Source: Blepharisma stoltei ATCC 30299
Lineage: Eukaryota > Protista > Ciliophora
Length of the DNA stretch: 64,000 nucleotides
NCBI GenBank assembly: GCA_965603825.1
Contig: CBFDEM010000035.1
Span: 496,001 to 560,000, forward strand
Direction: 5' to 3'
The translations under genes were made by a program, and so were the position numbers. Of this stretch, positions 1 through 64,000 are shown piece after piece. Below the pieces are notes generated by a model. That model was not told the origin of the DNA and ran no database searches. It saw only the letters and a program-made list of their open reading frames with translations. Numbering within the stretch: the stretch's first letter is position 1; the number at the start of each line of letters is the position of its first letter.

Positions 1-1044
1 AGGTGGAGAATTTTAGAAGAAAAAGAAAGGGAAGAGCTTTTTCAGGACTTTTTAGATGAGCTCGAAAGAAGAGATAGAGAAAAACAAAGGCAGCTGAGAA
101 AGCAGCAAATGCAAAGTTTGAGGAAATTATTGGATGACAGAGAGGATATCGACCATACCATGAAATGGGGAATCATACAAAGACTGCTTGCTGAGCATCC
201 TTTATTTAAAGCAATTGACAAGTTAGACCAGCTAACAGTGTTCAGTGAATATGTTTTGGATACTGAAAAGCAGGTAAGTGAAGCTAAAAGACTAGAAGAG
301 CGCACAAAGGCTAGAAAAAGAAGAGAAGCTTTTAGAGAGCTATTAGAAGATCTAGTGAAAACTGGAGAAATCAATGCTGCTTCTCATTGGCGGCCAATAG
401 TCCAAAAAATAAAAGATGACCCGCGATATCTCAATTTAGTCGGCCAGCCAGGATCATCCCCTCAAGAACTCTACTCCGACATAATAGAAAGAGAAAAAGA
501 AAAAATAAAAGACCACAAAGAAGCCTTATCAGACTCCCTCCTTAATTTCCAAATCACCCCTACCACCACTTATGAAGATATTTTAGAGCATTCCAGAGAA
601 GCCCTCGACTCAATCCCTGACAACCTTCGTGTCATTGTTTTTCGTGTCCTCTATGACGAAGCCATGATTGATTTAAAAGACAAAGAAAGAAAAACCCAAA
701 AAGAGCTCAACAAATACGACGACTACTTAAAATCCAACGCAAATATCGCCTCAAATTCTACATATACAGAATTCGAAAACGAAATAAAAGAAAAATTCGT
801 GAATTTATCAGACACCCAGCTCAGAGATATTTTTAATAAATTCGTGGAAAAATTAAAAGATGAAGAAGCAAGCGAAATCGAGCCTGGAGAAATAAAAAAT
901 AAAAAGAGAGACAGGAAGGAAAAGGACCATAAAAAGCATAAGCATGATGAGAAGCATAAGCACAAGCACAGAAGTTCGAGATCCCCAGTAAAATTCATAT
1001 AGAGTCATAAAAAGCATAAGCATAAACACAAGTATCAAGATTAA
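1..1044 (+). CDS. PRP40: Pre-mRNA-processing factor 40-like FF-domain protein, 3' part (5' end outside window); intron 988-1002
   Basis: Frame is open from base 1 (RWRILEEKEREELFQDFLDELE). FF-repeat motifs include REAFRELLE...W..IVQKIKDDPRY and GQPGSSPQELY. Removing the 15-nt intron extends the K/H-rich tail (SHKKHKHKHKYQD) to TAA 1042-1044. Confidence 0.85.
988..1002 (+). other. 15-nt spliceosomal intron
   Basis: GTAAAATTCATATAG, phase 0, in-frame TAG, A at -6. Confidence 0.85.
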
Positions 1045-1053
1045 CTGTAGTTT

Positions 1054-1734
1054 TTATCTAAGATCTACTATGGAGCCTAATTCTTTAAGTTTTTGCACCA
1101 GCTCATTAGCTTGCTCAGTTGGGAGCTGCTTTCCTATCAGCAGAGGCTCATTTACGATAGCTTCGACTTTGTCTTTAGCGTCTTTAAGGCCAATATTTAG
1201 GATATTTTTGACTTCTCTTATAAGCTTAAGCTTTCCATCTGGGCTAAAACCTCTTACAATGACATCAAAATTGGTTTTTTCCTTTTCCACAGGCTTTTCT
1301 TCTTTCTGCTCTTTTGGGGCTTCACTAGCTGCAGCGCTCATTTGGAATTCTCCTGAAATGACTTTTTCTAAAAATCCGCCTTGGAAATTTATGTTTACTT
1401 TGATATTTTTCAGGATTTCGAAATTGTCTGGGGTAAGCTCTGGCCAATCTTTGGCTTTTTGGATTTTTGGAGTAAAATCGTTATAGAGAGCAGGGTCTAC
1501 ACCTACTGTTTCTTGGTATTTGTCACGGAAAAGCTGGTAGAGGATTTGCTGCTCTTCTTCAGACATTTCATTGATCACTTCTGTAAGAAGATTGACTTTA
1601 TTGAGCTGAAATGGAGATAAAGACGCAAGAGCTGCCTTGTATTGTCTAAGTGAAAGTTACTGTTCTTTTGTGGCCTTTAGAATCTGAAGCTGCTCAGATT
1701 TAGATAGGAACCTCTTGATGCAATTTCTAAACAT
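1054..1734 (-). CDS. MRPL12: Mitochondrial ribosomal protein bL12 (L7/L12), 221 aa; intron 1646-1660
   Basis: C-terminal domain EKTNFDVIVRGF..DGKLKLIREVKNILNIGLKDAKDKVE...KLKELGSIVDL. Presequence-like start MFRNCIKRFLSK at ATG 1734 joins via a 15-nt intron. Confidence 0.9.
1646..1660 (-). other. 15-nt intron
   Basis: GTAACTTTCACTTAG, phase 2, in-frame TAA if retained. Confidence 0.9.
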
Positions 1735-2105
1735 ATAAATAGATTATTAAAAATGGAAAATTTATTTAATAAATTAATTGAGAGTAATTCTTGAAATATC
1801 ATCATTTAATAGATATTTTCTTTTCAATAGATATTAAATCACAAATGTTTGGCCAATTAGTAAAATTTTTATGCTCAATTTAATTCAAAAATGATATTAA
1901 AGCTGATTTATCATTATTGAAATCTGTCACTGAGCTTAATTCTCAGCTCATGATAAGAATTTTCCAAGAAATTATACTTGAAATATTTTTTATAAAAATT
2001 ATCTATCTTTTCTGCAATCAAGTTAACTTCAAATTAGCATAACTGCCATCAAAATTTATTTTTGAGAAATTTTAATAAGGTAGTTTAATCCTTAATAAGA
2101 TTAAA

Positions 2106-5100
2106 TTATTCTGATTTAGAGAGAAGCTCTTTAATCTCATTCATCTGCTTTTGGTTTTCTTCTTTAAAAGCTGTGAAACTTTTATTCATTTCTTCAATTT
2201 TCCCTAGAACTTCTTCTTTGTCAGCAGATCTCAGAACATCAACTTTGTTTTCAAGCCTCTTAAAGTCATTTGTATGGGTGATGCTTATATTATTGATTGA
2301 CTTATGAATAGTCACAAGTTTAAGCTTTAGTTCTCTGACTTTCCCGAGCCAAGTATCAACCTCCATAGTTTGTTCTTGCTCACCTAATACTTGGATATAA
2401 AGTGCTTGCCCTAGTCCTCTTTTCCAGTAAAGCAAAGTTTCAGCTTCCAGGACCATTTCAGCAAGTTCTTTTAGGTCAGATATTTCTCTGCCATCTTGAA
2501 CTCTATCATAGGTATCACCCATGATTGAAATCAATAAGTTCAGCATAATCAATGGATTTATGACTGAAGCTAGGAAAAATATTATCCAATCAATCGTGGA
2601 GTATCCTGCAGTATCAAAATCTCCTAAGTCAAGTCTATAAGAAATAGTTAGGTAGCTAGCAAAACTGTCGCCTTCTCCTTTTGTAATTGCAACAAAAATG
2701 AGTGAAAATGCAAGAGTTGAATAGAAAAGTAAGGCTAGAAACGACGTCATATCCGAAAATACTTCAGAAATTAAATCGATAAGATAACGTGTTTTTTGGA
2801 ATAAGCGGAAATAAGAAATCCCTCTAATCCAAGAAAGCAAAGTCAAGAAAACGAACAGCTTCTCATTTGCCTCAAGTCCGACTTCTATGAATAAAAGCAC
2901 TGCATACACAACACATGTAAAGCTTCTAGTCAAATCCAAATAATTCCATGGATCAGACCAATAATCAAGCCCTGCAACGCCCATCTGGAAAACTTCATAT
3001 GAAAGCAAAAACAGATTTATCGCAAAAATAGGAGCTAAAAATGCCACTGAGCCTAAAAAGTTCGTTGTGTATATAGACAATAGCAATAAATAAGTCCCAT
3101 ATATCAAGCCTTGAAGCCTCATGATCCATCTAACAGTTTCCCATTTTTTGTTTAAAATCACTTTGATAAACCTTGTCCTAAAAATATCAGGATTTGGGCA
3201 ATCAATAAGGCTTTCCAAAAAGTTAACACTCGCTTCAGAACCAATCTGGGTGTCAATCTTAACATAGCTGCTCCAAAACTGGATTGATTTTCCTTCATTC
3301 TTGTACATTTCTTTAGGGGCGAACTTATCAGAAATAATTTCATTTGTGTTAGATTCCAAGACAACTGGCAAGCTTGCCAAAGGATCGATGAATTTTGGAA
3401 GGGTAATGTCTTTTGATGGAATTATTAAATAGTTATAAAACTCACTAAGGTTTGCATAGCCTTTTTCGTTAAGTTTTACAAGCAAATCTTCAACTAAATA
3501 TAGAGAATAAGGAGACTCATTGACTTTTTTCTCTAGAGAGCCGAGGATTATATTAGCACAATCAGTGAAATCTCTTTCAATACATAAGGACAAAGGATTT
3601 CGCTTCATGATTGAGTTGTAAATTGGAGACCCTAAATGAAATGCTTGCTTTAGATGGAGTTGAAGATTAAAATAAGCATAAAGATGGACTGCATTCATCC
3701 TCATTGGAGCTATAAGCCACTTGTCCATCTCTGGGTCGTGCTCAACTTCTTCAGCATTAATTAGCTTCGCTATATAGTCAATGATCCCTTGAGATGACCT
3801 TTCTGGACCATAAAATCCAAATTTTTCTGTACTCATTGGGTTTTCTTGTATAAATATATTTGATTTTTCGACCACATACAAGGTTTTATCATCTGGAGAA
3901 CAATTTACAGCTAAGCAAAGGTCATCAAAAGTCAAATTTGTGATATATGAAAAATCACGGTAATTCCAAAATGACACTTTTTGGTCAGTCGAGGCGACAA
4001 TGAAGTATTCTTCATCTTTTGAAAAATAAACCCCATTGATTGCTCCTGTATGAAAAGTAACTGTTTTGTATAAAAATAGTTTGTTTATACTCCATATCTT
4101 AAAAGTGCTGTCCCAAGAGCCAGATATGAGGATTTCATCGTTTCTTGACACTGCAAGGCATTTTATTTTTTTTGTGTGTCCCAAAAGCTGGCCTTTCTCA
4201 GAGCCGATATTAAGGTCATATAAAACTATAGACCCATCTTCGCCACCAGTTATAAGTGTGCTAGAGTCATGAGTTGTGGCAAGAGACCACACAGTGTTTT
4301 TATGCTTCCTAAATACGTATTTCACTGGTCTTTCTTGGTTGCTTGATGGATCTCTATACTCAGTCACTGTAATTCTGTTTTCTGTATCTCCAGTAACATA
4401 ATACTTCCCGTCAGGAGTACAGCAAACTGCTTTAACAGTCACATTTGAAAGCTCATTTATACTGAAAGGCTCATAAGTGTCAATATTCCACATAATCATC
4501 TGTTTTTGTGACGTGCAAGTAATCAAGTAATTTTCGTCTTGTGTCAGTGTCATTGCATAAATTCCAGCCTCATGTAGAAGCTCTTTAACTTTGACTTTTT
4601 TAATTGGGTCCCAGATAATTGCTTTTTTATCATTTGCATTGGTGAAAATTAGGTCTCTTTTTTGAGAGTATAAGCAATTGTAAACGTTTTCTGTGTGGCC
4701 TGTTAATTTTCATTCGTTATCAAGATTTACTGGGACTTTTCATACGAGGATTCTGCAGTCTTCTGAAGTTGTGTAAATTGATCGTTGATCATCGCTAAGC
4801 ATCATTGATTTGATCCAATTTTTGTGTCCTGTGTATACAATCTCTTTTCTATCGTGATCTAATGACCAAATTCTTACAGTTTTATCATTGCTGGCCGTGA
4901 TTACTACTTTTTCATTATCTAAAAATTCAATACAAGACACTCTTGCTTCATGTCCTACTAACTGTCGCAATAAGCTCCAATTTTTGCAATCCCATATAAA
5001 GCAGCCTGCATCATTATCTCCAGCAGCTAGCATTGATTTTGACTTCGAAAATTTGATGCCCCATATACTATTTGTCGGTCCATCTAAAGTTTGTAAGACA

Positions 5101-5774
5101 TTTTTATTTTTTAAGTCATACACAAACACTGTTCTGTCAGCGCCTCCAGTAGCAAGCCACTCTTCATCTTCAGAGACACTCATACACAGTGACCTATCAT
5201 TGTGCTTATAAATAATTTCTGAGCTGCCATCACTTAGGTCCCAAATTCTGACACTTTTGTCATCACTACAAGTGTACATGGTTTTTTCATCACCTGAGAA
5301 AAAGATTTCACTGATTTTTCCTTCATGTCCTTGGTACTTTTTAACTAACTTAAAATCGCTTAGCCTGTATTTAAAAATTATTGCGTCTTTTCCCCCGACA
5401 AAAACATACTGATCATTGTTGAAAAGGGCCAGTGCGTAGAGGCCATTGTCAGACAGTTTCACATCATTGGTGACTTCTTTGGTTAAGCGATTGCAGATCC
5501 CAAGCCTTCCTTCGACACTGCAGAAGACAAAAGAAGATTTGTCTTTGGTAAGTTGCAGACAGTTCCCTTTGAATGGAATAGGAATTTCATCTGGCTTCAT
5601 TCGCATTAGGTTTTTAAGGATGCTTTGGATGTCACTTCTGGAATCATTGGCAGGGAAAGAGGTGAAGAGATCGCCGATATTAGGATTTGCTTTGAGTTTT
5701 AGCTCGATGTCTTGACTAGTCGAAGAATTTGCGAGACTGCTAAGCAGAGGAACTTTGAGCTCCATATTAGCCAT
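2106..5774 (-). CDS. WD40-repeat + ankyrin-like + TRP-like 6TM cation channel, 1222 aa
   Basis: ORFs 4740-5774 and 2106-4553 join in frame through two TGA=Trp codons (RILV-W-KVP, DNE-W-KLTGH). Many GH...WD repeats. C-terminal WSDPWNYLD, SWIRGISYFRLF, LGDFD pore and IMLNLLISIMGDTYDRV S6-like segment, followed by a coiled coil. Confidence 0.85.
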
Positions 5775-6441
5775 AATTTAATATAAATCCTATTAGAGCT
5801 TCATTAGTTATGGATAATTAGAAGCAGGCAGTCTTCAAGCAGGTATTTTTAACTGAATAATTTTTTCTCAAAATTACGGTTATTTTTTTTTGAGTAAGGT
5901 CGCAGTTGAAAACCAAAAAAATATATTGGATTCATCAATCTAATAATGTATTTTGTGCTTCCCAGTCATAAAACATTGAGCTTAGTCAAATCATTTCATA
6001 AGTCTCTCTACTGAGCTGTTCTGGTGGTAAACGATATTAAAAAAACATAAATGGCAAAAGACCCAAAATAAAGTAATAATGCTAAGATGGACAGAATTTT
6101 TAATTACTTGAATTTTATTCAGATCACATACGCTTTAAATGAAGGATAGCTATATTATAAATGCTCAATTAGAAAGCTGTTTATACTTTTATATTCTTCT
6201 TATTGATAAGAAGTATTATTAAAGTTTTTATTATCAATTAGAAATCAGAATTTATTTATACGCACTTGGCTATGTATAATAGATATCTAAAAGCTGAAGT
6301 AAATCAAATTTAAAAAATATTTTTAAAGATTAAAGCTTATTTATGATATAGAATCTAAGATTATCCATAAAAACACAATGAATTTTAAAAATAGAATTAG
6401 CGGCTGTATATTTAGATTTCATCATATAGTGAATAAATATT

Positions 6442-7608
6442 ATGATAAATATTCTCCTATTAGGATCTTTTAGCTTTATACTTGCTAAAGACCTTTCTTT
6501 TTATCATAATTTAGTTGAAAACGATGTTGTAAGCTTAGCTGATCAAGCTGCAGCATGTCCTAAATACGTTTGTAAGACACCATCAATTTCTTTTAGTGAA
6601 GACACTTGCATTTACCTTGATATGCCTGCGTCAACTTATTACGCCCAGCCTTGCACAGAAAGTTCTTTATCTTGTCAGTCTGGTCCTGAAAATAACTCGA
6701 CATGTAAAGCTCGACCTAGTATTTACTCAAGCGGCTTCCCAGGTGAAGGATGTCAGACCTCAGCAGACTGTGCTGTCGAAGACTATCAAGGATGCGTTAA
6801 TTCTATATGCCAAGGGGCTCCAGAAAATGCTGCATGTGTATATACTTGGCAATGCAATCCAGGCCTTACATGTAATACCACCACAAATACATGCACTCCT
6901 CAGTTAAAAATTGGAGAAACAGGCTGCACTTTACTAACAGATTGTGTGAATAACGCAGCTTGCAATATAACACATAACGTTGGGACTTGCTTTGAGCTAG
7001 GCTCTTTTGAGCCTCATGATTTTGTGAGCGATTGCAGCTTAAGTAATGGTGTATCAGGGACTAGCAACTTATGCTCTTCGTGGAGCTGTGAGGTGACTAA
7101 TAATGCACATTTTCGATGCTTAGATCCTGTAAAATCAAACCAGCAGCTGCCAGTTAAATGCACAGCCACAGGAAGTTCTGGATGCGCCTCTAGTAAAGAT
7201 GAATTTTCAGGAATTCAAGTCCCAGGTGATTGTGAATGTGGTTATAACCCTGAAGGAGATTCTTATTGTGCATTATTCCCTGGTGACCCTCAATATCAAG
7301 CGTTTATCAAGCAATCTAATAAATGGTTTCAAAGCAAAGGCATTTTCTCGTGCAACACAGCTGCAAGATTCCATTTCCTTTGTATGAAGACTCACTGGGA
7401 CTCAGATAATTATAACAAGTACGTTTACTATAATTATTTGATTGAAGATTATCCTTTAATGCAGTCAAGCCTAAGTTGTGTGTTAGACACCATGCTGGAA
7501 CCATATGCTGAGGCAAAAAAGAGCTACAATGCTGGCGATGATGATAGTTCAGATGCTAGCCATATCAAGCTTTTAGCAGCATTTGCGTTGGCTTTTGCTG
7601 CTTTTTAA
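6442..7608 (+). CDS. Cys-rich secreted, probably GPI-anchored surface protein, 388 aa
   Basis: N-terminal signal peptide, many Cys, CECGYNPEGDSYC motif, small residues then a hydrophobic C-terminus (DDSSDASHIKLLAAFALAFAAF). Confidence 0.8.
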   Translation: MINILLLGSFSFILAKDLSFYHNLVENDVVSLADQAAACPKYVCKTPSISFSEDTCIYLDMPASTYYAQPCTESSLSCQSGPENNSTCKARPSIYSSGFPGEGCQTSADCAVEDYQGCVNSICQGAPENAACVYTWQCNPGLTCNTTTNTCTPQLKIGETGCTLLTDCVNNAACNITHNVGTCFELGSFEPHDFVSDCSLSNGVSGTSNLCSSWSCEVTNNAHFRCLDPVKSNQQLPVKCTATGSSGCASSKDEFSGIQVPGDCECGYNPEGDSYCALFPGDPQYQAFIKQSNKWFQSKGIFSCNTAARFHFLCMKTHWDSDNYNKYVYYNYLIEDYPLMQSSLSCVLDTMLEPYAEAKKSYNAGDDDSSDASHIKLLAAFALAFAAF

Positions 7609-7883
7609 AAGATAATTCAATTAAAAATTTGAATTTATTCCGGCTTAAACACTATAAATAAATATCTAAGACCTTGAAGCCAAGAATATTTGAGAATTCA
7701 AGCTTTAACGATTTCAAATAAAAAATTTTATAAAAATATTCTCCAATTGATAAGTAGTGATGTGGTCGTTTATTCGCAAGTATTATAAAAATTTTCATAA
7801 ATATTAATTATATATATTTTATGATTTTCTTTGGTCCAGTTTAATGAAACGTATTATTTCTAATTTATCCTTTAAGATATTAA

Positions 7884-9956
7884 ATGGAATCATCATCTAG
7901 CTCTGGCTCTTCAAATAATGATTCTAGTGATGTAGAACCGCTTGACCCTAGCTATTTTGCTAATGCTAACCAAAGTATAAAAAATGAGCAAATCCCCAAG
8001 CCAAGTCTTCAAAATCGAAAAAATTCTCAAAAATTAAGCAGTTCTTCATCAAGCCCGTCCAGCCTTATAATCAAAAATAATAAAAACCCCAGCAAAGAGC
8101 ATGATGCACAGCAACAAAAAATTCCTCAAGTGAATCTTGATGCAGTTGGAATGAGCGAATCTGATAAAGACATCGATAATCTTCAAAAACAGTCTTATGT
8201 CCTTAAATTAAGTATGCTACCAGCTCAGCCAATTCCTGCAAGAAAATTAGACTCCCCAAATGATGATCCAATTTTTGCAAAAAATAAGAGCAATCAAAAT
8301 TATTCAATTGAATTTAAGGCAAATAAAAATATAAAGCAGGAAAGTGAGCTAGTAAATATTGAAGAGGGAAAAAGCAAGGGAAAAGGAGAAGAAAAATTGT
8401 GAAATGTCAAAAATGCTGAAACAGAGGATAAAAAGAAAAATAGAGAAATAAGGGTTGAAGAGATCAAAATTCTGGAAGAAATTTCTGGAGTAAAAGATCA
8501 TGAGACTGCTCAAAAGAAAAAAGATAATGTTAAGCTCTTTGCAGCTAAAGCAAAAGAACAACAAGAAGAGGAAAAAGCTAATGTAGGTACAACTGAGCCT
8601 TTAAAGTCGTCAGAAATAGTAAAAAATCTGAATATCCAGCCAAAAATTCCAAAAAAAAAATCCCCGAAAGAGAGAGATTCAGTCTCATCTATTGACAGTA
8701 GACCTTCTGTTAGAGGTAAAAAACAAGATTTTAAGTTTGATTTCCCAAAAGATTCAGAAATTTCAAACCAAGACAAACCTAAGTCTTCCACAAACCCAAA
8801 CAAAAACCAGAAAGCAACTTTATCACAAAAGTACAAAAATTTAGACAGTTCTATTTCCTCATCTTCTTCATCTTCTGATGAAGATTCACAAAAAGAAATA
8901 AAAGTTCTTGTAAAGAAACCCGAAAAATCTCAACTAAATTTAGAAATCAAAAGCAATTCTCCTCTATTTAAGTTAAATGCAGAAAAGAAAAAAGAAAGCC
9001 CAAAGATTGAAGTTTCTATTAAAAATGAACCTGAGCCTGAAACAATTGACAAAAAAATTCCTGAGCTTCCTTCAGCAGTCCAAGTTGCTAGAAAATTAAA
9101 AAATAACCCCAGTGATTTGCAAAACCAAGAAGTCAAGCCTATAGATCCACAACTAGAGCCACCAGTGGAAAGATTTCATAAAGAAATTGGATTAAGTATA
9201 CCAAAAAATCGTGAAGAAGAAAGTGTTAATGCTGATACTGAAGAAATAAAATGCTACACATTTGACGATGCTCTATCCATATTCAAAAATCTAAAACTCC
9301 CTAAAAGCTCCTCAAGAGTAATGATAAAGCCAAGCTTTTTTGCTAGATTATGTGGGTGTTGTGGGAAAAGCAATGTTAAGCTTACAAAAGAGCAAGCAGA
9401 AGACTGTGACAAAATCATCAGTTTTTCTGAGACGATTTTTAGAATGTCCCAAGCATTCCATAAAAGTTTACTATTAAGTGTTTATTGCAGCATCACAAAT
9501 GAAACCTCCTGGCCTCATTCCTTCAAAAAAATCGGAATTTCTAACTTTGATAAAGAAACCAAACTCAGAGGCATCCCACAATTTTTGATATTTATGCTAT
9601 TTTTGACCAATTTTTTTACGAAATCAACCAAAGAAATGCTTGAGGCTTCAAAAGATAAAGAAAAAGGGTTTCCTTTTGCGCCTTGCCTTTTAAAGCTAGG
9701 AGAAATCGCTATAAAAGTGCTAAAGGCAAACAAACTCAATAAATTCATAAAATCAAACAACAAAACATTTGAAGTTATTTTTTTCTTTTATATAGGGATT
9801 GTTCATTACTGATATAAAAACTTCACCCAAAATAATTCAAATATGAGCCAATTTGATATGATTTATAATAAGACGTTAAAAAAAGCAATGGGAGGTCCAA
9901 ATGACCTTATATTGTCAGCAAGATCGACTTTTGCAAAACAAAGTAAGAATATATAA
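7884..9956 (+). CDS. Protein with long disordered N-terminus and divergent C-terminal ELMO/CED-12-like domain, 690 aa
   Basis: Same frame through TGA 8400-8402 and 9810-9812 to TAA 9954-9956. Motifs KIGISNFDKETKLRG and GFPFA resemble ELMO GFQG.DP.TDFRG and YPFA. Confidence 0.65.
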
Positions 9957-9967
9957 ATAAAAATTAA

Positions 9968-10732
9968 TTAATTAGTCTGACTTCTCCCCAAGGTACTTGA
10001 ACTTGGAGAGCGATTTCTGATTGAAATCAATAAATTACGAACTGATTGTCCTTTTTGTTTATTAGTAGGACTAATAGATTTAGCTTTGACGTTAATAAAG
10101 ACGTTTGAATGATGACGGTGCGGCTTTATGTCTTTTGGATGGGAATAAGAAATTTTGGGGTCGTTGCCGGATTTGAATTTTTCTTGGGTATTTTGCCAAG
10201 TCATAGTAGAAACCACAGTTATAGGAGTATTTTCTATTGAAACTGGACTCGATTCTGTGTTTGTATAGTAGCGATTTAATTTTCCATAAAAATCACTTGA
10301 CCTGATTATCATTGGATTTTGACTTTTTGCTCAGTTTTTCTCATTTTTCGATGGTGATGGAGTGTCGTCTCCATATTCGGACTCTTGAGTTATCGTTCTA
10401 ATCGGAATCAAACTGATAGACCTTACTTTTAATTGCTGATTTGTGCTATCATTTTCTTCAGCATTAAAATTCAAGCTGATCTTTTTCATGAGTTTTTCTT
10501 TTGTCGCACTCATAATTGTAATTGCTCGGTTATTTTTCCTTACCATTTCAGTAGCTTTTATAATTGCAAACGGATTAGGATTCACATCTTGTTTAATAAG
10601 TAGTTTTTCTTTTGCAGCCACATTTATTTTTACAATAGACCGGCGTGGAGACCTCTCTTGAGTCTTTTGGTCACTTATATTTGAATCTAAAGATTTATTG
10701 AACTCTTGGCTACCAAAAATTTCATCATTCAT
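9968..10732 (-). CDS. Hypothetical S/K/R-rich protein, 254 aa
   Basis: ORFs 10331-10732 and 9968-10312 join in frame via TGA=Trp. Confidence 0.7.
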
Positions 10733-10743
10733 TTTATTAAAAT

Positions 10744-11385
10744 TTAATTATCTAATTTTTTTAACTTTTCATTAATTCTCCCAATTAATATCGACACATT
10801 GAGATTCCCATGATGGATTTTTTTCATGACTCCTACGATTTCTTTAATCACGTCTTCCCTCAGCTTGCATTCTTCGTCTGACATTTTTACAGCTTCCCCA
10901 TTCATATTTCTCATTTTTTCTTCTAAATCTTTCAAATTATTTAGTTTTTTAGCTAAATTTATAATGTAAATTAAATTTGATCGGTCTGATATAGGGAGCT
11001 GGCTTTCTGCTCTTTGGCAAATTTTTTCTCATTCTTCGATAGTGGGCTTTGGGAAGACTTGACGGTCGTCTCAGACTTTTAGGACTTTTCGTATGTCTTG
11101 GATCTGTGTAGGATTTGTAGCGGAAATGGTGAAGGCTCGTGGTAATGCGAAGTTGAACATAGATTTTAAGGTTTCGTTGTGGGATTGCTGGATTATATCA
11201 TTTGCGAGAAATAAAAAGGCAATTTTTTGAGAGCTTGTTTCTAAGGATTTTGATCATGCGTCGACTATGCTTTGAGTTTTAGAAGGGTTTGAGGTAAGAA
11301 ACTCTTGACACCAACGAGAAGCAGTGTGAATTTTTTCTTGTGTGGGGTCTAAGTGCTCCAGGAGATCTTTGAATTCCTGAATCAT
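10744..11385 (-). CDS. RNA Pol II CTD-interacting-domain (CID) protein, RPRD1/Rtt103-like, 213 aa; mostly absent from the ORF track
   Basis: MIQEFKDLLEHLDPTQEKIHTASRW...SIVDA-W-SKSL..KIAFLFLANDIIQ...RKVLKV-W-DDRQVF. The TGAs fall at conserved CID Trp positions. Confidence 0.85.
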
Positions 11386-11479
11386 AAATATTATAAGTCT
11401 AGGGGGACTAAGGTATTTATTTTATATTAAATTTTGATAATAAAATATCTGAATTGTCTAGATAGATAGTTGTAAAAGT

Positions 11480-11755
11480 ATGGGAGGAAGGAATGCCAAA
11501 AAGAAAAAAGAAAAGCAAAAACAGCAGCAGCAACAGAAAAATGCAAAAACTCAAGCAGTTAAAAAGCCAAAAATATTGAAAATAATAGAAGAGCCAGCTA
11601 TTGTAGAAAAGACTGCAGGGGATGGTGGAACCCAAGGCAGTCCTTCAATCCCTATATATATGGATGAAGAAGGCGACATTGGAAATGAATTTTACATAGA
11701 ATCGAATGGAATTCTGACAAAAGTGAGAGAAGAACTTTTAATTAAAATAAGATAA
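11480..11755 (+). CDS. Small hypothetical protein, basic N-terminus, 91 aa
   Basis: ATG-TAA ORF with coding-like composition between two genes. Confidence 0.55.
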   Translation: MGGRNAKKKKEKQKQQQQQKNAKTQAVKKPKILKIIEEPAIVEKTAGDGGTQGSPSIPIYMDEEGDIGNEFYIESNGILTKVREELLIKIR

Positions 11756-11785
11756 CACCAAATATTTTACTTAAAATGAGTTATA

Positions 11786-12376
11786 ATGGATTATAGCTTC
11801 GATAATCAAGTCTTAGAACTATCAGATTTCACAAAATTATTTGGCCATACCCCAGGCGCAGTATCATTATCCTTAAAAATTGCTTTAGTCGGATACCCAG
11901 CAACCGGAAAGACCACATTTTTACGCAAATTCACAGATCAAGTAACTCCACCCACACATATCCCTTCCTCAACCTTAGATCTTGCTTCAGAAGTAATTAG
12001 AATGCCAAATGGGCTAGTTGTTGAAGTTTTCCTTTATGATGTTCCAGGACAAACTCAGTATATTGAGCTACCCAAATTATTCGCTAATAGATGCCATGGA
12101 GTTATTTATTTTTTTGCGCATCATTATGCATATAGCTTTAATCGGCTTGAGTATTTATTGAAATTTACTGAAAAATATTTTCTTGGAAATTGCTATAAAT
12201 TGATTGTTGGGAACCAATTTTCTAATAGAGAAAATGAAATTCAACCGTATGAAGCTTATGAGTTTGCAGGACAAAAAGGGCTGGATTATATAAAAATTGA
12301 TCTAGTCAATGACAGTAAAGTTGTAGATCAATGCATCGCTTATTTTATCTCAAAGTTTATCAAGGAAGAAAGCTAA
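11786..12376 (+). CDS. Divergent Rab-like small GTPase, 196 aa
   Basis: G1 GYPATGKT, G3 YDVPGQ, degenerate G4 (VGNQF), no C-terminal Cys. Confidence 0.8.
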   Translation: MDYSFDNQVLELSDFTKLFGHTPGAVSLSLKIALVGYPATGKTTFLRKFTDQVTPPTHIPSSTLDLASEVIRMPNGLVVEVFLYDVPGQTQYIELPKLFANRCHGVIYFFAHHYAYSFNRLEYLLKFTEKYFLGNCYKLIVGNQFSNRENEIQPYEAYEFAGQKGLDYIKIDLVNDSKVVDQCIAYFISKFIKEES

Positions 12377-12581
12377 ATGGAAAATTGTTAATAAATCAAT
12401 TGGAATTATATAAAATTCTTTATTTATACTTCAATATATTGAATTTCAAAAAATTCAAGTTTATAAATAAAGTCTTTTATACTTATTTATCAATAAATAT
12501 GTGGAACATACTATGAATAAATAAGTTTTTATATAATATAAACTACATGTATTTTCATATAAATTTTATAATTTATAGTTA

Positions 12582-12917
12582 ATGATAAATAGAATTTCTA
12601 AAGCTCTTCTTTCCAGAGGCTTTACAATTACTTCATGTGATAAAAATATGGAAGGCTTAACAAAGCTCGAAGAAAGAGTCAGCAAGCTTGAGTTTGTCCT
12701 AAAAGACGGGGCAAACGACATTGTCAGACAAGTGCAGGCAGAAATTCTTCAAGATTTGTATAAAATTAGAGCTGCATTAGATGAAGACCTCAAAGATATG
12801 AAAACTTCAGAGAAAAGCAAAGAAAACAAAGAGCTCCTGGAAGAAATCCGCAATTTGAAAGATGAAAACGAAAGACTTAAGTATAGAATCCTTCATCTCA
12901 AGCGTAATTTAGATTAA
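12582..12917 (+). CDS. Small coiled-coil protein, 111 aa (may start at an internal Met)
   Basis: Heptad-rich, ends LKDENERLKYRILHLKRNL. Confidence 0.7.
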   Translation: MINRISKALLSRGFTITSCDKNMEGLTKLEERVSKLEFVLKDGANDIVRQVQAEILQDLYKIRAALDEDLKDMKTSEKSKENKELLEEIRNLKDENERLKYRILHLKRNLD

Positions 12918-13454
12918 ATCTATTTCATTAAGCCTTTATGAATTTTTGAAGTCTTAAGAATGGCTTTATTAGGATAATGCATGCCAAACTATAAATAAAT
13001 TGCTTTTATAGCTTGACTATATATTTAAAAGCTACTAAAAGTTTTAAATAGATAAATAAATAAGTTTCTTTTAATAAATTGTGTGAATAATTCTGTTATT
13101 TTATTAAAATTCATTAAACAATATCAAATATATTATCAAATTAATACTAAGCCTTCCTACTTAAATGGCAAGAGAATTTAATCTCTCAATTTTAAGAGAA
13201 GCTTCTTATTATAAGAAATTTCCAGGCCTATAATCTTAACCATAAACAATAACATTCAGATTCTCACAGATCTCAAAAATATATAGAGATGAAAGTTTTA
13301 GTTTTATTAGAATTCACAGTTTAAGCCTATATTGTCTCAGTTTAGCTTCTTTTATGTATATTTCCTCTTTTTATCTTAGTTTATCATTTTATAACGTTTG
13401 CGTTGAATAAAATTCCCCAAAAGAACCATTACAAATTGATTTTAAAAGGAAATC

Positions 13455-16400
13455 ATGAATCTGATTCAATTACTCTTAATCTTTTTTACCATACCAGTTT
13501 TTTCACTATGCAGTTTTGAATGCAATTCTACATGAGTATTTCTTATCTAGATCAACAACGGCTGATGTGATGAAGCCTGTATGTCTGTAGGCTGCAATTT
13601 TGACGGAGGAGATTGTGCCAGCACCTGCTCTACTACTTACAACTGTACTTTACCTAGTAATAATGTATGTGATCCTGCTTGTGACAATGTTTATTGTGGC
13701 TATGATCATGGAGATTGTGGGTATTGCTCTGATGGGTGCACCTTAACAATGCTTGAAGATTCCGTCTGCCACGAGGAGTGTAATAATGCCTATTGCAATT
13801 TCAACAATTATAAATGCGTAAGAGATATTTAGGACTGCAATGAGGGGTGCAAAGGGAGCTATATTGGTGATGGGACATGTCAATGGGAATGCATGACTTA
13901 TGATTGCAGCTATGATAATGGAGATTGTGACAAACTCCAGTGTAATACTGACTGCACTTTGGCTTTATTGAAAAATAATGAATGTGATGAGGTCTGCAAC
14001 ACAGAAACGTGTAATTATGATAATTATCAATGTTTATGTAATACAGACTGCTATCCTTCTATGCTCACAAATGGAGTTTGCGATAAAGAATGTGCTGTAG
14101 CAGACTGTGATTATGATAATCATGATTGTGGAGACTGTGCGCTTGACTGCTTTAAAAGCGCGATAAGCAATGGTACCTGCGACAGTGTCTGCAACAATGC
14201 AGATTGCAATTACGACGGAACGGACTGTTTAACCTGTGCAAACAACTGTTTAGTTACAGATCTAGGCAAATGCAATTCTGATTGCATGGTATACAGTTGC
14301 GGCTTTGACCCTAATTGCCATAATTCTTCTATTATTTTTTCTGCCTATTATCAACAAATAGTCAATGAAGATTGAAACTACCAATTAGCATACCCGACTC
14401 AATGTCCTTATCATGATTGTTCTTTAAAATACACAGACAGTCTTAATTTTTTGCAACCGATAAAGCCTTCAAACTGCACACAAACCTGCAACTTTTTAGA
14501 TTGCTATTATAATTATTTCCAGTGCTACAGCGAGAATTGCACCGATCCTAATTGCAAACTTTGTTCAAATTTAGACCCGGACTTATGTGTAAGATGCAAC
14601 AATTATCAATGATTTGGTAGCTGCTTGACTTCTTGTCCAAAGCATTATGAATCTTATACTCATCCTCAGACAAATGTTCAGATTTGTGTGGAGTCAGCTG
14701 ATACAACGACTGAAGAAAGCCCTGAAGAAATTTTTGTGAGTGCTACTAATTTGGTGTCAGGGGATGGGAGTATAAATAGTCCTTATATTTCTTTATCATA
14801 TGCATTGTCAACAGTTACATATAAATATGCGACAGTTTATTTAATGTCAGGAAGCCATAACCTTACTACTTTTGATGATTCAACCTCATTAGAAGCGAAG
14901 TCTTCAAAACCACTGTATAGAGACACTACAGATACCATCCAGCTTTTAATAAAACCTCTTTATTGCTCTATTTATTCAGTATCTAACTGTGTAGATGATG
15001 GACAAAGTATCACTGTGTATGTAGATGCTATTCCTTTATCTTTGGACATTTCAACAAATGTGACGATAGAAAATATCATTTTTGATGGAAGTATCACATT
15101 TGCACCTCATTGTGCCGACTGCAACTATTGTAAATCTGCTACAAATAATGATGGCCAGTTATTAGATGACAGAGGGAAACCATTACTTACAGGCAACTAC
15201 GCTCCTCAGGATATCTGCAATACTTTTAGCAACCTTGGATTTTTTAATATAACTTCAGCTGGAATTTTGAATTTGAAGGTAAATTTTATGTAGAATGTGA
15301 AAATCCAAAATTTCCGCCAGCAATATAGCTCAATTATATCAGTTAACGGAGGGATACTGAATATGGAATCTGTAAATTTTTATAATTTTATGAGCGCTTT
15401 TCAAGGCTCTGCCATTTCTTCTACATGCTCGTCTGGATACTGTGGAGAGATTCATTACTTAGGTGGGACAGTATCAGCAATGAATAATGGCTACGAAATC
15501 ACCAAACAAATTACTTTGGCGCCTTTTCTATCAGCTACTAAAACAAATTATGTTGAAATCCAAGACATAATAGCTGAGAAAAACATAGTCCAAAGAACGA
15601 CAAATCAAGTTCTTTTCCAAACTTTTGGATATTTCTACAATGTTTTAAATATAACTATTCTGAACTCGGAATTTCGGTTCAATTATAACTATGACGGCTT
15701 GTTTTATATCAATCAAAATAGCTTAGTTATGCCTACTACCCTTGACAGCGACTACTCTCTTATATATCAAAATCTGCAAAACATAAGGGTCGAAAACTGT
15801 ACATTTTATAACAACAGTGCCCAAACTTATGCAGGATTTATTATTAAATTTAACAAGGAGCTTCAGAATATTTATTTCAATAACAACACATTTTACAATA
15901 ACATAGGCTCAGAAATCATTTATATAGATTATGAAGGAAGCTATTATTCGATATTTGTGTCTGGAGAAAGCAGGGTAACTACAATAGATGGTAAAAATAT
16001 TAAGATTCACTACCCTAAGAGAACGATCACTTTTTATAACCTTAATTTTACCAATAATTTTTTGTCTGAGACTGCTATTGAAATCAGCAATGTTCCTAAT
16101 GTGAACTTTTTATACTCATATTGAATAAGTAATGGAGAAAGTGACTACGACGATATAAATACTGTAAATATTGATTATCTAATAGACTCATCCGACCTTT
16201 ATATCAGCCTTGAGCTCTCTTCCTTAGACTATACCTGCTCATCAATTTTATCAATTTCAGACACAAATAATTTCATTTTTGACTTCAATACCGTCGAAGG
16301 CAACTTTTGCAGTGATACAAACGCAGGATTGTACTTACAAGACTGCATTGGAAGCACTTATATCCAGAACTCCACTTTTACAAAAAATAAATCTCAAGGG

Positions 16401-19400
16401 AACAGCATAGCTTTATTTGCAGATATGTCAACTACTCCAGTTATTTATAATTTAACTTTTACACAAAATTATTTTAGCAGACAATCTGGCAATGGCGTCG
16501 TTGTTTTGAACACAAAAGATGCAGAATTCACCCTAACTAAATGCAAATTTATAAGCAGCCAAACTCCAGTGTATGCGGATTCATTAAAAAGCTTAACAAT
16601 TGATAACTGTACATTTGAGTCTGGGGCAAAAGACCAGTTTTATAGCGCTGTTGCCTTTAGGGCTGACGATTCTTCGAGTCTGACGATAATAGACTCATTT
16701 ATCCAAAATAACTCTCCTACATCAGGGCACATCAAGATTTATTCTGCAGTTGTTTATTCATCAGTTCTGCTCAGCATCTCAAACTGTTTATTTTATAACA
16801 ACTCTTTGGGTAGCTACCTTATTACAATAGACAACTCGATTGCAATGGACTCAGACAGTGTGATTACTTCTTCTAACTTTTCTAGTAATGCAATAACTTT
16901 GATTAATGCTCAGATGAGGTCAGGAAGTTTTACAGTCTCTTCATCAACCTTCAGCTCAAATTCTGCCCCATATGGAACTATCTTAAACTCTGGCTGTGTA
17001 TCACCAACCATGGTTATTTTTGATAGCAACACTATTAGCTCAAATACAGGGGACAGCATCTTCTACATAAGTTCTGACTCTGGCACCTCTTTATTCTACA
17101 CAATTGACAGCTATGTTTACAATAACTCCAACAACACCATTTCTCTCCACCAAGGCAACTGAACAGACTCTGGCTCAACATTTTACAAAAATTCTGGATA
17201 CCAAGGAGGGGCAGCTTTAATCGAATCTACCAGCAACGCTATTCTAACCAACACAATCTTCAAAAGTAATTCAGCGTCAGAAGGAGGAGCTATTTATTTA
17301 TCTGGATCTTCTACCTTAGTTTGTGATAACTGCACATTTAGTGATAATTTTTCATCTGACGAAGCAGGTGCATTATACTCTGAACAAGCTTCAAAATTCA
17401 CATTTAACAACTCAGTTATAACCAAAAACAGCTGCACAAGCCGAGGCTCAGCTATAGCATCTCTTAACTCTTTTAAAGTCACTTCAATTATCCAGAATAC
17501 AGAAGTTTCTTTTAATTATGCTGGAGTTGGAGCAGCTATTACTGGATTTATGGTCCAGATAATGTATAAAAACTGTTCTATATATAATAACACCTCAGTC
17601 GCTAATACCCCTTCGATTTTGATGATATACTCAAACGCTTATATCTATGACTCAAAATTTTATAACCATATTGGGTATTATGGAGCTCATATTTATGCGG
17701 ATATTATGTGCATTTTGATGGTTTATGACACTTCATTTGAAAATTCAGTTTCAGAATCTACGGGTGGGAGCGTTTCTATCAGTGGCAGTCTTTTTTACTG
17801 TGAAAGGTGCTACTTTAATAATACATCCGCACAGAGTGGAGGAACTACCCAGTGCTTTTCCGGCAGCGTATGCACTTTTAACTACTCCACAGTTGAAAAC
17901 AGTGCTGCAACTTCAAGTGGAGGAGTGTTTTTCTTATTTGAAAGTAGCCTCTATTTATACAACTCTATCTTTAATGGATTTGTCGGCTCCTGTGTTGAAA
18001 CAAGTAAAACACCAACAATTGTGGTCTCCAACTCCACATTTAAAAATGGTATCAACACATATGGGGCTGCAATAGACTGCGTTAACTGTGTTTCAGTAAA
18101 TATTACAAGCTCAACTTTTACGGATTTAAAATCTACAGACGGTGGCGCTCTTTATTTTGATTATCAATCATATACAGATGCAGATAATAAAGTCACAATA
18201 ACAGACTCAGTATTCAATAACTGCACAGCAGAGTATGGCGGTGCTATCTACTCAAATAAATTTGATTTAGATATATCAGGCTGCACTTTTGAAAACAATT
18301 ATGCAGGTGATTCTGCCACTGCTTGCACAGCTGGAGAAGGAGGAGCTGTTTATTTAAAATCAGAAGACTCTATAAATATCACGATTAGCAGCTCAACGTT
18401 TACCAATAATTCAGCCTGCATAAGCGGAGGTGGGATACAATGGTACGACTATCAACCAGTTCTAAGCGATTTAGTATATAAAAACAACTCAGCTTATTAT
18501 GGAAATAATTTGGCATCTTTTCCTTATAGCTTAGATGTAATAGATTCTAGAAGAAGGCTAGAAGTCAGTGTAGACTCAGCTCCAGGCCAAACTATTTCTT
18601 CTCCAATTATTATAGGAATAATGGACCATTACAATCAGACTGTGCTGACAGAGAGCTCGAGCTATTGCCAATTAGAAGTGGTAAACAGCACCAGCTACTC
18701 ATTGTCTGGGAAAACCAAAGTTCAGGCAGCTTCTGGACTTTATAACTTCAGCGACGTTATAGTCACTGGTGATCCTGGAAGCAATGTAGAGATTACTGTA
18801 TCTTCTACAATAGTTTCTAATAGCAATTTACCAAGCGGAAATATTGTGTTTGACTTAAGAAATTGCACTGTTGGAGAAGCTTTAGTAGCGAAAACCTGCC
18901 AAGTTTGTACTAGTGGGACTTATAATTTGGAAGCTGGGACTTCTTGCAAGGATTGCCCTGCTGAAGCAAAATGCTATGGAAAAAGTGATATTTATCCACT
19001 GGCTGGATATTGGAGGTGGTCAAATACAACTGATGATTTTTTGGAGTGCCCAAATTCAGCTGCTTGCTTAGGAGGAGTCGCAACGAACAATTCTTTAGGA
19101 GAGTGTGAAACAGGATATTATGGAAATTTATGCCAATCCTGCCAATCTGATTATTCTCGGAATGGCCAAGACTCATGCTCAAAATGCCCGAACCCTACTA
19201 TAAATGCTCTGATTTTGGCTGCAATGCTTATTTTAGCAATTTTAATCGTGTTTTTAATGGTCCGAGCTTCTATTAAATCTGCATTTAAGCCCAAATCAAT
19301 GACTTCAGTATTTATCAAGATCTTCATGAATTATTTACAAATTGTCGTTCTTACTGCATCTTTTAACTTAGACTGACCATTTTTGGTTTTACAGTTCTTT

Positions 19401-20687
19401 TCAGTCCAAGAGCAAGCTGGTGGGGTCACAGACCAAATTTTTTCAATTGACTGCTATTTACAAGGGGAAAATACAAAACCATTTTATTCAAAATTGGTTT
19501 TCATGGCTCTTCTACCAGCAGGACTCTTTGTTATAACACTGATATTTTGGCTGGGATACTATATCTGTGTTATTGATACTAAATATATAAAGAATAAGTT
19601 TTTAGGCTCATTGGTGGTTCAGCTGTTTTTAATCCACCCAACACTTGTGAAATACAATTTTTCGTGCTATAACTGCTATGAAGTTTCGCCAGGGAATTAT
19701 TACTTGAGAAGTGATTTGGATTTGAAGTGCTGGGACTCTGAGCATTGGTCTTACTCGCTTTTTGTCGCTTTTCCAAGCATAATGGTATGGTGTATCACCG
19801 TTCCTGCTTTGTGCTTGCTTCATATATACCTTAATAGAGACAAACTTTTGACATTAGAATTAAAATTACAATATGGGTTTTTATATTTAGGGTACAAAAA
19901 AGAAACTTATTATTGGGAATTCACCATTATTTATAGAAAAATTCTTATTATTTGCTGTGCCGTTTTTATGGGAAATTCTTCAACTTCAGTACAAGCATTG
20001 ACTGTCTTTTTCTTGCTGCTGACTTGTTTCTTTGTGCAAGCAAAAATACAGCCATACTTGACAGACCAATTAAATATTTTGGATTTAAGGGCTATTTTAG
20101 TTTCAGGACTTACAATTTATTGTGGGTTGTTTTACCTAACAGGCGACATTGTTTATGCTGTAAAAATTGTGCTATTTATTATCATTGTTGTTGTCAATTT
20201 TTATTTCCTCTTCTATTGGGCTTCAAATATGACTGGAGTTGGCCTGGCAATTTTATATTCAAAACTAGGATTTATAAGAAGATGCCTTCATGGAACAAAA
20301 TTAGAAAACTGGCTTCTTCAGCTGGTCCCTGCTAAAATCCCAGATACTTCTGAAACTGAGCTTGATAAAACTTTTACAGAGACAGCTTATACAAAAGATA
20401 ATTTAGATTCTCCTCATAAGGTTCCTACTCAGCCATGTATTGATCCTAAGCCATCCTCAAGGAAGTTGAAAAGATATAATTCAAGAAGCAAAGTTTCTGA
20501 TTCAGGCACATTTTTCAGTGAAGAACAGCATAAGGAAAAGAATGACATTGAAGTTGTTAGGTATGATGAAGATTCAGTAAAGAGCTTAACGAATTCGAAT
20601 GAGAATGCTGAAGAGATATCGATATTTGAAAGGGTCCCTCTTCCGAGCTTGAGAGATAATGAAGGCTTTGAAAATGATCACAATTAA
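13455..20687 (+). CDS. Giant surface receptor copy A (~2395 aa): signal peptide, ~8 LNR (Lin12/Notch) repeats, Cys-rich region, GGAI-type beta-helix, RRL site, Cys-rich region, multipass TM domain; introns 13536-13550, 13818-13832, 15279-15293
   Basis: One frame after TGA=Trp and three 15-nt introns. LNR pattern NGxCDxxCxxxxCxxDGGDC, GGAIY/F.NN.A repeats, KIFMNYLQ..W-P and GFLYLGYK..YYWE..RK TM motifs. Collinear with copies B and C. Confidence 0.88.
13536..13550 (+). other. 15-nt intron
   Basis: GTATTTCTTATCTAG, position shared with B and C. Confidence 0.9.
13818..13832 (+). other. 15-nt intron
   Basis: GTAAGAGATATTTAG, in-frame TAG, position shared with B and C. Confidence 0.9.
15279..15293 (+). 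other. 15-nt intron
   Basis: GTAAATTTTATGTAG, position shared with B and C. Confidence 0.9.
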
Positions 20688-20902
20688 AGATTTTATAAAA
20701 AAATAAGATAATAAGAAAATATGTTTAAAGAGGCAGAGCTTAGAGAGCTCTAGTAAAGTTTTCAGGTACTTCTAATAAGCTTTTTGCATGGAGAATATTG
20801 ATATTTTATAGAGCTTAGTAGCTTAAAAATAAAAATTTTCTTGATTCATAATTTTACCAAGCCTAGATAAAAACAGATATCCAGCTATACATCCCTTATC
20901 AC

Positions 20903-21076
20903 TAGTAAAATCACTCAAAGTCCTGAAGTGTTAATATTTAAAATTAAATCAAATAGTATCGAATGCTAGCACAATTATGAAAGAGCTGCCATTTCAATAT
21001 TAAAAGAACAATAATAATTCCATTTATGAAAAAGTTCTATACCCTGCCTTAAAGGAAGTAGAAAAATGAAGCAGAG
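20903..21076 (+). pseudogene. Degenerate relic of the 3' tail of a B/C-type receptor gene
   Basis: TAGTAAAATCACTCAAAGTCCTGAAGT...TTTATGAAAAAGTTCTATACCCTGCCTTAAAGGAAGTAG aligns by eye with ~36952-37125 but has stops and indels. Confidence 0.7.
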
Positions 21077-21574
21077 TATATTTTATGTTTTATATATAAT
21101 TTAAGTGAATTAAGTGATGGTTATAGGACTATGATATTGATTTGCAAAATCTATTAAGGCAATATTTTTTTACTATTTGACAAATACCATTTTATTATAA
21201 TAAATCAATTTTTCTAGTCCCCTGATCATACAAGAAGAGATTTGACCTCATTAACTGATATTAAAGATCTATTCATAGTAAAAGAATATTTTCATTTTTT
21301 AAGTCAATAAAAGATTAGTTATAAAAATTCTCAAAATTCCCAAAGTTTAAAGAAATATACTAATTTTTAAAATATGCCAATGAGGCAGCAATAATTTTTT
21401 TAAATATCGATTCTCACTATCAAAATTAAAAATGGGATTTTGTCTATCAAACCTAAATAAAAAACGATCGAAAAGCTTTTAACCTACATGATTGTTTTAT
21501 TGATTATGCATTTATAATCTTAGTTATGCATATAAAGCTTTCTGAAAATTCACAATTTAATAAATCTCCTAAAT

Positions 21575-24500
21575 ATGAGAGTAACTAATCGCATCGAGCT
21601 GAAAATTCTCCTAATTGTCGAAATCTTCTTAATTCCAAGTACCTTTGCTTTATGTTCTATAGATTGCCCATCATATTGAGTATTTCCTAAATTAGATCGG
21701 AGATGGATTATGCCAGAAGAGTTGTATGAATCAAGGCTGCAATTTTGATGGAGGCGACTGTGAATATTGATGCACTTATGGTTTGGGTTGCAGCCTAAAG
21801 AGTAATGGTGTTTGTGATCCTTCGTGTGATTTGGCTTATTGTGGGTATGACCATGGAGATTGTGGATATTGTTCTGATGGTTGTACTTTAGAATTTCTTG
21901 AAGACAAAACATGCCATCAAGAGTGCAGCAATTCTTTATGCAATTTTAACAATTATGCCTGTGTAAATTTTATATAGGAATGCAATCCAGGGTGTCAAAA
22001 TTCAATGATGGGAAATGGAGTATGCGATTGGGCCTGCATGAACTATTATTGCCAATATGATGGTGGGGACTGCTGAAATTCCTCCTGTAGCCCTGGATGC
22101 ACTGGATATTTATTGACAAATTATATATGTGATTCTGCCTGCAATACACCTAGTTGTTATTACGATAATAGTGACTGTTTGTGTGCTGCTGGATGCTATC
22201 CAGATTTATTAGAAAATAACTCTTGTGACCTTGTTTGCTCAACAAAAAAATGTAATTTTGACAATTATCTATGTGGAGATTGCGCAACTGGCTGTTTTGA
22301 TTATATGATAAATGATGGGATTTGTAATGATGAGTGCTATAATGAAGGCTGTGGATATGATGGAAATGACTGTCCATCTTGTGCTCCTGGCTGCTTTAAT
22401 TCTGATCTTGGATCATGCAAGCCTGAGTGCATGGTTTTAGACTGCAGCTTTGATATGGATTGCTTAGATAGAGATATGCGTTTATCATCATATTCCTCTC
22501 AAATTGCTATGCGAGATTGAAACTATCCTGTAAATACTCCAAATTCTTGCTATGCAAATCATGGCTGCAGCTTAAATTATAATAATTTTGCAAAAAATTG
22601 TTCACTATCATGCGATTATGCAGACTGCTTTTATGATTATTTTCTATGCTGATCAAGTACTTGTGATGATCCAAATTGTATGTACTGTGACTATTCAAAT
22701 CGAGAAATTTGCTATCAATGCTATAATATGCAATTTTATACTGATTGCGTTGATAGCTGTCCAAGATATTATTATACAAGAGCTTTTGACTGATATGGAG
22801 TTATTTGTGCGCCAGCTCCAGATGAATCTACAGAAGAGGTTCCAGATGAAAGCTTTGTAAGTGCTGATAATGCAGATCAAGGAGATGGCTCAATAAATTT
22901 TCCATATAATTCGTTATCTTATGGGCTTGCACAATTAAAATGAAAATATTCAGTGATTTATTTAATGAAAGGCACTCATAATTTAACATTAGTTATAGAT
23001 GATGAGTACCTATGGGAAGCAACAACTTCAAGGCCGCTATACAGAATATCTACTAAATTAGCTGAAGTTACTGCTAAGCCTTTATACTGTTCAATATATA
23101 ATCATCCAGATTGCGTTAATGATGGGGAGAGTATAACTATTTTGGTTGATACTCGCCCAATGACAATTGATATACTAGCAAATGTTACTTTTGAAAATAT
23201 TATTTTTGATGGAAGCACAAAGTTCAGTCCTTTTTGCACTGACTGCGACTATTGTAAAATCGCAACAAGCAGTAATGGTGTAGTTGCTGATGACCATGGA
23301 AATACTCTGAGTTCAAGTTCTTATGTCCCTCAATCAATTTGCGATCAATTCCATAATACAAATTTCTTTGAAATTAGTTCGAATGGAATTTTAAATTTGC
23401 ATGTAATTTTTACTTAGAATGCGGAAATTAATAATTTCAGGCAGCAGTACAAATCAATTATTACTATTAAAGGTGGGATTTTGGATATGAACTCTGTTAC
23501 TTTTTACAATATAATGAGCAAGCCTGGCAGCGGAGTTATTTTATCTAATGCTTGCAGCAATAGCTATTGTGGAGAAATCCACTTTATTAATAGCTCAGTA
23601 TCTTTACTTAATAATGGCTATGAAGTTAATGGCGCGATTGATTTGGCTGGCTTTATGGTCCTAAATCAAATAAAGTATGTTGAAATGGAAGATGTCGAAA
23701 TCGAATATAATTTAGTGAACAGCATTGATGTAGAATCTTCAACAAAAGCTATGTTCACTTTCAATGATATTTTGAATTTAACGGTTTTAAATTCAGTTTT
23801 TCAATACAACTTTAATTATGATGCTTTTTTCTTTATCAACCAATATAAACTGAGCATGCCTCTTGAAATTGATGATGAGAAAAAACTGATATATGAAAAT
23901 TTAATTAATATTCGCATTGAAAATACCCTTTTCCAAAACAACAGCGCTATTACAACAACAACTTTTATAATCCAGTTTAATAGAGGTCTTCAAAATATCT
24001 TGATAAATAACTGCACTTTTCTTAATAATTTTTCAGAAGATTCTGGAATCATTGACATTTCATACAAGGGTAAGATATCTCAAGAGTACATTAGTGGAGA
24101 TTCAAGAGTCACTACATTGGATTCAGGTCAAAAAATAATAGCTAATTTTCCTGCTCGAAACATAACACTTAAGAACTTGAATTTCACAAAAAATACATTT
24201 GGAGGATCAGGTATCTCTTTATCGAACTTGCCCGATCTTTATATTTTAAACTCAACTTGAAATGGAAACGGAGACAATTTAAACGAAGACGCCAACACTG
24301 TGACTATTGACTATATGAAAAGCTTAGGCTATCTCTATATAAACTCATCAGTAGTGTCGACTTTACCAAGTTGCAAATCAGTCATTTCAACAACAAGCAT
24401 AAATAATTTTATTTTTCACTGCAACACGATCTCTCAAAATTACTGTACTCAAAATAATGCAGGACTAGCTTTAACAAACTGTTTAAATCAAACTATTCTA

Positions 24501-27500
24501 CGAAATTCTGTATTTTCTGAGAATAAGTCAAGTGGAAATAGCATTGCTTTGGCTGCAACTATGTCCTCAGCACTGGTTTTGAAGAACTTGACATTTAAAA
24601 ATAACTATTTTTATAACGGTGTTCGGAGCTCAGTCGTAACATTGAGCTCTTCTACATCTACAAGTAATTTTACACTCATTAACTGTAATTTCATTGGTGG
24701 AGAAACGCCTATTTCAGCTAGTTCAGTCCAAAATATAACATTGGAAAATACAACTATAGAATCATTATCAAACTCATTTTATAGCACATTGATTTTTTCA
24801 GGTAGAGATAGTATAAAATCAAGGATTTCAATGAAAAATTGCACAATAAAAAATAATAATCCTAAGCTAGGGCATATCTCTATTTCATCATTATCAACTC
24901 AATCATATATTTTGTTAAGAATGAGTAATATGACTTTTTCAAATAATGGGGGAAGTCAAAGTATTATTTTCGTTGATAAATCAGTTATCCTGGACCCTTC
25001 TAGTCAAATTCTATATTCAAATTTTAACAATAACAACGTCACTTCTATCTATGCTAGACACCTATCTGGGATTCTTTCAGTAATCTCATGCGTTTTTGAT
25101 TCAAATTCTGCCGGTTATGCCGTAGTTTTGAATTTAGATCATGCAGCCCCTGCTGAAACACATTTATCTGATTGCTCAATAACCTCCAATAGGGGTAGTA
25201 ATATTTTGTATATTAACGGAAACTCTGCTATCACTAAAATAGCTACCTCGAATCTATATTTTTTTAATAACACTGGTAATGCAGTTTTTATTGCTAAAGG
25301 AAACTGAGTTGATCAAAATTCAAATTTTTATCAAAATTCAGCTTCACAAGGAGGATCAGCAATAATTAAAGATGAATCGGGAGCAAGTTTAGAAGGCACG
25401 ATTTTTAAGAATAATTCTGCAACTTCTGATGGAGGAGCTATTTATGTTTCAGGGGCCTCAAATATAACATGCAATAACTGCAAAATTGTTAAAAACACTT
25501 CGAAACATAATGGCGGAGGACTTGCAGTCGACCAAAGCTCTATTTTTATTTTTAACAATTCAGTTTTTTCTGAGAACAAATGTGATATGAGAGGTTCAGC
25601 CATTTCTATTCTTGGCTCAGAATCTTCATACTCCTATCTTATAAATACAGAAATATTATACAATATCGCAGGATCTATGGCTGCTATTTCATCAGACAGC
25701 GGATTGTTTTCTCTTCAAAGCTGCTCGCTATTTAATAACACAGGCTCTACAAATTCTGGAATTTTTATGATTTATTCTACATGCAACATTTCTGACTCAT
25801 CATTTTCGAACCATACAGGAACTAGTGGAAGTGATCTCTATATAAATATCGATTCAAGCATATTTGTATATAACACAAATTTTAAAAATTCTATTTCGAC
25901 TAGCTCAGGAGGAAGCATCTCAGTAGCAGATAGTTCATTATCCTGTGAAAAATGCAATTTCTTAAATACAAAAGCTCCTACAGGAGCAGTACTCCAATGC
26001 ATTTCAGGAAGCAGATGCAAACTGATTAGTTCTTCTATTTTCAGTAGCTCTGCATCCAGTACAGGAGGAGTAGTTTATATATATGACAGCACTCTGAGTG
26101 CCAATAAAACAACTTTTAAAGAATATATCAGTTCTGCAATTGAAGCAAGCAAATCCAAGTCTATTGAAATAATTAATTCAGCATTTCAGAATGGAATGAA
26201 TGATGATGGTGCAGCTATAGATTGTGAAGATTGCATGAATGTTACAATAATTGGAAGCAAGTTTACAAATTTAGTATCATTTAATGGTGGAGCTATTAAA
26301 TTCAATCATGCTACGCTGACTGTGTCAAATCTTATAGCAAATATCGAAAGCTCTATTTTTGAAAATTGTGCATCTCAATATGGAGGGTCTATTTATTCAA
26401 ATAATATCAACATAGGAATAAAAAACAGTAAATTCTTAAACAATTCAGCTACTAATTTAGATTCAAACAGTTCATGCACAACAGGACAGGGCGGAGCTTT
26501 ATATTTGGCATCTACAGTTCAAGTCAGCATTTCTATTAAGGACTCAGTTTTTTCTGATAATAATGCATGCCTAAGTGGCGGTGCTGTACAATGATATAAT
26601 TCTCAGCCAGTTATTTCCAATTTATCATTTTCAAATAACTCAGCTTTATATGGAGATGATTTAGCCTCATTTCCTCTTGGCTTAAAAGTTTTAAGTTATA
26701 AAAGAAGACTTGAAGTACAAGTGCCATCTGCTCCAGGACAATATTTATCAAGCCCATTAATTGTTGGAATAATAGATCACTATAATCAAACAGTTCTAAC
26801 AGAGAATACAAGCACCTGCCAACTGGAAGTAGCAGATAGCTCGAACTATTCATTATCAGGAAAAACTAAAGTTCAAGCATCTTCAGGAGTTTATAACTTT
26901 AGCGAAGTTATAGTAACTGGAGATCCTGGAAGCAAAGTGGGGTTTACTCTTTCTTCATCGATTATTTCAAGCAGTTTACCATCAGATTCACTTGAGTTTG
27001 AACTTCGAGAATGTGAGGTAGGCGAAGCTTTAATCGCTAAGACATGCCAAATTTGTGAATCTGGAACTTATAATCTCAATGCGGGTAGATCTTGTAAAGA
27101 TTGCCCAACCTCTGCTAAGTGCTATGGGAAAAATAATATTTATCCCAAAGCAGGCTATTGAAGAGTAAGCAACTTGACCGACAATTTTTTGAAATGCCCA
27201 AACTCCAATGCATGCTTAGGAGGAATTGAGTCTAAAAATTCTGTAGGAGCTTGCAAAAAAGGCTATCAAGGAAATTTATGCCAGTCTTGTGAAGAAGGTT
27301 ATTCAAGAAATGGCGATGATAAATGCTCGAAATGTCCTAATCCAGCCACAAATGCTTTAATATTAGTAGGGATGATTACCCTGGCTTTGTTTATTGTACT
27401 TATTATGACGAGGTCATCTATTAAATCAGCATATAAACCGAAGTCTCTTACATCAGTTTATATCAAAATTTTTATGAATTATTTACAACTTGTAGTTGTT

Positions 27501-28805
27501 ACAGCTTCTTTCAATTTAAATTGACCTCAGCTTGTACTGCAGTTATTTTCGATTCAAAATACAGCAGGAAGCATGACTGACCAAATATTTTCAGTTGATT
27601 GCTACTTGCAAGGGCAGAAATCAAAGCCATTTTTTTCAAAATTGATATTTATGGCTGTTCTCCCTTTGATTTTGGCAATTGTGACTATGATGTTTTGGGT
27701 TGGGTATTATCTTTGTGTTTTAGAAACAAAGTACCTTAAAAATAAATTTTTAGGCTCATTAGTAGTCCAGCTCTTTCTAATACAGCCTTCACTTGTGAAA
27801 TACAATTTTTCAAATTTTAACTGTATGGAAATAGAATCAGGCTCTTATTACCTTAGATCTGACTTAGACATTAAATGTTGGGATGCTGAGCATATTACTT
27901 ATTCTTTGACTGTTGCTCTTCCAAGTATTATAATTTGATGCATTGCAATACCAACTCTGTGTTTATGATCTATACATATGCATAGAGAACAGTTAAATAC
28001 AATAGAACTAAAACTTCAATTTGGCTTTTTATATCTTGGCTTCAAAGATAAAACTTATTATTGGGAATTTACTATTCTCTATAGAAAAATACTGATTATC
28101 TGTTGCTCGGTTTTTCTGGGATCTATATCAACACGAGTTCAAGCATTAACTGTTTTCTTTTTGCTGCTTTTTTGCTTTTTCCTACATCGCAAAATTGAGC
28201 CATATTGTACAAATCAGCTCAATTCATTGGAAACTAAATCAATTCTTGTATCTGGACTGACTATTTATAGTGGTTTATACTATTTGACAGATGATTTGGC
28301 ATACTCTGCAAGAGTTTTTCTATTTATAATAATTGTATCAGCTAACTTGTTTTTCTTAGCCCATTGAATTTCGAGCATGACTGGAGTAGGGATCTCAATT
28401 TTGTACTCAAAAATCAAATTTCTTAGGAGAATGATGCATGGAACAAGAATCGAAAAATGGATTCAGAGTATTTCTCCTATCAATATAAGCGATCAAGAAA
28501 CAGACTTAGATAAAAATTCTATCACCAAAGAAATTCAGAATATTTCGATGAATTCTATTATTACCTATAACACTGAAGAAGGAGACTCACCAGGACTGAA
28601 AAATTGGAAAAGGTTAAAATTTAGTGAAATCAACCAAAGTCCAGAAGTATCAGTATTCGAAATTAAGGCAATTAATGTAGAATGTGATCAAAGTCGTGAA
28701 AGAGATAGCATTTCTATTTTAAAAGAAGCTGATGATATTTCCATTTTTGAAAAAGCACCATATCCAACTTTAAGGGAGGTAGAAGAAGATCAATTAGAGG
28801 AGTAA
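21575..28805 (+). CDS. Giant LNR/beta-helix/multipass receptor copy B (~2394 aa); introns 21680-21695, 21963-21977, 23403-23417
   Basis: Continuous frame with TGA=Trp, a 16-nt first intron and two 15-nt introns. Same domain order as A. Confidence 0.88.
21680..21695 (+). other. 16-nt intron
   Basis: GTATTTCCTAAATTAG, accounts for the frame change between signal peptide and LNR exons. Confidence 0.9.
21963..21977 (+). other. 15-nt intron
   Basis: GTAAATTTTATATAG. Confidence 0.9.
23403..23417 (+). other. 15-nt intron
   Basis: GTAATTTTTACTTAG. Confidence 0.9.
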
Positions 28806-29889
28806 ATTCTATACTTTATGGCAGAAGTTCTACTTTTAATATGTTTAAATTTTTAAATATAATATAATGCCATTAAAAATACTTTCAAATATTGCTTAAA
28901 ACTTAAAACTAAAATTATTCAAATATTTAATTATTTTAGGTAACTATAAGCAAAAAAGTATCATAATTAAAAATATTTTTAATGAATATATATAACTGCA
29001 AATTAATTTTGATCTTTTACTAAACCTAAACCCAATTTCATTTATCTAGCTTCATATCCTTGATTTTCTAGCCAAACTGAGTGATTGGAGTTTAAAATCA
29101 TTTATCATACCAATAAATGTTTGACAGAGTTCTTTTAGTTTTCATGAGAATATGGTAATTTAAATTTTAAAGATATTATATGAAACACTGTACAGAGATA
29201 TAATGGCACGATAGATTTTTTTGTCTTGATTGCATTTTACCATTTTTTCTACCATTCTTATAGCATCTATATATTAATTACATTGATTGTCCAATGCTAA
29301 AGCCTTATGGCTTCTTTAATAACTGATCTTGATTTTCATCAGCTTTTCCTTTTGAAATCTTGTCATATATCATAATTTTAGAAAAGAATTACATAGCATT
29401 TGAATTAGCAAATGCCGCTAGAGATCACAATTGAGATGTGCAAAACCACAATTCACATTTGAAAGATGTGCAATTACCTGAACTTAGCATAAGTTCGACT
29501 TTCATGCATTTCAAACTGCATCATGCATTGTATATGTCTACGTATAATATCACAGATTTACCATTATATTAACATGGTGCTCTTCTTTGCTCCATGATGA
29601 ATTAGCCAAACACAGCAGATTTACTGAAATACCCCAGCTACAGAAAAATCTAGATTAAATTTTCATACTTTTGCAATTTCAATTTTATTAATGATTTAAT
29701 ATATCATTCGGAAGCATAAGGCATCCTTACTTTATTTTGATATTATACTGCTTTATTTATCATTTATTAAGAAAAATTAAATTAATTAAAAATTTCAACT
29801 TAGCCGTGTATTATACTGAATATTTCATTTTTATTATAATTACTGCTATTCAGTTGATAAGCGTTGCGGTTTTAATAAATCTCCTAAAT

Positions 29890-32800
29890 ATGAGAGAAAA
29901 TAATTTCTTCAGGCTGAAAATTCTCTTAGTTATCGAAACTTTCTCAATTCAAACTGTTTTGGCTTTATGTTCGATAGATTGTCCGTCCTATTGAGTAAGT
30001 CCTAAAATAGATTGGAGATGGTTGATGTGATAAGAGTTGTATGAACCAAGGCTGCAACTTTGATGGAGGTGACTGTGAATATTATTGCACTTACACCCTA
30101 GGCTGTACTTTAAAAAGTAATGGGGTGTGCGATTCTTCATGTGATTTGGCTTACTGTGGATATGACCATGGAGATTGTGGATACTGCTCAGATGGCTGCA
30201 GTTTAGAATTTCTTCAAGATACAGCATGCCATCAAGAATGCAGTAATTCTTTATGCAATTTTAACAATTATGAATGTGTAAATTTTATATAGGAATGCAA
30301 TCCAGGATGCCAGTATTCAATGCTCGGAAACGGTGTATGCGATTGAACCTGCATGAACTATTATTGCCAATATGACGGAGGAGATTGCTGAGACTCTTCG
30401 TGTAGCTCTGGATGCACTGGATATTTATTGACAAATTATTATTGTGATCCTGAGTGCAATACACCGAGTTGCTTTTATGATAATGGAGATTGTTTATGTG
30501 CTGCTGGATGCTATCCAGATTTGCTAGAAAATGGAATATGCGATCCTGTCTGTTCAACAGCGCCATGCAATTTTGATAATTATTTATGTGGAGATTGCGC
30601 AACTGACTGCTTCAATGATATGATAAACAATGGATTTTGTGATAGTGAGTGTTATAATGAAGGCTGTGGATATGACGGAAATGATTGCCCAACTTGCGCT
30701 TCAGGATGTTTTAATTCAGATCTTGGACTATGCAAGCCAGAGTGTTTAGTTTTGGATTGCGATTTTGACCTTAACTGTATAGAGCCCAATATTATTCAAT
30801 CATCATTTTATGCCCAAATTGCTGCACACGATTGAAATTATCCTGTGAATACTCCTAATTCTTGTTATGCAAAGCATGGCTGCAGCTTAAATTATAATAA
30901 TTTTGATTGGCATTGTCAAGATGCATGCAGCAACGCTGACTGCTTCTTTGATTACTTTCAATGTTGGTCCTATAGCTGCTATGATCTTAATAACTGTGGA
31001 TTTTGTGCTACCTCAAATTCCAAAATGTGCGGATATTGTTTAAATAAACAATTTTATAATTACTGTGTTGATAACTGTCCTAGATATTATACACCTTACT
31101 ATTACTATAAAATGGACGTAGTCATTTGCGCTCCAGTTTTAGATGGATCTACAGAGGAAATCCCAGATGAAAGTTTTATAAGCGCTAATGACGTAGAGCA
31201 AGGGGATGGCTCAATTGATTCCCCATATAATTCTTTATCTTATGGGTTGTCACAATTGGCATGGAAATATTCAGTTGTTTACTTGATGAGAGGTATTCAT
31301 AACTTAACACAAGTTATCGATGATGATTACCTTTTGGAAGCTACAGCTTCAAGGCCATTATATAGGACATCTAATAAATTGGTTCAAATAACTATAAAGC
31401 CATTATATTGTTCAATTTATAGCCACCCAGACTGTGTAAATGATGATGAGAGTATAACGATTATAGTAGATACTCTACCAATAGCAATCGATATACTGAC
31501 TAATGTTACATTTGAAAATATAATTTTTGATGGGAGCACAAAGTTTAGTCCTTTTTGCACTGATTGTGACTATTGTAAAGCAACTACTAGTGATGATGGA
31601 GTAATTACTGATGATCATGGAAATACTCTGGATTCAAATTCTTATGTGCCTCAATCCACTTGTGATGAATTCCATAATACAAATTTCTTTGAAATTGGTT
31701 CTAATGGAATTTTATATTTAAATGTATTTTTTATTTAGAATGTGGAAATTAATAATTTTAGGCAACAATACAATTCAATAGTTACTCTTAAAGGTGGAAT
31801 ATTGGATATGAGCTTGGTGAGCTTTTACAATATAATGAGCAAACCTAATAGTGGAGTTATTGTATCTAATGCTTGCAGCTCAGATTATTGTGGAGAATTA
31901 CATTTTATTAATAGCTCAGTATCTTTACTGAATAATGGTTATGAAGTTAATGACGCAGTTGATTTGGCTGGATTTATGGTTCTAAACCAAATCAAATATG
32001 TTAAATTTGAAGATATTACAATTGAGTATAATTTAGTAAATAGCATTGATCCAGAATCTTCAACAAAAGCAATGTTTACTTTCAATGAAATTTTGAATTT
32101 AACGGTTTTAAATTCAGTTTTTCAATACAACTTTAATTATGATGCATTATTCTTTATAAATCAATATAAGCTGGACATGCCACTTGAAATTGATGATAAT
32201 AAAAAGTTGGTATATGAAAATTTGATAAATATTTGGATAGAAAATGCACTTTTTCAAAACAATAGCGCTATTACATCGTCAACTTTTATAATTCAGTTTA
32301 ATAGAGACCTTCAGAATATCTTGATAAATAACTGCACTTTTCTTAATAATTATTCAGAAGATGATGGTATCATTGACATTTCATACAAAGGGAAGCTAAT
32401 CCAAGAGTACATCAGTGGGGATTCAAGAGTTACAACATTGGATTCAGGCCAAAAAATAAAAGCTGATTTTCCTGCTAAAAGCATAACACTTAAGAACTTG
32501 AATTTCACAAAAAATACATTTGGAGGATCAGGTATCTCTTTGTCGAATTTACCAAATCTTTATATTTTAAACTCAACTTGAAATGGAAATGGAGACAATT
32601 TAAACGAAGATGCCAACACTGTGACTATTAATTATATGAAAAGCTTAGGCTATCTCTATATAAACTCATCAGTAGTATCGGCTTTGCCAAGTTGCAAATC
32701 AGTCATTTCAACAACAAGCATAAATAATTTTATTTTTCACTGCAACACGATCTCTCAAAATTACTGTACTCAAAATAATGCAGGACTAGCTTTAACAAAC

Positions 32801-35800
32801 TGTTTAAATCAAACTATTCTACGAAATTCTGTATTTTCTGATAATAAGTCAAGTGGAAATAGCATTGCTTTGGCTGCAACTATGTCCTCAGCACTTGTTT
32901 TGAAGAACTTGACATTTAAAAATAACTATTTTTATAATGGTGTTGGGAGCTCAGTCGTAACATTGAGCTCTTCTACATCTGCAAGTAATTTTACACTCAT
33001 TAACTGTAATTTCATAGGTGGAGAAACGCCTATATCTGCTAGTTCTGTCCAAATTTTTGCATGAGAAAACAGCATCGTCGAATCATTGTCAAGCTCTTTT
33101 TATAGTGCCTTGGTTTTTTCAGGTAGAGATGGGATAAAATCAAAGATATTATTGAAAAATTGCACAATAAAAAATAATAATCCCAAACTTGGCCATATCT
33201 CTATTTCATCATTAGCAAGCCAATCATATGTGTTATTAACTATGAGTAATATGACTTTTTCAAACAATGGTGGAGGCCAAAATATTATTTTTATTGATAA
33301 ATCAGTTAATCTTGACTCTCCAAGCCAAATATCATATTCAAACTTTACCAATAATAAAATGACTTCAGTGTACGCTAGACATTTATCAGGAACCCTTTTG
33401 GTATTTTCATGTGTTTTTGATTCAAACTCAGCTAGTTATGCCGTAGTTTTGAATTTAGATCATTCTGTCCCTGCTGAAACACATTTATCTGAGTCCTCAA
33501 TAACTTCTAACAGAGGAAGTAATATTTTGTATATAAACGGAAACACTGCTATTAGCCAATTGACTACTCTAAATCTATATGTTTTTAATAACACTGGCAA
33601 TGCAGTTTTTATTGCTAAAGGGCATTGGACTGATCAATATTCAAATTTTTATCAAAATTCAGCTTCACAAGGAGGATCAGCAATAATTAAAGATGAATCG
33701 GTAGTCAATTTAGAAGGGGCCGTTTTTAAGAATAATTCTGCGACTTCTGATGGAGGAGCTATTTATATTTCAGGGGCCTCAAATATAACATGCAATAACT
33801 GCACAATTGTTAAAAATACTTCAAAACATAATGGCGGAGGACTTGCAGTCGACCAAAGCTCTATTTTTATTTTTAACAATTCAGTTTTTTCTGAGAACAA
33901 ATGTGATATGAGAGGTTCAGCCATTTCTATTCTTGGCTCAGAATCTTCATACTCCTATCTTATAAATACAGAAATATCATACAATATCGCAGGATCTATG
34001 GCTGCTATTTCATCAGACAGCGGATTGTTTTCTCTTCAAAGCTGCTCAGTCTTTAATAATACAGGTGCTACAAATTCTGGAATTTTTATGATTTATTCTA
34101 CATGCAACATTTCTGACTCATCCTTTTCGAACCATACAGGAACTAGTGGAAGTGATCTCTATATAAATATCGATTCAAGTTTGTTTGTATACAACACAAA
34201 TTTTAAAAATTCTATTTCGACTAGCTCAGGAGGCAGCATCTCAGTAGCAGATAGTTCATTATCCTGTGAAAAATGCAATTTCTTAAATGCAAAAGCTCCT
34301 ACAGGAGCAGTACTCCAATGCACTTCAGGAAGCAGATGCAAACTGATTAGTTCTTCTATTTTAAGCAGCTCTGCATCCAGTACAGGAGGAGTAATTTATA
34401 TATATGACAGCACTCTGAGTGCTAATAAAACAACTTTTAAAGAATATATCAGTTCTGCAATTGAAGCAAGCAAATCTAAATTAATAGAGATACTTGATTC
34501 AGAATTTAAAAGTGGCATTAATGATAATGGGGCAGCTCTCAATTGCATAGATTGCATAAATGTTACTATTATTGGAACTGAGTTTAAAAATCTTATATCG
34601 TCTGCTGGTGGAGCTATAAAATTTGATCACACTACAGTTACTGCATCAAATTTTATAGCAAATATTGAGAACTCGATTTTTGAAAATTGTGCATCTCTAT
34701 ATGGAGGATCTATTTATTCAAATAATATAAATATCGGAATTAAAAACAGTATTTTTAGAAACAATTCAGCAACTAATTTAGAATCTAATAGTTCTTGCAC
34801 AGATGGAGAAGGCGGAGCTTTATATTTGACATCCACAGTTCAAATTAGTGTCTCTATCAAAAATTCAGATTTTATAGATAATAGTGCATGCTTGAGTGGT
34901 GGCGCTGTACAATGATACTTGTCACAACCAACGATTTCTAATTTATCATTTTCAAATAACTCAGCTTTATATGGAGATGATTTAGCCTCATTTCCTCTTA
35001 GTTTGCTAGTTTTAAGCTATAAAAGAAGACTTGAAGTGCAGGTGCCATCTGCTCCAGGGCAATATTTATCAAGCCCATTAATTGTTGGAATTACTGATCA
35101 CTACAATCAAACAGTTCTCACTGAAAATACAAGCACTTGCCAATTGGAAGTCACAGATAGCTCGAACTATTCATTGTCAGGAAAAACTAAGGTTCAAGCA
35201 TCATCAGGAGTTTATAATTTTAGTGAAGTTATTGTGAGTGGGGAGCCTGGAAGTAAAGTAGGGTTTACTCTTTCTTCATCAATAATTTCTAGTGATTCCT
35301 TAGGTTTATCTTCTGAATCACTTGAATTTGAGCTTAGAGATTGTGAAGTCGGCGAAGCTTTGCTAGCTAAGACTTGCCAAGTCTGTGATTCTGGAACTTA
35401 TAATCTCAATGCTGGTGATTCTTGTAAAGATTGCCCAACTTCTGCTAAATGCTATGGGAAAAATAATATTTATCCCAAAGCAGGCTATTGAAGAGTAAGC
35501 AACTTGACCGACAATTTTTTGGCATGCCCAAATTCTCATGCATGCTTAGGAGGAATTGATTCTAACAATTCAGTGGGAACCTGCAAAAAAGGCTATCAAG
35601 GGAATTTATGCCAGTCCTGCGAAGAAGGGTATTCACGAAATGGAGAAGACACTTGCTCTAAGTGCCCAAATCCAGTCACAAATAGCTTAATATTAGTAGG
35701 GATGATAACCCTTGCTTTATTTATTGTCCTTATTATGACGAGGTCATCTATTAAATCAGCATATAAACCGAAATCGCTTACATCAGTTTATATCAAAATT

Positions 35801-37132
35801 TTTATGAATTATTTACAACTTGTAGTTGTTACAGCTTCTTTCAATTTAAATTGACCTCAGCTTGTTCTTCAGGTATTTTCGATTCAAAATACTGCGGGAA
35901 GCATGACTGACCAAATATTTTCAGTTGATTGCTATTTGCAAGGACAAAAATCAAAGCCATTTTTTTCAAAATTGATATTTATGGCTGTTCTCCCTATGAT
36001 TTTGGCATTTTTGACTATGATGTTTTGGGTTGGGTATTATCTTTTTGTTTTAGAAACAAAATACCTTAAAAATAAATTTTTAGGCTCTTTAGTAGTTCAG
36101 CTATTTTTAATACAGCCTTCACTTGTGAAATACAATTTTTCAAATTTTAACTGTATGGAAATAGAGTCTGGATCTTATTACCTTAGATCTGACTTAGACA
36201 TTAAATGTTGGGATGCTGAGCATATTACTTATTCTTTGACTGTTGCTCTTCCAAGTATTATAATTTGATGCATAGCGGTACCAACTTTATGCTTATGATC
36301 TATACATAAGCATAGAGAACAGTTAAATACTATAGAATTAAAACTTCAATTTGGCTTTTTATATCTTGGCTTCAAAGATAAAACTTATTATTGGGAATTT
36401 ACAATTCTCTATAGAAAAATTCTAATTATTTGCTGCGCAGTTTTTCTTGGCTCTACGTCAACACGAATTCAAGCATTAACTGTTTTCTTTTTGCTGCTTT
36501 TTTGCTTTTTCCTACATCGCAAAATTGAACCTTATTGTACAAATCAGCTCAATTCATTGGAAACTAAATCAATTCTTGTATCTGGACTGACTATTTATAG
36601 TGGTTTATACTATTTGACAGATGATTTAATCTACCCAGCAAGGATTCTTCTATTTATAATAATTGTATCAGCGAACTTGTTTTTCTTAGCCCATTGAATT
36701 TCGAGCATGACTGGAGTAGGGATCTCTATTTTGTACTCAAAAATCAAATTTCTGAGAAGAATGATGCATGGAACAAGAATCGAAAAATGGATTCAGAGTA
36801 TTTCTCCTATCAATATTAGCGACCAAGAAACAGACTTCGATAAAAATTCGATTACTAAAGAAATTCAAAATATTTCGATGAATTCTATTATTACCTATAA
36901 CACTGAAGAAGGAGACTCACCAGGACTGAAAAATTGGAAAAGGTTAAAATTTAGTGAAATTACCCAAAGTCCGGAAGTATCAGTATTCGAAATTAAGACA
37001 AATAATGTGGAGTATGACCATAATCATGAAAAAGATAGCATTTCTATTTTAAAAGAAGCTGATGATACTTCAATTTTTGAAAAAGTTCCATATCCGACTT
37101 TAAGGGAGGTAGATAATGAAGCAAAAGAATAA
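29890..37132 (+). CDS. Giant LNR/beta-helix/multipass receptor copy C (~2398 aa); introns 29995-30010, 30278-30292, 31724-31738
   Basis: Close paralog of B. Shares the 5' flank TTTAATAAATCTCCTAAATATGAGAG. Continuous frame with TGA=Trp. Confidence 0.88.
29995..30010 (+). other. 16-nt intron
   Basis: GTAAGTCCTAAAATAG. Confidence 0.9.
30278..30292 (+). other. 15-nt intron
   Basis: GTAAATTTTATATAG. Confidence 0.9.
31724..31738 (+). other. 15-nt intron
   Basis: GTATTTTTTATTTAG. Confidence 0.9.
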
Positions 37133-37298
37133 GCGGGCTTCAGCTCCTTATTTAAAATTTATGATAATTCTCAAATTTTTTTGATTAATATTTATAAATG
37201 AATTTCAATTTTATTCTATACTTACTATTTATCCATATTTTAAAATATCAAACCGTGCAATCAAAATTTTTTAGAAATATGTATAGCCTTCGTTTTCC

Positions 37299-38427
37299 TT
37301 AACTAGCTATATGGATATTCATCGCTTCCGTTATATTTTGAAAAGGATTCGCTTTACAAACCGGGCACTTTGGAAACCCCTCTGCATTAACAAACCAGCT
37401 TTCAATACAATTAGCATGAAAAATATGCTTGCAAACCAGTTTTCTAACAAGAATCCCTTCTTCCAAACTATCTATAATTTACTCATCAAAACAAATGCAG
37501 CATGTTTTAACACCTACTTCAATCATATTATTCAAAAACTTCAACTTCGGCATGCACTGCTGAATATTGTTTTCTGTCACATAAGCTAGTGACGTTTCTG
37601 GAACCATTTCATATCCTCTTGCTCTATTAACCGTTTGAGAAGGAATTATACGGGCATAGGTTTGATATCCTTTAAATTTATAAAGACAAGTGCAGCAGCT
37701 AGCGCAGCATAAAACAAACATAATTGCAAGGACAATTATTGTTGCCAGCTGCTCAGAAGAAAGGCTCGATGATTTTGAAGTAGTTTTTGCCATTTGTCAG
37801 CTTATAGAAACGCCTGAGTACGAAGAATAAGTTTCATCAGTGATATAGCCTATGATTAAATAATTTGTTTCGGTAATGTTAATTGTTTTATAATAATCTT
37901 TGCTAATAGCTGTTCACGTCGGGGTATAGCTATCAATATTTATATTATCTACTGTAGGCGGAACGTAATAGCCTATTATTTTTATTTTTCCAGGATTCTA
38001 TATAAAGTTTACATACTCCCATAAACATGTAGGAAAATGATAAAGTGTCATAGCCATAAGAGTCATAATAGGAGTGTCCATCTATAATTCAATAGCATAT
38101 TGTTCCAGAGGAAATTTCTGCTGAGCTTAAAATATTCCCTACTACTGTATAGTAATTAATCGGATAGCCACATATAGACTAATTTGTTTTTACTTTGTCT
38201 CTTGAGCAGGCTGTAAACAAATTTGAGCAAGTTTCTGAAGTAGGATCGCATGATTTGCATTTTGGATCGCAATTAGTAGAATTCAAAGAGCAAGTCATAC
38301 CACTGCAAGGATTGCTGATTAGATAATACTAAATTCAAGCTTCATTAAGTATTTTGCAATATTTACAGGTATTCGAACATGAAAATGATTGCAAGATTTT
38401 CAAAAAAACCATTAATAGACTGAGCAT
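37299..38427 (-). CDS. Type I membrane RING-H2 E3 ubiquitin ligase with Cys-rich ectodomain (~354 aa); introns 38315-38329, 38179-38193, 37998-38016 (19 nt, uncertain), 37468-37482
   Basis: Signal peptide MLSLLMVFLKILQSFS, TM LATIIVLAIMFVLCC. After splicing, RING-H2 CCICFDDLEEGILVRKLVCKHIFHANCIESW...KCPVCK. Confidence 0.8.
37468..37482 (-). other. 15-nt intron inside the RING domain
   Basis: GTAAATTATAGATAG; removal joins CICFD to DLEEG. Confidence 0.9.
38179..38193 (-). other. 15-nt intron
   Basis: GTAAAAACAAATTAG, in-frame TAG. Confidence 0.85.
38315..38329 (-). other. 15-nt intron
   Basis: GTATTATCTAATCAG, removes an in-frame TAG. Confidence 0.85.
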
Positions 38428-38839
38428 TTAATTATTTTAAATCATTGATTAGTAGATATTTAAATGATCTAATGACATGTCGGTGCATGAATAATATATA
38501 AAGAATTGTATAGGCTTTTTAAATTCAGAAAAAATCTTAGCACATCAATCAATGCTGAGTGATGGGCCTTATCTTTTATTAGTGACTTAACTTTTAGCAT
38601 TATGATCACTTTACTAATCCTTAAGAAGATAAATTTTATTTTTCTCGTCTCTAAACTTATTTCCTATAACTTTGATAAATAATCACAAAAAGAAGTGTAG
38701 AATTCTTTTTCATATATATTTATTTTTTAAATTTCAATCAGTCCTAGATTTCTCTCGTCCCAAAATTCGTTTAGTTATTCCATTTTCTTAAACATATATT
38801 CACAAGGCTTTCTACAAATCATATAATTTATACAGAATC

Positions 38840-39802
38840 ATGGAAGACTTTACTTGTCTTATGGATATCGACCCAAATCCTATGATAGCGTTCGATATCG
38901 AAGAAGAATCAGAAATTTTGAATTATGTAAGTACTAGTACTGAAACTTCAAAAGAGCTAAACTACCTTGAGCAGAAATTCAACACAATTGATATCAAAGA
39001 AAAGTCTGCTGAAGAAGAAAAATCATCAATTTGTAGCAATAAGAGCACATACTATTCCAGTAAGAGCTCATGCACAAAGAGAAAAACAAACGAGTACAAA
39101 AAGACTATGGCAGTCGATTCGGCTCTAAAGTTCAAACTCGAAACTCTGCTTCTAGCTTTATTTAAAAGAAAAAAACCTAACAAGCCTCCCAAAAAAGAAT
39201 ATATTCGATGCACACTGATAAGAGGACACAAGCGCTCAATAAGACAAAGTTTCCAAGGAATTTACCCTTCAAAAGGGATTCACAAATTTTTATTAACTGA
39301 TGCCAAATCTTACAGAATATGGAATTACTTAACACAAATCTGTCTCAGGGATAGTAGAGACTCAGCAATAATGATGGAAAAGTCATCTACAGTAAAAGGC
39401 CCAAAAACTGATGGGAAAAGCAAGAGACAGCAAATTAAAGAAAATGATGAACTTAAAAAATCATTTAATGATGACTTCTGTCGAAGCTATTTTCTCGAAG
39501 AAGTTATAAAGGAGCATTATTACTATTACATTAAACTTTTATTTGCTCATTTTGATTGTGATATTCTGTGCGAAAAATTTAATTTCTTTTGCTGTGAAGG
39601 AAGGCATACAGATATTTGTACCAAAAAATGGGAATTGTTAAACATTTTTGTCAGCGATTTAATGCTGACTGATATAAAAATCGATCCTTGGTTTCCAATT
39701 GGAGAGCAAAGACAAAAAATAACACTGGAAGATATAGATGAGCTTTCAAAAGTCGCAGCCTACAATAAAGATGATGATGACATCTCACAATTCTTGGCAT
39801 AG
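38840..39802 (+). CDS. Unknown-family basic Cys/His protein, paralog 1, 320 aa
   Basis: Shares PPKKEYxRCxLIRGxKR, GPKTDGKSKR, SFNDxFC and LCExFxFxCCEGxHxxxCxxKW with 40965-41924. Confidence 0.85.
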   Translation: MEDFTCLMDIDPNPMIAFDIEEESEILNYVSTSTETSKELNYLEQKFNTIDIKEKSAEEEKSSICSNKSTYYSSKSSCTKRKTNEYKKTMAVDSALKFKLETLLLALFKRKKPNKPPKKEYIRCTLIRGHKRSIRQSFQGIYPSKGIHKFLLTDAKSYRIWNYLTQICLRDSRDSAIMMEKSSTVKGPKTDGKSKRQQIKENDELKKSFNDDFCRSYFLEEVIKEHYYYYIKLLFAHFDCDILCEKFNFFCCEGRHTDICTKKWELLNIFVSDLMLTDIKIDPWFPIGEQRQKITLEDIDELSKVAAYNKDDDDISQFLA

Positions 39803-40964
39803 AAGAAAGACTAATTAAATTTAAAAAGATAAATTGTTCATTATTTAAAATCAGAAATTCATTGATTTATGAGCTTATAATTCTTTGTATCATAAAAAAT
39901 CATGCAATTTTCAATATTTAGATTACCCAATTGTTTTAATTTCTATTTCTATATAAATATTTACATTCCGCTGTTATGAATATACAAGGATATCAAATTA
40001 GTATCATGTACGAAGAGTTTTAATATGATTGTCCACCTATAATTTTGCTAAAGAAAATTTCATTAACTGAAATAGCCGATAGCCATATAAGTATTAATTG
40101 GATAATTATATCTCAGACAAATAGGTTAACTCGATCTAATAATATAAAAACTTATATCTGATAGTTCATACATCGCTATAGATAGTCTTCTAAAAATGTA
40201 ACCGTTATAATGAAGCTCGGTTCTTTCGCTTATAGAAATGTCCTAATTTTAAATAGAATAAAATTAGTTTATTCAGATAAATTGATGCAAAGACTTGTGA
40301 GAATTCAATTTGACTTTCAAAAACTAATGAGAGTAATTATATTTTATAAAATTTATGTCTTTAGAATGTAAGCATTCTTAAAGCTAATAAAATAAGCTTA
40401 AGAATCGTTTATATTAGTATTAATTATATCAAAAAATTTTTTAATTCGTTCATTGAAGGCTTTTTCTGACTATAAATTTGATTACTGCTCATGAAGGCTT
40501 GATGCTCTGTAATTGATTTTGGAGAGTAACCATTTTAAAGCCTCTTGAATTATAATAATAAATTATTATTAAAAATTGACTAATGAGTTTGCAGAGGCTT
40601 AGAAGAAAAAGAGATTGAATGCAATTAATTATAACAATCATTGATTAATAATTTCTTTGTCCCATCAAATAGACATAATTTTTGAAATTAATCGATTCTT
40701 AATATAATGATAACTTTATTTTTATGATACTTACAAAGAGTTTAATTTCTTTATGTTTATATATAATTTTTTTTCAAAGTAGCGAAATTCTTTATTTTTA
40801 CAATTATTTCTTTTTGATTTCCTTGATTTTTAGCTTAAAAAGCCCATAGAATTTTGCTAGCTGCCATATTTATTCCACTCTTTGCCATTTATTCCACTTT
40901 TTAACAAATTTATGACATTTTTAGCTTGAACATATATAAATATAAATAAGCATTACTTATAGAG

Positions 40965-41924
40965 ATGAGCTTTAATCCTGATATAAATGATCCCACAGAA
41001 ATGAATAATTATTTAAGTGGAAAAGAAACAGAACTGTCAAGCATAGACCTTGAAATTACATGCTCTACAATTGAAAACTCAATGAGAAAGAGAAAAACTA
41101 CAGAGTCTAAGAAGAGCATATACTCTGCAATGGAAAACCCAAGGAGAAAGAGAAAAACTAAAGAGTCTAAGAAGAGCAAGAGAGTTGGATCTTCGATGTA
41201 TAAACGTGAAGCTTTAATGTTGCAATTATTTAGAAGAAATAAGAAAGAAATGCCCCCTAAAAAAGAATATCTTAGATGCAGATTAATAAGAGGGCAAAAG
41301 CGCTTTATAAGGAAAAGCCTGAAAAAAATGGCTCCTTTGAAAGGATTTGATAGAGTATTACTAGAAAATAGCAAATCTAAGAGCGCATATGAGTCTTCAC
41401 TAGAGGTCTGTAACAGAGATCGAGAAGAAATGGAAAGAATTTCAGATACAATGAATGGCCCTAAAACTGATGGTAAAAGTAAACGATCTAAAAAATCAGG
41501 CCATGAAGAACCACAAAACTCATTTAATGATACCTTTTGTCAAAATTATTTTGAAGACTCAAATATTAAGGAGCATTTTTACTATTATAATGAAATTTTA
41601 TTTGCTGATTTTGAAAGCAAAAGTCTGTGCGAAAGATTTGATTTTAAATGCTGCGAAGGAGAACATAAAGACTCCTGCAAAAGCAAATGGAAATTGATGA
41701 AAATTTTTACCAGCTACTATATGCTGAAAATAATAGGAGTTGATCCTTGGTTTCCTAAAGGTCATGAACTTGAACTTAGTCAAGATGAGATAGAAAAGCT
41801 TTTGGATATTGAAATCTCCAAACTAGGAATTTCAACTGAAGAAATCTCCAAACAAGAAATTTCAACTGAAGAAATCCCCAAAGGAATTTCAACTGACGAA
41901 ATCTCGCAATATTTCTTTAAATAG
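40965..41924 (+). CDS. Unknown-family basic Cys/His protein, paralog 2, 319 aa
   Basis: Paralog of 38840-39802 with internal coding repeats. Confidence 0.85.
   Translation: MSFNPDINDPTEMNNYLSGKETELSSIDLEITCSTIENSMRKRKTTESKKSIYSAMENPRRKRKTKESKKSKRVGSSMYKREALMLQLFRRNKKEMPPKKEYLRCRLIRGQKRFIRKSLKKMAPLKGFDRVLLENSKSKSAYESSLEVCNRDREEMERISDTMNGPKTDGKSKRSKKSGHEEPQNSFNDTFCQNYFEDSNIKEHFYYYNEILFADFESKSLCERFDFKCCEGEHKDSCKSKWKLMKIFTSYYMLKIIGVDPWFPKGHELELSQDEIEKLLDIEISKLGISTEEISKQEISTEEIPKGISTDEISQYFFK
41073..41178 (+). repeat. 60-bp-period coding duplication (ENxxRKRKTxESKKS x2)
   Basis: GAGAAAGAGAAAAACTAxAGAGTCTAAGAAGAGCA occurs twice, 60 nt apart. Confidence 0.85.
41811..41905 (+). repeat. ~30-bp coding tandem repeat (EISKxxISTE x3)
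   Basis: GAAATCTCCAAACTAGGAATTTCAACTGAA plus two variant copies. Confidence 0.85.
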
Positions 41925-41997
41925 AAGGGATAATAATTAATTTAATCTCTTCATTTACTAACTATATTAAAAGAAATGGAAACAATTAAAAAAAATA

Positions 41998-42480
41998 ATG
42001 GCGGCTTTTCCTACAAATTTAAGAGATGCACTAATTATTCAAGCTCAGAAAGAAAGTGATGCTTACCTTTTATACATGCAAGGATCAGCGTGGTTTGGCG
42101 TAAGACATCTCACCGGGATTGCCAAAAAATTGCGCTCTGAAGCAAACGATGAAAGAACTCATTTTGAAAGTATCATTGACTATTTGACACTAAGAGATCA
42201 GCATATTCATTTAGTAGGGAGCCAAATGATGGAGCTTAATTGGTCAGACGAAGCATCTGTATTTGAATTTTTTTTAAATTTAGAGAGGGGGAACACAAAA
42301 AGTATTAGTGAAGTCTACGCGTTAGCAAGACAAGTAGGAGAGTATGACACAGAAAAATTCTTGTCAGACATGCTTTCGAAGCAGATACAGTCCACAAATG
42401 AATGGGAAGGACTTTTTGAAAGGCTTAAATCATTTACACAGCTACCAGGCTTGATATGGCATTTGGATAGCCTATTTTAG
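41998..42480 (+). CDS. Ferritin, bacterial FtnA-type spacing, 160 aa
   Basis: QKESDAYLLYMQGSAWF..HLTGIAKKLRSEANDERTH..IIDYL, NLERGNT..I.EVY.LA...GEYDTEKFL. Confidence 0.85.
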   Translation: MAAFPTNLRDALIIQAQKESDAYLLYMQGSAWFGVRHLTGIAKKLRSEANDERTHFESIIDYLTLRDQHIHLVGSQMMELNWSDEASVFEFFLNLERGNTKSISEVYALARQVGEYDTEKFLSDMLSKQIQSTNEWEGLFERLKSFTQLPGLIWHLDSLF

Positions 42481-42950
42481 ATTTTAATTTATTTGCTTAA
42501 TTAAGTTTAGAGCCTAATTCAGTAAGTCTATATGTTCAGCAGCCATTGAATTCAATCAAAGTGCCTTATAGCCTTGCTATTTTATGTCTAATCAAAGCTA
42601 AGAGCTGCTTCTTCACAAAATGGGATTATAGATGGTATATTAATCATTCATGGTAATTCTGATAAATTAAATTTTAAAAAAGGAGATATTTAAATCTGAT
42701 AGGAAACATAAAATTTATTTATAAAAGAAATTTACATTTAATTTTTACAAAAATTTGATTAGCACCCTATCAAAAGTTTAGTTAAAATAGCAAACTAACC
42801 AGCTTATATGCACAATAAAAATTATAGAATAATTAAGCAAAAATCTTCAATCAGTATTTAAAATAAACAAATCCTTAATAGCCTTCATATAGCATGCTAA
42901 TTTCAATTCCCAAAGGCCACGCTAAATTAATTCTTTATTCAATTATAAAT

Positions 42951-45900
42951 ATGTCAATCAAACCTCAAGCTCCTAATAATCCAAATAAAACCGGAAATGT
43001 CACAAGGGTAAGATATAGATCTCCATCAAGGCAGTCTCGAGCATCTCCACACGGGACTTCTACAATAAGAAAAAGATTCACGCCAAGTGTGAATAAAACT
43101 TTTTCTCCATATGATGATATATCAATAGTAAAAAATCGAAGCACATCAGCTGATCGGCATCGATATAGCGCTACTGCAGAGCCAGGAAAGCTAAGAACAG
43201 GCACTTTTAGAGCCACAAGCCGACTGTCTAACTTTTTAGAAGAAAAAGAAGCCCAGTTGGAGCATGCCAAATTTTTATTGAAAAATGGGATGCATAAAGA
43301 AGCTATTCAATCTTTTGAAGAAATTCTTAAAAACGATAAAGGGAGTTTAGACGCTTTATATGGCAGAGGTGTTTGCTATATGCATCTAAATGACCACAAA
43401 ACAGCACTAGCTGATTTCCTAGCAGTTGAAAAAGAAAATTCAATGTATGATAAACAGTTATATTTAGCTTTAAGTTCCTGCTTTAGTGCTATGGGAGATA
43501 TCCCGACTTCATTAAGATATATAAGCAAAGGACTATCGAAATTTCCAAAATTCGTGGAAGGGTATATTGTTAGAGCACATATTCATATGGAGCAACAACA
43601 GTGAGAAAAAGCTTTAAGCGATTTTCAAAAAGCCCTTGGGTTTAACTCTGCTGAAATTCCAGCGGTATTTGGAATTGTCGACTGTCTGCATGCTATGGGA
43701 GACAACTCATCAGCTTTTGATTATTTAAAAATTGCTGCGTCAGTTCCTAAAGCAGCTTTGCCAGCGTTGTTGAAGAGGGCGAAATTAAATGTCGATGTAA
43801 ATCAACAGGAAGCTCTTGAGGATTTTGATAAATATTTGTCACATTGTCCTGAAGACTCTGAAGGCTACTTTGAAAAAGCTCAACTTTTGTACTCTTTAAA
43901 AGAATACCCAGAGTCTGCCTTATGCTTTGAACAAGCAATTAAATTTGACAGGGACTTCAAATATACAAGCCAGTCTGTGTTTTATTTAGGAGCTATCAAA
44001 ATCAGAGAAAAAGACTTTTATGGAGCTTTATACACATTTAAAAGGTCAAATGGGCTCAAGGAAATGAAGCAGCAGACGATCTTAAGGAACTACGCAGAAG
44101 CAGTAATATGTATGATGAAAAGAAAATACAAAGAAGGAATTGCTATGTTTTCCAAACTGATCAAAAAAGAGTATCCTATTTTAAAGGAATATCAAGGGAA
44201 TTGTTACTGCTATAGAGCTTATGGGTACAATGCTTTAAATCAACACGAAAATGCCCTGCATGATTTTAAAAAAGCAATGCTGTATACTGATTTGGACAAA
44301 GCTTCAAAATACAATCAAAAATTATCACAAGGGTATCTCGCAGCATCCAAAGGTGACAATTCACAAGCTATGAATTATTTTAAAAAAGCCCACGGACATT
44401 TCCCAAAAAACCTTGAGCCACAGCTATACCAAGCTTGTTTATTAGTCCAAGAAGCCTTTAGCAGAAGCCCAATTTCCCAAACTAGCTTAACAGAAGCAGA
44501 ATCTCTTATCGACAGAGGCACAAGGGCAAGAGAAATCGAAAGTGAGGCATATTTCTTTAGGTCAGTAATTAAATATTTAACAGGGAAATTCAAAGAAGCC
44601 TTTGAAGACGCAAAAACTACCATTGAAAAAGCTGAAGACAATCACGATAACCATTATATAATAAGAGGACTTATCCATGCCTCTTTAAAAATGTATAAAG
44701 AAGCAATTCAGGACTTTCGAGTAGCCCAGCAGCTAAGTGAAGAATTAGGATATTTATATTCATATAGAGGACGATGCTCTTATCTTATGGGTGACACCAA
44801 TTTAGCGTTTTCTGACTTTCAAAAACTTATGCTGGCTTGTCCAAAGGACAAAAATGTGCATATTGAGGCTGGGAATTTTTTGATATTAACTGGACTATAT
44901 GAGGACGCATTAGATGCATTGGACAGGTCAAATAGGATTGAGCTGAATTTCGAAGCGACCTACCAAAAACTTAAATGCTATATTCTGCTTAATAAGCTAG
45001 ATGAGTCTATAAAAGAAATTGAGAGAGCACTGGCACTTAAGCCAAATAAAAAAACCATTATTTTTGATAAAGACTGTTTATTGTATATAAAAGAATTCTT
45101 ACAGCTGCCTAAAACTAAAGAAAACTTCAAAGACGCCATTGAAATTTTTACTAAATGGCTAACAAATGGTAAAGGCGACTTATATGACGAGAAATATATA
45201 TATTGGCTGAGAGGCGTATTTTATATGTACACAGAAAGCTATAGCTTGGCTTTAAGGGATTTTCAAAATGTGTTAGAAATGATACAGAACCAAGAAGTCT
45301 CCACAAATCCTGATGAAGCTATAACTGCTGAAGAAGAAAACTGTGAAATTTTATTTAATATTTCTTTATGCCACATGCAGTCTAACCAATCCCACGCTTT
45401 ACTGATTTTCCAAGATCTCTCAGAAATCCTCAATAGCAAAAATAAAGGCCAAATGTATTTTTTGTCAGCATTGGCTGAGCTTACATTAGGTAACAACACA
45501 TCTGCAGAAAAATTATTAAAAGATGCTTTTCAGTGTGACCCTGAAAGTATAGGCCCCTTTTTAACAAAGCAAACTACCACAATTCTTCCATTAAACACAA
45601 GCAATGAATTTGTAGCGAATTTCCCATTTATAATAATCCCTTTCAATAAAAAACCAGTTATACAGGTAAGGCCAGCTCTATCTTTGCCTAGAGTAAAGCT
45701 TCCAAGCTTGGATTTTAGTATTGAGTATAAGGTAAAAGATTATTTTTCTATTGAAAAAGTCATCCCTAAGCCTGAAGCTCCATGGATGAACAGAATACGT
45801 GGATCTATTCAGTTTACAGACTCAATTGTGGATATAGACTCTGATCCTTCTGATAATTCAGACGAAGAGACCAAGCCAACACTTCAAAAAGGCTCAGGGT

Positions 45901-46082
45901 CAGAAATTGAAGAAATGAGGCTGGTCAAGTCTGCGATGCCTTTAAGGCACTTTTCGTCATCTTTACGAGATAGAGATGATATTGGGCTTCTGCAGTCTAA
46001 AGATGAAGACTCTGTGTCTGAAAAGGAAAAGGCACCAGAAGATATAATCCAGCTGATTAAAGCTGTATGTAAAGCAGACTAA
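42951..46082 (+). CDS. Large TPR-repeat protein (~1043 aa)
   Basis: ORFs join through TGA 43602-43604 (EQQQ-W-EKALSDFQKAL). Many TPR motifs. ATG 42951 is preferred over upstream ATG 42894. Confidence 0.85.
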
Positions 46083-46271
46083 TTTGTGATTTTTTAATAT
46101 TAATTGTCCCTAAACCTAATGGAATATTGGGCTTCTGCAGTCTAAAGATGAAGACTCTGTGTCTGAAAAGGAAAAGGCACCAGAAGATATAATCCAGCTG
46201 ATTAAAGCTGTATGTAAAGCAGACTAATTTGTGATTTTTTAATATTAATTGTCCCTAAACCTAATGGAATA
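45979..46271. repeat. Exact 145-bp tandem duplication of the TPR gene 3' end and downstream flank
   Basis: 45979-46123 repeated at 46124-46268, with ATA at all three junctions. Confidence 0.95.
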
Positions 46272-46282
46272 ATCTTAATAAT

Positions 46283-46936
46283 ATGGACGTTCTTCAGCAG
46301 AAATTCGGAAGAAAGCCACTTCAATTCCAGCCAGAAGAATTGAATGCAGAACACATAAGTGACGAAGAGTACCAAGTCTTAAACAAAGAAGGCGGAGAAT
46401 CCATCAATGAGGCAAAATTGCTGGAAAAATTAGACTTTCTTGTAGGGACTTATTACCAGAGTTCGCTTGGGAAAGATCCAGGGGATCTTTCCTTAGAAAA
46501 GAAGCTGAAAAAAATTAAATGGGTCGATCATTTGGCAATAAAAGACCAAGAAATTGACCTTTCCATGGATGACTTGCAAAATGACTTCAAAAGAGAATTA
46601 GTCTTTTATAACACTGCTTTAGAAAATGCTAAAACAGGCATTAAACAACTTGGCGAATTGAATATTCCTATCTGGAGACCTTCAGATTTTAGAGCTGAAA
46701 TGTTCAAGACTGATGAGCATATGAAAAAAGTCCAAAATAATCTTATCCAGGCCAAAAAGAGAATTGAAATTGTTGAAAAAAGAAAAGAAGCTGTACACAA
46801 AAAGAAATTTTCCAATAATGCCCACAAAAAGCATGTAGAAGCAAAACAAAGGCAAGCTATTGAGAACTCAAAAAAGAAGAAAAAGATGCGGCCTGGAAAG
46901 AACAGAAGACAGAAGCAAAGGAATAACAAAAAATAA
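46283..46936 (+). CDS. EBP2: rRNA-processing protein EBP2, 217 aa
   Basis: NDFKRELVFY..AL......L....IP..RPSDF.AEMFKTDEHM.KV signature, C-terminal RPGK.RR. Confidence 0.9.
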   Translation: MDVLQQKFGRKPLQFQPEELNAEHISDEEYQVLNKEGGESINEAKLLEKLDFLVGTYYQSSLGKDPGDLSLEKKLKKIKWVDHLAIKDQEIDLSMDDLQNDFKRELVFYNTALENAKTGIKQLGELNIPIWRPSDFRAEMFKTDEHMKKVQNNLIQAKKRIEIVEKRKEAVHKKKFSNNAHKKHVEAKQRQAIENSKKKKKMRPGKNRRQKQRNNKK

Positions 46937-47264
46937 ATAAACTTCTTTTCACAATTGTTAAAAATTTTATTCGTTAGAAGTTAATTAAATAGACTCTATC
47001 TTGTTGTGGATCAGGATTTTTATATTATCAAATTCTTATTGGCCTTGACAGCTGAAATTATTTTACATTTCTGGCACCACTTCTATAGTTTTTGACATCT
47101 AATATATAAAATCTTATAGAATTAACCTTACTATTTTTTATCTGTGATTTAAATTTTCACACTACTTATAAAATAAAAAAATCTTCTAAAATCTTAATCC
47201 ACTCTATTAATAGTGTTTTTTGGAGTATTATTAACAGCAAAATTCTTTTATAAACCTTAAAGAA

Positions 47265-48608
47265 ATGGAAGTGAAAAGTTATAAATGGTTCCTCACTCAA
47301 TTAGTCAATAGAAAATCCCATTTGAAAATCCTAGAAGCCGGAATATGCAGGGGCGATAAGCTATCTGATTGATTTTGCACTGATCTTAACGGCGTAGTAA
47401 TAAAAAAACCAACAAGAATAATAAATCGCACTAAATATTTGCTTACTCACTTTCTGAATACTCGAGTCCCTATACTAGAGCAGTACACTCCAGATAGAGT
47501 TATCTGCTATTTATATCACACAGATGGCAAACGAATTGTCCTTGCAAAAGAAATTGTCGAGCTTGCCGACAATCAGCTTCATGGACTCCAAGTGAGAAGT
47601 ATCCATATGGCGCTGCCAACAACTAAATCTACAGATAAAATTTACAAAATAAAAGCTTGGAACGAACAAGGCGAATTACACACAGAGCTTTTGTCAGGAA
47701 AATTTACCAAGGAGTTTGGAGAAACAGTCCGTGATGTAATAGTTTCTGAAAAAGCTATGTGGCTTACAATGTATATTACAGAAACTGTATATCACACTTG
47801 TAACCAGTTTATTGAGTCATTGAAATATGATATGATTGTTGACCAAACCTCACAGCTTCACCTATTAAATATAACTGAACTGACTTTTCATAAAGAAATA
47901 GCGCCGAGTGCGAATAATGACTTTTGGCTAAGGAAGAAAACGTTTTTGAGGTCAATGCCAGAAGAGGAAACTTCAGAAGACTTGACTGATGAAGATGAGC
48001 ATGAACAAGAGCAATCACCAAAAAAAATGCCATTAATTGCTTATGTTTTAAAAGATTTCACTAAGAAAACTAGAGTTGACCAGAACAGATTTAAAATCAG
48101 TCTGGAGAGGGAGCAAAAACAAAACAGCCCAACATTTTTGAATATGATTGCAAATACAATTGATAAAGAAAGACAAAAAGCTTTTAATGCTGAGAGGATT
48201 GCGAAGAGCAGAATTGGAGCTCATAAGCAACAAAGTTTTATAAAGAGAAGGGCTTTTCATTTAAATTCCTTTAAAACTTCAAGCCGGCCATCTCCTGAAT
48301 ATCAGACTATATCGAACTTCAAAGATTTATTATTTTATTTAGAAAAAACTCGTCCAAGGAATTGAATTAAAGACAAACCAAAAGATTTGGAATTTATCCC
48401 TTGTCTAGATAAAGGAGGAATTACAACTGAAAGACACTCCACAAATGCAAGCGAATTTAGTTCCCCATCGTCAGCAGCCAGACACAGAAAAACCCAATCA
48501 ACAAATACCCTTTTAAAGCCTGGAGATGCTTTAAAGCTTTGACTTACGAAAGAAGAATCCCGTTTAAAGGCAAAACACTCCAAAGCTTCATCACCCATAC
48601 CGATTTAA
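47265..48608 (+). CDS. Hypothetical protein, 447 aa
   Basis: ATG 47265 runs in frame through three TGA=Trp codons to TAA 48606-48608. Confidence 0.75.
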
Positions 48609-48699
48609 TTGTGAATATGCTAATAATTTATATATTTTGCTTCAAATTTAATAAATTTATATCCCAGAAAAATGGTTTTTTTTACAAATATTTACATAT

Positions 48700-49420
48700 T
48701 TATATATTTATATTGGATTTATAAATTTCCAAAATTGCTTGTACAGTTTCTTGATCTGCAGCAATTTCTAAACCAAGACTTAAATATCTAGAAGCCAAAA
48801 TCAAGCATGCTGCAGCCACATTCTCTGCATTTTTGTAAAGAAAAATCGGTACCCTAAAGCTGTCATTCGCAAAATTGTTAGCGATTTTCAGCAAATCCTG
48901 CTTTTGATACACATTTAACTCAAGATTTGACACAAAGCTTGAAATAAATGAATAGGGTAGAGGGATTTCCACATTAAAGCATAAAGCTTCAAGTACAGCA
49001 AACTCACATTGAAGGATGCTCTGTTTCAATCCAGCTAACATTGAGTCTGATAGAGGAGGGACTTGAAGCCTTGGGTTAAGAATTTTTCGAATTTCTGATC
49101 TTTCTTCATAGAATTTCCTACACAAAATGTCAATTGGCCTTGTCAGTTCAAGGGTTTTTGATGAGAGAAAAAGGCATGCCCCTGCGATTAAGAGGTTGTC
49201 ATATTTTAGGTGGCTGTTATTAATTGTAAACTAGAGTAGAACTTACTGTGTGAAAATAGGTTTGAGCAGTGGCGACACATGATTGTGAGAGCCGGAGCTT
49301 GATGGCCAAGCTTCTTATGAATAGAAGGGATTGGATTAAAGGATCGGACGTCGGCTTGAAATTATCAAGTCTTGGCTCCATCAAACATGGAAGAGTTGTA
49401 TCTGATCTCATAAGTTCCAT
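48700..49420 (-). CDS. Transcriptional-type cyclin (K/T/L-like), 234 aa; intron 49231-49246
   Basis: FIRSLAIKLRLSQSCVATAQTYFH.F...LIAGACLFLSSK..E and ILQCEFAVLEALCFNVEIPLPY. Confidence 0.85.
49231..49246 (-). other. 16-nt intron
   Basis: GTAAGTTCTACTCTAG; removal restores the cyclin box frame. Confidence 0.85.
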
Positions 49421-49852
49421 TTATCTATTATTAGTATTTGGAACGAAGGAGAGAAACTTCTTATATTTGGTTGAAACAGATTTAGATATTTAGAATTGGA
49501 TGATTTGTTTGAAACTTATGAATTTATAGCTTACGCTTTTTTCTTTGGCATAAATAAACTATGAAAGTATTTAAGCCATTAATTTTGAAAATTATCATTG
49601 TTAATAGCTTTGGAAAAAGCAAAAACATGTAATTGGATTCATAATAAAAATTATATATATAGATTACAAACTAAAACTTCAAATAATTAGTAAATTTTAG
49701 CATGCTTCAACCATTTTATTCATAATTTTCTTTTGTTTTCTCTATAACCTTATTAAATTACTCATTTCTTAGTATGTCTATAGTGAATAAAAGAATTAAA
49801 TTTGGCACTTAAGAATTATTTGCTTGAATCCTAATAATTAATTAAGCTAAAC

Positions 49853-50293
49853 TTATTCTTTCTTCTCTTTTTCCTCCTTTTCTCCACATATCAATAATAA
49901 TCCTGCTATCCACCCAAAATTCAACAGATTTTGCACAATATTAATATTTCTCTCTGCACCTGTATATAGCCAAGGATTATGTATGACGACATTGAATGAT
50001 AATAAAAGCAGGGACAAAAGATAAGCTCCGATTCTGACATTTGAAACAAAGAGGATTCCTCCTAGCACCATCAACGCTGCTGTTAATTGAATAAGAGCGT
50101 GAACTTGAAGTCCAAGGAGAGCTGGAGAAATTGGAAGATTGAAACCTGAAAGTGCAAAAAATTCTTTATATAGACTCGTGTAGCTACCCAGCAGCATTGC
50201 TTCATGAGATGCTGGCTCGGTGAATTTCATAGCTGCAGACATAAAAAAGAACATTGCTACAAGAAATCGCCCAAAAAGACTCTTGAAGGCCAT
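49853..50293 (-). CDS. DoxX/HR-lesion-inducing-like membrane protein, paralog 1
   Basis: GRFLVAMFFFMSA..KF, GAYLL, VIHNP; four hydrophobic segments. Confidence 0.7.
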   Translation of the reverse strand: MAFKSLFGRFLVAMFFFMSAAMKFTEPASHEAMLLGSYTSLYKEFFALSGFNLPISPALLGLQVHALIQLTAALMVLGGILFVSNVRIGAYLLSLLLLSFNVVIHNPWLYTGAERNINIVQNLLNFGWIAGLLLICGEKEEKEKKE

Positions 50294-50814
50294 TTTATTG
50301 TAATATTTAGGTTTTGGTTTATTATTTAGAAAGAAATAAATATTAAGAAAAGAAATATAAAATGTAATAAATTATGGATTTGAAGTTAAATATTAGAAAC
50401 TTATGAGAAATCAACTACAATAAACACGATTTTTGAAACACGTAATTTCTTTTTAGAAATTTCGTTCATGCTCTCATTTAATAAACTGTGAGGTACTAAT
50501 TTAATGAGTATATATTTCATACTTTATTCATCTAATTTTAATTATAAATTACAGTAAGTTTTTAATTAATTAGAATTATTCTTAGGGGCTCTTATTTATT
50601 AAGTCTAATCTTCTTTCAAGATGATTTCAAGCATATCCTTTATCAAATTATCTTTAAAGGAGAAACTAATATCTAAATCACTTATGACAGAATCATAATT
50701 TTCTTTTGAATAGCATCCTATTTCAAAGTTCTATATTTCATAAGGGATAATTTCCTAGATAATTTATTAATAAACAGCAGCCAAGTAGCTCAATAAAATT
50801 ATTTTTACTAATCT

Positions 50815-51264
50815 CTAAGATGTCTTGACTTTTGCAATTTCTTCTTCAACACCGCTTACCAAGAATAGAGCTGCCATCCACCCAAAATTGAGTAAAAGCT
50901 GCATTGTATTTGTTTCTCTTTCTTCTGGAGCACTCAAGAGAGCAGGGTTGTGAATTACTACATTATAAGATAGAAGAATCAGAGCCAAAAGATATGAGCC
51001 ATATTTGTTTCCAACTAATACAAGTACACTGCCAATAACTTGCAAGACAGCTGCTAAAAGGATAATAAATCTTGAATTCAGCTCAATAAAAGTTGGGCTT
51101 AAAGGTAAATAAACCCCTGTAATACTGGAAATTTTTGAAAAAAAGTTGTTGTATCCTCCTATAAGCATTTGTTCGTACATTGCGGAGTCATTAAATTTCT
51201 GAAGGCTTGACAGCAAAAAGAATACGACAACTAGGAATTTTGCAGCTAAAATCTTTCCCGACAT
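50815..51264 (-). CDS. DoxX/HR-lesion-inducing-like membrane protein, paralog 2
   Basis: Tandem paralog sharing NVVIHNP and LLNFGW. Confidence 0.7.
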   Translation of the reverse strand: MSGKILAAKFLVVVFFLLSSLQKFNDSAMYEQMLIGGYNNFFSKISSITGVYLPLSPTFIELNSRFIILLAAVLQVIGSVLVLVGNKYGSYLLALILLSYNVVIHNPALLSAPEERETNTMQLLLNFGWMAALFLVSGVEEEIAKVKTS

Positions 51265-51522
51265 ATTTTTTCTTATCTTATAAATATGATACCAGATAAG
51301 TAAAGTTTGAATAGTAAAAATATGAGAATTGATAAAGGGTTCTTTTATTCGCTAAGAATTTATATAAGTTAATAAGATTCATTAGAAACTTAAAATTTTT
51401 ATAAAAATTGCAAAGAAAATGATTTAGACTTAATCAGATTTTATATTTTTTAGGGTAAAGATAATTCTATTAGACTCTATGCAAAAATTCTATTTATCAA
51501 AAAATATGAAATTTATTATTAA

Positions 51523-52491
51523 ATGCAAGCATTAGCGAGTTATATTGTTAGGCCACAAAGAGAAGTATACCAGATCGCAGACTTAGGCCATAAACAGTTT
51601 TCATTAGGAAAAACTTGATACCAAAGGAGAGATTTTCAATTAGTTAGCATCCGAGGAATTTTGCAGTGTAGCTGATTCGACTCAATAAAGCAAGATCCTA
51701 AAAAATGTGTGATTTATTGTCATGGCAACTGTGGCTGTAGAATTGATTCTTTCGATATATTAGAGCACATCCTCAAACACAGAATGTCATTAGTTTGTTT
51801 TGACTTTGGAGGCTGTGGACTCTCTGAAGGCGACTATGTCTCTTTAGGCTTTTATGAAAAAAATGATATAAAAACTGTTGTAAAATATGTGCAAGAAAGT
51901 GGAAGAGCAACTTCAATTGGAATATGAGGAAGAAGTATGGGAGCTGTTGCGGCAATTCTATATTCAGAAAGTATGGCAAATGCTCCGCCTTTAGTGTTGG
52001 ATTCGCCTTTCTGCTGTTTAAATGATGTAATTGATGATATGATAGGCCGATATAAGCTAATACCAAGAATTCTTAAAGATTTTATATTAGAAAAAATCTC
52101 GAAAATTATTAAAGACACAGCTTTATTTGATCTAGAAAACATAAAGCCGCTATTAGTTGTAAAAAAATGCCACAATTATGCAGTTTTTATTCATTCATTC
52201 GAAGATAAATTAATAAACTATGATCATTCTCAAAAACTATACCAAGATTGAGCAGGTCCTAAGCATTTTTTAACTGTAAATGGCCATCACAATAGTTTAA
52301 GAGACCCAACCACAATTTTGAGAGCTTTAACTTTATTAGAATCAATGATGGGTATAGATCCAAACGATGATGATGGATCATCAACAGAGAGAAGGGCCCC
52401 ACCTGAATTTTCTAAAAAAGCAAACAGATTAATACGCCATAGAAGATATCAAAGTGAAGGTGACCCGAAAAATTTTGTTTCTATTAAATAA
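51523..52491 (+). CDS. Alpha/beta hydrolase, 322 aa
   Basis: IVRPQR.Y...DLG, VIYCHGNCGCR, FDFGGCGLSEGDYVSLG, nucleophile I-W-GRSMG (W=TGA), LVLDSPF, G.HNS.R. Four TGA=Trp codons. Confidence 0.9.
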
Positions 52492-52492
52492 A

Positions 52493-53101
52493 TTATTTTT
52501 CAATTTTTTTTGATTCTCTTATTTGCGCTCTTATCTCCGTCAGAAATTTTGGCTCAATCGGAATTGTTAGAGGTCTTGTACTTTTCATTGGCGGCATTGG
52601 GGGCGCTTGCTCAGGCAATGGTCTAGCTTTAAACACAGCGCTTTTTCTTATGTCCTCAATTTCTTTAATTTCTTTTTCCTTATCAGTTTTTTCTTTATTT
52701 ATTTTGATTTTTTCTTGTAGAGCTTTGATCATTTCATTATATTTCTCTCGTTTTGCATTCCGAATTTCACTATGAAGAATTATAGAAATAGGCTTCGTTG
52801 ATTCTTTAGTGCTTAAATGAATCGATGGGGGTGGAAAAGAAGGCATCGGAAGAGCTTTGAATGGTTTTAATTGAGATATTTTTATATTAGTACTTAAAGG
52901 ACAGTGCAATGACCTTTCAGCACAGTGATGAGGAATACCAATCAGATTTTTATCAATATTTTCAGAAATAGATTTTGATGACTTGTTTAAAGATCTTATA
53001 GCAGCACATGATTCTTCGTCAATGATTTTGCACTTCTTGGAGACAGAAATACATAAACTTTTGCTAAATTTTCTTTTAAAAACAGATTTCTCTTCTTCCA
53101 T
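52493..53101 (-). CDS. TPX2-like microtubule-associated protein (~202 aa)
   Basis: PFKALPMP..., STKPISI.LHSE.R, VFKARPLP....KSTRPLTIP.EPKF.TE.RA; first ATG at 53101. Confidence 0.7.
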   Translation of the reverse strand: MEEEKSVFKRKFSKSLCISVSKKCKIIDEESCAAIRSLNKSSKSISENIDKNLIGIPHHCAERSLHCPLSTNIKISQLKPFKALPMPSFPPPSIHLSTKESTKPISIILHSEIRNAKREKYNEMIKALQEKIKINKEKTDKEKEIKEIEDIRKSAVFKARPLPEQAPPMPPMKSTRPLTIPIEPKFLTEIRAQIRESKKIEK

Positions 53102-53172
53102 TTTAAATTTAAATCCTTTCAAACTTAATCTAAATTTGATAAATCTAAGGAATTAATTAATCAACGATAAAT

Positions 53173-53442
53173 TTATCCAGCCTTAAATAGAAGTATTGAA
53201 ATCTGTCCATATGTGAAATAAATTACTCTCCCTTCTTCATTCGACACAAAAGCTCCAAAATTATTTCCAACTATGCAATGCCAGCTCCCAAAATACCTTT
53301 TTTCAAAGTCCTTTTTTAATTCTTTTGCAATTTCAAGACTAGTAGATTTTTTCTCAATAAATCCAGCAGCAAACTCAATAGCAGCTATCTGCATATCCTG
53401 AGGAGCATCTGAGTAGTGCATTTGCAATTTTCGATCGACCAT
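53173..53442 (-). CDS. Dynein light chain LC8 family, 89 aa
   Basis: EIAKELKKDFEKRYFGSWHCIVGNNFGAFVS....IYF....ILLFKAG. Confidence 0.92.
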   Translation of the reverse strand: MVDRKLQMHYSDAPQDMQIAAIEFAAGFIEKKSTSLEIAKELKKDFEKRYFGSWHCIVGNNFGAFVSNEEGRVIYFTYGQISILLFKAG

Positions 53443-53476
53443 TTAATTTTTATATGTAACTTGCAATTATTCTTTA

Positions 53477-54310
53477 ATGGATCGGTCTCTCCCTTCAGCC
53501 AACAAGATTCTATATAAGAAGTGGCAATCAGACGATAAGGAAAAGCATTACAGGCACCTCAGAGATGCTCGGCCAATTGTTGATATTAAAACTCCTGGTA
53601 ACTTCAGCCATATCAAAAATAAAGCCAAGCGAGATCAATTATTAGAAGGTTAAATCTATACAGATCGCTTTACGGAGATTGAAAGAGAAAACAGGATTCT
53701 CCTTGAAAAAATGCACAATATTTTTCAGACCAAAAAATCTGTTGGCATCAAAAAAAATCAAAAAGGATCATTGAACTTTGGCTACAGAAAAAAGGTTATG
53801 AATCAAATTAATACAGAAAATAGGCAGCTGCTGGCAAGGTTAAAAAATAAATCGTCATGCTATAGCGCAAGAGAGTGGGAAAAAGACAGAAAAAATACAG
53901 AAAAAAGATTAAGAAGTATGGGAGAGTATCCATATCTGATAGGGAATAGAGGAAACAGCTCTTTGAAGCCTCATAGAATTCCGCCTCCACCGTCTGGTAT
54001 CAGCTTAGTTTTCAAGCGAGAAATTCCGATCAGAGGAAGATGGTTTGTAATTGAGATTTTTAAAATGAGCTCTATGGTAAAAATAAAAGTTGAAGATATT
54101 GAGGATGGTGAAACTTTTAGCTTGAAATTAAGATTAACTGACGCTTATGATATTATGGGCGGAGTTCCTAACTGGGAAGCCATAATTCGACAGCTTGACT
54201 TAGAAAACGGTGAGCTAGTGCTATACCAGGCTCAAGAAAACTCATTTTCTGGCTTTGGATATACAAATAAGACAATTGGACATATTGATCTCGAGGACTT
54301 ATATGGTTAA
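53477..54310 (+). CDS. CFAP97/KIAA1430-family ciliary protein, 272 aa; intron 53649-53663
   Basis: H..HL..ARP.VD.K.P...H....K..QLLE|DRFTEIERENRILLEKM and I..EN..LL.RL....S.Y....WE.D. Confidence 0.8.
53649..53663 (+). other. 15-nt intron
   Basis: GTTAAATCTATACAG, removes an in-frame TAA. Confidence 0.9.
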
Positions 54311-54319
54311 TCTTAATAA

Positions 54320-55297
54320 ATGGAATCTTTTTTAATCCTATTAGAGACTCCTCCAAACATAAACCTCCATTTAGACAACCTAGCACTAAAAACAGGAAGT
54401 CTATTTAAAGGGGTAAAATCAATTCCTACAGGCGCTCACTATTTATTTTACAATTTTGAAGGCGGGACAAAGTCAGGTTTCTTTTTCTATGCAGAAGAAA
54501 GAAAAGCAACAATTAAAAAATGAGACCCACAGACAGAAAATTTTAGTAAAGTCAGCACAGAAGATGAAGAAATATATGAAAGCAATATAAGGGAATTTGA
54601 TGTACTTTTAGTTGAATATCCCAATATGAATTATCAAATCTGGCAACTTTTGGCATGCTATATTAACTCAGAAGTAATCGGAAAAATTGAACCTATCAGC
54701 AATATAATCAGCCAGATTAATGAAGAATATTCAACGTCTGAAGAAAACCTTGAAAAATTTTCGATTGTGAAAGGATCGTTATTTTATACACATATCCCAA
54801 AATCAATAGCAAAACCAAACATAACCCCTGAAGAAATCACACAGATGAATTTTGATAAATCCTTTATCCTTTATGATCTACTTAACAAGGATTTCCAAAA
54901 TCCAGAAAATCTGCTTGGAGAACTCCAATTTTCATTTTTAGCATTTTTACTTGGCGATTCACTTGAAAGCTTTTATCAATGGAAAAATATTTTGATTTTG
55001 CTTTGCAACTGCGAGTCTGCATTATTGCAAATCCCATCTTTTTTTGAGAAATTTATCCCAGCCTTCTACTCCCAACTCCAATCAATATCTCAGGACTTAT
55101 TTACAGACGACCTAATAGGCCCTAATTTTTTATCTTCATGCCTTCGGTCCTTCCTCAGTCTTCTCCACAATAAAAATCTCCCACCTTCAGTATATACCCG
55201 CGGCAAAAAATTCAAAAAGCTTGTAAAATCTATGTTAAAAATATCAGAATTCGAAATGTGTGAAGACGAAGAAGCTCCTATAATAGTTGAGATTTAA
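54320..55297 (+). CDS. AAR2: U5 snRNP assembly factor AAR2, 325 aa
   Basis: FKGVKSIPTGAHYL, KK-W-DPQTE (W=TGA), EITQMNFDKS, LLGELQFSFLAFL.G......QWK.IL.LLC, EDEEAP.IVE. Confidence 0.92.
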
Positions 55298-55321
55298 TTA
55301 CTCTGATTAAATTAATTCACA

Positions 55322-55861
55322 TTAGTACAGAGTTTTTTTCCCTTTATATGCATAGCTTCTTTTTAACGTCACATCAGGCACAGCCAATCTTGGCAAGTTA
55401 ATCCCTACTTGAAAATCGTCCACAGAAGAGCATAACGATAAGATGCTTTCGCAGTGTGGCTTTATAGGCTTAGCTTGAAGTTCTCGTTTCGGGCCAATTA
55501 TTTTTGGTATGCAAATGCTGTCTCCTATGCTGTCTACTGTGCTTGCAGTTTTGTCTGAATTTTTTTCATCACTTACAATCCTTAATAGACTTTGCTCAGA
55601 TATGCCCAGGTCTTGTAAAGTACCTGCGTTTGGAAGAAGTTTTCCGTCCAGCTTAAGCTGAATTTTATCACCTGGAAGCATTGCTTTCAGATGGGAAATA
55701 GGCATATCGAAAGTAACCTTCAAAGAGAAAATTTGATTATTAGACTCAGAGTAAACTGAAACTGTGTTTTTACGTATAGCACGTTTTCCTGCGGTTCCTG
55801 GGGTTGGCTTGATCCGTTGAGTTGTATTGGGAGGGCTTTGAATAGAAGGCGTTTGTCCCAT
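55322..55861 (-). CDS. Ubiquitin-like-domain protein, possible N-myristoylation, 179 aa
   Basis: MGQTPS start; L.LDGKLL....TLQDLGI..SLLRIV. Confidence 0.65.
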   Translation of the reverse strand: MGQTPSIQSPPNTTQRIKPTPGTAGKRAIRKNTVSVYSESNNQIFSLKVTFDMPISHLKAMLPGDKIQLKLDGKLLPNAGTLQDLGISEQSLLRIVSDEKNSDKTASTVDSIGDSICIPKIIGPKRELQAKPIKPHCESILSLCSSVDDFQVGINLPRLAVPDVTLKRSYAYKGKKTLY

Positions 55862-56194
55862 TATCGATAATAATTATCACGTTTAGTTATATTTTAGGGA
55901 GAATATTAAAAATTTTCAGTTTTTTATATAAAATTAATAGTAGCTGCATGTGGCTGGGGTAATAAGGCTTGATAATTCTATTGATTTGTAATAAAGAATC
56001 CATTTATCATTTAATTTTGAATTGTTATCATAATGAAAAATAATAGAATTATAATTATTGTGCATAATAAACAGACTTAATTTATTATTTCCCAATTTTT
56101 AATATTCCTGATTACATCAAAGTTACCCCTAGTCTTAACGTCCTAGCTCATCTTTATTAAAATTGCAAATTTCATATAATTCGAACTTGCCAAC

Positions 56195-57601
56195 ATGGAA
56201 GACTCATCAGAGAGCTACCCAATAAAAATCAGATCTGTCAATTCTACCCAATTTGAACTATTCGTGACTTCAGACACCAAAGTCTCAGATTTAAAATCAA
56301 TGATAAAGCAACAAACCCAAATCCCTGAAGATCAACAAAGGGTCATTTATAGAGGCAAACTTTTAAAGAATACAGAATCTATAGGGACTTATAAAATAGA
56401 GCGAGGACATGTCATTCAGCTTGCAGCTGGAAGAATTGTCCAAGAGCCTCCAGCACCAGAAGTAGAAGAGCCAAGATCAGACACTTTAGGAGACATTTTA
56501 AGACTTGCGTTAGAAACTAACCCAGCTTCACTGCTAAACCGCAGGAGGAGGCGGTATCATAGAAGAAGAGAAATCGATGCCAATGAAAGACTTGAAGCTA
56601 TTAAACAAAACTTGCAGACTATTGAAGGAATGCTACAATCAATGAATAACACTGTAAATGAAGGAGAAATTCAAGGCTTTGATAACAACAGGCGACAATT
56701 TGTGAGGGGGCAGTGACTCGACGTAAAAGATACAGTCGATCAGTGGCTTGAGGCACAAATAATTGACATCCAAAACACCTCCCAAGGCACAATGGCTTAT
56801 TTCCATTATAACGGCTGGCCAACGCGCTGGGATGAATGAATAAATATATCGTCTCCAAGAATCCAGCCTCTTCACGCCCATACATTACAATCAATAATAT
56901 CCCCAATGCATTCTCCATTCCCCGTAATCCCGATAGACGCAGAAAATGCCCGTGCTTCCGGTCCTTACGATATCAACGAGTTTATCCTTCAAACATCCTC
57001 TCTATTAGAACAAATAAAAGGCATGATGGAACGCTACTATTCTTTAACTACCATTCTAAGGCATGAAAGAGCTGGAGAAAGAGTCGGCCCAATGCGAGAA
57101 AGACTAAGTATGCTGGAAAATAGGCTTGAAGAAGAAAAAGATTGGTCTCAAGACCCTCACGTCACAAATTCTGAAGCCACCATTGGAAGTGATGTAGAAG
57201 ATTCTTTAAGTATGGAGCTTGAAGAAAGCTTTGAAAGCAGAGAAACTGAAATGACGACTGAACAAGAATTAATGCTTCTGACTGCACAATTAGCACCATT
57301 ACTTGATAGGACTGGAAGACTTCTGACTGATCTTGCAGCGATTATTGGAGGGACTGTGCAGAGACCTCCTGATGATGCAGCCTCAGTATCGTCAAGTCTG
57401 ATCACAAATGAAAGTGGGATTAGCAATAATAGTGCTAGGCCGCCTTTACAAATTCCAGTTATGCCGACTCCAAGTGAGCTTGCATCGATTAATCCAAGAG
57501 TGTTTGGGCCAGATATTGATATTCATATACATGCGATTTTTCCACAGAGAGGGCAGGAGCAAGAACAAGAGAGAACTCCTTGTTGGAGACAATTATCATA
57601 A
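56195..57601 (+). CDS. UBL (BAG6/Scythe-like N-terminus) + Tudor/chromo-barrel-like protein, 468 aa
   Basis: IPEDQQRVIYRGKLL; GQ-W-LDVKDTVDQWLEAQI...HYNGWPTRWDE-W-I (two TGA=Trp); in frame to TAA 57601. Confidence 0.8.
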
Positions 57602-57721
57602 TCTGCTAAAAAATTATTAAAATTATCTGTATTCAGCTACTATAAAAGTGCAAAAAAAATCGTTTTTCTTAGAAAATAGGCTGTTATTCTTTTACTAATT
57701 ATTTTAATTGCAGCTTAAATT

Positions 57722-58411
57722 CTAGGAAAATAAAACTATATAAAAACTGCAAGGCTCATCTTCAATAGTATATGGCTCTTTATCTGGGCAACTCTTTCCA
57801 TGCGAATTATGGCAGCCACAATGGTAAACTTTATCCAAATGACGTGGTAAAAATAGTTCCCTAACTGTTAATTCAGGATACATTATATATCATAAATCCG
57901 CTTCATTGAAAAATATATCAACTATAGGGCTTACATTGCCATACTGAATCATTTTTAAATCAGAGGTTTCTACAGTTTTGACAATTCTAATAGAAACTTG
58001 AAACATGCAAGAGATTTTAAATAAAATATTATAAGGCATAAAAGACTCAAATCCACAGATATTTTCAATGTTATCTTTAATGACTTTCAGTAAATCCCAA
58101 AATTCTTCATTATAAAATGATAAATTATCTAGAAAATTGATATCACGAGTGTTAATGATCTGCATTAAATGATTATAAGCATTTTCAATTGGTGCAGGTT
58201 GCCGCTGATTTAGTGATATAAGATCTGACAAGCATTTTATTAGGACCTGTTTTCTGTCATTATCATAATAAAGATAGCTCTCAATAACTCCTAAAATAAC
58301 ATGCAATGGGTCAGGCTCATTATCATTCTTATTTATCTCTCTATACATAATCATATCTCTATAAATATCAGGAAAGTTTTTGCCATAGATTTGTTTCCTT
58401 TCGTTTATCAT
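57722..58411 (-). CDS. Hypothetical protein, 229 aa, weak otubain (OTU C65)-like pattern
   Basis: Frame continues through TGA 57890-57892 to TAG 57722-57724. Confidence 0.6.
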
Positions 58412-58493
58412 TTATATAGAAACCAATCCAAAAAGAAAATATTTAACTCCTAATTCTTCGTTTAAGAATAAATAAATTAATTAAAGAAAATTC

Positions 58494-60653
58494 ATGTCTG
58501 AAGAAAAGCACAGAGGAAATAAAAAAACAAAATACAACAAAAGTCAAGAATTTTCACAAGACACCAGCCAGAGCTCATATAAAGTATTGAAAATAAGCAA
58601 AGACCACACAGATCGGCTAACAACTTTTATTAAAAGACATAGAAACGAGCTTCAAAGCAATTCAACAAATCGATCTCAAAGTCATTTTGACGATACCAAA
58701 ATGTTCGATCAAAGCTCATGCGACATTTATGAATCAATAAAGCATCTTGATGCTAAGCTGTATTCAAAGAAAATCAAAATAAACAGCAAAAAGCAAAACT
58801 GCTCCCCATCAGCTTCTCGCAGCATTTCTCCCAACCCATCAATCCCAAGGACCCCTAAAGAATTTATCACTGATATAAAGCGCCTACAAGAAACCTTGAA
58901 GGCAGATATAAACCAATCCTCATATTCCGCAAAAAGTGCAAGCTCCTATTCGTCTTTTATGATTTTAAAAAAAGCATATGAAAAGCTAGAAGGACTAGAA
59001 ATGCTCAGCAAGTCTCTTGATATTAGGAAAACCCAATTGGACGCAATGGAAAAAGAGCTCAGATCTAAAATGAAAAAGGTTAAAGATAAGGACGAGGATC
59101 TTGATAATAGAGAAATTACTATTGAAAAAATGAAAAGGATGGAACTGCAAATTGCTGAAAGAGAGCTTCAATTGAAAGAAAAAATGAGGAAGCTAGAAAA
59201 GAAAGAAGAGGAATTGTATGAAAATAATGAAAATCAGATAGAGTTTAGCAGAAATGAGAAAACTGGGGCAAGTTTTAAAGAAAATGAGGAGTTTGAGATT
59301 TATTCTGATATAATAACCCCAGCCTTTCAGGCAAGTGCTGCTCTCAAAAAAGAGCAAGACTACAGCACATTAGAAAGTGAGCTTAAAGAAGCAGCTTCAG
59401 AGCTAGAACAAAGGACTTTTGACTTGTTAAAAAGCGAAGAAAAGCTAGCAGAAAGAGAATCAATTTTATATGAGCAGCAGAAAGAGCTTAAACACAAAGA
59501 AAATGAACTAAAGAAAAAAGAAGCCAGCATATCAGATCTTGAAAATAAATATGCCGCACAGATTGATGAATTATCACACATTAAAGACTCAGAAAAAGCT
59601 CAATTATGCAGGATTGTTTTAGATGAAGTCATCTTAAAGGTTATTTCACAAAATCTTGAGAAACAAGCACATGAAATTGAAGCTGCAAAATTTGAGCAAC
59701 AAATAGCATCAGAAAAACTTCAATCAGAATTTGAGGAACTCCGGAAATTTAGAGAAAAGCTAGAAAATGAAGCTTCAAAACAGCTTGAAATCAAGCTAGA
59801 GCTGGATAAAAAAGAAAAAGAGCTTGACTTGCAAGAAAAAAGAATTACAGAACAAATAAGACTATTAGGGGAAGGAAAAGAAGACGAAGTTCTTAAAATG
59901 CAAGAAATTTTTATAAGTGAAAGAGAAAGTGCCTTACGAATTAAACAGCTGAAGCTATTAGAATACCAAGAAAGCCTAAAAGAGAGAGAAATTGAAATAA
60001 ATGAAAGAGAAAAAGAAATTTATTATGTAAGCTTAGAAGACTCATATAAGCAAAGAGAAAAAAATATAATTGAAAAAGAAAAAGAAATCGAGCTAAAATA
60101 TCGGCAACTTGAAACAGAATTTTTAGAAAAAGAAAAAAATATCAAATTGAGAGAAAAATTGTTAGCTGAACAAGAATCTGCAATAGAGCACAAAAGAACT
60201 AATGTTATCACTGGATGGGAAAATGTATTAAATAAATTCAAAAAAATCCAAAGGAATGATGAAAGCTCGTTTGAAGAAGAAGCCAAAAAGCTTAAAGAGC
60301 TAGAAAACTTGCTTAGGGAGAAGGAAGACGAAATGAATCAGAAAACTAAAAAACTGGATAAACTAGAAAAAAATATTGCAGCTGATGTATGTAATCTTAA
60401 AATAAGAGAAGAAGAAATTGAGGAAAGAGAAAAGGAGTGCAAAGAAAAGACGTTGATTCTGTTAAATAAAGAAAAATATTTGGAGCAAAAAGTAAAAGAA
60501 GTAAACAATTTGGTACTGCAACTTAATGATAATATAAGAAAAGCGAACCCTAGTCAGTCGCAGATTCAAAAAGATGAGTTTTTGGAAAATGCATTTGAAA
60601 CATGCCAGCCTGATAATAACCACAGATTGAGCAAGATTCTATTTGATATATAA
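58494..60653 (+). CDS. Long E/K-rich coiled-coil protein, 719 aa
   Basis: Uninterrupted ORF with extensive heptads. Confidence 0.85.
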   Translation: MSEEKHRGNKKTKYNKSQEFSQDTSQSSYKVLKISKDHTDRLTTFIKRHRNELQSNSTNRSQSHFDDTKMFDQSSCDIYESIKHLDAKLYSKKIKINSKKQNCSPSASRSISPNPSIPRTPKEFITDIKRLQETLKADINQSSYSAKSASSYSSFMILKKAYEKLEGLEMLSKSLDIRKTQLDAMEKELRSKMKKVKDKDEDLDNREITIEKMKRMELQIAERELQLKEKMRKLEKKEEELYENNENQIEFSRNEKTGASFKENEEFEIYSDIITPAFQASAALKKEQDYSTLESELKEAASELEQRTFDLLKSEEKLAERESILYEQQKELKHKENELKKKEASISDLENKYAAQIDELSHIKDSEKAQLCRIVLDEVILKVISQNLEKQAHEIEAAKFEQQIASEKLQSEFEELRKFREKLENEASKQLEIKLELDKKEKELDLQEKRITEQIRLLGEGKEDEVLKMQEIFISERESALRIKQLKLLEYQESLKEREIEINEREKEIYYVSLEDSYKQREKNIIEKEKEIELKYRQLETEFLEKEKNIKLREKLLAEQESAIEHKRTNVITGWENVLNKFKKIQRNDESSFEEEAKKLKELENLLREKEDEMNQKTKKLDKLEKNIAADVCNLKIREEEIEEREKECKEKTLILLNKEKYLEQKVKEVNNLVLQLNDNIRKANPSQSQIQKDEFLENAFETCQPDNNHRLSKILFDI

Positions 60654-60796
60654 GGAATTTTAACAGTTCTAATTTTTTCAATTTAAATTAAATTACCTTG
60701 TTTAATAAAAATCAAAACATTTTCTGAAACATATAATATATTATTGATTCAAGCTAAAAATATTTTTAATATAAGAAAGACGAATTAATTATCCTT

Positions 60797-62175
60797 CTAA
60801 AGGTCTTGCTCAAAGTTGAAGTTAAGTTTGATTGGGAGCTGGCTTAGAATTAGATCAGTTCTAATCTGTAGCTGGCTTGCCGTTTGCGAGTGGATTTGCC
60901 AAGTAGTGGTCGCGATAGCCTGATTATCCGTAGTTGTTGCTTTTAAGTTGCTGATTTTTAGAGTCTTTGCCAAGGGATAGGCGAAGTCAACAATAATGTT
61001 GGGAGAGACAAAGCTAAACTTGTACCCAATTGATTCAACTCTGCAGGAGTTTCCAGCTTGAGAAATTAAATCAGTGCATTTAAAACACGTAGAACTAGTT
61101 TGCAAGAAGTGCATGAATCACAAGCTAAATAAAAGTTACCTAAGCAGCTTGTAGAAGAGTCACTATTATAGAGGAAAAAGTTTGGATTGCATTGAGTGCA
61201 TACCTTGTCTGGTGTTCATTGTGCACAATCAAGAGGAGATTCTAAATAAAAATTACTTATGATGCTGCAACTTCGACTTGTCCAGCTTCTTGCGCCAATT
61301 ATTGCCACCCCGATGTTGGATGCTTGAGCTCAACACCTTGCCCATGCCCGATACTTTGCACATGCTTTGGAAATTATGGAGTGTGCACATCTTGCAACGA
61401 TCCAAATGGTGTCCTTGCAAATAATTGTCAATGTAAAACTAATTATGATCTCGAAGGACTTGCTTGTGTATTAAGTAGCATCAGAGCTATCATATAAAGT
61501 AACAATAGGCGAGTTTATACTAGCTTTTTTGAAGAATTGAATCTCATAATAGTATCCAATAATATGATATGCAATGCGAATTTCATTACCTGGATATATG
61601 GTATGAGTTAAAATTAAAGTTGAAAACTCTGGAGAAATAATTGTCCAAGTCCAAACGGATAGAGATTTGACAAAATAAAATACCAAAAATATTCATTTTC
61701 CTATGTAAAATATACCTGGGGGGGAAATAGGAACTGTCTTTCCTATCTTATCACCACGTCTTCAAAAATTATAATTTGTGGGATCACCATAAATAATTTT
61801 GACATAATAGGTAAAGTATCCAGAAGAATCTATCATGCCAACTGGAGTTGGATTTGCATCACTACCACCTTGCAAGTTCATTCAAATACTTACCCCATAC
61901 TCTAATGTGGAGGATGTAATGGCACTTACAATTCCATAGTCGAAAGCGCCAGAATTACGGGAACGATAAAGACCTTTACAAGTTACTTCTGATTCAGCTA
62001 TGCTCCCTCATGAAGTTTGGAAAGGCTCATTGTTATTAGAAGATAAGTCTTTGATCTTCCCATCTACTAGATTGTTTGGGGTAAAAACCCATTTTGCTAT
62101 AGGAGAATAAGCAGTAATACCAATGGAAAGACAGAAAATAACAAAGCATGCTTTTAGTTTGGTCAAGCTTGCCAT
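60797..62175 (-). pseudogene. Disrupted secreted LamG-like/Cys-rich surface protein gene: internal 212-bp inversion plus a 1-nt frameshift; introns 61701-61715, 61242-61256, 61125-61139
   Basis: Signal peptide MASLTKLKACFVIFCLSIGITA and LamG-like PIAKWVF/YGVSI-W-M/GK-W-IFLVF. The frame stops at TAA 61471-61473, Cys-rich coding lies on + at 61261-61470, and minus-strand coding resumes at 61241. The three introns match the consensus. Confidence 0.8.
61254..61477. other. Inverted coding segment bounded by 6-bp inverted repeats TACTTA (61254-61259) / TAAGTA (61472-61477)
   Basis: Re-inversion gives ...DSSDAT-YDAATSTCPASC...LACV-LKSPLDCAQ-W- in one frame, using intron 61242-61256. Confidence 0.9.
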
Positions 62176-63376
62176 TTAATAATTATATCCGTACACATAA
62201 ATAGGGATTATCGAAATAAATTTTAAAAAACGGATATAAAAGCCAGTTCTTAGAGCTCTAAAAAGGGATGAGACTTGAAAAAGACTTTAAAAATTAATAA
62301 TTTCAAATAAAAGCGCGCATAAGCACGTTCCATCGAAAATAAATCGTTACTTTTTTTGATGTTTCGAATATAGGTAACTTCTTCGAAACGACAATGAAGA
62401 GTTCGAATCTATTAAAGAGCACTGAAAAATTAAAAGCCAGTGGCTTAGCCTAAACTAAAAAATTAAGTCAGTCACTGCTATAAATATGTAATAATTTAAT
62501 TTGGTTATCTGATAATCTAGCCTCTAAATGCCAGCTCAATGAGGGCATTTTCTCGCTACCCTAGATTGTTCATAAATCTGTGACTCGATTCTAGCTTCAT
62601 TTAGGTTATTTAATAACCCAGAAATTCTGAAAATTCAAGCGGCCTTACTTGTCCACTTTCCTCCTGCACCTGCTTGGTCTTAGGGTCTCGCAGTATCAAG
62701 CACAGGAAGAGGTAAAACGCAATGAATGAAAGATACTGAATAGTCTTTGCCATTTCTTTCCTATCAGACATAAATCATGCACAAAAACCTAACCCTATAA
62801 TAAAAGTTCGGTAAGGAAATTCATGCAGTGGATCTTCTATTTTATTTTTATCATGCTATAATTTTAATAGCTTTTTAAGTCAACGATCAATAAGTTTTGG
62901 CTCTTAAGTTAAAGTAGCACAAATACCTAAATGGAAGCTTAGATCAATTATTCCGAAATACTAGAAATAATTTTTATTCAGTTGACTTATTTTAACCATC
63001 ATCTCAACTAAATGCAAACTTTCTGAATAAAATCTATGTGTAAAAGAAATCTCCATAAAGGTCATCCTGAAATAAAGTTGTGAATGGATTTAAAATTATG
63101 AACTGAAGCCACAATAAGGCTAAAATGTAAATTATATCTCACCTATAGTCATATAATGATGCTCGGTTTTCAATCTTTTATACGCTTACAAAATTATTTG
63201 TTTGCAGTATCGCACCTATCCTTAAGCTTGAAAAAATATGCAAGGTTAGATTAAATTATGGAAACTTTTATAAAGATTGTATTTTAATATGCTCACAGCT
63301 TATGGCCTTTAATGAGTTTTTTTCTTCAAATAGCACTATTGAAGTTTGAGCTCTATGCAATTATAAACATTAAAGA

Positions 63377-63965
63377 AATGATGAAAGTTCTTTTGAAGAA
63401 GAAGCAAAAAAGCTTGAAAACTAGAGAGAAGGAAGACGAAATGAATCAGAAAACTAAAAAACTAAATAAACTAGAAAAAATATTGCAGCTGATGTATGTA
63501 ATCTTAAAATAAGAGAAGAAGAAATTGAGGTAAGAGAAAAGGAGTGCAAAGAAAAGACGTTGGTGCTATTAAATAAAGAAAAATACTAGAGCTAAAAGTA
63601 AAAGAAGTAAACAATTTGGTACTGCAACTTAATGATAATATAAGAAAAGCGAACCCTAGCCAGTCGCAGCTTCAAAAAGATTAATTTTTGGAAAATGCAT
63701 TTGAAACATGCCAGCCTGATAATAACTACAGATTAAACAATATTTTATTTGATATATAAGGAATTTTAACAGTTTTAATTTTTTCAATTTAAATTAAATA
63801 ATCACAAATAGTTAAATGGCTTTTTAAACCCTAAAAATGTCTTTAGATTCCATTTAAAGATGCCAAATTTCTATCTATAATATTAGAATACCTTGCTTAA
63901 TAAAAATCAAAACATTTTCTTAAACATATAATATATTATTTTAAAATTAAAAACATTTTTAATAT
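63377..63965 (+). pseudogene. Degenerate duplicate of the 3' end and flank of the coiled-coil gene (source ~60255-60773)
   Basis: High identity by eye, a small deletion near 63420, premature TAG/TAA codons, and a 90-bp insertion at 63799-63888. Confidence 0.9.
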
Positions 63966-64000
63966 AGTTCATGTCTCCCTTTTAAAAATATTGTAAAAAA

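What the first reader, a model, noticed from the sequence alone, without database searches (positions are those of the whole stretch)
61254..61477. Flipped coding segment between 6-bp TA-containing inverted repeats; re-inversion restores a surface-protein frame at both junctions
Seen: the minus-strand gene from ATG 62175 stops at ...GAT GCT ACT TAA (61471). The next 212 bp are coding on the PLUS strand (DAATSTCPASCANYCHPDVGCLSSTPCPCPILCTCFGNYGVCTSCNDPNGVLANNCQCKTNYDLEGLACV), then minus-strand coding resumes. The segment is bounded by TACTTA/TAAGTA. Flipping it gives ACT TAT GAT GCT...TGT GTA TTA A|gtaatttttatttag|AA TCT CCT with no base gained or lost, and the left repeat overlaps the donor of a canonical 15-nt intron. 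Established: spirotrich ciliates unscramble inverted segments via short pointer repeats, and PiggyMac-type excisases cut at the palindromic TA. I am not aware of inversion or scrambling being described in heterotrichs. Inference: this could be (a) an un-descrambled germline-like arrangement, (b) a cryptic IES re-ligated backwards during macronuclear development, (c) an invertible ON/OFF switch converting a long surface protein into a short secreted LamG-only form, or (d) a fixed mutational inversion in a decaying copy.
Basis: partly seen in the sequence, partly recalled or inferred. Interest (0 to 1): 0.9.

Follow-up and report, generated by a model that had tools for sequence, protein, structure and literature searches.

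The report
Small inversion breaking a duplicated gene
In the ciliate Blepharisma stoltei, a 212-base piece inside one of about 14 copies of a secreted-protein gene has flipped in place between two short chance repeats, and because that copy also carries a separate frameshift it looks like an ordinary broken duplicate, not a gene switch or programmed unscrambling.

Summary
The inversion is real. Thirteen paralogs in this genome (Blepharisma stoltei somatic assembly) are collinear only with the re-inverted form, and both breakpoints lie in a 6-bp inverted repeat (random breakpoints: 0.17%). The published, RNA-derived intron at 61242-61256 implies transcripts of the inverted form, so misassembly is unlikely.

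The exciting readings are not supported. A separate 1-bp deletion at 61099-61101 truncates the gene even after re-inversion (354 versus about 437 aa). Nine paralogs carry the identical repeat pair, and none is flipped. The germline-inclusive (MAC+IES) assembly shows no eliminated sequence at either breakpoint. TA is uninformative, since 52% of random 6-bp repeat pairs contain it. Intact members are 434-444-aa secreted LamG/Cys-rich proteins, not long surface proteins, and 5 of the 13 other copies are also broken.

Best reading: a recent one-off microhomology-mediated inversion in a redundant paralog. This scan noted about eight other inversions in this genome (unchecked AI notes); the MITE-pair mechanism proposed for one is not supported here.

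The parts
61471..62175 (-). 5' part of the gene: signal peptide plus LamG/concanavalin-A-like domain; 229 aa after splicing, ending at a TAA created by the inversion
   Evidence: Identical to database protein P0002. Domain assigned on the intact paralog P0001 by ESM Atlas features and Foldseek.
61701..61715 (-).
   Evidence: Conserved in paralogs, most of which have an in-frame stop inside it; its removal gives P0002 exactly.
61472..61477 (+). Right arm of the 6-bp inverted repeat (TAAGTA on +); ancestral coding sequence
   Evidence: Same hexamer at the homologous site in 12 of 13 paralogs.
61260..61471 (+). Inverted 212-bp segment encoding the first Cys-rich block, all cysteines intact
   Evidence: Opposite strand to its flanks in all 13 paralogs. 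Groups with the same C35 clade as the 5' flank (weak support 86/86). Translation.
61254..61259 (+). Left arm of the 6-bp inverted repeat (TACTTA on +); overlaps the intron 2 donor
   Evidence: Same hexamer in 10 of 13 paralogs; both arms together in 9.
61242..61256 (-). Intron 2, 15 nt, spliced in the published annotation of the inverted arrangement
   Evidence: Only 15-nt GT..AG removal that gives the annotated 69-aa model. Introns in that annotation need 10 or more spliced reads with 6-nt anchors.
61125..61139 (-). Intron 3, 15 nt
   Evidence: Conserved in paralogs and spliced in paralog proteins; splicing in this copy not shown.
61085..61101 (-). Second lesion: 1-bp deletion (within 61099-61101) plus four copy-specific substitutions within 17 nt; frameshift removes the C-terminal domain
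   Evidence: Absent from all paralogs; frame change in tblastn at residue 337/339 of P0001.
60797..61241 (-). 3' part of the gene: second Cys-rich block and C-terminal beta domain, original stop at 60797-60799
   Evidence: About 89-92% identical to close paralogs, which end at the same place.
60772..63352 (-). Whole duplicated unit (gene plus about 1.2 kb upstream), 84-92% identical to G000:C35:432.2-434.7 kb
   Evidence: blastn.

Best explanation
A one-off mutational inversion in a redundant gene copy. The ancestral coding sequence happened to contain a 6-bp inverted repeat 212 bp apart. A single replication or repair event (template switch, or microhomology-mediated end joining or break-induced replication) exchanged strands inside the two arms and flipped the spacer without gain or loss of bases. 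This put a stop codon directly after the LamG domain. The same copy also acquired a 1-bp frameshift 153 nt further downstream. The copy belongs to a birth-and-death family of about 14 secreted LamG/Cys-rich genes in which damage is tolerated. Shown: the inversion, its direction, the pre-existing repeat, the second lesion, intact paralogs, and no IES at the junctions in the published assembly. Inferred: that the event is inherited in the germline, the repair or replication mechanism, and that both lesions are recent.
For: Thirteen collinear paralogs fix the ancestral orientation. A repeat of 6 bp or more at random breakpoints has P=0.0017, so homology guided the event. Nine paralogs have the identical repeat pair and are all forward. 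The independent frameshift leaves 354 aa against about 437. Five of 13 other copies are frameshifted or truncated and eight are intact. The MAC+IES contig is identical to the window over 60700-62400; the nearest IESs are after 59585 and 63224. No IES lies at the homologous sites in the 10 paralogs covered. All cysteines are retained, and the 3' part has pN 0.05-0.07 against pS 0.16-0.23 to paralogs, so the damage is recent. Microinversions flanked by short inverted repeats are a known mutation class (PMC8755829, PMC8604942).
Against: No reads were examined, so germline orientation and allele frequency are unknown; the MAC+IES assembly inherits its orientation from the somatic scaffold. Published template-switch inversions are much shorter (17-33 nt in apes; 2-5 nt spacers with arms over 9 bp in yeast), so a 212-bp spacer with 6-bp arms lies outside those series. 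Purifying selection on this copy's own branch is not significant alone (binomial P=0.08 and 0.14). The gene is still transcribed and its 229-aa product may be functional.
Confidence: 0.76

Rival explanations
1. Cryptic excision and backward re-ligation. The domesticated PiggyBac excisase cut at a TA or TTA/TAA in each arm during macronuclear development, and end joining put the piece back reversed; the variant then became the majority in this clonal strain's somatic nucleus.
For: Both arms contain TA and TTA/TAA, which are the reported cut-site preferences, and 10,048 cryptic IESs are reported in this genome. The junctions are seamless. In Paramecium only the central TA of the overhang has to pair (PMC3408717), so geometry allows it.
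Against: 52% of random 6-bp repeat pairs here contain TA and 38% contain TTA/TAA. TA-only or TAA-only cutting gives a repeat of 6 bp or more in just 3% or 9% of cases. Cryptic events are low-frequency, whereas this is the consensus of 145x HiFi data. 212-224 bp is not the main cryptic size class (72 bp).
Confidence: 0.1
2. Germline recombination between two oppositely oriented MITE-IESs inserted at the TTA and TAA in the arms; their excision leaves a seamless somatic inversion (the mechanism proposed in earlier finding s1-629518 for another locus).
For: The arms contain TTA and TAA in the orientation expected of BogoMITE target duplications (PMC9942856). BogoMITEs lie nearby (after 59007, 59585, 63224), and a related MITE sits at a TTA inside one paralog.
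Against: No IES at either breakpoint in the MAC+IES assembly, although IES pairs 41, 159 and about 270 bp apart were detected elsewhere. The elements would have to be missed or since lost.
Confidence: 0.07
3. Programmed rearrangement: a scrambled germline segment with pointers, or a reversible ON/OFF switch between a full-length and a LamG-only protein.
For: Seamless frame restoration at both junctions. The stop falls at the LamG domain boundary. Candidate scrambled, mostly inverted loci are reported in B. americanum.
Against: The ON state would still be frameshifted. In scrambling the somatic genome holds the correct order, here it holds the broken one. No IES or duplicated alternative segment at the junctions. 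0 of 9 paralogs with the same repeats are flipped.
Confidence: 0.03
4. Assembly artefact.
For: No reads were inspected here.
Against: Assembly from two HiFi libraries, 145x. The annotated intron 2 needs 10 or more spliced reads with 6 mapped bases inside the inverted segment, while forward copies share at most 3 bases there.
Confidence: 0.01
5. On consequence only, compatible with any origin: the copy is not dead but now makes a working secreted LamG-only lectin, and only the 3' half is decaying.
For: The 5' ORF, signal peptide and intron 1 are intact and transcribed. The stop falls just after the last strand of the domain. The 5' part has the longest branch of the close family, with many amino-acid changes and no frameshift.
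Against: The N-terminal domain is hypervariable in all copies, so the long branch may predate the inversion. Spliced introns downstream of the stop could trigger nonsense-mediated decay (general knowledge, not tested). No protein evidence.
Confidence: 0.2

Closest known systems
Microinversions flanked by short inverted repeats (template switching or MMBIR; PMC8755829, PMC8604942)
   Same: Precise in-place inversion of a spacer between pre-existing inverted repeats, no gain or loss of bases, one lineage only.
   Different: Spacer is 212 bp with 6-bp arms, against 17-33 nt (apes) or 2-5 nt with arms over 9 bp (yeast coding sequence).
Scrambled genes with inverted MDSs and pointers (Oxytricha, Tetmemena, Euplotes woodruffi, PMC9797194; candidates in B. 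americanum, PMC6101598)
   Same: An inverted coding segment whose ends carry short repeats and rejoin seamlessly; gene with many paralogs.
   Different: The broken order is in the somatic assembly and is transcribed; no IES flanks the segment; the corrected product would still be frameshifted.
Cryptic IES excision in B. stoltei (PMC9942856)
   Same: TA- and TTA/TAA-containing boundaries in somatic-destined sequence.
   Different: Those are low-frequency deletions between direct repeats; this is a consensus-level inversion between inverted repeats. I found no report of backward re-ligation in the papers searched.
LamG / concanavalin-A-like (Laminin_G_3, PF13385) secreted proteins
   Same: N-terminal domain of the intact paralog resembles LamG by language-model features (0.96) and matches LNS, legume-lectin and pentraxin-like jelly-roll folds.
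   Different: No Pfam hit by sequence; 8-16% identity to solved structures. Matches to the lectin-like subdomain of clostridial neurotoxins are the same generic fold and do not make this a toxin.

Membership tests
Inverted-repeat microinversion | Segment is the exact reverse complement of the ancestral segment, in place | tested here: met
   13 paralogs collinear with the re-inverted model, no junction indel.
Inverted-repeat microinversion | Breakpoints lie within inverted repeats that existed before the event | tested here: met
   Identical pair in 9 forward paralogs; chance 0.17%.
Inverted-repeat microinversion | Heritable and fixed rather than regenerated in each development | not testable with these tools
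Scrambled gene (inverted MDS) | Somatic genome and mRNA carry the corrected order | tested here: not met
   The somatic assembly carries the inverted order, and annotation implies inverted transcripts. A minor corrected fraction is not excluded.
Scrambled gene (inverted MDS) | MDS ends abut germline-limited DNA with pointers present twice | tested here: not met
   MAC+IES assembly identical to the window over 60700-62400.
Scrambled gene or invertible switch | Rearrangement yields a functional full-length gene | tested here: not met
   Frameshift at 61099-61101 persists; ORF 354 aa against about 437.
Invertible switch | Both orientations coexist in the population | not testable with these tools
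   No reads. Indirectly, 0 of 9 paralogs with the same repeats are inverted in the assembly.
Excisase-made (cryptic IES) junction | TA or TTA/TAA at both boundaries | tested here: inconclusive
   Present, but also in 52% (TA) and 38% (TTA/TAA) of random 6-bp repeat pairs.
Excisase-made (cryptic IES) junction | Somatic-only, germline in the original orientation | not testable with these tools
   The MAC+IES assembly is scaffolded on the somatic sequence and cannot show orientation.
MITE-IES-mediated germline inversion | Homologous IESs at both breakpoints | tested here: not met
   None in GCA_914767885.1 at this locus; closely spaced IESs are detected elsewhere.
LamG / ConA-like domain | Pfam profile match above cut-off | tested here: not met
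   No Pfam family for P0001 at E<=0.1.
LamG / ConA-like domain | Jelly-roll beta-sandwich fold | tested here: met
   Model pLDDT about 60-80 over residues 60-215 (mean 54.6 overall); Foldseek E about 1e-4 to LNS, lectin and pentraxin-like domains; Atlas 22 of 30 hits Laminin_G_3. Tested on paralog P0001.

The most novel reading that the evidence does not exclude
The inversion was made by the ciliate's own DNA-excision machinery, which cut a cryptic TA-bounded segment and re-joined it backwards in the developing somatic nucleus. This would show that a PiggyMac-type system can invert as well as delete, a possible first step towards gene scrambling in heterotrichs, and might account for some of the other seamless inversions noted in this genome.
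Probability: 0.1. Interest if true: 0.65.

Novelty: new member of a known kind. Interest (0 to 1): 0.16.

Why it matters
As most likely read, it matters little: one more damaged copy in a fast-turnover gene family, and a clean example of a seamless 212-bp inversion guided by 6 bp of homology that imitates a scrambling pointer. It is a useful caution for scans of ciliate genomes, because TA-containing short repeats are at chance level in this AT-rich DNA. It would matter if germline reads showed the forward orientation, since excisase-made inversions would link precise IES deletion to the origin of scrambled genes, and this locus is small enough to test by PCR.

Tried and rejected
The germline-inclusive sequence of the locus came back as flank of that neighbour.

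Searches with no result: Pfam on TGA-free pieces and on P0001; homologue search with a 116-aa piece, blank because of the length window; the look-up of encoding contigs for P0001; single-sequence structure prediction, unusable at pLDDT 38.

Ideas rejected: hairpin strength as a site determinant (the repeat ranks only 14-21 of 66 comparable pairs in the gene); a MITE pair at the junctions; an alternative forward copy of the segment hidden in a nearby IES (none in five MAC+IES loci); a 16-nt reading of intron 3 repairing the frameshift (no suitable splice sites). My first alignment suggested the C6 copy was frameshifted; this was an alignment artefact, as it is annotated intact at 444 aa.

Full report
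Source. The window is G000:C35:496001-560000 of a 41.46-Mb, 64-contig assembly. A paralog protein is named Blepharisma stoltei, and size, contig count, UGA=Trp and 15-nt introns match the published somatic genome of strain ATCC 30299, assembled from two HiFi libraries at 145x.

Observation. The anatomy is as reported: a minus-strand ORF from 62175 to a TAA at 61471-61473, a 212-bp plus-strand coding segment at 61260-61471, and 6-bp arms at 61254-61259 and 61472-61477. A DNA search of the genome found 13 close paralogs: nine in a tandem array on C26, one partial copy at C26:76 kb, two on C35 and one on C6. In each, this segment matches on the strand opposite to its flanks. The re-inverted model aligns to them as one collinear hit with no indel at either junction. 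The window copy is therefore the derived state. Trees of the separate parts place the inverted segment and the 5' flank with the two C35 copies and the 3' flank with one of them, with weak support, consistent with inversion in place.

Chance. Random breakpoints in a paralog give an inverted repeat of 6 bp or more in 0.17% of trials, so the repeat guided the event. TA adds nothing: 52% of 6-bp inverted pairs 100-400 bp apart contain TA and 38% contain TTA or TAA. Cuts defined only by TA, or by TTA/TAA, would leave a repeat this long in 3% or 9% of cases. The repeat is ancestral coding sequence: nine paralogs have the identical pair at the same spacing, and all are forward. It is not an unusually strong hairpin (rank 14-21 of 66).

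The gene. Intact members encode 434-444 aa: a signal peptide, a hypervariable N-terminal domain, two Cys-rich blocks and a C-terminal beta domain. The only hydrophobic stretch in P0001 is the signal peptide, so these are secreted proteins, not long anchored surface proteins. Pfam finds nothing. The ESM Atlas (22 of 30 hits Laminin_G_3, score 0.96) and Foldseek on a moderate-confidence model support a LamG/ConA-like fold. The Foldseek list also includes the lectin-like subdomain of clostridial neurotoxins at 8-16% identity; this is the shared jelly-roll fold and not evidence of a toxin. There are three 15-nt introns (61701-61715, 61242-61256, 61125-61139). The annotated product of the window's 5' part is 229 aa, ending just after the last strand of the LamG domain.

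Second lesion. The window copy lacks one base at 61099-61101, within a cluster of four private substitutions over 17 nt. After re-inversion the ORF still ends at 354 aa, without the C-terminal domain. The site is not an ancestral homopolymer, so an assembly error is unlikely. Five of the 13 other copies are frameshifted or truncated and eight are intact, which is the pattern of a birth-and-death family. All cysteines of the inverted block survive, and the 3' part shows pN 0.05-0.07 against pS 0.16-0.23 to close paralogs. Both lesions are probably recent, although selection on this copy's own branch is not significant alone (P=0.08 and 0.14).

Germline context. A neighbouring gene retrieved the MAC+IES assembly GCA_914767885.1 across the locus. 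It holds nine IESs over 17.8 kb, but none between 59586 and 63223, and it is identical to the window over 60700-62400. No IES lies at the homologous sites in ten paralogs, and IES pairs as close as 41-270 bp are resolved elsewhere. The MITE-pair mechanism suggested by earlier finding s1-629518 is thus not supported here. That assembly is scaffolded on the somatic sequence, so it cannot show germline orientation.

Transcription. The published annotation has a 69-aa model over 61166-61390 that works only if 61242-61256 is spliced. Introns in that annotation were called from at least 10 spliced reads with at least 6 mapped bases on each side, and forward-orientation copies share at most 3 bases upstream of this donor. 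I infer that transcripts of the inverted form exist, which argues against misassembly. This does not exclude a minority of forward molecules.

Mechanism. The best-supported account (0.76) is a single microhomology-guided inversion by replication or repair in a redundant paralog, probably inherited. Backward re-ligation of a cryptic IES (0.10) is geometrically possible, because only the TA must pair, but it explains neither the 6-bp match nor consensus-level frequency well. A missed or lost MITE pair (0.07), programmed scrambling or switching (0.03) and artefact (0.01) are less likely. Separately, the truncated 229-aa LamG-only product may be functional (about 0.2).

Comparison with what is known. 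It works like the inverted-repeat microinversions described in apes and yeast, but is longer. It fails three defining tests of a scrambled gene. The B. stoltei germline paper and its supplement do not mention inversions. Other readers in this scan noted about eight inversions in this genome; these are unchecked notes, and two follow-ups also concluded inherited damage.

Limits. 

Verdict. Observation confirmed; interpretation (d) favoured; new member of a known kind; interest 0.16.

Noticed in passing
window 60250-60693 and 63372-63799: A 444-bp direct duplication (91%) of the 3' end of the coiled-coil gene flanks the 2.6-kb gene unit 60772-63352, which is 84-92% identical to C35:432.2-434.7 kb; the copy looks inserted together with a long duplication of its target. 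The 349-bp IES called after 63383 ends in about 50 bp homologous to 60229-60280.
   Followed up: partly
IES after window 59007 (L031); also C35:431473 (L033): A BogoMITE with a TCA target duplication instead of the published TAA/TTA, and a second TCA-bound MITE-like IES; the target preference may be broader than described.
   Followed up: no
window 61085-61101: The frameshift sits in a cluster of five changes within 17 nt that produces an 8-bp palindrome, 153-169 nt from the inversion; possibly error-prone synthesis from the same event, but no template was found.
   Followed up: partly
G000:C26:12274-37317 (L021-L023): Tandem array of nine family members with a hypervariable LamG domain (many in-frame indels) and a conserved 3' half; four are frameshifted. 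Several share a TAA-bound IES just after the stop codon. Intron 2 is in frame and annotated as spliced in some copies and retained in others.
   Followed up: partly
G000:C35:433105 copy (L026): Intron 1 is 17 nt in this copy (P0007, 438 aa), longer than the usual 15-16 nt.
   Followed up: no
window 13560-37113: Three-copy tandem array with a period of about 8.2 kb; copies at 21556-28783 and 29871-37113 are 87% identical. No inversion among them.
   Followed up: partly
IES after window 51870 (L031): A 76-bp, almost perfectly palindromic IES bounded by ATATA.
   Followed up: no
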